Source: the human T2T-CHM13v2.0 reference genome, Homo sapiens
Reading direction: 5' to 3' (one strand)
Assembly (NCBI RefSeq): GCF_009914755.1
Contig: NC_060936.1
DNA length: 64,000 nucleotides
Of this stretch, positions 1 to 64,000 are shown piece by piece. The notes under the pieces were generated by a model that saw only the letters and a program-made list of their open reading frames with translations, did not search any database and was not told the DNA's origin. Positions within the stretch are counted from its first letter, which is position 1. Every line of letters starts with the position of its first letter. Position numbers and translations under genes: made by a program.

Positions 1-285
1 GGGCCTACGGACAAGCCCTAGCTAACAGCCAGCAAGGAAGCAAGGACTTCAGTCCTAAAAATACAAAGAGCTGAATTCTGCCAAAAACAAGTATAAGTTC
101 GGAGACAGATTTTTCCCCCCCAGGGCTACAGACAAAAACTCAGCCTGGACAACCTTGATTTTAGCCTCATGATACCCTGAACATAAAACCTAACCAGGCT
201 GTGTTGGATTTCTGACCTTCAGACCTGTGAGCCAATAAATGGGCATTGTTTTAAGCCACTAAATTTGTGATAATTTGTTATACAG
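1..285 (+). mobile_element. MaLR MLT1-type LTR, 3' part (truncated by window start)
   Basis: Typical MLT1 3' end: 'gccaataaatgggcattgttttaagccactaaatttgtgataatttgttatacag'. Confidence 0.8.
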
Positions 286-478
286 GATCACAGGCTTCTG
301 CAAGTCTTATATCAACTTCTCTTTAGTCTTTCACCCTGAAAACAGGAGTCAGTTATGGGCTACGTTTCCTTAACCATATAGACACCAGATTGCTATTCCT
401 GAAACTGACAATTCTTGTACCCACTCTGAATAACGAATACAAAACAAGGTACTAAGTTGTATGTAAAGAGATCATTTG

Positions 479-802
<324 letters not shown>

Positions 803-911
803 TCAACTGCCTACCTCCTGTGAGAAATGAACTCAAATACACAGTAAATTCCTTCCAACTTTTCTTAGGTCTTTTTAAAAGGTGAAAGTAAGTGGTAACT
901 GCTGCTTCTTT

Positions 912-1584
912 TTTCATATTATTATACTTTAAGTTCTGGGGTACATGTGCAGAACGTTCAGGTTTGTTACATAGTTATACACGTGCCATGTTGGTTTCCT
1001 GCACTCATCAACCCATCATCTACATTAGGTATTTCTCCTAATGCTATCCCCACTAGCCCCCCAGCCCCCAACAGGCCCCAGTGTGTGATGCCGCCTACTC
1101 CTGTGTCCATGTGTTCTCACTGTTCAACTCCCACTTGTGAGTGAGAACATGCAGTGGTTGGCTTTCTGTTCCTGTGTTAGTTTGCTAAGAATGATGGTTT
1201 CCAGCTTCATTCATGTCCCTGCCAAGGACATGAATTCATCCTTTTTTATGGCTACATAGTATTCTATGGTGTCTAATGCCACATTTCCTTTATCCAGTCT
1301 ATCACTGATGCACATTTGGGTTGGTTCCAAGTCTTTGCTATTGTGAACAGTGCCACAATAAAGATACATGTGCATGTGTCTTTATAGAGTGATTTATAAT
1401 CCTTTGGGTATATACCCAGTAATGGGATTGCTGGGTCAAATTGTATTTCTAGTTCTAGATCCTTGAGGAATCACCACACTGTCTTCCACAATGGCTAAAC
1501 TAATTTACACTCCCACCAACAATGTAAAAGCATTCCTATTTCTCCACATCCTCTCCAGCATCTGTTGTTTCCTGACTTTTTAAT
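912..1584 (-). mobile_element. L1PA 3' end, 5'-truncated
   Basis: L1PA 3'UTR and ORF2 C-terminus in reverse; TSD tgctgcttcttt at ~900-911 and 1585-1596. Confidence 0.93.
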
Positions 1585-1609
1585 TGCTGCTTCTTTAAAC
1601 AGACTTGGG

Positions 1610-1910
1610 GATGGGTGCAGTGGCTCACGTCTGTAATCCCAGTACTTTGGGAGGCCAAGGTGGGTCGCCTGAGCTCAGGAGTTCAAGACCAGCCTGGGAA
1701 AAATGGCAAAACCCCATCTCTACCAAAAAAAAAAAAAAAAAAAACTGCTGGGTGTGGCGGCACAGGCCTGTGGTCCCAGCTACTTGGGAGGCTAAGGTGG
1801 GAGGATGATGTAAGCCTGGGAAGTGGAGGCTGCAGGGAGCCGAGAACGCACCACTGCACTCCAACCTCAGTAACAAACCTGAGACCCAGTGTCAAGAGGA
1901 AAAAAAAAAA
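1610..1910 (+). mobile_element. Alu (AluJ-type)
   Basis: Diverged dimer; TSD cagacttgg on both sides. Confidence 0.92.
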
Positions 1911-2926
1911 CCAGACTTGGAAAACAACCATATGTTCAGTGCAAAGTCTAAGTATTTGGAATGTGGGGATCATTGAAAAGGAATCTCTTCCAGTAGTTTT
2001 TCTAGAATATGTTTAGAATATGTTCCTATAGTTGCTCCCTATCTCATTCTCTTTCTATTCACTTACTGCAACACTACCATATTTTTTATAAAACACTAAT
2101 CTTATCGTGTTGTGTCCTTGCTCAAAATGACCAAGTTAAATGACCTTCAAGATAAAGTCATTCATTCATTCATACAATATTTCAGTGTGTACAATATGCT
2201 AAATTCTGTGTTAGTTGAAGTCAGCATTCTTCAAAGAAATTTAGTTTCCTTTTCTTAAACATATGCAAGGTATAACAGGCAACTGGGTTGAAGCTGTATT
2301 TTTATCACCACAATAAATATATTCTTATTTTAAAATTGATATTATTTTTGGTTGACAAATCATAATTATATTACATTTATAAAGTAGAATGTTATATTTT
2401 GATATATGCATATGGGTGTATAGCTATGCACACAAACACAGATATCAAAATGGATATATATAGATATCTATATGTAAGTAGATATAGATTCTTAAACCAT
2501 GACTAAAGGAATATTGAAATTATTTACTTTTTGAAACTAAGGTGACTGCCACTCGTAACAGATATGCTACTTTCTGAAATATTTCCAGATGCAGTTCCAT
2601 ATCATGTAAGTCTTATTCTTGCTGTCCCTAGATTAATGGCCTTTATCCTTTCAAGAGGAGGTTGGCCACCCTCTAGAACAGAGGGGCCACTAATCGGCTT
2701 TGAGTTTCAGAGCTAACCTTTGGAAATCTTAGATAACAAACTCGAATGACAGAATTTGAGAGTAAAAAGCAGTGAAGATCTCCAAGATATGTCCCTTTAC
2801 AAAACAAAAGCAAAATGCAGATCATAAACAGCCAGTGTGGGAGCTCTCACACACCTAGGGAGGAAGAAGAGAGAATATTGGGCAAAGAAAGAGGTAGAAG
2901 AGGGATGAAGAGCTCAGAGGCGGGGT

Positions 2927-3154
2927 TCAGGCTTCCTCCATATTGGTATTAATATTTGGCTTCCAGGGCAGTGGTGCAGAAGCCTGTGAGTGGCACAAAG
3001 GAATCCGCAGCCCTGTGGGCTGACAGTCCTCTTTCATTGACATTTCTTGGTGGCAGGAGTTGAGGGTGGCAGCGAGAGCACAGGACTGTCTGGGAATCCC
3101 TGTTTTTAGCCTTGTGTCCATCTAACCTGGTGAGAGAGAAATAAAAAGCCACCG
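2927..3154 (-). other. Candidate minus-strand exon start (tandem acceptors before 3154 and 3126) followed by a 64-aa short ORF
   Basis: Minus strand reads GTTTTCCTTCCTTTAG|CGG...GCTTTTTATTTCTCTCTCACCAG|GTTAGATGG; unique sequence; no transcript evidence. Confidence 0.3.
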
Positions 3155-3275
3155 CTAAAGGAAGGAAAACGTCTGGATTGACTGAGTTAAAGTTGGTTAT
3201 TTATTCCTCGTAGTTGGTGCCCATGTGCAGGGAAACTGAAAAGTCCTATGCTCTGTTCTGCCCTCTCCAGACCAC

Positions 3276-3312
3276 CACACACACACACACATACACACAC
3301 ACACACACACAC
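3276..3312. repeat. (CA)n microsatellite
   Basis: Visible CA run with one TA interruption. Confidence 0.95.
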
Positions 3313-3626
3313 ATGCATGCACAAAACAGAGGAAGACTGAGGAAGCCCTGGCATGGGGAGAAAAGGGGGAACCTCAAGTCCAAAGGCAATGGTAGGTCAG
3401 CAACAGATTCACTGGCTCAAAGTCCAGGTGGGGCCAATTGCATCAGCAGCTGATCCAACAAGGACAGAGCCCCTCAGGGTAGAGACCAGATTAGGGTGCA
3501 GAATCCAGGAAGGACACAGAGGTCAACTCAAGGACCAGCATGAATAAATGTGACAGCCCACACTCCCAGCCCTAGCCACAGTGATACAGCCTCCCCCAAA
3601 GATGGTTTCTTTAGTTGGGACAGAGG

Positions 3627-4114
<488 letters not shown>

Positions 4115-4228
4115 AACGGGGAAATGGAAAAACTAATAAACAAAGAGGATTTGACACAGCTATTTTGTGTTCACTTTTTATTCCCTTTCAACCTGCCCAG
4201 TAAGGTGAGGGGTCAGAAGCGAGAATAA

Positions 4229-4531
<303 letters not shown>

Positions 4532-5465
4532 GTGAGAATACATTATGGAAACAGCTCTATTTTTCTTTGTATATTAAAGTGGATGAACTTTGACCCCAAT
4601 AGATGTGTCTCAAAAATTATTACACTATTTTATCAAATATTTCCCTATTTAAATTACTCCAACCGCTTTTAAAAAGTCTTTTTTTTTCTTTCCACCTTCT
4701 CTAAGTATATCAGGTCCACTTCTTCCCATGCTATTGAAAATTACATGTTATCTCACTCAGCATACAAAAGGAACCAAGCACTTCAATTTCCTAAGATTCA
4801 CTAAGAAAGATGACCACTTCTACGCACTGCCAGCCTGAAGCGTATTTCCTAGCATCCTCTTCTGAAGTCTGCCAAAAAGATGCACAATCTAAAATCTAAA
4901 ACTGTCATAAATCTGAGATACTATGGCAACTTGCCTAATTTAAACTTTTAAAATGTGCGTCATTGCTCCTTTTACAAATTCCAAGAACTTTTGCATTTTT
5001 TATCTAACACAGAGGTACTTGTGGAGGTAGCAGTGTTGCATTGGAACCCGCAGCTGGAACCCATGGGCCTTATTCTCTGGGTTTACCAGTTAGCTGAGGG
5101 TTCTTGGATGAGCCACTTGATCTTTCAGGGTATTACGTTAATCACATGAAAGAGCTGGTTGACACAACCTCTAAAGTTCCATCCTGCCCTAATATTTCTA
5201 TCTTAAGTAGATGATAACTTCTGATGGCATCTTAACCTTGCAAATTCATGAATATAGGCACCAAAAAGCTAAACAATTTGCCAATCATGGTAGGAGAACT
5301 GGTAGCATGAAAAGACAGAGATGGTAAATGAGACTCAGATGGTCAATAATAATCATAAAAGCAAACATTTAGATATTTTATAGTAGCTCCTATGAGTAGG
5401 CAATGTGCTAAGCATTGTCATGTGTTACCTGGCTTAATTCTCAGAATGATGCTATGGGAGAGATA

Positions 5466-5467
<2 letters not shown>

Positions 5468-5507
<40 letters not shown>

Positions 5508-5771
5508 GAGTCTCACTCTGTCACCCAGGCTGGAGTATAGTGGTGCAATTAAGACTCACTGCAGCCTTGATCTCCTAGGCTCAGGTGATCCTCCCACCTC
5601 AGCCTCCTGAGTAGGGATTACAGGTGTGTGCCCCATGCCCAGCTAATTTTTTGAATTTTTTTTTTTTTTTGTAGAGATGGGGTTTTACCATGTTGCCCAG
5701 GCTGGTTTTGAACTCCTGGCCTCAAGCGATCCTCCCACCTCAGTCTCCCAAAGTGTTGGGATTACAGGCAT
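5468..5771 (-). mobile_element. AluJ-type, lacking ~18 nt of its 5' end
   Basis: Poly(T) then reverse Alu with J-type features (gcagccttga, ctcaagcgatcctccc); stops at 'attacaggcat'. Confidence 0.93.
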
Positions 5772-5778
5772 AATCTCG

Positions 5779-6006
5779 ACATGGCCCCACTGGGCCAGCC
5801 ATCCTCTGCCCTAAACGTCTATCTTTGATGCATTTCTCCTCTTACAGATGTAGATTTGTCATGTTCCGCATCATTCATCTGACTGAAAACCAATATGCCA
5901 ACTACAGCCCATACTGTGTACTACAGCAAAAGCACACTGCTCTTATCCATTGGAATATGGCTCCACAATCAAAAGTTTAATTTTTGCTCCTTTCCAACAT
6001 ACACTG
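5779..6006 (+). repeat. 228-bp direct copy of unique sequence 7657-7882
   Basis: Aligns end to end (acatggcccc...caacatacactg) with 13 substitutions and one 2-nt indel by hand count. Confidence 0.97.
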
Positions 6007-6469
6007 ACAGGGAAAGGTACTTTTATTGTATTCATTTTATAGATGAGAAAACTGGCACAGAGAGATTAAGAAATGTGCTCAAGTTCACACAGCTAGAAAG
6101 TCTTCAGCTAGCTCTGCTCCCCCATTCATTGCATCCAAAACAATTCCATTAAAACATAATGAAAAGTGCATGACAAACAAAATTCTAGAATCACTGTACA
6201 TTACAAATATTTAACATAACCATTTCTGAAACTAAAACTAACTAAGAATGCAGAAAAATGTTACTGAAAATTTACTTTCATGAGGTATCAGTGCATAGAC
6301 GCAAAGTTGAAATTGGAAGACATAATCATGTGTTCATTTTATTCTAAAGATAAGAAAAATGAGTTGACTTAGGGTAGTGGCAGGACTGTGCCTGGAACCC
6401 AAGTACCCTCTTTTCCAGCCTCGTGCTCCTTCCACTGTTTTCCTAATACATATTTTTGGAAAGACAACA

Positions 6470-6645
6470 GGAATTCCTGTTCTCATTCACTAGCTGTATA
6501 ATCTCTTGCCTCAGTTTCCACATCTGTAAAGTCTGAGAAACAATAATACCTACTGCATGTGGTTGTTGGGATCCTCACATCAAACACTTAGAACCATCCC
6601 TGGTACCCAGTAAGCCCCTAATGAGTGCTGGTCTTCATTATTACC
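6470..6645 (+). mobile_element. MIR
   Basis: gcctcagtttccacatctgtaaa...aataatacctact core. Confidence 0.75.
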
Positions 6646-7573
6646 ACAATAGCAATAGAACATTTGGAAAATCAGAAGGTCAAAAAGTCAAGAGCCACTC
6701 AACAGCTTGGCAAGGAGAGCATAAAAGGCATGTAAATCGCATATGAGGTATTCCAGACTTTTCATGTAAAAACTCCATTCCTTACTCGCCTAAGCACACC
6801 ATGGAAACAACAGAGGTAAATAAATTGTTGTGGGGACTAGAGATGCAGAAATCCTAAAAGAAGTAATTTTACTGGCAAAGTTTTAGGTAGAATTCCTAGC
6901 TTCCAGCCTTAGCTTCATCATTGATAGTTGAGCTGTGGAAAGTCAAATTTCGTCTTTGTGTCTCAGTTTCCTTCTTAGAGCTTCCCTATCCAGGGATACT
7001 TTTCAAAGTTTCTCAAATTTCATTAATAACCGGGGTCTAAAAGGAGATTCCATATATTAATTTTAAAAATTCTAACCAAATGAACAATGTACAATCTTGA
7101 TTCCCAAAACTTTTCTTCATTCTATTTTGCATCCGATTTCCTGCCATTATTAACTCGGTTCTGATTATAGAAAAACATACATAATTTGCAATTCAAACAG
7201 TCTTTAATCTTAAAAGGGTTTCCATTGTGGAAGAGAGAACAAGTTCCCCTAGCTCTGTCCTTGGCATAGCCCATCACTTGCTCAAGGGATCTTAACTCAT
7301 AAAGGAGGAGCACTGTATAGCTTTAAAATGACTTCATTCCCATATTTACATATTTTTAATAGGGCTATGATGAATCTCCTTCCGCTTGACTCCTATTTTG
7401 AGCTGTGATATTTTAATCTCCATTCTTGCTGCAACTTAGCAGATGAATGTGCAGTGTGACAGAGCTCAGAGGAAATAGTATAAATAAAGCAAAGTGGAGC
7501 TATGACATCTCACATTTTATAGCTTTTTTATTGTAGCCGAAGCATAAACAGAGCACAGCTGTGTTATACTTAC

Positions 7574-7882
7574 CGCTGTGAGCACTCCCTCAATCCGCAC
7601 CCCCTGTTGCTTTTAAAAAGACAGTGCTCTTATTCAAAAAGCTTTGGCTGTGGGTAACATGGCCCCACCGGGCCAGCCATCCTCTGCCCCAAACCTCTAC
7701 CTTTGACGCATTTCTCCCCTTACAGATGTAGATTTGTCATGTTCCGCATCATTCATCTGACTGAAAACCAATATGCCAACTGCAGCCCATACTGTCCTAC
7801 AGCAAAAGCACACAGCTCTTACCCATTGGAACACGGCTCCACAATCAAAAGTTTAAATTTTGCTCCTTTCCAACATACACTG
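7574..7882 (-). other. Candidate non-coding first exon of a minus-strand transcript
   Basis: Inr-like TGCA+1GT at ~7881; donors TGG|GTAAGA (7823/7822), AAG|GTAGAG (7701/7700), GCG|GTAAGT (7574/7573); CpGs retained; no ATG-initiated ORF found running through the 7574 donor. Confidence 0.45.
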
Positions 7883-8189
7883 CACCCAAATAATTTATGC
7901 ACCCTCTCTTACTAGGAGACAGGAAATTAGCTGAAAGTATTCAAAACAGTGCACTCTCTTAATGAGAGCCCCCTTTTAAAATGAAGAAGTTGTATTTCTC
8001 ACTTTCAAGTTAACTCTTAGTCATGTTTGAGTGAAAGTTGGAAATGCCAAAAAGGCCAAATAGAGTGAAAGTTAAAAGAGTGGTGTTGAGATGAACAAAA
8101 TAATTCTACGTGCTAATGCAATCATCAGGTTTTAGAATGTTTCAGGCTGGTTACGTATTTCAATCATTCTGAAGAAGACAGTATGACGG

Positions 8190-8580
8190 ATAGCATGCAC
8201 CCTCTATCCCCTAGCAATTGAGATTATATAATATGGCTGATTTGTCCAGAACAGGCACCTGATCTAATCCAAGCCAATCAGAGTCTTTCCTTAAGATATC
8301 TGATTTAAGGAGAATGGATAAAGCAGTGAGCTATAAAATTCCAGTGCTGTCATCAATGGTGACATTTCCTCCCATATGGAGAAATCTCTATTGCAGCAAG
8401 AAAGAGTGAAGCCGACATTCAAAGTGACACAGAGACAAGAGAAAGGGATCAAGCCCTGACAAAGTGTGACTCCCGGGTTCCAACTGTTCCTGAGGCCCAA
8501 CTACATTCCTGTCCTTTCCCCTCCTTGGTTATTTGCCTTCCTTGTATTCCTTTACCCAACAAATTCCAGGCTTATTTCTT
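8190..8580 (+). mobile_element. Old MaLR LTR (MLT1K/L-like)
   Basis: aagccaatcagagtctttcc...gaagccgaca...ccaactgttcctgaggccc motifs. Confidence 0.6.
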
Positions 8581-10769
8581 AAACTTCCTCAAATCGGATT
8601 TTTACCACTTTAAAAAAAAAAAAAGAGTCCTAATTATTACACCTTCCAGAAGATTCTTTTTTTTTTTTTTTTCTTCAGATGGGTTTAGATTTATTCTTCC
8701 TTTTTCAAATACCACCACACTATTTATGGGAGGGAGGGAAAACCCTCTGGGCTTGTAGAGGAATGTGTAATGAAAATTCAAAAGACACATGCATCCAAGT
8801 GAAAAGAATATAGGGGCATAGTAGCCTATACACCAGTGAAGTGAAATGAAAGACAGGAAGATTGATTTGCATCATCATTAACATGGAGGGAGAAAAGCAC
8901 AAGAACACAATAACTGCAAGAACCACCTCCATTGACACACGTAATTGTTTCGAAACAACAGACTCAACTGGGCTAACATAGGGGCAAAGTTGGTATCCCA
9001 AGCTTCTCAGCTATCTATCCGCCCAAAGTTGCTCTTCTGCCAAGCTCATTGTTTACCAAGCTGCCAGCCCAGCCCAGGGATCTGATTAGCAATTTGCACT
9101 TTTGTGAGAGGATTAACAGAATTCCTTTGTTTTGATGTCGGATTATCAAACTGCATCTTTAAAGAGGTGTGACCTCATCCAGATTCATAAGCCTGCTCCC
9201 TTGAGAATGACTTGAATTTTACTCCACTTGCGCAACATATAATTTCATAAAGGAGTTACTGTCAAAACATGGTACTCAATTCTTGATGTGTGTGAAGAAG
9301 CACATTTGTAATGTAAATAACCTCAGAAGTTTTGTGATATTTTAAAATAACCCATCTGGTGGGAAAACAAGGATTTTCAACCCATTTGGTTCCAGCACTA
9401 GTAAATTAGTGTGCCTCTAACTCATAGAACCCAGAGATAAACTCCATCCCTGGGCTGAGCCTCATGTTGCTTTTATTTTAAAGGGCAAGTATTTTAATTG
9501 TCCCAGAGTTCTTGATATATTTTTTTTAAAGGAGGGCACAATGCATAAGTGAGTAAACTGAGGAAAACCAAAGAATTTGGCTGCAAAGTGACAATGATAT
9601 CAAATCATCTACAGCATAGTTCATATGAAAAAGGAAAATCAAATCAGAGTTTTGTATTTCTAACTGTATTCTGCAACAGTCAGCTAATCAGAAAAAGAAG
9701 TCCCTAAAATCTCCATCCAAATTTGAAACAAATAAAATTTCCAAGGGGGGCATCTATAGGGCAAGATGCAACAAATTAAGTGCAGACTTTGCACTACTGT
9801 AATCCTTACTTGAGGGGCACTCCTGAATAGAATGAAAAAGAACAGTGTGGCCTACGGAGGGCATGCATTACTAGTGTGAAGACCTTATCTTTGGAAGTAC
9901 GTAAAAGCACAGCCTGGCCATGACAAATGCCCAAAACGCCAGACACGGCTGCAGATCAAGTTGTGGCTTTACTCATTGACCAACGAAAAACCAAAACAAC
10001 AAAACAATAAAAACATTCTGTTTCACAAAGAGGAAACAAGTATAATTAAATATGTATATTTACTTTTAATATCAATTAGACTGTTAACCTAAAGTTGATA
10101 GATTTTAGAATGTTTCTTTCAGTTAGCAAACTTTCAATTATACAGTGAGAGTACTAGGCAGGCCCTGATAAATAAGGCAGAAGGTGTGTTTGTCTGAAAG
10201 CATAGTACATACACACATGTCTGTTACATCAATAGTTCTTAATGGGTGGTTGTGTGGATTAATTAAATCACATGGAAAATAGTTTTTAAAATACCCAAGT
10301 CACGTATTCCCACCTTATAGCCAGTGGATGGGGTGAGAGCATATTTTTCTAAAAAAATCTCAATTAGTATTCAATGAATGCCTCCTTAAACAGCTCTCTC
10401 TTATATTTAGAAATTGCCCTTCTACGTGGATTATTTCCTAGTCTTGCCTTACTCGTGAAATTGGAGAAGTCTTTAAAAAGGTGGATCATGTCTCTTATGA
10501 GCCTCATACAGTGACCCACACATAGTTTTTTGTTCAAATATCAAGTTGGATAAATAAATTCAAAAGACAGTGGTTAATTAATATAGATGTGATAGATGTA
10601 TCTTAGCAGAGAAAAACTTCAGGGAGAGTAGGAATGAACACTAAAAATAACTAAGAATTTGACTTTAACCCCAAAGCTTCCTACATGGAATTCAAAAAGA
10701 AAACAATGTACATTATTTATGACTTCTCTGACCATAAATACAGAACACCAGCCAAAATCGGCCTGAGAT

Positions 10770-11780
10770 TATTCATGTATGCAACAAGTATTGTTCCATT
10801 TGCGAGGAACTATCCTGGGCTCTAGAGATAGACCAGTAAACAAAACAGAACAAGTTCCTTGCCCTCACGCAGCTAATATTCTTAGGGAGATCAAAAACAA
10901 ACAAGATAAATGAACATATGTATATACACACATTAAGTTAGGGAAGTGCTAAGGAGAAAAATTAAAGTAGGGAGAAAAGCAAGTCTTTGGTAGTAGAAGG
11001 GAGGGCCTCCGTAAGAAGCTGCCATTTGAGTCAAGATTGGAAGAAAGTGTTGGAATGAGTCACGCGGTTAACAGAGCAGAGACCACCACAGGCTGAAGGA
11101 ACCTGGAGGAGAGCAAAGGCCCCAGGAGAGTTGGTGGCTTCCACCACATAGGAGAAAGAGCAACGGGCAGTATGGTAGTATGGTAGGGAGGAAAATGGCG
11201 GAAGGGGAAGTCAATGAGGAAAGGGGGTATGGAGGAAAATGGCGGAAGGGGAAGTCAGTGAGGAAAGGGGGTAAGGGCTGACTCTGCTCCTCAAGGGTCA
11301 TAGTAAGGACTCCCCTGAGGTAGGAAGCCATTGGAGGTCACTGAGCACAGGATGACATCTGACTAATCTGATTTACACTTCAAAGGTTCACCCTGGCCAC
11401 GATTTGTGAGAAGACTAAAAAGGAGCCAGTAGAGGAGAAGTCCAGTTAGGAGCCTATAGCCACAATGAGAAATGATGGTGGCTTGACCAGACAGGAAATA
11501 GCGGAGGTGGTGAGAGGTGCTCAGATTCTGGAACTATTTTGAAGGTAGTTTTGTTGAGGCGTTAGATGTACAGTAAAAGCAAAAGAGAGGAGTCAAGGAT
11601 GATAATGAGGTTTTGGTTCTGAGCAATGGGAAGAATAGATTTACCCTTAACTAAACAGAAGACTTCAGGGAGAGCAAGTCTGAGGGACACATCAGGATAC
11701 CAGTTTTGCATGTGCCAAGCAGAGCTATCAGGTAGTCATGTGGATACGTGTGTCTGGAGTTTAGAAACGAGGTTGCAATG
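10770..11780 (-). mobile_element. L2 3' region
   Basis: Reverse L2 tail (attcatgtatgcaacaagta...gttccttgccctcacgcagct) through ggagtcaaggatga...ctgagcaatgggaag. Confidence 0.85.
11187..11273. repeat. 44-bp tandem duplication, purine-rich
   Basis: ggaggaaaatggcggaaggggaagtcaRtgaggaaagggggta twice, one mismatch. Confidence 0.95.
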
Positions 11781-11859
11781 TAAAAGAAATGTATATCCCC
11801 AAATAAGAGTTGTCCTAGCTCTGACCACTACAAGTGGCAGGTTCCAAATGAGTATATAT

Positions 11860-12003
11860 GTATGTATTTATTGATTGTGATTGATTGAGAATGCGATCTC
11901 CCTATATTGCCAAGGCTGGTCACCAACTCCTGGGTTCAAGCTATCCTTCCACCTCTCCCTCCCTAACAGCTGGGATTATAGGTGTGAACCACCCCGCCTG
12001 GCC
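11860..12003 (-). mobile_element. Alu monomer (FLAM-like)
   Basis: Single reverse Alu arm; TSD caaatgagt on both sides. Confidence 0.8.
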
Positions 12004-12480
12004 CAAATGAGTCTTTATTTAAAAGATACAGCAGAATTGACAGTGTCTTTGATGATGGTCTTTAAAAATCACAACTACCTTTATGTAACGATTTGTTTTT
12101 AATAGAGACAATTCCTTAAAGCTAATTCTATACAGATAAATCATAAGGAACTAAATTCACTGTCCACATATGTAGTTACATGGGTCCTCCCTTATCCATG
12201 ATTTTGCTTTCTGTGGTTTCAACTAACTACAGTCAACCACAGTCCAAAAATCTTCAATGGAAAATTCCAGAAATAAACAATTCATAAGTTTTCTATTGTG
12301 GGAGTAGCATGATAAAATTTTCCTGCTGTCCCACTCTGTCCTGCCCAGGACATGACTTCTCCCTTTGTCCAGCAAATCCCCACTGTCTATGCCACCTGCC
12401 TGTTAGTCACTTAGTAGCAGCTTGGTTATCAGATCCAGCGTCATGGTATCACCATGCTTCTGTTCAAGAAACCCTTATGG

Positions 12481-13206
12481 CAGCAGTCCCCAAACTTTTT
12501 GGCACCAGGGACAGGTTCTGTAGAAGACAATTTTTCCAAGGACTGGTTGGGGGGTACTGGGGCTTGGGGAGTGGTTTCAGGATGAAACTACCACCTCAGA
12601 TCATCAGGCATTAGTTAGTGATACGGTTTGGCTGTGTCCCCACCCAAATCTCATCTTGGATTATGGCTCCCATAATCCCTAAGTGTTGCGGAAGGGAACC
12701 TGTGGGAGGTAATTGAATCAGAGGGGCAGTTATCTTCATGCTGCTCTCATGATAGTGAGTTCTCACAAGATCTGATGGTTTTATAAGCGGCTTTTCCCCC
12801 TTTGCTTGGCACTTCTCTCTCACGTGCTGCCATGTAAGATGTGCCTCTTCCTCTACCGCCATTATTGTAAGTTTCCTGAGGCCTCTCCAGCCATGCAGAG
12901 CTATGAGTCAATTGAACCTCCTTCCTTTATAAATTACCCAGTCTCAGATATTTTTTTCATAGCAGCATGAGAACAGACTAACACAGTTAGATTCTCATAA
13001 GGAGTGCACAACCTAGATCCCTCGCATGCACAGTTCACAATAGGGTTTGCGCTCCTACAAGAGTCTAGTGCCATGGCTGCTCTGATAGGAGGCGGAGCCC
13101 AGGTGGTAATGCTGGCTCACCTGCTGCTCGCCTCCTGTTGTATGGCCCGGTTTCTAATAGGTCACGGACTGATACCAGTCTGCATCCCAGGGACTGGGGA
13201 CTCCTG
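12481..13206 (+). mobile_element. MER1B (hAT-Charlie), split by THE1
   Basis: cagcagtccccaaactttttggcacc...ggggactcctg; perfect 8-bp TSD ccttatgg at 12473-12480 and 13207-13214. Confidence 0.92.
12619..12985 (+). mobile_element. THE1 solo LTR (MaLR)
   Basis: TGatacggtttggctgtgtccccacccaaatctc...gactaacaCA; 5-bp TSD gttag. Confidence 0.95.
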
Positions 13207-13967
13207 CCTTATGGTACCTCACAATGTGCCCAAAGCATAAGAATCATAGTGATGCTGGCAATTTGGATATGCAAAAGAGAAAGGGTAAAGTGCTTCCTTT
13301 AAAAAGTGAAAAGGTGAAAATTCTTGACTTAAGAGAAAAAAATCTTATGCAGAGGCTGCTACGGTCCACGGTAAGAACTAATTTATCTGTGAAATTGCAA
13401 AGAAGGAAAATGAAGTTAATGCTCATTTTACTGTTGCACCTGAAACAGCAAAAGTTATGGCTACAGTGCATGATAGGTGCCTAGTTAAGACGAAAAAGGC
13501 TATGAACTTTGTGGGTGGAGGACATGAACGGAAATGAGTTCCAACTCATGGGAATGTGTTGCCCCTCAAAGTATTGAGCTTAAATGAAGATTTCAGCAAG
13601 GGATCTCCTGAAACGAGTAATATCAAACCATTTACTGGAAACAAGGGATGGTTACACAGATTCTGCAATACAGAAGGTCAGTAGTAGCCTAAGACTAAGT
13701 CACAATACTGACGGCATTTATCTCGCTTCATCTCATCATGTGGGCATTGTACCACCTCACATCATCACAAGAAGAAAGCTGAATCCAGTATTTAAGATAT
13801 TTTGAGAGAGAGAGAGAGAGAGACAGACCACATTCATATAATTTTATTATGGTATATTGTTATAATTGTTCTATTTTATTATTTGTTACTGCTGTTAATC
13901 TCTTATTGTGCCTAATTTCTAAATTAAATTTTATTAAAGATATGTATATGTAAGAGAAAACACAGTA

Positions 13968-14280
13968 CAGACTGTCCCCAACTTACAATTCTACTTATGA
14001 AGTTTCCACTTTACAATGGTGCAAAACCATTCTGTTTTTCACTTTCAGTAATCAATAAATTACATAAGATATTTAATCCATTATGACAACATAGGCTTTG
14101 TGTTAGATGGTTTTGCCAAACTGTAGGTTAATGTAAGTTTTCTGAGTACATTTAAGGTAAATTAGGCTAGCTATGATGTTTAGTAAGGTAAGTTTACTAA
14201 ACGCATTTTTGACTTAACAGTATTTTCAATTTACAATGGGTTTATCAGGACATAACCCCATTGTATGTCGGGAGCATCTG
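13968..14280 (-). mobile_element. MER47A-like Tigger MITE
   Basis: Ends cagactgtccccaacttac / ttgtatgtcgggagcatctg; preceded by TA. Confidence 0.8.
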
Positions 14281-14460
14281 ATACACGACTAGAGTTAAGA
14301 TAATCCAGAGAAATAAATGTTAGCAACATCCCTGCACATGTGTGTCTCACACCTTTCCAGGAATGGCAAAAAAACTTACACTTTGGGTTCTGAGGGTATG
14401 TTGGGACGTCATGCTGAGTACGCTTTAAATTTGATGTTTTATCTTTAAGATTTATATGGC

Positions 14461-14711
14461 AGCCGGGCATGGTGGCTCATGCCTAGGCTGAGGTAGGAAG
14501 ATCACTTGAGCTCAGGAGTTTGAGACCAGCAGGGGCAACGTAGTGAAATCTCATGTCTACCAAAAGAATTAGCTGGTCATGGTGGTGCATTTCTATAGTC
14601 CCAGCTACTCAGAAGGCTGAGGCAGGAGGATCAATTGAGCCCGGGAGGTAGAGGCTGCAGTCAGCTGTGATCATGCCACTCCAGCCTGGGCAACAGAGCA
14701 AGACCTTGTCA

Positions 14712-14739
<28 letters not shown>
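14461..14739 (+). mobile_element. AluJ-type with small internal deletions
   Basis: TSD agatttatRtggc at 14448-14460 and 14740-14752. Confidence 0.92.
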
Positions 14740-14742
<3 letters not shown>

Positions 14743-14803
14743 TTTATGTGGCATTTTAAAAATAAATTTAAAAGATCAAATGTTTTAAAATCTTTACTAA
14801 CTA

Positions 14804-15011
14804 CAGTAACCTCTCACTTAACATTTTTGATAGGTTTTGGAAACTGTGATTTTAAGCTAAACAAAGTATGGTATATCCTCAAATAATATTGTCTAGTTCA
14901 ACTTCATTTCATTACAACATTAATGAGGAAAAAAATTGGTTCCATTATATGCTGTTTCACTTAGAGTTGCAGTTTTCAAGTCTATTGACAATGTTAAGTG
15001 AGGATTTACTC
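14804..15011. mobile_element. MER82-like Tigger MITE with long terminal inverted repeats
   Basis: cagtaacctctcacttaaca...ggaaactgtgattttaag vs cttagagttgcagttttc...tgttaagtgaggatttact; TA flanks. Confidence 0.7.
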
Positions 15012-16058
15012 TACCTAACTTTCCCAAAATTACTATAGTAAATTAACTTTGATAATTGCCTGCTACTTTACAATCATTATCATCACGTCATCACTATCAT
15101 CATCATCATAGCTGTCTTTTATTAAACCCTACTAGGTTCTGGGCTTTATATTTTACTTTTATAGTACCTCAAACCAGGCCCTGTGTATTATATGTATTAA
15201 ATATAAGTGTAATTAATACTATTATCAATCCTATGTTATTCATAAATATTTCTAACACTAAGGCCAGACGCTTCATGAAAACATCTTATAAATAGAAAAA
15301 CTGCTTTCTCTCTATATGAAATAAACAACAGTGAAGAATAAAACAACATACATAAATATATGAAATTGGCAAGAATTGAGAAATCTGTACTCCTGGGTAC
15401 TTGTCATATACTTGGGGAATACCTGTCAGAACAATAGCTTTTTACAATATCCTACCCCAGGATCCATACAGTATATCAACAATCTATTTATTTGACTTGC
15501 AAGTTAATTAAAATTACAATAGCACTTGTAGAAATAAAGAACAAGGAATCTAAAACTATTGGTCTTTAGTAAATAATGAAACAATGTAAAAAATATTGAG
15601 GCAGGAGAATTATGTAATTTCTAAAAATCCAAGTAGTCTTTAATCAAGTATTTGAGATATAGCTGAAGGTCCAGAAAAAAAGATAAATAGAAAAGTATAT
15701 TTCTACAGGCTTGAGTATTCCTTCCAAATCCCACATCCATTTAAGTTGGCAGGGCATATCAGTGGTTTATTTGGACATTGTCCACATTTGTAAATGAGCA
15801 TCTTCGTTTCTGTATTTTGGCACGGGGCCATGTAAATGATTATACTGGTATATATTTAATGTAGTAGATATAAAACATGGCACAAAGTAGAAGTACCAAT
15901 TTTAGAAAACCATAAAACTCATCAAATAACTTCTCAAACGTCTTCAACATAAGTAGCCTGCAAACCATGAGTTGCTGGATACAGCATCTCCATTAACATG
16001 GTCATTTGAGTAACTTTCCATCCTCCTCACATATCAGTTTCATCCTATCCCTGTAGAT

Positions 16059-16260
16059 CAAGCTTGTCCAACCCACAGCCCAGGACGGCTTTGAATGTGG
16101 CCCAATACAAATTTGCAAACTTTCTTAAAACATTGAGATTTTTTTGCAATTTTTTAAAGCTCATCATCTATCGTTAGTGTTAGTGTACTTTATGTGTGAC
16201 CCAAGACAATTCTTCGTTTTCCAGTATGACCCAGGGAAGCCAAAAGATTGGATACCCCTG
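16059..16260 (-). mobile_element. MER30 (hAT-Charlie)
   Basis: caagcttgtccaacc...aaaagattggatacccctg; perfect 8-bp TSD ctgtagat. Confidence 0.92.
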
Positions 16261-17735
16261 CTGTAGATCCTGTCTCTGCAAAAGGAGTGATGCATGGCAG
16301 AGACTCAGATGTGCATTCCCTGGGGGTCTATTCTGTCACCCTCTTCAAATCACTCCAGGAGATGGAGTGAGTCTTGGTGAAACATGCTGGAGAAAAGACA
16401 CACAAGCTTCTCTGACATCTTTCATGAAAGATGACGATAATTTTCTTACAGGGAATATTAAGGCCTTTTTACTGTCATTTTAAACTAAAAAGGAAAGTAG
16501 GACTAATATACATAATCAGTAAAATTGTTAAGTAGGCAAATTTTATTTCTCCAAATCCTACATCTTCTTTGATGACAAGCTTCTTTCTTTTTCTTCTGTC
16601 ACTTCTCTCCCCAGACTGTCTCTGGCCACAGTTAAGTCCAATTTATTTATTCACATGGGGTTGAATCCCAACTGAGCAGCTCATACTCAGAATATTCCCT
16701 TTGCTTTCTCACTCTCCCCATCAAAATGCACCCACTTAATGGTCTATTAGCCAAAGCCCAAACTTTGAATTTCCAAGATCACAGCTGGCCAAACGATAAT
16801 ACAATTGGTGTCAATATGCCAGTGGTTAGAGGCAGAAATAGAGTTTGCAAGGGAACTTCAGAAGTAATTCAATCCTTCACTTAAAACTGGAATCTTGTAC
16901 GTAATTTCACCATCACCATCTCAGATTTTGTCAGACCCTCTTTCCAGAAATCAAAATTCACTTCATTTGGAGGTAACACATATAATTCTAATCTTCCTCT
17001 ACTGGTCTCAGTTTTGGAGTGACACAAAGTCACTTATCTTCACATCCAGATGCAAGCTCGACCCTTTGCCCAGCTTGGTGCCCTAGGATGCTGACTGCCA
17101 TGGATCACATCAAAAGACGCCCCTGTTCCAGGCTTCTGATTGGGTTTTGAAAATGGGAGGCATCAGAGGAGATTAAACAGTAGAAGAGTGAGGTCAGGCC
17201 ATGCATTCCTGCAGCCCTGCCTTGAAGGTGACTGTCAGAGCACGGTGATGTCTCTCCATTCAGATGGGCCTCTCCAATACAGTGCTTTTTCTGGTTCCTT
17301 CAGGCCCAGGGGTGGTGACAACAGCCTGCTATCATTATCCCCAGAGTAGGGTACCAATCCTCATTCTCCTTGGTTTGTTTTCTTTAAAACAACTTTTTTG
17401 AGATGTTTATATAATACAATTCACCCATTCAAAGCATACAATTCAATGACTTTTAATATATTCACAAAGTTGTTCAATCATCACCACCAATTTTTGAACA
17501 CTTTCGTCACCCCAGAAAGAAACTCCATGCCCCATCAGCAGTCATTCCCAATTTCTTGCCAACTTTGCATCCCCAGGTAGCCATGAATGTACTTTCTGTC
17601 TCTATATATTTGGTTGTCTGGATATCCATTTCATATAGATGGAATCATACAACACGTGTTCTCTCTTGTGACTGGCTTCTTCCACTTAGCATAAAGTTTT
17701 CAAGGTTCATCTACATTGTAGCATGTATCAATATA

Positions 17736-18185
17736 TTATTTTTATTTTATTTATTATTATACTTTAAGTTTTAGGGTACATGTGCACAATGTGCAGGTTA
17801 GTTACATATGTATACATGTGCCATGCTGGTGTGCTGCACCCATTAACTCGTCATTTAGCATTAGGTATATCTCCTAAAGCTATCCCTCCCCCCTCCTCCC
17901 ACCCCACAACAGTCCCCAGAGTGTGATGTTCCCCTTCCTGTGCCCATGTGTTCTCATTGTTCAATTCCCACCTATGAGTAAGAATATGCGGTGTTTGGTT
18001 TTTTGTTCTTGCGATAGTTTACTGAGAATGATGATTTCCAATTTCATCCCTGTCCCTACAAAGGACATGAACTCATCATTTTTTATGGCTGCATAGTATT
18101 CCATGGTGTATATGTGCCACATTTTCTTAATCCAGTCTATCATTGTTGGACATTTGGGTTGGTTCCAAGTCTTTGCTATTGTGAA
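17736..18185 (-). mobile_element. Young L1PA (PA2-4-like) 3' end
   Basis: Near-consensus ttttagggtacatgtgcacaatgtgcaggttagttac...gcgatagtttactgagaatg; ORF2 C-terminal peptide MIDWIKKMWHIYTMEYYAAIK. Confidence 0.93.
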
Positions 18186-18204
18186 ATTTTATTGTATGTG
18201 TACC

Positions 18205-18343
18205 TCTTTTTTCATCAACTTTTAAGTTCCAGAGTACATGTGCAAGATATGCAGGTTAGGTAAACGTATGCCATGGTGATTTGCTGCACAGATCAACCCA
18301 TCACCTAGGTATTAACCCAGCATCCATTAGCTATTCTTCCTGA
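18205..18343 (-). mobile_element. Older L1PA 3' terminal fragment
   Basis: aacttttaagttccagagtacatg...cagatcaacccatcacctaggtattaa. Confidence 0.8.
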
Positions 18344-19224
18344 CATCATTTCTTTTCATTGCCTAGCAATATTCCATTGCATAGATATACCACATTTTAT
18401 TTATCCATCAGTTGATGGATATTTGGTTGTTTCAATGTTTTGGCTATCATGAATAATTCTGCTATGAACACTGTATATAAGTTTTTGTGTGAACACATGT
18501 TTTCATTTTGCTTGGGTGGATACCTAGGAATGGACTTGCTAGATCATATGGTAACTCATGAGGTTTAACATTTGAAGGAGCTGCCTGACTGTTTTCCAAA
18601 CAGCTGCCCATTTTACATTCTCAATGGTGGTGTATGCAGGTTCTAATTTCTCCATATCATCACCAAGACTTGTTATTTTCTGTCTTTTTTATTGTAGCTA
18701 TCCTAGTGTGAAGTGGTATCTTACTGAGGTCTTGGTTCTTAAGCCCTGTCTATATTCTTATAACTACTTCCCTTATTAAATTCTCCTCAAATCATTTCCT
18801 TTAAGACCATCATTTGTTTCTTGCCTGACTCTGATGGACTCAAAGGTGATACTTTTTTGAAGGCTGTTTTGAAATCCTCCCCAAGTTTCTCGTTTTCCAG
18901 CTACTCAACTCCTCTTTATATGAACTCTCAGTTTCTAGATTTATCCTCTAATTCACCAGCTTTAGACATTAAATTGTCAAGGTCCTTCCAATTATTTTAC
19001 ACACGTAACATTATGTGAATTGACCAGGATACATTTTACTGGGTGATTATCTCATTGGTTATGAACACTATCTTCTATTAATGACGTTAAAGGTGACAAC
19101 ACCTCTTGCTTGAGCAGCTATGCCTTACTGTTGACTTATATTGAACATAAAATCAACCAGAATATTTTGACAGTTGAAAATTAAACCTGTAATTGACCAA
19201 TGAATTTTTAGATTACATGTATAA

Positions 19225-20066
19225 TGTTTTTATAGATTTAGGGGGTACGCATGCAGTTTTCTTACATGGATATATTGCATAGTGATGAAGTCTGGGATTT
19301 TAGTGTACCCATTGCCCAAATAGTGTACATTGTCCCCATTAAGTAATTTATCATTCCTTACCCCGCACCCTTCCAAGTTTCTAATGTCTATTATTCCCCT
19401 CTCTATGTCCATGTATACACATTATTTACCTCCCACTTATAAATGAGAATATGTGGTATGTGACTTTCTCTTTGAATTATTTCAATTAAGATAATGGCCT
19501 CCAGTTCAATTCATGTTGCTGCAAAAGATAGGATTTCATTCTTTTTGAGGGCTGAGTAGTATTCTGTGGCATGTGTACATATGTGTGTGTATATAAACCA
19601 CATTTTAGTCATCCATTAATGGACACTTAGGCTGATTCTATATCTTTGCCATTGTGAATAGTGCTGTGATAAACATGCGAATGCAGGTATACCTTGGACA
19701 TATTGATTTATTTTCCTTTGGACAGACATCTAGTAGTGGGACTGCTGGGTCAAATGGTAATTCTATTTTTAGTTCTTTGATAAATATACTGTTTTCCATA
19801 GGATTGTACTAATTTACATTCCCACCAGCAGCATACAAGTGTTCTCTCTTCTTCCCATTCTCACCAACATCTGTTGTTTTCTGACTTTTTAATAATAGCC
19901 ATTTTGACTGGTGTGAGATGGTATCTCACTGTGGTTTTAATTTGCATTTCTCTGATGATTAGTGATGTTGAACATTTTTTCATGTTTGTTGGCTGCTTGT
20001 ATGTCTTCTTTTGAAAAACGTTTCTTCATGTCCTTTACCCACTTTTAAAAGGAGTTACTGGTTTTT
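19225..20066 (-). mobile_element. L1PB 3' end
   Basis: tagatttagggggtac...gcatagtgatgaagtctggg L1PB-type 3'UTR. Confidence 0.88.
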
Positions 20067-20459
20067 TAAGTAGAATTATTTTAACACTATTAAATTTTAT
20101 CTCATTATGTTTTGACCAACTTAGATCCTATCACAAACTTCCTGAACACCAAATGAGATAAAATGGGTAAAAGTACATGTATAGGTACATGCTTTCCAAA
20201 GAAAGGAGATCAAACTTTTACTTTCTTCAACTTCTTTCATAGAAGTTCTTAATAAAAATAAAGAGGATAACCCAATGAATAAAAACGGTGGCACCTAACT
20301 ACAGACGTCTCTTTAGCTTGATAGAGATATACTAATCTAGTTCCCTTACGTACAGTTCTTCGGCTATTAATCCATATTACCATACTGTCAACTAAATCAA
20401 ATGTTATGATATATTATGAATCTACCTTTTACAAATCATGATATTGGATAACAGGATGG

Positions 20460-20720
20460 CTCTATTAAAAGAAGTAAATTAATTTTGCATTATTAGATCT
20501 TTGAGAACCCATACTGGCTTCTGGTGAACACTGCTTTCTTTCTAAGTGGTCAGAAATGATCTGCATAATAACACAATCTAGGATTTCACTAATTTCTTAA
20601 AAGGTAACATATAGAAAATATAAACGTTTCCTTCATTTTAAATTCAGGGTAACATTTACTCAACTTGAGTCTCTTGATGCTTTTCTTCTACACGTTATTT
20701 CAAATGTTACCAACAATAGG
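20460..20720 (-). mobile_element. L3/CR1 fragment
   Basis: aacccatactggcttctggtgaacactgctttctttctaagtg resembles CR1 RT region in reverse. Confidence 0.55.
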
Positions 20721-20819
20721 TCTTCAAAAACAAGTTAGTAGCCACCCCACCCTCTCTTCTTTCCTCTCCCAATGAGTATGACTTAATTATGGGTACTCAC
20801 ACTTTCAATACTGAAACTC

Positions 20820-21594
20820 AAAGCAACTAGCTATGGAACTTGACAGTTCTCCTTTCCTCATCTCCTGCATTCAGCTAGATCTATTCAAAATGGGAGTAGA
20901 TCACTTTTCACATCTTGACTTCTCACAACTCCACTGCTGTCACTCTAGTGCAAGCTTAAAGTCCCTCTCACTGCGCTATTGCAATGGTCTTTCCACCTAT
21001 CTCCCTGTTCGAGTCTTATCCTCCAGTCTGTCTATTCTCCCCACAGTAGCCACAGTAAGCTTTGCAAAATGTTCATCTGACCAAGTCACTCTCCGACTTA
21101 CAACGGGCTTCCCATCACACTTAAGATTAAAATCCAAGTGATCTTACTATGCCTTCCTTTCCACCCTAACGCCCCCACCAGCAGCAGCTCTTTTAACTAC
21201 TCTAGCTTTCTTGCTGTTCCTGGAAGTTAAGAAGCTCAGTGTCTCTTCTGGGTTTTTGTCTGCCATTTTCTCTCCCCAGAGTCTCCCCACAGATCTTCAC
21301 ATGACTTGTTTCTCATCATTCAGGTCCCAGATGTCATCTCCTCAAGAACTTTCACTGGTCTCATTGTCTAAATCAGTACCCCCAACCCTACCCTCACCCT
21401 GTTTTATTTCTTTCATCTGATTAATCGCTATCTTCACCTATTATATATTTATTTATTTCCATCTCTACCCCTAGAACCCAAACTCTTTGAGAGCAGGGAC
21501 TTTTGTTTTGTTCATTAGTATATTACTGGCATTTATATTAATAATGGACACATAGTAAACACTCAAAAAATAATTTTTAAATGAATTGAATGAG
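20820..21594 (+). mobile_element. L2 3' region
   Basis: ccacagtagccacagtaagctttgcaaaatg...gagagcagggactttt...aatgaattgaatga tail. Confidence 0.85.
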
Positions 21595-23021
21595 TACCCC
21601 AAAGGAACACATCTAAGACTATAACTTATAATAATACATTTCTCCCTGTGGACACAGGGAGAAACATGTAGGACTGGGGACAGATTCGGCAAGTCTTCCC
21701 ATCACACTGGGCTTTAGGGCCCCCATGTGAGAGCCTAGAGTCTTCATGTACTAACTACATCAATCAATAGACCAACAGTCCAGCCCAAACCCTCTGTTAT
21801 CAAAGAACAGCAGCATATGAGAGGCTTCAATCTTGAGTGTGTGGGGGCATAAGTATTTTTTTCTTTTCTATCTCAACCACCACTCTCCCAATTATAATAA
21901 ATGAATAAAGTAGATTGAAGCTAAGAAAAAAAATACAGCAAAATTAGAAGCTGGCAAAAAAACAAACCCACTGCCTGGGGCAGCCTGGGGCTGATGGATG
22001 ATGACAGCTAGCAGACAAATCCTGTTCCCCATTCTAAATTCTGTCTACTAAACAAATTAGCAAGCTCATCAATAACTGCACGGCATTTACCTTCTGCAGC
22101 AACAGCTGCTGCAAAATCATGCTGCTGACTTTTTGGGTTGTGGTCTTGCCATTGGGACACAATTACAGGCCAATCAGGGTCGGAGATAACAGAATGACAA
22201 TCCAGTATGACAGAAAAGGGTTTTGCAAGGGCTTGGAGGATAATCAGCTTTAGGGTCATCTGTACTGAGTCTACCACCCACCCCAAAATAAGTAGGTATC
22301 TGAATAATGAGATCTGTAAAATTGATTCTTGCATTAGAAATTTACTGTGAAAAACTTACAATAAAAACATTAAGTAACTAAGCAAAAAATTATGAAATAG
22401 ATAATCTTTTATACGGATTACGCTTTAAGACATGGCCCTTGTCATGGAAACTAGTGCTTAATGTAGAAATTATTAAAATTTGGCAAAACTTTTCTATTCT
22501 TTAAAAAATTATGACACAATACTATCTTCCATTTGGGGATGAAAGAAACTTTGTTTCCCATCTTCAAAGAAGTGGGGAAATTTAAGACTACATATTACAT
22601 ATGCAATACAACACATACCTCTTTCTTCAAAAGTTTAAAAGAGAATAGCAAAAGAGAAAAGACTAATTTTACATAGAATGGTTTGTATGCACACCTACAT
22701 GAAGATAAAGATGGCAAAATATTCTTAAAATACCCTGCGTGGGGAAAAATAAAACCGTGAGTGGCTGAAGAACACACAATAGCATTCAGAACAGAGACCT
22801 GACCACACTATTAATTAATTAGGGGAAAGGTGGCTGAAAGAAATCGGAAGAGACTGCCTGGGTCTATTTCAGGCATTTTTCTCGTTAGAGCTCCGAAATT
22901 CATCAGAGTGGGTTTTATCACACACAACAAGGGAAGCCTGCATTTCTCTTGGGCTAATCATGCCCCATCATACTAAGAGGTCACAAAGCAGCAGGGCCAT
23001 CCCATGAGAAGGCGATCTCAT

Positions 23022-23055
23022 CCTCACCTGAGAAGGAAAAAGAAATTCATCAAGA
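23022..23055 (-). other. Strong 3' splice site abutting a 5' splice-site motif (recursive-site-like)
   Basis: Minus strand TTGATGAATTTCTTTTTCCTTCTCAG|GTGAGG; AG at 23029-23028. Confidence 0.35.
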
Positions 23056-24999
23056 ACCCTACTATAGCCGAGAGAAGCCAAGAAACAGCACAGAGAGGTG
23101 CCAGGTACATATTAGTTTCCCAAAAGTCTTCAGCAAATCCTACAGATTTCAGGAATCATTGCAGAGGCTGCTTCCCAAGACTGATCTGCAGGAGCCCGGC
23201 CGCCACTGATGTTGCTATTCTTAGCTGACATTTGCTGACCTGACCATCCAGACCAAGCTGAAGGAGGAGCTGGCTGATGCAGGGGCTAGACATCAAGGTC
23301 TTTACCCTTTGAAGAGGTCTCACAGGACAGATGTGGTGATTTCCACCTCTTCTCTGCTCTAAGCATTGGGTATCTATCTTACTAAGGCACTTACCAAGTT
23401 GTGCAATTAATATTTGTACAAATATCCATATCTCTATCTGATTGTGATGAAGTATGCTTAATTCTTTTGGGGGCACAGGTAGAACAATGCCTGAAAAAGT
23501 TGATCAGTGTTCAATAAGTGGCAAGTAAAAGGTTGTTTTTATGTTCACACTACCCTTAAGTTAAAATGAAGATGAAAACAAGACCAAAGGGCATCATTTC
23601 GAAAAATAAAAATTGTAGTTCAATTTGCTCCCAATCATGTTGTGTTATTCTTATTGGCTTTTGGCAGAAGCCTAACTTCTTTTATTTTTTTCAAATTACG
23701 ATACGCCTTTTCACTACATGGTAGGCTTCAAGAGGCCAGAGACAATTTTCTTTCCCCTGACACAAAGCTTGATGATCTCAAAGATTCTCAATAAATGACT
23801 GTTGATTAATGAGTATTCTACTATAGCCAGCCCGATATTAATGATTCTCCCATTTCCTTCCAACATTTATTATACATTTCTTAGAAAAAACAAACTTGTT
23901 TTAAATGATCAGTCCTTTTCTTCTTCCATGAATAAGAACTTTACCTAAAATGTCCTACCACAGGGATGAGAACTTCGCAATCACTCCCCTCAGGTACAGA
24001 GCCTGGAGAATAAGGATGGAGAACACAGATCTATTAAAAAAAAAAAGAGCTACCATTTTGTCAGTAGCCCTAAGTCTTTGGAACCACAAATCAGTGTCTG
24101 GTGTAAGCCTTCTAGAAGGCTCAACCAGGGGAAATTTTGAGAGAAGAGTTATTTTAGAAATGAGAGCATGAGTGGTGATTTGACAGAAATAATTGGCCAA
24201 AAAAATATATTCTTTCCCAATTGCTCTCTAATCTGTTGTGTGGCTGCAAGTATATGAGCAAGTTCCCTGTGCCTTACTTTCCTTACCTATGAAGCTGGTG
24301 GAAAACCCACTGAATTCTATTAACTGGCAATAATTCTAATAGGACTAAGTTTAACATGTCTACATTTTGTGATCCTCAAAATTCCCAGTGGGTGTAAACA
24401 AAATGAAAATATGCAATATAACATTCTCCTCATGGAAAGAAACCATCAATAAAGCATAGCCAGGGTTGAGATCTGCCATAATATCTATGCTAGGGTGCTA
24501 GAAATAAATAACTTACATATGTTATTTCATGGACCCTGACAGGCTGGTGCCTTGTCACACCCCTGCTTCTAATCTTCCAGAAGTCTCTAGCTGAAAACTA
24601 CTTTCAAACCAGGATTTCCTGGGTACTGCTAGCAGTGACATCAAAGCCATCAGTTCAAGGGTCACATCTTCTCTCCCACTCCCCTGACATCTCTGTCTGG
24701 CCTGCCCTCACAGAATGGAATGCCCTCTTTATCTCTAAGAAGTGCATGCTGCTATGAGAAGGAGGCTGGCAAGGGAGGTTATTGGTTGCAATTGTTTAAG
24801 AGAGTCTAATAATTGCAGCTAGGGATCCATCCTCTCGTGTCACATAAGTTGGAAAATGGGTCAGACATAATGCATTTGGTTAAGTGTCTAAACTGAAAAG
24901 GTACTATTTTATTTTAAATGGCATAGTCTTTACAAAGGCTAAGGTTACTGGTGCAATGCTCTCTCATTTTAAAACGTATCAGGGACATGCCCTCTGAGG

Positions 25000-25530
25000 G
25001 TAAGGCTTTCATTTGCTGATGTTAATTCTCAGCTGCCTGCTCCTCGTCCTTCATTGTACCCTGTGTCTTAGCTGGGCACGCTCCTGATTCCCTGCTATAT
25101 CCAGACGGTCCATGTAAATAGTGTTTATGTTAAGGAAGTCATGTTCAGTGTGACTGGAGCACACAGAAACTGATGTTGTTGTCACTTTAGATTAAGCTCT
25201 TATTTTAGTAAAGGAGGCAATTGGAGCAGGCAGCTGAGTGGCCGAATGAAATATTCAGCTCATTTCATTTAGAGCTGCCCGGTTCCCATTGTTCATGCTG
25301 GCACGGCTGGTTAACCCCGTTGGTGCCGCATGGCAACAGCTCGCGCTAGCTCCTGCCAGCTCCTGCCTCCACTCACAGGCTTCCTCCAGCTGACACTTTT
25401 TAAGTCGTCCATTGACACACATAGAGTTAACCCAGTGAATCTTGTAGCACAAGTTAAACCCCTGGATGTGTCTTTGCAATCTCCTATTTTTGCACCCAAA
25501 ATGGATGTGTTAAAAAAGCGTTAACTATGT
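25000..25530. promoter_or_regulatory. Candidate enhancer: unique, CpG-retaining block
   Basis: About 9 CpGs in 25240-25520; RFX half-site catggcaac; FOX-like gtaaata/tgtttat; three GTTAAC. Confidence 0.4.
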
Positions 25531-26582
25531 GTGTAGAGTAGGCCTAAATCTCCAGGTACAGCTAGAAGATTGGTGAGCACCAAGATGCTTACAACAGAGT
25601 GTTTTTGTGGTGACTGCAAAAATGCAAAATGTGTCTGCCAGAGGGAGATGTTTGGCTTAATTCCTTGAAATATTTTAAGTACTGCTCTATAACAAGGAGT
25701 TGGTTAAAACACAAGTTGAGGGCCATGATCCCATAACAAACATGCTGAAGAATACTAATTACATTCATTTATGTTTGAAACTTACTATTTGTAAAGACTT
25801 ACATATAGAGAGTTGTGTTAGTACTTTGCCACCTTCCTGGAAGTACCATCGCATCCTGCTCACTTTTGAGAATTTGAGGTGCGTGTTTAGAAACCCTCCA
25901 ATCATTCTAACATGATCATCTAGTAATATCAGAAAAAGTCTTCTGACTTCCAAGGCTTGCTTTCATTCTTTTTCTTTTTTCCTTTCTTCCTCCCTTTTTT
26001 TTTCTTTTTTGACAAGTCAAACCAGAAAAGGTGATTGAGGGAAATGAAAAAGTAAATACTATTTCCATATATCAAATCCCTGGTTAAATGAAAGACTCGT
26101 GACAGTTTTTCGACCATCAGAAAATGCTTTACAGCATAAGATCTTATCGCCTCAAGATCCTGAGAAAGTAGAAATTCTTCTTTACAATTTACAGATAGTA
26201 TTTAATGTACATATAAATTACCAGTCATCACTGGACAATAATAACTATTTGTTATTATGAAGATGCACTCAACTCCTAACATAATAATAAGTACATGCCA
26301 GGCTAAAAGTGACCCTTACCTTTATGGTGTCTAAATATTTAGTAAGTATTTATTCTGTGGATATATGTGTATTGTAGAGGGGCCAAAGTTTATACAGTTT
26401 TAGAAAGAGAAGACAAATTATAAATTTAACATGAAAATGAGTATTCATTTGCTATGAAAAAAAAAATCAACAAACTTTAAAATGTCAGGAAGGGTCCCAA
26501 ACATCACAAATCCAGAAAAAAAATAGATTCATATTATCTCCCTGACCACAACTCTTTAATGCTTTTTCCCCTACACTTATGA

Positions 26583-26951
<369 letters not shown>

Positions 26952-27008
26952 TAGAAAGAATAATCATTCATTCTTTCCTCTGGAATATTTCATCAAAATT
27001 TGTTTTTA

Positions 27009-27313
<305 letters not shown>

Positions 27314-29858
27314 TTATCACTGAGATTCAGAAAACATGCAACTACACACACACAGTGGTACTTGTGTTTCTATTACTGCTACAGGTTTGTGCCCTAAAAA
27401 CAAAAGAATGTTGAGAAAAAGAAATCTATCAAAAAAGAAAAAAAGATGCATTAATAGTAGCATGAACTGCATTAGTCATTAAATTCCTGACAGGAGAGAA
27501 CTTCTGTTTTGACTATGCATTGATAAACCCACATCCTCTGCTATTATTGCACATCTAATAACAGGAAGGGTTTTGCAGAGAGTAGCTTCTGTCTCCGTGT
27601 ATTTCAAACCTAGTTTCACTCCCGCCACCCATGAGCATACATGAGATACCAGTGCTGTGGACACGTGCACTGGGTATTACCATGACCTCGGGCTCCACAC
27701 CTGTGTCAGAATGCTCCAGGGAGTTGCCAAGGTGGACAATTATCAACAGCTTCACTATACATGGAAGTGTTTACAAACAACCAAAATAGAACCCACTTAA
27801 TTTTAGACCACAGCAGCCCCAGTTTGATTCTCCCTTTGTTGGACCCCCACCAAAAACGGCCACGGTCTTTCCAATGCCACCCCAAAACATGACACTAAAG
27901 GAAGGGCAGTCAAAGTCGAAGCACTGGTCTTACATGATTGCAGCTAAAATAGCTTTCTTTTCAAATTTTACAAAAAAAAAACCAAACAAACAGAAAAACA
28001 CGTGAGCATCTGAGCACACTGCCTACAGCGTCTCCCCATACCTGGGAAAGGACCCATAGGAGTGAAGGACCCTGAGGCTTAGTTTCTCCTCTGGTAAAAC
28101 AACTGATTTCTTCTCTGGTTGAACAAACTTTAAAAAACCAATACATATCAGATATTTGTCAATAACTGTGATTATAAAGATATACTAAAGGAATTTTATT
28201 TCAAGACACAGGGAGTCCAGAAGATACTTAACAATAATTAATTTCATGAAAAATATAAAAGAAAGAGTATTTAGAGCAAATTCTGTTCTTGGAATTATAA
28301 AACCGTGAGTACAAATTTTCTAGAAGCACAAAGATCTTTCCATGTCTAAAGTATAATGAAAATGTGGAATTACACAAATGAATACATTGCCACATATTTC
28401 AGTAGCTAAAAAAACAATTGTTGAGAAGAACGCACATATAAGTCTGGTTATTTTGAATTGCCAGTAGCAGGAAGACTATGGAAGTATGCATTTGGAAGCT
28501 TTGCTTTCCAAAGAGCCATGGAAACATTAATAAATGCGGAAACAATTCCAAAATTTAATTTTGATGAGATTTTCTCTTGTGCTCCCAGCAACATACAAAT
28601 TGTAATCTAATAACATATTATCTCTAAAATATATGTAAAACATATTTGTTGAACATATAGGTATAGTACATTTCTCCATTCAACATAATACCAAATCAAA
28701 ATATCCTATGTACTGGTAGCGTAAGGAAAATTTGCTCTATTATCTACAATAAGGTTTTCATATTAAGCTCATTCTACTTTAATTATCTTTGATTATGCCT
28801 TAGAAATATACCCATTAAAAGATAAAACATAAACTTTCAATCTGACCATTAGCATTAGGAAATCCAGTCCATAATTCAGCATATTCATGAAAGTAGCTAA
28901 AGTAACTCAAGTTTTAATAGACTTCTCAAGCCATTCATTAAGACTTTAGAGGAAAAATTGGTCTTAAATTTAGAAGTCAAATTTCAGTTGAAACTTTCAA
29001 GATAGATGGCACAATCTCTGAAGTGGGTGAAATAACTAAAATGCTAATTAGTTTTTAAATTTTTTCATAACCTTCCATTTTGTTTCTTTTCTTCCTTCTT
29101 TTCATTCTTGACACCCAAGTAACTGAGTGGCCTTGCCACAAGAAGCATTAGCAAATGAAATGATTTATAATAAATTATTTCAAGACAACAAGTTTGTGAG
29201 GAGGGCGGGGGAAGAATTTCGACTTTTAGGAAAGTTGCTGAGCAACAGCAATGTTAAAGCAAAAGCACAAAGCCTGAAAAGTTAGCAGAAAAAGAAATTA
29301 ATAGCCAGTACCAAGTCACAGTTGACTCAAAGTCAGCAACAGGGAACATTCAAAATTATTCCAATGCATGCATTAACAGATGAAATTTAGACCTACTAAG
29401 TCTGGTTTCTTGTTTCTCTTCCCGAGTCTCCTTATCTAAATAGACAAAATGCTTCAGTGTAATAGTCCTGCTGCCTCAGGTAGACTCCCAAATTCCATTA
29501 GCAATGCAGAATAACCACCCCCTCCATGCTCCACACACACACTTTGCTGAGTTTGCAAACTGTAGATACCAAATAGGTTCAAATAAGGTATGTGACAGAA
29601 CTGAAACACTATCAAACAAAATATGTTAACAAAGTCTAATAGGCAAATGACTTTATAAATGTCAGTGTCTAAAATAAGTGTTGGCACAGTATGGCCTGTG
29701 GTCCAAATCTGGCTCACTCCTTTGAAATAGAAATGGAGATTTTAACAGATGACCACTTACAATCAATTTGGTGACAGAGACATTAACTTTGAACTCCCAA
29801 TTAAGAAAAATGTCCTCTCTCCAAAACCTGACTCATAGTGTAAAAAATGCACTTTGTT

Positions 29859-30159
<301 letters not shown>

Positions 30160-30214
30160 TTATTTTTTGTTATTACTATTATATTTTGAACTATGTCCAT
30201 TAAAAATTTGTACT

Positions 30215-30490
30215 GGCCAGGTTTGGTGGCTCGCACCTGTAATCCCAGAGCTTTGGGAGGTCAAGGCAGGAGGATCACTCGAGGCCAGGAGTTTGAAATC
30301 AGCCTGGGCAACATAGCGAGACCTCGTCTCTACAAAACATTAAAAAATTAACCTTGCATGGTGGCATATGCCTGTAGTCTCTGCTACTGGGGAGACTGAG
30401 GCAAGAGGATGAATTCTGCCCAGGAGTTGGAAGATGCAGTGGCACAATTGAGCCACTTCGCTCCAGCCTGGATGACAGAGCCAGACCCTA

Positions 30491-30523
<33 letters not shown>
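30215..30523 (+). mobile_element. AluJ-type
   Basis: Diverged dimer with long poly(A). Confidence 0.92.
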
Positions 30524-30527
<4 letters not shown>

Positions 30528-30879
30528 CAAAATATTTTTTTCACTTAAAGTACTTACATAATATCCTCAGTTTTGCCTCCTAGCCTACAAAGCCTAAAAT
30601 ATTTACTCTCTAGCCCTTTTCAAAAAAAGTTTGCCAACAGCTGGTCTAAATCTGATCTGCAAAACTGTTTTAGCCTCACCTATTTCTAGCTTTTATGATC
30701 TATGCATGTATGTATGTATTTAGAATGTATAACATAACTACTCACATAAAGGATTTACACCTACCTCCTAATGCTCCCTAAATCACTACCAGGAAAAGAC
30801 TACATTAACTACCCCCTGAAAATAGATGCCTAGAGAGAGTTCACAATAATGGATGGTATTTATCTCACTTCAGAGTAAA

Positions 30880-31150
30880 ATGAGGAGGTGCCATTTTTAC
30901 CTAGTAATTTAGCTTGAAAAAATTAAAATTATAATGCCCAATGTTAGTGGGAGTATGGACAAGAAAATCCATTTCTACATTAACTGCAGCAGTGTTAAAT
31001 AGCACAATTTACCTGGAAAGCAATTTGGTAATAGATAACAAAATCCATTAAAATATTTACACACTTTGACATAGTAAATCTACCTCTGTAAATCCAGAAA
31101 TATGAAAACACACACATAAAGATGTTCCATAAAATGTTATTTACAATAGT
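30880..31150 (+). mobile_element. Old L1 (L1ME-like) fragment
   Basis: ggaaagcaatttggtaatag...cactttgacatagtaaatctacctctg. Confidence 0.6.
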
Positions 31151-31334
31151 GACCTGTCCCTACCACTTTTTTCCCCTATTAATGGTCTTAAGAGAAATAT
31201 TGGTACAATCCTGTTCCTCACACCAACATAGCCATTAATTCCTCCGCCTGCCTCTTTTGTATCTTTTTCTTCTTCATCTCTGCAGCTACTCTCTTGTTTT
31301 AAGAACCTGTCATGTCTCTTCTGGATATCACCTT

Positions 31335-31663
31335 GGGACTGGATCTGCATTTAGGAGGTTCTAAAGCTTATACAATTTGGGGGCCCTTTTAAAGAGAAAG
31401 AATGCAAAATTGTGAATGCAAAATGTATGTGGGCACTTTGATGTCACCTAACATTAATGGAAACATAACAGAGGTGTAGCAGTATAAAAAAAGAAAGCCT
31501 GAGTTTTTAACTGGTTGAACTTAGAAATTTGTACTTTTGCAACATTTATAAAAACATATGGCTGCAGAAACACAATTTAGGGTCCCTACTAAAATACTGC
31601 TAGGAACCCATGCAAGCTTCGTTTATTTAAGCTTTATTTCAGCTTCTTGGTTTATCTGGCTCC
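31335..31663. mobile_element. MER115-like hAT-Tip100 fragment
   Basis: aagcttatacaatttgggggcccttttaaagagaaagaatgcaaaatt. Confidence 0.6.
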
Positions 31664-31669
31664 TTATCA

Positions 31670-32228
31670 ATCTCTTAGTTCCTAAAGCTTGTAACTTCTA
31701 ATCCGTCTATCCAATCATAATGCTGAAGGTTAATTTTTCTAAAATGATATTCTAAACATACTCTTCCCCTACATGAAAATCTTTCTTGCCAATAGGATAA
31801 CAGGCACAAATCTTCCCATGATATCACTCCCACCTACTCCAATCCCATTCTCTGTTATTCAAGACATGCTACATTATTTACAGTTCCTTGTAATATTATT
31901 TCCATCTTCTCATACCTGAGCAGATGTTCTTTCTTCCCTGGAACTGAAATTATTTTCTCCTCTTTTCTGGCTAAAGCATTTCTGAGCAACTTTCTATTTC
32001 AACTTACCTTGTGAAGCTTTCCCAGAGCTGACAATAAAGTTGATAGCAACCTCTTTGGCCACTCTCCCTAAGTATTGCACTTATTCCCTATTATAAAGAC
32101 TCATTCACTGTGTGTTTCCCCTGATAAATCAAATCTCCTTAAGGACGGAAACCTTGTCTTAACTATCTTTATTCCCTAAGTGCTTGCACTGAGTAGGTGC
32201 TCAGTAAAGCTCGGTTGAATGAATAAAC
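31670..32228 (+). mobile_element. L2 3' region
   Basis: ctccttaaggacggaaacc...gtaggtgctcagtaaagctcggttgaatgaataaa. Confidence 0.75.
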
Positions 32229-33546
32229 AAAAAAGGAGGAGAAGCAAATATACCAAAAAGCTAGTTTTGTTGCTTTCAGTTCTTACACTGTGAGCATTTT
32301 TTTACTCTTATTTTAAAATATTAGTGTGCAGCTGTATTTGTTTTACAATGCGAAATTCAATTTACAATAAAATATTTCTTTGAGCCTGACTCTAATTTTC
32401 ATTAGCTCTCCTACCCAATTCTCTTAAAACCCTGCACACCTGTGCCAAGCTTATTTACACGGCCAACAGTCTACTTTACTTAAAATCACGGTTAGATCCC
32501 TGTACACAATTAGCTAAATAAATATCATTAGTGCAGCTTCATTAAAGTGTATTTTTCTTAAGCATTTCTCAATACGCATATTTCTCAGTAAGTAAGCACC
32601 TATTAGAATTTTGGCAAGAAAAATCTTATCATGGACTTGTTTCTGTAGGTATATACTTCAGGTCTTAACTGAAAGGAATAATAAAAGAATTTTGCCATCT
32701 GGAATAAAATAGTGACAAATACTACAAGACTCAAATTATGTTCATATACATAAAGCCATGTTTCCAAATCACTATAATAATTCCTATCTCCCACCTAGGA
32801 GGCACTAAAGAATTGTTTTTAAAAGGAAAATATCAAAACAATCCGATAATTCTCCTAAATATAATCCCCATTGAAGCTGAACATATTTTATCCTTTTTTA
32901 GCTAAGCTATCATTATCATTATCCAGTAAATGCCTGCAGGAACTTTATAGCTAACAGTTTACCCTTTTCCTTTTGCATGATTTAAATATGTTGTTTTATT
33001 ACACATTGTTTAAATATGCCCTACGTGAAGCCGACCACACACACACACAGCATATTTAGATAGGAACATAGGTCAAAAGCACCAAAAAAATGCAAACCAC
33101 AAGTCATATGAATAACACCACCAAACTCAAGTTGACACTATTTTAGTAGCTTCAGGAACATTTGAACCCTGGCATAATTTATACCTTGAATTCAGGCAGA
33201 AATTCATTTTCTAGCCAATGGTATGATGGTGATAGATTGGACCTCTCTACAGACAGGTGCCATTTCCCCTTTGTGCAAGGCTTGCTGTTCTGAGTTCATG
33301 TGATGGCACCACCTGATGTCTAAGAGCTTTTTCCTAGATGGGTCCATACTTCTGCTAGCCTGGTTTGATTGTTTAAAAGAAAGCCAGCATTCTTCTTGTT
33401 GCATAATCCTGCGTGTAAGAGCTGAGATGAAGTGTAGGATAGCAGAAAGAATGCGAGCTACAGAGTCACACAGTCATGGAGAGGAATTGCATGGGAACTT
33501 CAAGGTCTGTGCGACTTTGAAGTAATTGCGCTCCTCTGAACCCTGG

Positions 33547-33970
33547 TGTTATGGGTTGCATTGCCCCTTCCCCCCAAATTCATATGTTGAAGCCCTAACC
33601 CCAGGATCTCAGAATGTGACCTTATTTGGAAATATGGTCTTTGTGGATGTAATTAGTTAAGATGAGGTCATTCTTGTGGGCCTTAATCCAGTATAACTGG
33701 TGTCCTTATAAAAAGGGGAAATTTGGACATAGAGACAAATATGCATAGGGGAAAAATAATATAAAGAGCTACAGAAAGAAGACAGCCATCTACAAGCCAA
33801 AAAAGAAGGGCCCAGAACAGATTCTTCGCCTGCAGCCGTCAGAAGGAAACTACCCTTCTGTCAGCCTTGATTTCTGACTTCTATCCTCTGGAACTGTGGG
33901 ACGATCAATTTCTGTTGTTTGTCACCCTGTTTGTGGTACTTTACTATGGAAGCTCTAGCAAACTAACACA
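33547..33970 (+). mobile_element. MLT1B/C solo LTR inserted in a MIR
   Basis: TGttatgggttg...aattcatatgttgaagccctaacc...ctagcaaactaacaCA. Confidence 0.9.
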
Positions 33971-34229
33971 ACTGTTTTCCTCAAATGTCAAATCCTTAAT
34001 ATAAATTATGCGGTGCCATTTTTAGGATTAAAAATCACATGGTAAGTTCCAGAAAGAAGGCAGGCAATATATTTTATCATGGGGGGGTATACTATTTGAA
34101 GTATTTTATCTCATTTCCTTGAATCTTGCTTCTTTCTCCAGTCAGCCAAGTAGCTATACTCTTCACTCATGGTGTTAGAAAACTGTTGGCAAGGAAGGGA
34201 AAACAGGGCACTGAGGGGGTGTCAGTTAA

Positions 34230-35700
34230 TAAATTGTGAGGTTCGAAAGCCTAATGCCCCCTAGGAAACTGGAATGATTCCCGCCCATAGAAAACAGGAT
34301 CAGAAGAGACCTTCCTACATATAAAATAAGCTAAGGGCAGATGTAAACCCCTTTGAGTGCAAAATAAGGTAGTTAAGGCATGTGTGTACATCAGTGGATC
34401 CAGGAGCAAGATAGAAGTGGCTAGTTTCATCCTATTCCCCTGCCACCCTGATCCCAGGCCCCACTGCCTCGACTCTCCCTAATGGGAGCAGAATGACAGA
34501 TCGGGAGATTCAACTGAGGTACCTTCCTGAAACAAGTATGAAATTTCAATGTAAATGACCAGGTCAAAATGCAGATTTTAAAAGAAATTGAGAACTACGG
34601 ATGGCTCTAAAAGTTATAAAGGATCAACAGAAGGGAGAGGAGGGGAAGAGGCTTTAAGAGGCTATTGGATAGAGCTGCTGCTGATGCCAAGTCCCATCTT
34701 TCCCCGAGAGAGAGACAGAAAGGGCTACCTTTTCCATAGGTCTTTAGAGAGGCTTCAGAGGAAACCTTTAGTGGGCCTGTATGTACCCCCTGGAGTTTGA
34801 GAGACCCCATGGACTGCAGCCTGGCTCCCATCCTGAAAATCCAGAGGACAAGAGAGCTGGGCTAGGAGCAGCTCTGCAATCTGAGAAGTGCCCGCAGCCT
34901 CTCCCGCCCATGAAGGTTCATAAGAGGCATGTTTTCCTAGAGCAGGTGTGGGCCAGGTGTGAGAGAGCCAGCCTGAAGCCCAAGAGGATCAACGGCGGTA
35001 TTCACAAGACACCAAATCAGAGGCCAGAGGGAACAGACTATCTGAAACCAGGTGCTGAGTGGGGAGTAGGGCGCTGAAGGAGAAGCCCTGCCCAAGTCAG
35101 AAGAATTGAAGCTGCGTGGGTCCATCGGAGGGGCCATGAAAGTCTCCCAAAAGTGATCAACTGAGAGTCCGTGTTAAGCAGCTTCCTGGCCCAGAAAACA
35201 CAAAGCCAGCTTAATATAACATCCGTTCAAGTGAGAAAAATCCCTGAGCTACTTTTCCCCTCTTCTTTCCTGTGCCCCAACCCCTGAGAGTTCAGCAACA
35301 GCAACTAGGAAGTGGGATAGGAGGTGACAGGTGAAGAGAGGAAAAAATGACAGACCTTTTCCCTCTGCAGTAGTCCAACTCAAAACTGGGCCCCAGATGG
35401 GGGAGGGTAGATCTTCTGATATTAAATTAACTTTGAAGCTATGATTATGATTTGATATTGGACATAAACATTTCTGAATGTAGATTATTTCTGTAACTTA
35501 AAATGTCCAGAGGACTTTTTTTTAAAATCTAAGAGTGAACTTGTGAAGTATGGAGTCTGCCTGAGACCTAAATTTCACCCGAAGCAAGGGAATACCTGCC
35601 ACCCTTCTCCAATGCATTTCAAAGAAACAGAAGGAGATGAAAAATAAATTGTGTTTTGATTGATTTCCTAAGTTGTGCTTGTTCAAAATACGATTAAAGA
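34230..35700 (+). mobile_element. Ancient long LTR (LTR78-like)
   Basis: 3' motifs aacttaaaatgtccagaggactttt...ctaagagtgaac...gtctgcctgaga...aaaataaa. Confidence 0.5.
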
Positions 35701-35879
35701 AACCCCAAATATGTTGGGGGGAGACAGGGGTGATGGGCAAAAGAGTTTCTTTCTTGGGTATAGTCTGAACTTCAGAAACAGCCTGGTGGTACATCCAGGA
35801 CTTAAGCGGCCTTGCAAAGGATCTCATGCCATAGCATAACACAGGAGCTGCTGAACAAGAGTGGCAATGCAAAAAACAA

Positions 35880-36255
35880 AAAAAAAGGGTGGGGGAGCTT
35901 TTTAATCCCAAGAGTTTCCTCTGGGCCTGCAGCAGTGATAGCATGCCCCTATGTGCCCAAGAAGTATCTAGAAGAAACTAAGAGAAGGAGAACAGAAGAT
36001 CCTCGAAGATAGATCGAGGTGTGCCCCGGCAGCAGTCCACAAGTACTGACAAGAGATGGTAAGACAGACATGACTAATGGAGAGATGACAGCCAAAGAAC
36101 TGGGATCCACCCCCTCGAGAACTTGGCATCTCATAGCCTTATCCAGAACTTCAGTGCAACCTCAGGCTGCTGATATGGTTAAGCAGAGGGTCCGAACAGC
36201 ATTTAATTTCAGGTTAACTATGGAAGAATAAAGAAAGTTACATTTCTTGCACCCA
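35880..36255 (+). mobile_element. Ancient LTR fragment
   Basis: Ends gaataaagaaagttacatttcttgcac. Confidence 0.35.
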
Positions 36256-36689
36256 CAGACAAGAGACCCACCTGCCACATTTGGGGAGGCTTGTCCAAAA
36301 CTTCTGAGGATCCTCCTGAAGTATGGCTCTACACCTTGGACCGTTTAAAAAGCCTAGAAAAGAATTAGAGCCCAGTCATTTATAGGCAGATTCATAATGT
36401 ACGGAGATGGGGTTGACTGTCTGAAGTCTTAGCTATTTTAAGAAATATCACTGGATTGCAATAAGCTGAGTGTGACAGAATACAGTATATATACTACTAT
36501 AGAAGCCTTAAAATCTTAAAATTCCAACCAGACAGATACGGAGTGATCAGCAGAAGGAATGGAAATAGAGTGAATTTGCCTGTTTCATTTACTTTTGAAA
36601 TAAAATGCTCCAAATCCAGGAACAACGTATAGAAAAGAGGAAACGTAGTAGGGAATTTCGAGGTTTCTATCCAAGACTTGGAATTTTTT

Positions 36690-36990
36690 AAAGCATCCAA
36701 TCTGTTTCTGATGAGAGAAGAAAAATAAACCCAGGTTAGGGAATCACTCATGACAGGAATGGTACTGTAGACAGACTGTTCAAAGAAAAACCTTTCTGAT
36801 AAGGTGACGTTTGAGCAGAGATCTCGATGAAGTGAATGAGCAGGCCAGAGAAAGGAATGTTCCAGACGAGGAAATGGCAAGTACAAAGGCCTTGTGGTGA
36901 GAGCTTGCTAAGCGTGTCCAGGAACAGCAAAAAAGGCTCTGCGACTGCCATATGATTATCTGAGGGCAGAAAGAGGGGACATGAAGCTTT
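36690..36990 (-). mobile_element. L2 fragment
   Basis: aaggtgacgtttgagcagagatct...gtacaaaggccttgtgg. Confidence 0.75.
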
Positions 36991-37009
36991 CCCATGGAAA
37001 GCGCCAAAA

Positions 37010-37093
37010 GACGCTTTCAGATTTTAATCTAGAACACTTTACAGAAAATGTGATGCTTTCAGATTTTAATCTAGAAGACTTTACAGAAAATGT
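37010..37093. repeat. 42-bp tandem duplication
   Basis: gaYgctttcagattttaatctagaaSactttacagaaaatgt twice, two mismatches. Confidence 0.95.
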
Positions 37094-37560
37094 TGTGTTT
37101 AATTAAACATTTTAATTTAAAATAATTGTAGATCCACATGCAGTTACAAAAAAACACAGAGAGATCCTGGGCAGCCTTTACCCAGTTTCCCTCATCGGTA
37201 ACAGCTTGCAGAACTATACTACATTGTCACAACCACGATACTGACATTGACAGAGTCAAGATACAGAACATTTCCAACACCACAAAAATCCCTCAGGTTG
37301 CCTTTTTATAGCCACACTTGTTTCCGCTCCACCCCACCCTCCTTAACCCCTGGAAACCACTGATCTATTTTCAGTTTCTATAATTTCTTCACTTCAAAAG
37401 TATTATATAAATGAAATCATACACTCAACAGAACTTTCTAAAGATTCGTCTAGGTTCACGTATGTATCAATAGTTTATTTTTGTTGCTGAATAGTGTTCT
37501 ATGGTATGGATTGTTTAATCATTTATTGAAGGATGCTGAGTTGTTTCAAGTTTGAGATTA

Positions 37561-38262
37561 ATTCACACCGATTAATAATTTGGAATGGCAATTATTAAAA
37601 AGTCAGGAAACAACAGATGCTGGTGAGGCTGTTGAGAAATAGGAACGCTTTTACACTGCTGGTGGGAATGTAAATTAATTCAACCATTGTGGAAGACAGC
37701 ATGGTGATTCCTCGAGAATCTAGAACCGGAAATATCATTTGACCCAGCAATCCCATTACTGGGTATATACCCCCAAAATATAAATCATTCTACTATAAAG
37801 ACACATGCACACAAATGTTTGTTGCAGCACTATTTACAATAGCAAAGACAGGGAACCAACCCAAATGCCCATCAATGATAGACTGGATAAAGAAAATATG
37901 GTACATATACATCATGGAATACTATGCAGCCATAAAAAGAAATGAGATAATGTCCTTTGCAGGGGCATGGATGAAGCTGAAAGCCATCATCCTTAGCAAA
38001 CTAACACAGGAACAGAAAACCAAACACCACCCACCACATGTTCTCACTCATAAGTGGGAGTTGAACATTGAGAACACATGGACACAGAGAGGGGAACAAT
38101 ATACACCACCAGAGCCTGCTGTGGGGTGGGGAGTGAGGGGAGGGAATTTAGAGGACAGGTCAATAGGTGTAGCAAACCACCACGGCACACATATACCTAT
38201 GTAACAAACCTGCACTTTCTGCACATGTATCCCTTTTTTTTTAGAAAAAATAATTTTTTTTA
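37561..38262 (+). mobile_element. L1PA (PA11-13-like) 3' end
   Basis: ORF2 C-terminal peptide MFVAALFTIAK...; TSD aagtttgagatta at 37548-37560 and 38263-38275. Confidence 0.93.
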
Positions 38263-38785
38263 AAGTTTGAGATTATTATGAATAAAGTCATAAACATTTA
38301 TATACAGGTTTTTGTGTGAAAATGTTGTCTTTTCTCTGAGATAAATGTCCAGGAGTGCATTGCTAGGTTATATACGGCAGATGAATGTTGTTTTTTCCTC
38401 CCCCAAATCTACCTGTTTTGCAGAATTTTACATCCCCACCAACAATGTCTGAATGAGCTAGTTTCTGTACATCCTTGTCAGCATTTGATATTGTCACTAT
38501 CTTTTATTTTAGCCTTTCTGCACTTGTCATTGATTAATGATGTTGAACATCTTTTTACGTGCTTAGCTGCTATCTGTATATCTTCTCCCAAGAAATGTTT
38601 CTTCAGGTATTTAGCCCATTTTCTAATTGGATTTCTCTTTTTTACTATAGAGTTTTCAGAGTTTATATTCTTGACACTAGAACTTTGTCAGATATATGGT
38701 TTGCAAACACTTTTATTCCAATCTGTAGCTTGGTTTTTCGTCTGTAGCTTGGCTTTTCGTCCTTTCAATAGGATCTTTCACATAG

Positions 38786-39184
<399 letters not shown>

Positions 39185-40904
39185 TGAAGATTCTTTTTAC
39201 CCCTAGAAGTAGTATAGTTTTGAGTTTTACATTTAAGTCTGTGGTCTATTTTGAGTTACTTTTTGCATAAGTTATAAGACGTAGGTCAAGGGTTTTTTTG
39301 TTTGTTTTCCCTATGAATGTCCAAATCACTCCAAGAATGAACTGTTGAAAAGGCTGTTTTTTTCTGTTGAATTGCTTTTGCACTTTTGTCAAAAATTGGT
39401 CTAATATGTTGTGAGTCAATTTCTGGCTTCTCTGTTTTTTTCCTCCATTGATATAAGTGTCTATTCCTCTGCAAATATCACAGAGTGTTGATCACTACAG
39501 TTACATAATAAATTCTGGAACTGGGTAGATTATTCCCACTTTATTCTTCTATTTCAAAGTTCTTTTAGCTATTCTAATTCCTTTGCTTTTCAGCTGAAAT
39601 TTCAATATAAATTTTTCTTCTCTGTATCTACAAAAAAGCCTTGTTGAGATTTTGATAGTAATTGTGTTAAGCCTGTGTGTCAGTTTGAGGAGAACTGCCA
39701 TCTTTGCCATGTTGAGTGTTCCAGTCCATGAACATGATAGAGCTATTTATTTAGATCTTCATTCAGCATTGTGTGGCTTGCAGCATACACATCCTTTAAT
39801 GTGTTTTGTTAGATTTATACCTAGGTATTTCATTTTCTGAGTGACTGTAAATAGTATTGCATTTTAAATTTTGATGTTCAGCCATTCATTGCTAGTATTA
39901 ATATATACAAATATAACTGACTTTCGTATGTTTATATCTTGCTACCTTGCTAAACTCAAATTAGTTTTGGGAGTTAGTTTTTCTTTTCTTTTTTTTTTAA
40001 TGTTCCATGAGATTTTCCACATAAACAATGATATCAAATGAAAAATAGGGACAGTTTTATTTTTGTCCTTTATAATCCATATGCTTTTAATTACAATTTT
40101 TTGCCTTTTTGCACTGGCCAGAAATTCTAGCACTGTGTTGAAGAAGGGTCATGAGAAGACATCCCTTGACCTTGTTCCTGATCTAAGAGGAAACACCCAT
40201 GTCTTTCATCAAGTATAATGTTAGCTGTAGATGTTTTATAGATGTTCCATGTAAAGTTGAGAAAGTTTTCTATCTCAATTTTTCTGAGAGTTTTTCTCAT
40301 AAATGTCTGTGGAATTTTGTCAGTGCACTTTTTGCAGGAATTTATAGCATTGTGTGATGTTTCTTCTTTAGGTTGTTAGCATACTGAATTACACTGATGG
40401 TTTTTCATATACTGAGCCAGCCTTGAATCCCTTGAAATAAACTAGCCTTTGGTCATGATGTATAATATGGTTCTTTTTACATATTGTTGAATTCTATTTG
40501 CTAATATTTTGTTAATATTTTTTGTACCTGTATTTATGGGGGATATTGGTCTCATTTCTTTTTTTGTACTTCGTTTTAGTATCTGGGTAATACTACTTTC
40601 ATAAAATGAATGGCTTTCTGGGGGAGATTGTTTAGGGCTGGTTTCAATCCCTCTTTAAATGTTTGGTAGAATTATCTAGTAAAACCATCTGAAGATTACT
40701 TTTTTTGAAAGTTTGTTAAGTTAGGGATTAAATTCCTTTAACTGTTGTAAGGCTATTAAAATTATCTATTTAATTATGGGTGAGTTGCAGCAGTTCATGT
40801 TTTTTGAGGATTGGATCCATCTAAGTTGTGAATTTATGTGTGTAGAGTTGTTTGTAGTAGTCCCATATTATCCTTTTGGTGTCTGCAGAGTCTGCAGTGA
40901 TACA

Positions 40905-40956
40905 TCCGTATCGTATCGATACGATCGATAAATCGTATCGATTACTGATATCGATA
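40905..40956. other. CpG-dense self-templated palindromic insertion within L1MC
   Basis: 8 CpGs in ~47 bp; 16-bp perfect palindrome atcgtatcgatacgat at 40910-40925. Confidence 0.8.
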
Positions 40957-41567
40957 ACTTGTGTTTTTTCTGTTTTTACTCTGTTAGTCTTACTAGAAAT
41001 TTGTCAATTTTACTGATCTTTTAAAGTAACCTTAATTTTTTCATGGATTATTTTTCTGTTTTCAATTTTATTGACTTTTGTTCTTAATATTATTTCCTTC
41101 CTTCTGCTTGCTTTGGATACTTACAGCTCTTCTTTAGGTTCTTGAACTATGAACTTAGATTACTGATTTGAGACTTTTCCTCTTTTCTAATGTACCTGTG
41201 TGGTGTGCCATAAACTTCCCTCTCAAAGTTGCTTTAGCTGTGATCCACAAATTTTTACGTGTTCTATTTTTATTGTCATTCAGTTCAATATATTTATGTC
41301 CCTTGAGACTTTCTTTGTTACCCATGGATTATTTACAATGTATATTTCTCAGTTTCCAAGGGTTCAGAAATTTTCCTGTTCTCTTTCTGTTATTGATTTC
41401 TAATTTGATTCCATGGTGGTCAAAAAATATATCCCATATGATTTTAGTTCTTCTAAATTTATTGAGATTTGTTTCCTGGCCCAGGATATGATCTCTCTTG
41501 GAATATGTTCCATGGACACATGAAAAGAATGTGTGTGCTGCTGCTGCTGGGTTTCCATTAGATTTTC

Positions 41568-41842
41568 TTTTTTTTTTTTTTTTTTGAGAGGGAGTGCAGT
41601 GGCGCAATCTCGGCTCACTGCGAGCTCCGCCTCCTGGGTTCACACCATTCTCCTGGCCTCAGCATCCCGAGTAGCTGGGACTACAGGTGCCCACCACCAC
41701 GCCCGGCTAATTTTTTGTATTTTTAGTAGAGACAGGGTTTCACCGTGTTAGCCAGGATGGTCTCGATCTCCTGACCTCGTGATCCACCCACCTCGGCCTC
41801 CCAAAGTGCTGGGATTACAGGCTTGAGCCATCGCGCCCGGCC
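41568..41842 (-). mobile_element. AluY-type with a deletion near its 3' end
   Basis: ttagccaggatggtctcgatc; TSD ttagattttctt. Confidence 0.93.
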
Positions 41843-44800
41843 TCAGTTAGATTTTCTTGGTTACCAACGTTGAGGTTCCTCTATATCTTTGCTGATTATC
41901 TGTCTAGTTTTTTTACAAAGTGATTAAACTTGGGTGTTCAAATCTTCGAATAACATTGCGAGTTTGTCTATTTCTCTTTTCAATTTAATCAGTTTTGCTT
42001 CATGTATTTTGCAGCTCAGTTATTTAGTACATACACATTTAGAATTGTCATGTCTTTTTGGTGGAGCAATGTCTTAATAATTATATAATATCCCTCTCTG
42101 TCACTAGTAACTTTCCTTGCTCAAAAGAATATTATATCTGATATTAACATAGCAACTCCCACTTTCTTTGTATTAATGTCTGCATGATACATATTTTTCC
42201 ATTTTTTTCTTTCAATCTGCCCACATTGTTACACAAGGCCACAGGTGAATCAGTGACGGGGCTGGGTTAGCAACAACTTCTGATGACAATGAACTACATA
42301 ATGAGAAATAAAAATATTAACTTTTTATCTAAAGTGTGTCAACAGTCTGCTTTGAAATGCAGTTATGCCTCATTTCCTTAAGGAAGGCAAAATAAGAACA
42401 TGGCAGATGGAATATTATCACTCATCTACATTGGAATTTAACCAGGACACTAGGGTTTCAACTTACCCATTTGCCAAAAGTAGCAATAGATAACAAATAA
42501 ATGGCCCAGTCATCGATATTATTGCAGACACTAGCCCACAAGAGGTTCCAAGCATGAAATTCTAAGAGTGAGCATGTTGTTTTTCATCGTGCGTCAGTGA
42601 TTTTTTTTCCCATCTATCCAGGCTACCAGAGTGGCAAATTTGAAGGACACAGGCATATATTCCACATTATGCAGTTTTGCTCACTTTAAATGTAAAAACA
42701 CTTGAGTGTGTGCAAAAGAGACTGTCCTCAATTCCCAAAATATTTTCTATATTCCCTGATTCATTTTATGAAGGATCAAACCTCTAGCTTGTAGCTCTGA
42801 GTGATAGACTTCCCCTTTTAGTCATGAAGTCTTCTATGATCCAAACTGAAGGAAAAAATTCTTGTTCATCTCCCATTTATATTCACAGTCAGATACTATA
42901 ATTAAATAATAGAGTTTCATTTACTTGGGCTCAAATCCATTAATTTTTTTTCTTATTTTTACTCATCTCTTTTCTCTGAAATGTATCCCAGTATTATTAT
43001 TATCCTTGAGCACACAAATACACAGATCTGTGAATCTATAATGAGATCTTCCTATTTTTTTAGACTAAATTTTGCTTTGGTTAAATGTCTAAATTGCCTC
43101 TACTTAGATGCTGCCTAAATATGAACAAACAGTGGATCCCATTGGGGGAAAAAAAATCAGCTTTGAAGAGCTGACCTCCTAGTCAAGTTCATGTATTGTT
43201 TATATTCCAGGGAAAAAGTTGGTTCACAGGCTAACTTGGGGTCCTTGGTCTGCTGCCAGCAGAGGGTGAATGTGCTAATACTCTGCATCAAAGTGCAAGT
43301 TCAAATGCCCTTCCATTCCAGCCCCGTGTACTGGTCAAAGGATAAAGCATCGTTAAGCATCATGTCCAGAGACAGCCATCTGCCTGCCTCTCACCCAGAG
43401 GTGCCACATGTGATGACGGACAGGAAAAGAGAAAGGAAGTGAAGGTGCAAAACACTCCAATAGGGAAGTATCTGAATTAGAAAGAAAAACTAAGCTCGAC
43501 AGCTGCCACTGAGTCCAACTCTTTAACCAGACAGAACTACCGCATTCTTAGACTGTTGTTTTTAGGAAAAGAGAGGAAGCTTGCAGAATTTGTATTGCCA
43601 TGTCCAATGCTGTGCTCTCCCCACATGCCTATGAAACTCTCCTGTCAACAGAGCTTTTACCCTTGTCTTTTTCTCCTTTTCAGAATTTCTACTCCAAATC
43701 CCCAGCACACTTACAGCAGTGATCTCGGAGGCATTTCTATAGCCAATGCAAATTATATTTCTTTGTTTGCCTCCTAGAGATGAGATGGGAAAGGGAAAGA
43801 CATGTAAAAGCCCCAAAGTGGCAACTCAAACCAAAACAGAGGATGAAAGCTCATAACATTTTTCACTAGTTCTCTGTGTAAATCCCCCCCTGCTAATTTA
43901 GAAAAGGCTTTGTGGTTTTTAATATTAAAAAGTAAAATAGATATATCCCTCTGCTGATGTTCATGAACTAAAGGTAGTTATACTTACTTTGCCAGTTAAA
44001 AAACATAGGTGAACACAACAAATCCCTTCAGGATAGACCATAAACTGTAAATAGGAAGAAAGTATATTAATCCATTTTTTGTTGTTAATAGGCCACATTT
44101 TTATATAAGAAGACTTGTTCCTCTTTCCAGCCATGGTACCACTGTGGAGTGAATGTAAACTCTGAGATAATTGACATCTAGTTTGAATAAAAGCACATAA
44201 TATTTTAATGTTTTTTTTATACGCATAAAGCCATTATTCCTGATTAGAAGCAAAAGCCCTGAAAATACATCAAATTCTATATTCCCCTAAATCCCAAATT
44301 AGTCCCCTCAGCTGATAAAGAATGAATGGATAAAGATAGAAAGATCAACATACCAATTTGTGAGTTAGGCTGGTAAACTTTGCTTCATCCTAAAGCTCTT
44401 AGCCCAAACTGGAAGTACACAGTAACAGCCAACATTCAAGCCCCCTCTATAAATAAGATGAAATTTCAGGTCCTAATATTACTGTCATAGACAGTCTCAA
44501 TCCATCTCTGAGTATGAAGTCAAATAAAATACACACGTAGTATTGTTGAGCAATATCCGTAACGTACTTTGTTAGATGAGGTGGAGAAAACAAAGTCATT
44601 AAAACTTGCTAATAAAGAAGCTGTGATCTAACTACATCAAAGTTGGAAAAGTCATTAGCAGAGAAAGAAGTAAAATGAGGATGCATTCCAGAATGACAGG
44701 AAAGGGGCTTAACAACAAAACACAGGTTGTGCGTCAACACATGAAAAATTACATCGCGTCAAAAATTCAGTAACATCAAGACTTACAGAAAACTTATCCT

Positions 44801-45679
44801 GGACATTGAAATTCTTGGATCAGAAGGAGAGAAACGGGAAGACTTGGAGCTGCAGTGAGACAGTGGGTGGTCTCTCCTGGGTACTGAAAGGGCAAGAAGA
44901 ACCTGAAGAACAGGCCCTGCTGGCAGGCCCAAGCAAGAGCGGGGCAGGCCAGGGATTTTTGAAAGAAGCCAGATAACAGGACTTACACATTTTCATCTCA
45001 GGAGCTCTAAGAAGCAGGTCTTCTGCATCCACAGCTCGGTCAGTCCTGGTTTATTCTCCCCAGGGTGACCAAATGTCTCTCTACTGAGAGATCTTGGACT
45101 AGCCCATGTAACATACCCATGAATCTCCAACTTGTTATATCCAGCCACTTCCTCAGGCAATGGAGGGAGATTTCACTGACTGACCAACCCAGTTTTCCTC
45201 TACCAGTATCTCAGCATCAGCAAACTAACATCTGAAATGTCATTGTTGAAGCCACAGGAGCTACGAATGTATTCAAAAGCAAAGACGTGGGTAAGGAAAC
45301 GTGGTGACTGAAATACAGCCTTAGGAAAGCAAATCCAGTCACTCAACTAATGTAAAAATATGAGCTAATGTTTCAATTCCTGATTTGGTAGAAAAAATGA
45401 GATTATATGAGGAACTAGAGGCACCGAGTATTCTCAAGAGGGCTGCTACTGAAAATACACACAATGAGGTCCACACAGTTGAAGTTATTTGTACTTTGAG
45501 CGATGATAGTCAAACACAGTTTGAATAACAATATTACAATGTAGCAAAGTTGTTACTAGCAAAACTCTGAAATTAGGCTGAGTAAAATCTCCCTATCTGA
45601 GTGATCTTGGGCATGTTCCTTAGTCTCTAAATCCAGGTCTGATCTGTCAATTTGAATTAATGCTAACCAGAATAATTGT

Positions 45680-46095
45680 CTACTCAGCATCTCATTGAGA
45701 AACCATGCTGCTTGACTTTCAGACTTCATGGTTCAGGTGGAGTTGGCCTGTGTTTCCTCCCGCTGCATCGTAGGGGTGACTGCTCAGACCTTGGCTATCA
45801 GTGACATGCTCTGGCAAGCCATGTGAGGATCCCCATCACCCCAAACATTGTTGCAACTTTCTCTTTCTCTGTTTCTCATTGGGGTTATTGAGGACCATTC
45901 CAATCTGGAACTGCCCATTTGTGTAGAGATTCTTCCTGCTGATCAAGCCAGGTAAGAACGCAAAGCTACGAGACTGGACAGAGTGAGAGACTGATGCCTA
46001 GAGACATCCTGTGAGCTTAAAGACTGTTATCCAGTGTTACCACAAGAGTCCATTTCTTGGTTCTCCTATTTTGAGGCAGGTTTTTGTCTAACCTA
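45680..46095 (+). mobile_element. Old MLT1 LTR flanked by MIR pieces
   Basis: cagaccttggctatcagtg...gagacatcctgtgagc...tttgaggcaggtttttgtc. Confidence 0.55.
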
Positions 46096-46994
46096 GCACA
46101 TGGAGTTTTTGTATGTGTATGTGAGGAAGAAATGAGATAATGCTTATAACGTTATTTGTTACTGCACTGGGCATATAGCAAGTGCTTAATAAATGTGAGC
46201 TATTTTTATGTCCAGAAGGAAAGGCTCTTTATACTTCCCTTTCCAAGATGATACCATGAAAGATGGATAATTTTCATGAGACTCAAGGGTCTCTACCTTA
46301 AAAAAGATCATAATCTACAACAGACAATGTTAAGAACAGCTCAAAGACATAAAGTAGAATTCCCAAAAGGTGACAGATGACTTAACTGACAAATGAACTG
46401 AACAGAATATAATATTTAAATGTCACTAGAAGAAAGACCTTCAGGCAGAGCAGGTCATTGAAGGGCTTCATAGAAGTAATCATTGAGCTGGGTTTTTAGG
46501 AGCAGGAATAATCTGGAAGCCTGGAGAAAAGGATAGACAATACTTTAGCCATGGGTCAAGAAAAACATGGTGGTGGTGGTGCTAGAGCCAGGACACTCTC
46601 TGACCTGGAACACAGGGTATATGAGAAGAAGCCAGGGAAGAACAGCTGGAACAAAATGTTCAATGCAAATGACATGTTTTAAGGGCAAGTTTAATCATAT
46701 TTCACAGAAGCTGGTTTTCACTGAGCTCATTTAGAGGTATAAAGGGTTGACACTAGGTACTCATGTAATTCATACTCAGTGAAATTCTAAAAATAATAAA
46801 AAATCAGAGGAATTATTTCAAAGATTTTTACAACCAAATCAGACATCTTTGGATGCTTTATATCATATTGCCGTTTTTTTTTTCTTTCCTTTTTCTTACT
46901 CCAACTGTCATGGTTCATTATTTACTCACGTGCTACAGCCAAACAAATAAAAATACATTCACAAATGAGCCCTAAGACATAGTGTAATAGATAA

Positions 46995-47565
46995 TATTGT
47001 GGTTTTCTCCTCAATATCCCTTGCATTCCTTCCTCAGTATGTAAGAGCTATGCAGTTTGAGGGACTGACTCCAAACCCTGAAGTAGATTCTGCAAAGTTT
47101 AAGGCAACCATGGTAATCCCATCCTCCTTGCCAGTGATTGGTTGTAAATCCAGGCCTAAGCCACTCTATAAATAGCATTCACTTGGAAATGAGGTTTGGA
47201 TCCAGGAATGGGCATACGACACTATGTGGGCCAAGGAAACAGGAATGAGATTTGCTTCTGGAAAACATTGCCTTACTGTTAAAGAGAGCCACTGGAAGAG
47301 ATGGTCTCTTTCCCAAACTCTGTGGTCATCAGACCTGGAACTGCAGATGCTATCTGCATCCAATTCAAGAATATTGCTGATATACAGAGGAGAACAGAAA
47401 TTAGGAATTGCAGAGATAAGGAGCTGAAACCATTGGAAAAGGCCAGCCCAATAATCTGCCCCATCTTTAATGTCTGGTTATGTGAAATATTACCTTTATT
47501 ATTAAACTGGTTTGACTCTTTTTCAAAAAATACCCCAATTTCTTCTAAAAATACCCTGATGACTC
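46995..47565 (+). mobile_element. MLT1J-like LTR
   Basis: caaccatggtaatcccatcctccttgccagtgattgg...ggaactgcagatgctatc...ttatgtgaaatattacctttatt. Confidence 0.7.
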
Positions 47566-47916
47566 AGTACATTTGTGATCTAATAATATATCGTATTTTT
47601 CTGCTCTCTGATTTGTCTTAGAGCTCCCAGAAGAAGACTACAAAAACTGGGCATCAGGGCAGGTGAACAGGTATGTATCTGAAAGCACCAGTCCAGGTTG
47701 ATCCATTTCAGATCAGTAGAACATCATTCTCTGAAAAAATGGAGTAGTTGTCAGAGTTACCTAGATTGGCCCAGAAATTTCTGTCAAAAGAGGATCCTCC
47801 AAAATTATAGCACAACAAATGTTGTGTGTTTTTTTCTTCCATGAACACAAAACACTGGATCCCACACCTCCGCTAGAGTCCTCATTCCTCCTACATAGCA
47901 CCTAGGAGAAGAAAGA

Positions 47917-48227
47917 TTTTTTTTTTTAAGACAAAGTCTTGCTCTGTCACCAAGGCAGTACAGTGAAGTACAGTGGCACCATCTCAGCTCACTGCAACCT
48001 CCACCTCCTCGGTTAAGCAACTCTCCTCCCTCAGTTAAGCAACTCCTCCCAAGTAGCTGAGATTACAGGTGCACACCACCATGCCAGGCTAATTTTTTTG
48101 TATTTTAGTAGAGACAAGGCTTCACCATGTTTTGCCAGGCTGGTCTCAATCTCCTTACCTCAAGTGATCTGCCTGCCTTGGCCTCCCAATGTGCTGTGAT
48201 TACAGGTGTGAGCCGCCATGCACAGCC
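47917..48227 (-). mobile_element. AluS-type with small internal duplications
   Basis: Reverse dimer; gttaagcaactc and gtacagtg each duplicated. Confidence 0.92.
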
Positions 48228-48479
48228 GAGTAGGGGCATTTTATTCCCTAGTCATATTAGTGAAAAGAGTTCCTGAGAGATGAAGTCTAGACTCAAAAGA
48301 ATTTTCTGAACAGCAAATGTTACAGACTCTAAAACTTTCTGTGTTTCATCACCAGTCATCATTTTGGGGTGCACTCTCTAAGAGTACAATTAACCATTTT
48401 AGTCAATTCTGCTATAGATTAGATTAGCTCAAGAAAATGATGCTAGCTATGCTGTGCTAGTGCTTACTCCCTTATTTCT

Positions 48480-50140
48480 AAAAAATAATTTTAAATGTTT
48501 AACCACAGAATGTATACATTTACATAAAGGTAATATCTAGAATGTATATGACAACTTCTAAGGGAGTTACTGTAGAAGATAAACATTGGCAAATGGTGAT
48601 CAAAATAAAACAATGCATATCCAACTGAAATACCATGCTAAAAAAAAGTGAAACTCTATAGATAAGAGGCTGTAGAGACAGTAACTTGTAGCAAATTTGA
48701 TCAGCACTTACCAAAAGGGAGCCAAAGATAAACTGTGAAAGAAGACTCTGCTATGGCATTAAGCCAAAGAAATGCTAAGATCAGAAACTGTATAAATGTA
48801 TACATTATGGTTGATAGCTAAGAGATGATACTTTTCCATGCTTGAGGTGTGGTTCTCTAAAAATATCAGTAAAGCTTCTAACAGGCCTCACATGTACTAA
48901 CATGATTTTAAATACCTTTATTTTGACAGGAAATTTGATAGTCCAAAATTAATACGTATTAGAGCTGAAAACTTTAAGCACATACAATAGCTCTGTCTAT
49001 TTAGGCCTATAAATAAAGACAAAACCACTGACAATGAACATACCTAGTAACCAGAAAACAGCGCTTCTTGGAGAAATAGATGGAACAGGCTATGTACAGA
49101 TGAGCTTAGAACATCTTAACATACCCAGTACACGCGAAGCTATCAAAGATAACTACAGCCATGTGAAAATACTCAAAAGCCAACTTGAAAGGGTTCCCAT
49201 TGTCCAAAGATGAGACCATTTGAGCCTCAAAGGGTAAGGATTACAATAGACCTAAGCTATTGGAGAATGCTTAAATTCATGAATTCACAATGATATTTAA
49301 AAGGAATTACTTGGTTACTTTCTGAGGATGACAGGAAGCTAATTCATTATTTTGAGAACTGGAAAAATAAAAAGATATAATCAATTATTTATCCTGCCTT
49401 TCCTATATGAACTGTACAACTTGGTAACCAAATAGTAGACTGAGAAGTAACTGTCTATTTATAAAATTATCACAGTTAGTAAATGAAAACAAGATGATAT
49501 AATTAGGTTATTTCTACTTTGCAACCCCTAATAAATTAATGAATCTAAGTAGTGAGTATTGATAACTAATATTAAAAAAAGAGTGATAAATGCATCACTT
49601 CTTATAGTCTTACAAAGGGATCAAACTTATCTGATCAACTCTCTGGAGCCAGCTGCCAGTCTTTCAGAAAATATGAAGGACAGAGGAACATGCTAAACCA
49701 CACCATGAGTATGCCACCAACAAAATCCATACTGTGGGAAATTCTTTAGGGCAAACAACTTGGATTCTTTAGCAGATAAGTTGTAAGGAAAAGAAAGAAA
49801 TGCAAGGGGCCCTACAGACTATAAAAGACTTCAAGGACATATCAAGAATTTTTAATGGACAAAATTCACTATATGCATAATTGGATTATAAAACATAATG
49901 AAATGCAAGAATTATTATGGTGAAAGTTCAGATATTATTTCTAGAGAAAGAGGTGAGTCTGTGATTAGCATGGTATACATGGAGAGGCTTCTGGGATTGT
50001 TCACGCCTTCTACTTCTTGACCTGGGTGGTGGTTACAAGACTGTTTATCTTATAATGAATCACCACAGCATATATTTGTTTTGTGTGGTCTTTGATATGT
50101 TCATTATAATATGCAATATAAAGAAAAAATGACAAGAAAA
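48480..50140 (+). mobile_element. L1MC4/5-like 3' end
   Basis: aatgaacatacctag...gatgagcttagaacatctt...aaagccaacttgaaagggttccc...cttgacctgggtggtggttaca. Confidence 0.75.
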
Positions 50141-51059
50141 AAAGTAGGATGGTATGTTACACGCTTGTATGTCACTAATTCATTTGTTACTAGCAGTTAA
50201 AATAGTTTCATGATGTCAATTATAATAGACACTAAACAAGTAATATCCTTAACCAATATGCTTCCATACTTATAAGAATAATGTTCTTACACTGTTTAAT
50301 TAAAATATTAGGGACATCCTTTCTTTACCTGATCAGTACTCTCTTTGGTGGTTTTTACTATTAATATCTCTCTTGGGGATCCAGTTATGATGCTGTTTTA
50401 CCTAGTGGTAAAAGATTCCTCTGCTCTCAGTTCAAACACATTCCTGTTTTCTTCTTGTTTGCTACCCAATAAAAATCAAATATGATACAAACGTTTGTAA
50501 TTGTTGCTAAATGTCTATTAGCTCCAAATATTTTGCTTTGTTTACAAAGATAATGGCACACTTATTGTATTAAAAGTGTGCTCATTTTCCTTTATATATC
50601 CTATCGGAATGAGTTGAAGAACAGACTGATTCTAATGTTCCCTTCTTTTGCAAATCAAATAACCCTCTTTCCAACCCAGGAAACTATTAGCAGTATTTAA
50701 TATCACCGGCCTTCATCAAACCTGGACAAAGGGCATTCTTTCAGCAATGTCTGTCATTATTGCAGGTTGGCCACAGCTGCAGTTTAAAAGCTGACTATAA
50801 TCCCATCTGTAAAGGTTGACTGCACAATGACCTTGGTCAAGGTAAAACCTGTTCCATAAAACCCAAGAATAGCAAGGTGCGTGGAAGTCTAGACGAATGG
50901 GGGCATCGATGACTAGGAGGAAAATGCTTATTGTTCTTAATGAAAGCTATTCATTACACTCATTGCTGTAGTTTCACCCACATATCATGAGTAGTGTCTC
51001 ATATTTCAAAGGCATTTTCAGTAAGTAGAATAAATCAATACTGGATATGATCAACATTA

Positions 51060-51390
51060 CTAATATTGATCAATATCTGCTTCTCTTCTACATTTCCCAT
51101 CCCAAGGAAATTAGGAGGGACCATATGAGTAATTCTATCAAAAAAATATGAGAAGTGATGTTTGTCACTTCTGGAATAAAGCATTTAATTCCCAGTGCTC
51201 AACTCTGCAGCCGTCTCTTCCCCAGCCTGGGAGATCATGGAAGCAGGTATCGAAAAAGTCTAGAAAGCTGAGCCATCATATGTAAGATAACTGATCTGCA
51301 GAGTCACCTGAACCCACAACAAACCTTGTAGATGAAATTTTAGGGTTGTCTGCACAGTTTCATAACTTATTCTAACCCAAATGATGTGTG
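51060..51390 (+). mobile_element. MLT1I/J-like LTR
   Basis: agaagtgatgtttgtcacttctgg...agcatttaattcccagtg. Confidence 0.65.
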
Positions 51391-51517
51391 GGAATTCTGC
51401 ATGTTTCCAAAAATCCTTTCCACAGAGATCTAATGAAAGTTACCTACATATATTGATTGCTTGAGGCCAACCAAATTAGTTGGATTATAAAAAAGGTAAC
51501 AATTTAGAATATTTTCA

Positions 51518-51834
<317 letters not shown>

Positions 51835-54766
51835 TCAGGATTGTGAATTGTTTGAAAATGTTATCTATATTTGGTAAATTATGGCTAATATCAGAAGAAA
51901 TCTGCACTCCTATAAATAGAAGTATATTCTAAGACTTCCCTACTAAACAGAGAAAGGCATAAATGTACTGTGCAATCACCTCACTGAGCCCAGCTCTCCC
52001 TTAAGAACTGTGGAAGGACATAAGGTAAAGAGCAGTTGTTGGTGACATTTATAAAGTCCCAAGTCTCAATTGATTCTGAAATAAACTGATAAGGCTTATA
52101 TTTTCTTGACCTCTTAATCCTTGGAACCAAAAGTACTTAGTAAATGAAATTTGTCTTTTGTGATTTCCTCAAATCTACTTTCTATGATTAATCTACTATA
52201 CACTATCAAAGAGTATTAAAACTATAAAACGTCCATTGTGAGATTTCAATGAGGCTCAAAGACGGGTTTTCATGCTTTCTATATGTAGGAATACTAGAGA
52301 ATTTTTACATCTATATCATTCCTTCTACACGGAGCATTTCATATAACAAAGTATGTAGAAATCACACAATATTCCCAGGAAATATAATCGTCTTTTACCC
52401 AAAGCCTCAGCAGTCAACAGTTTAAAATGCCATTGCTGGCTGAACACACAGGTATTTACCTGGGTCATGAACTAAAATGGCAATTGTCCCAAATATTTCT
52501 ATTCATCTGATGGGTGCCACAGGAGCCTCAAGGGGCATGGTGGTGACTGCAATGTACGGGCTATTGATCTGAGTATGACTGAGGACAAATGGAATCACTT
52601 CCGCAGTCACAGAGGTGTCCTAGGAGGTCTGCTAGCCCAAAATGACCTGTTGGCTTTGAGATGCATAGGCACCACTGGACACTGCGCAGCAATGACAGAG
52701 CTGCATGGAACGTGGAGATAAGGGCCCCAGCATGCATCTTTGGCAGGAAAATTCACTCCATTTCATTTTTTTAAATAAAAATGACAGTGGGCAATAATCA
52801 CACAATTTAATTATTCCTTTGGGTTCCACATAAAACTCAAAGAATATAAAATCACCAACCACTGATCTGCTACCTGTGGCAGCTGAAAAATATTACAGTG
52901 GAATTTCAGGGGCAAATAGCAAAATGAGCATCTCCAAATTGTTTAGAAAAGGATCTTCAGTCTGAGAATTGACGGCACAGCTTTAAGAATAGATAAAGGA
53001 CTGCCTGAAGGATCTGTCTAGCTTCCTGAGTTTTTTAAAAGTAATACCTTCATTTGCATAGTAATAACCCAATTATCGTAAGATTAGGTGACAGGAATCT
53101 CATTATTGCTATTTCCACAAAACAGTCGATATTTTATTCAATATCTTTTAATGTTACACACCTTAAAACATAATTATTCAATATACCCTCATTCATCTTT
53201 AATGTAATTTTCTTTTTTGAAAACCTTGCCATAATTGTTAGTTTTTATGGCATATACTAGTGTTTAAACAAGCACTTTTCCCCCGCAGGCTGCTATGAGA
53301 ACAAGCAAAAGCAACCAACAGCTTGGGGGCACTTGTCTTCCCCCCACCCCCCAAGTTACTAGTAAGTTCACCAAAAGATTAAACTCACACACAGGACTGC
53401 TAAAAATCTGTTGTAACGACCTCTGCACTCTTCCCAACACTATAGTTTCCCCTCCTTTTCTGTCACTTCATGCTCCACAAAAGATGCTTCCATAATGAAT
53501 TTTGATCTTAAGGCAACTCTGAAAGTGTTAGCAAATACATTCTGTTAAATTTCAAATTGTATGATCTGGGCTCTTTTCTTTGTGAGTTTTTTTTTGGGGG
53601 GGGGGGGGGATGGCTGTTTTTCCCCCTAGACCACATTGTAATACACACACACATACAAAAAAATCCTTCTGAGACAGCTGACATACTGGGGAGACCATCT
53701 GCCTGCCATAGGTTTACCTGCCATAGGCTTTTACAGTTTCAATTACAAGATAATCAGTACGATAAGTGGCTGGTTACCAGATTAACGGTGGAAACAAAGC
53801 AATGAAATAGGGGGGAGAGAGACAGAACTGCCTACATTAAGAGACTGCAGAGCCATACATGCTATTACTTCAAAATGATATCAGAATTAATGTAGAGTGA
53901 AAACAGCAGTTAGACTTTGTCATGGGAGGAAACAACATCAAAGGGCTGTGGTTTGGAATCTGGGGCTAACACTCCTTAACTGTGGCCCTAGGGACTATGT
54001 CTTCTTCGTGATGTTATCTCTCTATACTTTATGAATGAACACTCATTAATCATAGGTATAACAATTAATCTGTAGAAAAGGACCCTATGCTTCTTACTCA
54101 ACACACAACTAAGTTTTCTCAGGATTTCATCGAATCACCAGCACAATTCATTGGCATTTTCTAAATGACCTAAGAAACTTCGACAGGCATCAGATGCTCC
54201 TAAGAGCCCACCTGACTACAAGCTCACCACTGCATACCCAAACCATCAAAACCACACTTCACTCTTCCCAGGCCTGATCTTTGGAAGAGATTGCAAAGCT
54301 GGCATAACATTACTTGTTTACATGTTTAATGAATTTTGGGGGGTACTGACTGCACTTTGTAATTTTTTTACAACAATCGGGAAACCACCATTCTTTAAAA
54401 TGAGTTTAGTTGCTGTAGACAATTTTCCCCCAAATAGAAAATGTAAAAGAACATTTCTGATTTAGTAAGGCTTTTACTGGAATTAAGTTGGGTGGTTTAT
54501 GTCTTTCAAGTCACCGGGCTGTTCCTCAGAAACTATGCATAGCAACAAGTACATGAGTCAGACATTTGGTCCAAACCTCTTCTTACAGAGAAAAATAAAC
54601 TCACAGGGCACACTGTGAGTCAAGATCACCAGGCAGAATTAGAATTCAGGTCTCCAAACATTTACTGAAGAGTTCTTTCAATTTCCTCATCCACATCACC
54701 TAAATCCCAGACCTCATGAAAAGAATGGCAGCTGTGCTCCATTGATTGAGTGCGGTCATATGTTTA

Positions 54767-55258
<492 letters not shown>

Positions 55259-57126
55259 AAAGTCATAATTATACACTAAGTATCAGACAATGTACTGTTT
55301 TATATTAAATATCAGAACTCACATTTATCATTGAAGGTGAGGTCTGAGAAATTTAGAAATTGTAAGTTAGGATTCAAAGGCAGGTCTGTCTTAAAGAGAA
55401 AGCATGGAAGTTGCTGTCATAAAAACAAAGTTTACAGATACAATTTACTTTGCTTTTCTTCCAGAATTTCATATCTTAGTCTTCGCTGAATACTCCAGCG
55501 TACTGCCCCATAGTACACAGAAAGCGTCCAGGACAAGGGTGACTGCAAACAAGTTAGAGTTGCAGTACACTACTAAGTCTCGGGGAATCTTCTCTATGGG
55601 CATATTACTTCCCTCTCTCTGGAAAGCCCTTGTCTTTTTCCCTCGTCTTTACCCCTCATTATTTATCTAGTAAACTTTGATTCATGCCTAAAAGTCTTGA
55701 TCACTCATCACTCTTCAATGAAGTCTGCCCTACTACCCAAGCACCTTCCAGTAGAGTGAATCTGCCCTCTCTCTGCTATTCCTGAACTTTTAAACTATTT
55801 ATTGTTTTTAAATGCAATTATTTGTTTACATGCCGTCTCACTTGAGGAAGTCTCCTTGTGGAATGGGTTCAATTCATCTTAATATCCACAGTACCTATTA
55901 GCGATATACCTGAAACAGGTGTTTTATAAATATTCAACCATTATTGAACTATAGATACTTGTCAAACCTTAGTTAGAGCAATGATCACATTCTATCTGGC
56001 ATGAAAAGTTTCTGCTTATGCCTTTTCTATATAAGAAACAGTTCTTTGAAAGATGTCTTATTCCCCCTACAGCACCAAGAAGAGTACCTCACAGACAGTA
56101 AGTGTCCCAGAACTGTTGGTTTAAATCACTTATTTAACGGGGTGGAAGTGTAAATAACTAAAATATTGCAAGTTTCTTTAAACCTAGTTGAGGATAATAG
56201 CAAATTTTTCTCTTCTTGAGTCACCTTCAAAGCATGGGATTATATCACATGGGAGATAGAATAAATGCACTGTAGCTAAAAATTAGATGGCTGAATCCAT
56301 GGCTAAAATGCTACTTTTCTTCAGGATTAATTGAGTGCAATCTTTTATCTGTTTCTATTCAGCATATGTAGTATATATCGGCTATGCATCTGAGGACAGC
56401 TGCCATTCTATTTACAGCATTATCTAAAAATGGCAACATTAAATCCATCTTCCATCTCTTTGAGATCTTTTTCAACTACAGAATCATCTCAGATGTTCTG
56501 CTTTTAGAGCAAAATATATGAGGTGTGAATGTGTGTAACAGTAAAAGACTAACAGGCAGAAATCCACGACGGTGGAAATATCTACCAGCGCTTGATAAAA
56601 CTTTCCTCCTTTCCCCATCTCAAGAAAAGCTAGGGCAAGGAAGCTAGAAAACATCAGGGGGCAAATTAAAAAGGTAGAAAACCCTGCCCTTATACCCCCA
56701 TTCAGAAGTCTAAGAACCTAAATATTGATTTTTCAGGGCTTTTGTTGCTGACTGTAGAGATTTTGAGCCTAGACTGAAAAACAAACAGCAGAGGTGTGTG
56801 CTGACAAACCTCCCAAATACTATACTGCATTCCAGATTTTTTTTGAGAAAGTTAAAATTCATCTTTCAGCTTTTTTAAGGTGAAAAAGCTGTGACCGTGC
56901 TAATTATTTATTGTAAGTCTCCATATTCTACATCTTAACACAAATTCACTGTTAACTTCACTGAAGATCGTTAAAAGAAGAGGTAAAACAAACCCAAAAA
57001 CCAAAAAAAAAAAAAACCTGAGTTTACAGTAAGAACATACAGAAATGACCTTGCTGGCCAGTCTGAACGACTTGGGAAAATGTGCACTCTTTCAATTGCT
57101 CTTCTCTTCAAATTTCCAGACTCTAC

Positions 57127-57176
57127 CTCTTCTGTTTCACCAAGCTTCAAGTCCATTTTTAAATTCAATGTGCCAA
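57127..57176 (-). other. Candidate 50-nt exon
   Basis: Minus strand TTCTCTTTTCCTGTCCTGTCTAG|TTGG...AAAATGGAC...GAAGAG|GTAGAG. Confidence 0.2.
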
Positions 57177-57279
57177 CTAGACAGGACAGGAAAAGAGAAC
57201 AGTCCTTTCATAGCAAAGATCAACTAGACTTGGAAAAAATTAAAAGGCCATTTACATTTTTCTTTTAAAAAGCTAATTT

Positions 57280-57515
57280 GGCCAGATGCGGTGGCTCACA
57301 CCTGTAATCCCAGCACTTTCAGAAGCCTAGGCAAGAGGATCGCTTGAGCCCAGGAGTTTGAGACCAGTCTGGACCACAGAGTGAGACCCTGTCTCCATAA
57401 GAAAATTTAAAAATTAGGCATGGTGGCACATGCCTGTAGTCCTAGCTACTCTGGAGGCTGAGGTGGAACAATTGCTTGAGCTCCAGCCTGGGCAACAGAG
57501 TGAGACTCTGTTTCT

Positions 57516-57546
<31 letters not shown>
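57280..57546 (+). mobile_element. AluJ-type with right-arm deletion
   Basis: TSD aaaagctaattt. Confidence 0.92.
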
Positions 57547-57550
<4 letters not shown>

Positions 57551-57822
57551 ATTTCCTCATCATGTTATAGGTCTTATAAGTTCAGAAACCATCATTCTAC
57601 AACGATTTTGCAACTTCAAGACAGCATAGTGAGCCGGTTAATGGATTATGTGTATGAGTGGGTGGAGCCTGACTGAGTTCAAATACCATTTATATCACTT
57701 ATTAAGTATGTGATCTTGGACAAGTTGTGTGGTCTTGGACAAGATAAATAACCTTTCTGTGCCTATTGCTGTGGTTATGAGCAACAATTAAGTCAGTAGG
57801 CATAAAGGTGTTGGAATAGTAT

Positions 57823-58196
<374 letters not shown>

Positions 58197-58390
58197 TTAT
58201 TCATTTTTATTAGAATGGTTCTTAACATTTAGTAAGTGCTCATAAATTAAAGATAAAATTAATCGATTTCAACATTTCTCAGATGTGGATGGGGTGGGGG
58301 AAGAAGTATAGAGGGGAAGCTTCCATATAAAATAAATTAAAAACAATGATTTATTTACTTGGTGTTGCTTTCTAAGCTATTTTCCTGGAA

Positions 58391-58405
58391 ACACACATAC
58401 ACACA

Positions 58406-58438
<33 letters not shown>
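58391..58438. repeat. (CA)n microsatellite
   Basis: Visible CA run with TA interruptions. Confidence 0.95.
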
Positions 58439-60164
58439 CCCATGAGCACAAAGCCCTCCAACTCAAAACTAAAGTGTTTATAAAAATGGTATGTTTTGTA
58501 GATCATTCAATATGTTCTACTCAATATCTAAAGCATAAATACACAAATGTTATTTTGTCAGTACAACTCTAAATTATTCTTATTTGGGTAAACAAATGAA
58601 AAAATTAAAGGATTATAAGATAACATCCAATACAACAGGTTACATATATATGTTCATACCCTATATGACCATGGCGTTTTCACCTATTCCACAGATAAGT
58701 CAAGTGAAACTGAAATTACTAGCTATCAAATTTTCAGATATAAAATTTGAATTTTTAAAGGTAGAATTAAGTTATTCCAAAAGGCAAATCTATTAGCACA
58801 GTTTTTAACCTTGTTTTACTCTAAAACTTATATTACTATCATTCATTAATCACTTTTGAAAATCTTAGGGGTATAATTTAAGCACATACCAATAGTCTAT
58901 CTGAAATGTGAACTAAAAGTAAAAGAATTGAAACTGGAGAATAGACACGATGCTTCCTTAAAGAAAGCCTAACGCATAATTTTTGCAAGATGCCAAAATC
59001 ATCAAATCATTCATGTTCTTAATCTTTGGTGTTTGCTGACTGGCCAGGCCTTCCAGAGAATCTGTCACCAAAGGACTATAAAGCTTTCAAAATACCATTA
59101 TGAAAGTGGTAAATCCACACTTTCATCACCACTAAGACAAGAAGGCATGTTTTCAAAAACTAGTATAAGAATTTAACCATGACAAAATTATATTTAAGAA
59201 GATTCTAAATGTATATTTATGATATTTATGAGGGTATATATATAATATATATAAAATTCATTAAACTTAACAGCATCAATAAAATTGAAATGAATATCCA
59301 CTCTATGAGGTAAAACAGTGAAAAGAAACCACACACACACATAAATGTAGTTATGATCTTTTTTTGAGAACAACAAGTGCACTTCCTTACAAAAACCCTA
59401 GTCCTGGGAATTAGGAGATCATTTTCTAATTTTTTTTTCATTGTTGATGTATAAGCAACTATATTTCTAGGACTCAAATATTCACTTGGATTATAGAGGC
59501 CAATATTGCATATCACTTATTTTCAAGAACCATTCACTAAATAAAAGTTTGTACATTTTATCTCCTTTGTCAGCCACAAGGAGTAACTTTATTATTCCTA
59601 CCAAGATACTGGACCAGACAGTAGAGACGGTTCTGCCACCAATTTATGTTACAATTCTGAGCCTCAAATCTACTCATCTTTAAAATTGGAAAGTTGCACT
59701 AAATTATATCCGATGTCTCTTTATTCTTGAAAATTGTATAATGCTATCAACACTTTCCATATTGGAATGTAACCAAAATTCAGCTTTATTGCAAAAGAGA
59801 TGGTCAAAATATGCCCCCCTTCCCATAGATGAGCAAATATAAAGCAGAAGGTTGTCATATTTTTAAAGAAGACTTCATATTGTTTATTGTAGACCAGGCA
59901 GTGTATATGTCTGTCTATATCTATATGTCTATACTGCAAATGATAAAACTGAGGCTCAGCGAGATTAAGGAATATACCCAAGATGAAAGAGTGAGTAAGC
60001 GATAAAACTCAGGTTCAAACTCACACCCTTCTGACTATGATGCATGGATGCTTTCCATCCTAGCAACAAGTGTATTGAGAACCATGATAATTGAGAGGCA
60101 ATTCTATTACAACTATCTAGTAAATAGTCCACTGATGCTAAAGTCCCCATCATGCTCTGCATTC

Positions 60165-60480
60165 ACCTTTTTAGCTTTATTAAGGCAAAATCAATACATA
60201 AAAATTGCACACATTTGATAGACACATCACGATGAGTTCAGACATATGCCTATACCCAAGATATCACTACCACAATCAAGAACTAAACATATCTATCACC
60301 TCCAAAAGTTTCCTTGTATTCTTTTGTGTTCTTTTGTTTTTTGATCAGAACAGTTACCATGAGATCTACCCTCTTAACACAGTTTAAAGTGTGCAATACC
60401 ACATTGTTAAATGGTGGTAGTAAATTGCACCGTAGTTCTCTAGCACTACACATCTTGCATAGCAGAAACTTCATACCAGT
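60165..60480 (-). mobile_element. L1MB-type 3' terminal fragment
   Basis: aaacatatctatcacctccaaaagtttcc...catgagatctaccctcttaac. Confidence 0.8.
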
Positions 60481-60949
60481 GAGCACATTTCTTATGCAAA
60501 TTCTACACACTGCTTGGTACCCAAGAAGGGAATTTATATCTTTAACAGAGAAGTAAAATGCAAGTATTTTATGCAAGCTGCTGACACCTGACTAAAAAGG
60601 CAAGAATTAAGGTATCTTGGTAGTTGACGATGCATTTCTTGATGATAATGGCACCTCTTGAAAATTAGCAAGATCTATAGGCTTTGATGACAGTACACAA
60701 GCTGAGAAAGGAAACAGAAGAAGCATTTTAGGGAGTTTTCCTAACAGGACTTCAGGATCTTCTCTCTCAAACATCAGAGGAAAATTATTCCACTCTTTCC
60801 ATTTGGCTTAGGGTTTCCTCGCAGCCTCATGACAGTGTCACCCCACCTCAGGAATCCCAAAGATTGGCAGACTGGGGACACTGGGCAAGCAAGCATGCCC
60901 AGCATGACACCTTACTATATATTTTCTAAATGTCCTTGGTGTATTCTGT

Positions 60950-61200
60950 TGTGGGTTTTAGCACAGACTGGAGGCCAAAGACCTGGATTTGAATTTTGGT
61001 TGTGCCACTTTACTGGTGCTGTAAGTCTGGTCAAAATAGAAATCTCACTGTGCTTCACATCCTTGTCCATTAAAGATGGATACTTCCAGTAAGCTCATGG
61101 AGTTCTTGTAAGGAGTCCAACAATATCTGTAAACCACTGAGCACAGTGACTGTCACGTGAAAAGCCCCCAATAAAAGTAACCTAGCATTATATTATCCCA
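60950..61200 (+). mobile_element. MIR
   Basis: ggaggccaaagacctggatttgaattttggttgtgccacttt...gagcacagtgactg. Confidence 0.75.
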
Positions 61201-61319
61201 AAACAAAGGGAGAGGAGATGTACATTTATAGTATCCTGAATAATAGGATACTATCCCTAGTAGCAGTTCTCTGAGGTAGTAGAAAATTCTAAAAAGTTAC
61301 ATATAAAATCCAGGATATC

Positions 61320-61624
<305 letters not shown>

Positions 61625-62469
61625 TTAAAGGTGTAAAATACACACACACACACACAGAGTATGATCCAACTCTTATTTTTTTAAAAACAAAACCATTTCT
61701 AAAGAAAAGTTTAGAAAGTCTAGATGCATGTAACGGTGGCTATTTGTGAATATGATTTTATTTGCTTCTTTTTAGCTCAGCAGTGATTTCTAAATCTACA
61801 GTGATAATGTATTTTTATAACATAAGTATTTTTTATTTGGAATTTTCTTAAAATAAAGACCATATGCATGCTTTAAAAATTAAAATAAAAAACAATCTAT
61901 ATGAAGATAGAATTTTAGCTAGTAAAATATTTAAATGCCCTGACATGATTTTATGGCTTACAGTATAAATAAAAGAGGGCTGAAAATTGAGGTGATTGTT
62001 CTCAGTAGTTAAAATGTTTATATCTTTGTTTTAAGCAAAATAAATGATAAAAGACATAGCAGAAGGTTCTATAAAAATGAATTGGAAAACTAGTAAAATT
62101 GTTGTCAGTGGGACTGAAGAAAAAGTAATCTTAAGTGGACCTTTGAACAGGTTTTTTGAAGCAGTCAGTAAGTGACACTTCTTTTGACAAAAATTGTGGA
62201 AGTTAACTTGATAAGAGCACTCACTTGATTAAAGATGAACTAAGTTTGTCTTGATTTGGGCACTACAGAGTGGTAAGGATAGACATTTGATTAAAGGTAA
62301 TGGTATGGTAATTAATATTGAATGCTTTGATGTTGTAAATGTAAAACAGGCAAAGAAAACTGAGGGGGAAAAAATCACAGCAGTAGGAACTAAAGTCTAT
62401 TTTGTAACCATAACGTTGAAAACACAGCAGCACTCCTCATCATCTTCCTGAAACTTTCTTGAGTGTTGG

Positions 62470-63050
62470 CAAGATATGAATTTTAAGTTAAAATTTGGAG
62501 TGACAGCAGTGAGAAGAAGAAAATGGATAGAGAAAGATCTCAAGGGAAATGTTAATTTGTGATCTGTATAGATCCCAGAGTTTGGGATCAACAGGGAGGA
62601 TTAGAACTCTGACAGTGCCATGGGTGCGGATGAGCAGGGACAGGTAGTCACAGATGCCATGAGAATGAATGGGATTGACCAGAAAGGAACATGTCAAATA
62701 GCAAGAGAGCTAGGCTTGTGTTCTGGGAAAAAGAGACATTAAGGAGAGGTCAGAGATAAAAAGGCCAATGGCATTGCCTCAGGAAGAATGCTCAGGTAAG
62801 CAGAAAAGAACCAGGAGAGAGAACAGTCTCTCGGAATCAAGAGAGGGGAAAGTTTCCAGAACTAAGGTGTGAATCACAATGTCAAACTCAGAGATACCAA
62901 GTCAGATGGTGCTGCAGAGGCCAGATTTGCAGATTAGGAAGTTACCAATGACCTTTACCATATTAGTACAAATGACATCATGAGTGGCATCGTGATCACA
63001 ATGGGGAGGGGAAGGAAAGAGAGAAACTGAGGGAATGATTTCAGAGTATG
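62470..63050 (-). mobile_element. L2 fragment
   Basis: gaaccaggagagagaacagtctctcggaatcaagagag...caatgtcaaactcagaga. Confidence 0.65.
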
Positions 63051-63294
63051 GATTACTTTCAAGGTACTAGGATATATAGAGAAGAAACTCATAGAGTATG
63101 AACTGAATTTGTTTTGAGCTTTGTAAATATCATGGTTTGGTAAGTCTGCCTGGGAGAGAAGCTTCTTCCATGGCCTATCAAATTCTCTACTGAAATGCAA
63201 AAAGCTCAGCTATTACTACCACCAACTCCTGTATACGCTCTACAGTCATGAGAAAGGACCCCTCCCTTCTCTGTACTCCTAAAGTTTTAGTCTG

Positions 63295-63707
63295 TGATAT
63301 GATTTGGATTTGTGTTCCCATCCAAATCTCATGTTGAAATGTTTTCCCTAGGGCTGGAGGTAGGGCCTGGTGGGAGGTGATTGGATCATGGGGGCAGTTT
63401 CTCACAGTTTAACACCATTCACCCTTGGTGTTGTCATCATGATAGTGAGCTGTCCTGAGATCTGGTTGTTTAAAAGTATATGGCACCTCCTCACTCTCTC
63501 CCTTCCTTCTGCTCCAGCCATGTAAAGTGCTAGCTTTGCCTTCCACTATGATTGTAAGTTTCTTGAGGCCTCCCCAAAGCCGAGCAGATGCTAGCATCAT
63601 GCTTTCTGTCCAGCCTGCAGAACCGTGAACCAATTAAACCTCTTTTCTTTATAAATTACCCTGTCTTGGGTATTTCTTTATAAGCAGTGCAAGAATGGAC
63701 TAATACA
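63295..63707 (+). mobile_element. MSTA-like solo LTR (MaLR)
   Basis: TGatatgatttggatttgtgttccc...gaatggactaataCA; 5-bp TSD gtctg. Confidence 0.93.
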
Positions 63708-64000
63708 GTCTGTGTCCCTCAAATACCTAGCAGAGCTATAGTTTTGCTTGCATCCTTTCTCTCCCACTGTCTCACGTAAAAGAATGCCCTTTCCTTTTGG
63801 AGACTACATTGCAGATACTTTGACTGAAAACAACCACTTCTGCCACCAAAGAGAAGAGCACTTCATCTCCTTTGCCACAGGAAGGGCATAGAGCCCAAAG
63901 TGGGCCAGTTACAAAAAATTTCCTGGGCCTGTGAGGGAAAAAAAGTATACAGAGTTTTCTCTGGAGATACTAGCTAAGAGGTTGGTGTGGCCTAGAATGG

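What the first reader, a model, noticed from the sequence alone, without database searches (positions are those of the whole stretch)
5456..6024. Alu insertion that captured 226 bp of nearby unique sequence: possible template switch onto the 5' end of a local transcript
Seen in sequence: a MIR is split by [poly(T) + reverse AluJ 5468-5771] + 7-nt linker aatctcg + a 228-bp direct copy (5779-6006) of unique sequence at 7657-7882. One degenerate TSD brackets all of it: gggagagataccttt (5456-5470) vs gggaaaggtactttt (6010-6024), 12/15 identical, next to a TTTT/A L1-endonuclease-type site. The Alu lacks ~18 nt of its 5' end exactly where the captured piece joins. Established: L1 ORF2p target-primed reverse transcription can yield chimeric retrocopies (U6-L1, Alu-L1). 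Inference: the + strand cDNA jumped from Alu RNA to a minus-strand template ~1.6 kb from the target and copied it to 7882. That end coincides with an Inr-like TGCA+1GT, as expected if reverse transcription ran off the 5' end of a nascent local transcript, which would make the copy a fossil record of a transcription start site (TSS). Alternative: DNA-templated capture by strand invasion during repair.
Basis: partly seen in the sequence, partly recalled or inferred. Interest (0 to 1): 0.85.

Follow-up and report, generated by a model that had tools for sequence, protein, structure and literature searches.

The report
Alu insertion carrying a copied neighbouring segment
An old Alu element in a SOX5 intron has, between its front end and its target-site repeat, a 228-base copy of unique DNA from 1.65 kb away; it is a real but fairly ordinary scar of break repair, not shown to mark a transcription start.

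Summary
Window 5779-6006 is a direct copy of 7657-7882 (213 identical, 13 mismatches, one 2-nt gap). These are the only two copies in the T2T genome. The copy lies between a J-type Alu lacking its first 18 nt and the right half of a split MIR-type repeat. A profile of 29 genomic relatives places the same 12 repeat positions on both flanks, so one true target-site duplication brackets poly(T), Alu, 7-nt filler, copy and 3-nt filler.

Size, distance, fillers and end deletion match the published "repair-mediated duplications" (Pace et al. 2009). I favour DNA-templated capture while the Alu's own insertion intermediate was resolved (0.45). A later, separate break at the Alu 5' junction is the main rival (0.30). 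An RNA template is possible because SOX5 pre-mRNA has the required sense (0.15). The proposed transcription start has no support: the Inr-like match occurs by chance at 5-7% of positions, no start site is annotated there, and no RNA family or stable fold was found.

Molecular clocks do not settle one event versus two. All nine transition differences carry the A/T base in the copy, which suggests a slowly evolving source. Primate orthologues, not available here, would decide.

The parts
5344..5467 (+). Left half of the split MIR-type SINE (the family name is recalled; the repeat family itself is shown by genome matches)
   Evidence: nhmmer against a profile of 29 genomic relatives: model positions 53-170, E 8.6e-07.
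5456..5470 (+). Left copy of the target-site duplication (GGGAGAGATACCTTT); its last T residues merge with the poly(T)
   Evidence: Maps to model positions 159-170, the same positions as the right copy. 12 of 15 identical to 6010-6024.
5468..5504 (-). Alu poly(A) tail, read as a pure T37 run on the + strand
   Evidence: Regex count; sequence.
5505..5771 (-). Old, J-type Alu lacking consensus positions 1-18
   Evidence: Alignments with 15 window Alus and 65 Alus from fetched loci. CpG retained at 1 of 21 sites, like the old class. Two below-threshold Metazoa_SRP matches, as expected for the two Alu arms.
5772..5778 (+). 7-nt filler (AATCTCG) between the truncated Alu 5' end and the copy
   Evidence: Matches neither the Alu alignment nor the source flank. 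No other exact match of the spanning 10-mer in the window.
5779..6006 (+). Acceptor: 228-bp direct copy of 7657-7882
   Evidence: 213 of 228 columns identical. One of only two genomic matches.
6007..6009 (+). 3-nt filler (ACA) between the copy and the right TSD
   Evidence: The source continues CAC after 7882, and the right-flank match to the profile starts at 6010.
6010..6024 (+). Right copy of the target-site duplication (GGGAAAGGTACTTTT), followed by A, giving TTTT/A
   Evidence: Sequence; model positions 159 onward.
6010..6103 (+). Right half of the split MIR-type SINE
   Evidence: nhmmer model positions 159-254, E 3.2e-32. 39 non-self genomic matches at 76-90% identity among 40 scored of 177 candidates.
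7657..7882 (+). Donor: unique 226-bp segment, 1651 bp downstream of the acceptor's end, GC 47% in a 36-40% GC neighbourhood
   Evidence: No Alu lies next to it: there are no Alu matches between 5778 and 14485.

Best explanation
One insertion event, completed on a DNA template. L1 endonuclease nicked the + strand at TTTT/A inside an old MIR-type repeat, and the T-rich 3' end primed reverse transcription of an Alu RNA. Synthesis left the Alu RNA at about nucleotide 19 and seven untemplated bases were added. The same growing + strand then annealed to exposed minus-strand DNA 1.65 kb downstream. That DNA belonged either to the resected right-hand break end or to a sister or homologous chromatid. 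The strand copied 226 nt (7657 to 7882), dissociated, gained three more bases and was joined to the staggered upstream cut, which produced the single 15-bp target-site duplication. [quoted passage not shown] Shown: the anatomy, the single TSD, the uniqueness of the donor, the Alu truncation and the fillers. Inferred: that both parts arrived together, that the second template was DNA, and which polymerase did the copying (a host repair polymerase, or ORF2p itself, which copies DNA templates and jumps between templates in vitro).
For: Anatomy. The copy sits exactly where the cDNA 3' end must be joined to the target, and one TSD encloses everything. The Alu has no TSD of its own next to its 5' end.

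Fit to a known class. Pace et al. 2009 (PMC2671141; abstract and passages read) describe 824 proximal duplications inserted into transposable elements. Each has exactly one other genomic copy. The donor lies within 5 kb (753 of 1,136 duplicons under 3 kb). Mean length is 162 bp and the maximum 619 bp. Breakpoints carry filler of 1-68 nt, deletions of 1-15 nt, and in 6 of 39 inspected cases a TSD of 4-21 nt. They propose L1-made breaks as one source. Here the copy is 228 bp, the gap 1651 bp, the fillers 7 and 3 nt, and 18 nt of the Alu are missing.

TPRT background. 5' truncation and extra 5' nucleotides are each common in recent Alu insertions; extra nucleotides occur in 11.7-12.4% (Kojima 2010, PMC2912911, passages). 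ORF2p shows untemplated addition, template jumping and DNA-templated synthesis in vitro, and a jump to exposed single-stranded genomic DNA is part of the proposed insertion model (Baldwin et al., PMC10830420, passages). TPRT intermediates behave as resected double-strand break ends, giving 1-10 kb deletions and duplications (bioRxiv 10.1101/2024.12.14.628481, passages).

Clock. If the source is taken as frozen, the copy's 13 changes match the number expected from this Alu's own class-specific rates (14.9, P(<=13)=0.37). Each class is homogeneous between Alu and copy; for other-type changes, 1/199 versus 4/218, Fisher 0.37. A frozen source is suggested by polarity: all 9 transition differences have T or A in the copy and C or G in the source (binomial 0.004).

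No DNA donor for the Alu. The best non-self genomic match is 84% (40 scored of 3,863 candidates). The Alu part is therefore not itself a recent DNA copy.
Against: No orthologous empty or half-filled site could be examined, so simultaneity is an inference. With rates typical of other J-type Alus, the copy has fewer changes than expected even with a frozen source: 21.1 expected (P=0.04) or 29.6 expected (P=0.001) against 13 observed. That points to a younger copy. If both copies evolved neutrally, the same age as the Alu is rejected: 28-37 non-CpG differences expected against 10 observed (P<=6e-5). The reading therefore depends on an untested constraint on the donor. I found no microhomology at either junction. 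[quoted passage not shown] Sequence alone cannot tell a DNA template from an RNA template.
Confidence: 0.45

Rival explanations
1. Two events. The J-type Alu inserted classically, full length, with its 15-bp TSD. Millions of years later an unrelated double-strand break at the Alu 5' end removed 18 nt of the Alu. It was repaired by synthesis-dependent strand annealing that copied 226 bp from 1.65 kb downstream, with 7-nt and 3-nt fillers. This would be an ordinary repair-mediated duplication that happens to abut the TSD.
For: All hallmarks of the Pace et al. class are met: filler plus deletion, donor under 5 kb, length, and a single other copy. The copy looks younger than typical J-type Alus: 13 changes against 21-30 expected, P 0.04 to 0.001. 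The copy retains 1 of the 4 CpGs still present in the source, while the Alu retains 1 of 21. The TSD pair is more diverged (3/15) than the duplicate pair (13/226), Fisher 0.067.
Against: The later break must fall by coincidence within about 20 bp of the Alu 5' junction and leave the TSD intact. My rough estimate is that such zones cover under 1% of the genome; this is inference, not a call. With neutral evolution of both copies, the 9:0 polarity of transitions is unexpected (P 0.004). Once the source is taken as frozen, the copy's divergence is also compatible with the Alu's own rates, so the clock gives no clear preference.
Confidence: 0.3
2. One event with an RNA second template. ORF2p switched from the Alu RNA to an internal site of a minus-sense transcript tethered at the locus. 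The most plausible candidate is nascent SOX5 pre-mRNA, since the site is intronic to long SOX5 isoforms on the minus strand. ORF2p copied 226 nt before the insertion was resolved.
For: The required template sense (minus strand) equals the sense of SOX5 transcription according to the supplied RefSeq table. The nick is on the strand that serves as the SOX5 template, so a stalled polymerase could hold the last 2 kb of nascent RNA near the site; this step is inference. ORF2p template jumping is shown in vitro, and template-switch chimeras of L1 with cellular RNAs are documented (PMC13174262, passages).
Against: Documented chimeras involve abundant small RNAs or spliced mRNAs from other loci, usually copied from their 5' ends. 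None of the five literature searches that were answered turned up capture of local intronic RNA. The 1.65-kb distance and 228-bp length are what the DNA-templated class predicts. Entry would be at an internal site of the RNA rather than at a 3' end. No RNA-specific mark is present, such as a splice junction or editing of the expected polarity: A-to-I editing would give C in the copy where the source has T, and 0 such sites are seen.
Confidence: 0.15
3. The second template was a short local minus-strand transcript, reverse transcription ran off its 5' end at about 7881/7882, and the copy's right end therefore records a transcription start site.
For: A BBCABW initiator-like match has its A at 7881, next to the last copied base 7882. 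The 3-nt ACA could be untemplated addition at a template end (for that activity).
Against: The motif is within 1 nt of 4.7% of window positions (7.2% with the second motif), and YYANWYY is not matched. The copy extends one base beyond the proposed +1. No TSS, exon or functional element is annotated there in the supplied table. The only TATA-like ATAAAT lies at about -17 to -12 rather than -30 (read). There is no CpG island (4 CpGs, observed/expected 0.38). No Rfam family matches and the fold is not exceptional. An end point at any position is equally expected from polymerase dissociation.
Confidence: 0.04
4. The segment is an unannotated dispersed repeat, or a 5' transduction from a source Alu that lay beside the donor.
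For: None found.
Against: There are only two genomic copies. No Alu lies next to 7657; the nearest Alu match to the right of the insertion is at 14485.
Confidence: 0.01

Closest known systems
[quoted passage not shown]
   Same: The acceptor interrupts a transposable element. Exactly one other genomic copy exists. The donor is on the same chromosome under 5 kb away (here a 1651-bp gap). Length is in range (228 bp against a mean of 162 and maximum of 619). Filler is present at both junctions and there is a short deletion at the acceptor. A minority of their cases also carry TSDs, and L1-made breaks are proposed as a source.
   Different: Here the acceptor abuts the 5' end of a poly(A)-tailed Alu and shares that Alu's TSD.
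Template-switch chimeric retrocopies (U6/L1, 5S/L1, Alu and mRNA chimeras; reviewed and catalogued in PMC13174262)
   Same: Two unrelated sequences lie head to tail in one orientation inside a single TSD. A poly(A) tail sits at the 3' end and the target is an L1 endonuclease site. The 3' partner is 5'-truncated.
   Different: The 5' partner here is not a known cellular RNA (no Rfam match). It comes from 1.65 kb beside the target rather than from another locus. A 7-nt filler separates the parts. The 3' partner is an Alu, not an L1.
Aberrant resolution of L1 TPRT intermediates by break repair (deletions, small duplications, rearrangements; bioRxiv 10.1101/2024.12.14.628481; cell-culture studies by Gilbert and by Symer are recalled, not read)
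   Same: The TPRT intermediate is treated as a resected double-strand break, with local alterations within resection range (under 10 kb).
   Different: The outcomes described in the passages read are deletions, tandem duplications regarded as large TSDs, inversions and translocations. They are not a dispersed 226-bp templated patch with the intervening 1.65 kb left intact.

Membership tests
Repair-mediated proximal duplication (Pace et al. 2009) | Inserted sequence of at least 50 bp interrupts a transposable element whose two fragments are contiguous on the family consensus (within about 30 positions) | tested here: met
   Flanks map to profile positions 53-170 and 159-254. The insertion also contains an Alu, a case their pipeline would have filtered as a nested TE.
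Repair-mediated proximal duplication (Pace et al. 2009) | Acceptor has exactly one other copy in the genome, and the search is reciprocal | tested here: met
   The acceptor query gives 2 of 2 matches at this locus. The donor-region query gives only itself and the acceptor.
Repair-mediated proximal duplication (Pace et al. 2009) | Donor on the same chromosome, more than 50 bp and less than 5 kb from the acceptor | tested here: met
   1651 bp between the end of the acceptor and the start of the donor.
Repair-mediated proximal duplication (Pace et al. 2009) | Breakpoints with filler, deletion and/or microhomology; no poly(A/T) at the acceptor end | tested here: inconclusive
   Fillers of 7 and 3 nt and an 18-nt loss from the Alu are present. 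No microhomology was seen. The acceptor itself has no A/T tract, but the adjoining Alu has T37.
Repair-mediated proximal duplication (Pace et al. 2009) | Empty site in an outgroup species | not testable with these tools
   No primate genomes are held; the own genome has no relatives in the collection (header).
Classical L1-mediated Alu insertion (TPRT) | Poly(A) tail, TSD of roughly 7-20 bp and a TTTT/A-type target | tested here: met
   T37. TSD of 12-15 bp shown on the repeat profile. TTTT followed by A at 6021-6025.
Classical L1-mediated Alu insertion (TPRT) | TSD directly abuts the Alu 5' end, and the Alu is usually full length | tested here: not met
   The Alu starts at consensus position 19, and 238 bp (7 + 228 + 3) separate it from the TSD.
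Template-switch chimeric retrocopy | Both parts inside one TSD, same orientation, 3' part poly(A)-tailed | tested here: met
   The orientation is consistent if the second template had minus-strand sense.
Template-switch chimeric retrocopy | The 5' part is a copy of a cellular RNA | tested here: inconclusive
   No Rfam match at E up to 10 inside 7657-7882; fold z-score -1.33. SOX5 pre-mRNA covers the segment in the right sense according to the supplied table. An RNA origin cannot be shown or excluded from sequence.
5' transduction from a source element | The transduced sequence lies immediately upstream of a source Alu | tested here: not met
   No Alu adjoins the donor, and the flanks are unique.
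Pol II initiator / transcription start at 7881 | Initiator motif at the copy's end, beyond chance | tested here: not met
   BBCABW is present at 7881, but such a match is expected within 1 nt at 4.7% of positions. YYANWYY is absent.
Pol II initiator / transcription start at 7881 | Capped 5' ends mapped at the site | not testable with these tools
   No CAGE, RAMPAGE or PRO-cap data are available. The supplied RefSeq table lists no TSS or functional element there.

The most novel reading that the evidence does not exclude
The second template was nascent SOX5 pre-mRNA held at the nicked template strand by a stalled RNA polymerase II. The 228-bp patch would then be a fossil of ORF2p jumping from an Alu RNA onto the host gene's own nascent transcript. 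It would also be indirect evidence that the long SOX5 isoforms were transcribed in the germ line of an early primate.
Probability: 0.13. Interest if true: 0.6.

Novelty: new member of a known kind. Interest (0 to 1): 0.3.

Why it matters
If Alu and copy arrived together, this locus links two literatures that are usually kept apart: chimeric retrocopies, and repair-mediated proximal duplications. It would be a germ-line fossil of an Alu insertion intermediate finished by copying nearby DNA. This is the kind of event that the Pace et al. pipeline filtered out as nested insertions. A census of such composites, scored for orientation relative to host genes, could tell DNA-templated from RNA-templated completion of retrotransposition. 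As a single locus it has no evident functional consequence. It may have duplicated a slowly evolving, GC-richer patch of a SOX5 intron that could be regulatory.

Tried and rejected
1. Unannotated repeat: rejected. Only 2 genomic copies exist.

2. 5' transduction from a neighbouring source Alu: rejected. No Alu adjoins the donor.

3. Donor as a small RNA gene with ends at 7882 and 7657, which would have explained both boundaries by end-to-end template jumping: no support. There is no Rfam match and the fold z-score is -1.33.

4. Alu part as a DNA-level copy of another genomic Alu (a chimeric two-donor repair patch): rejected. The best non-self match is 84%, and poly(T), TSD and TTTT/A are all in place.

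5. Local origin of the 7-nt filler: none found. Five matches with up to 1 mismatch against 2.4 expected, and the only exact match is itself.

6. Homeology between the missing Alu 5' end and the donor start: a 9/10 match at 7665-7674, reached by 1.9% of 30-nt windows. It cannot produce the observed junction, so I treat it as chance.

7. APOBEC-type editing of the nascent + strand, as an explanation of the C-to-T excess in both Alu and copy. After correcting for base composition the strand bias is not significant: the source has 76 C against 31 G. The dinucleotide contexts also differ between the two parts. Not adopted.

8. Regional strand-asymmetric mutation: the other 15 window Alus show no + strand C-to-T excess.

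9. First BLAST attempt to map the left flank on repeat relatives found 0 of 29. A looser run found 2, and the profile search succeeded.

Whether this locus is listed in Table S1 of Pace et al. is therefore unknown.

11. Splice-site-like or poly(A)-like signals at the donor boundaries, checked by eye: none coincide with 7657 or 7882.
Full report
**What is there.** The window is T2T-CHM13 chr12:24,242,001-24,306,000 (header), inside the span of SOX5, which lies on the minus strand (supplied table). Reading 5300-6200 and 7500-8050 shows, left to right on the + strand:
- repeat-derived sequence ending ...GGGAGAGATACC;
- a pure T37 run at 5468-5504;
- an Alu in reverse orientation, to 5771;
- seven bases, AATCTCG, at 5772-5778;
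- 228 bases at 5779-6006;
- ACA at 6007-6009;
- GGGAAAGGTACTTTT at 6010-6024, followed by ATTG and further repeat-derived sequence.

The repeat finder reports 5779-5917 = 7657-7795 (95%) and 5917-6006 = 7793-7882 (93%). A gapped local alignment joins them into 228 columns with 213 identities, 13 mismatches and one 2-nt gap.

**Is it more than chance, and is it unique?** A search of the whole assembly with the 228 bases scored 2 of 2 candidates, both at this locus (100% and 93%). A 1001-base query centred on the source found only itself and the copy. A self-comparison of the 64-kb window found just two low-copy pairs, and this is the only proximal one. In 58 unrelated loci fetched for other purposes (184 kb), only tandem repeats reached 88% identity over at least 60 bp. 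The segment is therefore unique DNA duplicated once, 1651 bp from its source.

**The flanks are one repeat, and the duplication of the target is real.**
- The right flank has at least 39 genomic relatives (40 scored of 177 candidates).
- BLAST could place the more decayed left flank on only 2 of 29 of them.
- I therefore built a profile from the 29 relatives, each extended 150 nt upstream.
- nhmmer maps 5344-5467 to model positions 53-170 (E 8.6e-07) and 6010-6103 to positions 159-254 (E 3.2e-32).
- Positions 159-170 thus occur on both sides. That is what a target-site duplication looks like and what a simple split does not.
- The first six aligned bases of the right flank have lower posterior support. 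The overlap is 12 positions at face value and at least 6 with high confidence.
- The name MIR is recalled, not tested.

**The Alu.**
- Alignment with 15 other window Alus and 65 Alus from fetched loci shows that it starts at consensus position 19, so positions 1-18 are absent.
- On 16 diagnostic non-CpG columns, the unselected copies fall into two groups: 10 with a score of at least 0.5 and 41 with at most 0.19. This Alu goes with the first, older group. The label AluJ is recalled.
- It keeps CpG at 1 of 21 sites, with TG 8 and CA 8. That resembles the older group (7% kept) and not the younger (31% kept).
- Its closest genomic relative is 84% identical (40 scored of 3,863 candidates). It therefore has no recent parent or DNA donor among the copies scored.

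**One event or two?** A separate, later Alu insertion beside an existing copy is excluded, because no TSD lies next to the Alu 5' end. Two orders remain:
- H1: Alu and copy arrived together.
- H2: the Alu came first, and a later break at its 5' junction was repaired with a templated patch.

I compared substitution clocks.
- Non-CpG divergence of the Alu from its subfamily consensus is 13/199 (reference of 39 J-type copies, three tail columns dropped) to 17/199 (10 unselected copies).
- The duplicate pair differs at 10 of 218 non-CpG sites.
- If both duplicate copies were neutral and as old as the Alu, 28-37 differences are expected (P<=6e-5). H1 with a neutral donor is rejected.
- The differences are strongly polarised. 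At all 9 transitions the copy carries T or A and the source C or G, with none the other way (binomial 0.004, 0.03 for the 6 non-CpG ones). Symmetric neutral decay cannot give this under either hypothesis.
- The simplest reading is that the donor has hardly changed. It is a GC-richer patch (47% against 36-40%) that still has 4 CpGs (observed/expected 0.38 against 0.21 for the window).
- With the donor frozen, the copy's 13 changes compare with 14.9 expected from this Alu's own class-specific rates (P 0.37) and 15.5 from S-type rates. They compare with 21.1 (P 0.04) or 29.6 (P 0.001) from typical J-type rates.
- The TSD pair (3/15) is somewhat more diverged than the duplicate pair (13/226; Fisher 0.067). 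It fits twice the duplicate divergence, as a frozen donor predicts (P 0.24).

The clocks therefore do not decide. H1 gains from explaining why the patch lies exactly at the 5' junction inside the TSD. H2 gains from the copy looking young by typical J standards. I put H1 at about 0.6 and H2 at about 0.3.

**What was the second template?**
- The nascent strand primed at TTTT is the + strand, so the template had minus-strand sense.
- This is the sense of minus-strand DNA exposed by 5'-to-3' resection of the right-hand break end, or of a sister chromatid. It is also the sense of SOX5 pre-mRNA. Sequence cannot tell the two apart.
- I favour DNA because the event matches a documented class. Pace et al. 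2009 found 824 duplications inserted into transposable elements with a single donor under 5 kb away (753 of 1,136 duplicons under 3 kb). Mean length was 162 bp and the maximum 619 bp. Filler ran 1-68 nt and deletions 1-15 nt, and 6 of 39 inspected cases had TSDs. They link the rate of such events to L1 and Alu activity (abstract and passages).
- ORF2p itself adds untemplated bases, jumps templates and copies DNA in vitro (Baldwin et al., passages).
- TPRT intermediates behave as resected break ends (bioRxiv 10.1101/2024.12.14.628481, passages).
- Documented RNA chimeras involve small RNAs or spliced mRNAs from other loci (PMC13174262, passages).
- The five literature searches that were answered turned up neither capture of local intronic RNA nor an Alu-plus-proximal-duplicate composite. 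Pace et al. filtered out nested insertions, and none of their 39 inspected proximal cases had a poly(A/T) tract. The composite may therefore simply be uncatalogued.

**The transcription-start idea.**
- The minus strand reads GGGTGCAGTGT with an initiator-like BBCABW match whose A is at 7881. The copy runs to 7882, one base beyond that A.
- Such a match lies exactly at 1.6% of window positions, within 1 nt of 4.7%, and within 1 nt of 7.2% if YYANWYY is also allowed. YYANWYY itself is not matched here.
- There is no CpG island. The only TATA-like hexamer is at about -17 to -12. The supplied table shows no annotated start. No Rfam family matches at E up to 10, and the fold is not exceptional (z -1.33).
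- Polymerase dissociation at an arbitrary point explains the end equally well. CAGE data could not be consulted.

**Other readings rejected.** The remaining alternatives I tested are listed with their calls under Tried and rejected.

**An oddity left open.**
- This Alu's 13 private non-CpG changes are 9 G-to-A, 3 C-to-T and 1 C-to-G on its sense strand, with no A-to-G or T-to-C. Its rate of non-GC-to-AT changes (1/199) is the lowest of 81 Alus compared. None of 80 others has so high a share of GC-to-AT transitions.
- Three of the 13 equal the S-type state and may be subfamily variants.
- The copy shows the same leaning: 9 of its 13 changes are GC-to-AT, and 8 of those are C-to-T on the + strand.
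- An editing burst on the single-stranded + strand would fit both H1 and H2. However, the strand bias is not significant once base composition is allowed for, and the sequence contexts differ between Alu and copy. I record it as unexplained (note).

**Verdict.** The best explanation is DNA-templated capture of proximal sequence during resolution of the Alu insertion. A later independent repair event is a strong rival, and only primate orthologues can exclude it.

Noticed in passing
window 5505-5771 (minus strand): The Alu's private non-CpG substitutions are almost all GC-to-AT transitions (12 of 13; 9 are G-to-A on the Alu sense strand). Its rate of all other substitution types (1/199) is the lowest of 81 Alus compared. 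Its CpG decay (1 of 21 kept, TG 8 : CA 8) is typical of old Alus.
   Followed up: partly
window 5468-5504 and 5651-5664: An old Alu carries an uninterrupted T37 tail and an expanded 14-A run in its middle linker. The other J-type Alus in the window have short, interrupted tails. This suggests recent homopolymer expansion.
   Followed up: no
window 7665-7674: The donor holds CCACCGGGCC, a 9/10 match to the reverse complement of the Alu 5' end that is missing from the inserted Alu. 1.9% of 30-nt windows in 2000-12000 score as high, and the match cannot by itself produce the observed junction.
   Followed up: yes
window 7657-7882: The donor is a GC-richer patch (47% against 36-40% around it) that keeps 4 CpGs and shows no change at any of the 9 polarised transition sites. 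It may be a constrained or germ-line-unmethylated element in the SOX5 intron. It contains CACAATCAAAAG, which resembles SOX/TCF-type motifs (recalled, not tested).
   Followed up: partly
window 12883-12987 and 63606-63709: A second low-copy pair in the window: 105 columns at 76% identity, 50.6 kb apart. It is probably two copies of an old, rare repeat.
   Followed up: no
window 26659-26915 (-) / 27029-27281 (+), and 29877-30132 (+) / 30236-30489 (+): Two closely spaced Alu pairs, each joining a younger S-type and an older J-type copy. One pair is inverted with a gap of about 110 bp, and the other is in tandem with a gap of about 100 bp.
   Followed up: no
window 5522-5581 (+) and 5598-5645 (-): Below-threshold Rfam matches to mir-3135 (35 bits against a gathering score of 80) and mir-1268 (22 against 83) fall inside the Alu. 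They most likely reflect Alu-like sequence in those Rfam families, not microRNA genes here.
   Followed up: no
L012 and L013 (G000 C7:74.58 Mb and C7:74.20 Mb): Two fetched chromosome 7 loci carry the same arrangement of three Alus at matching offsets. This is consistent with a segmental duplication.
   Followed up: no
L058:853-1225: A tandem repeat of about 168 bp at 98% identity, in a locus fetched only for its MIR-type repeat.
   Followed up: no
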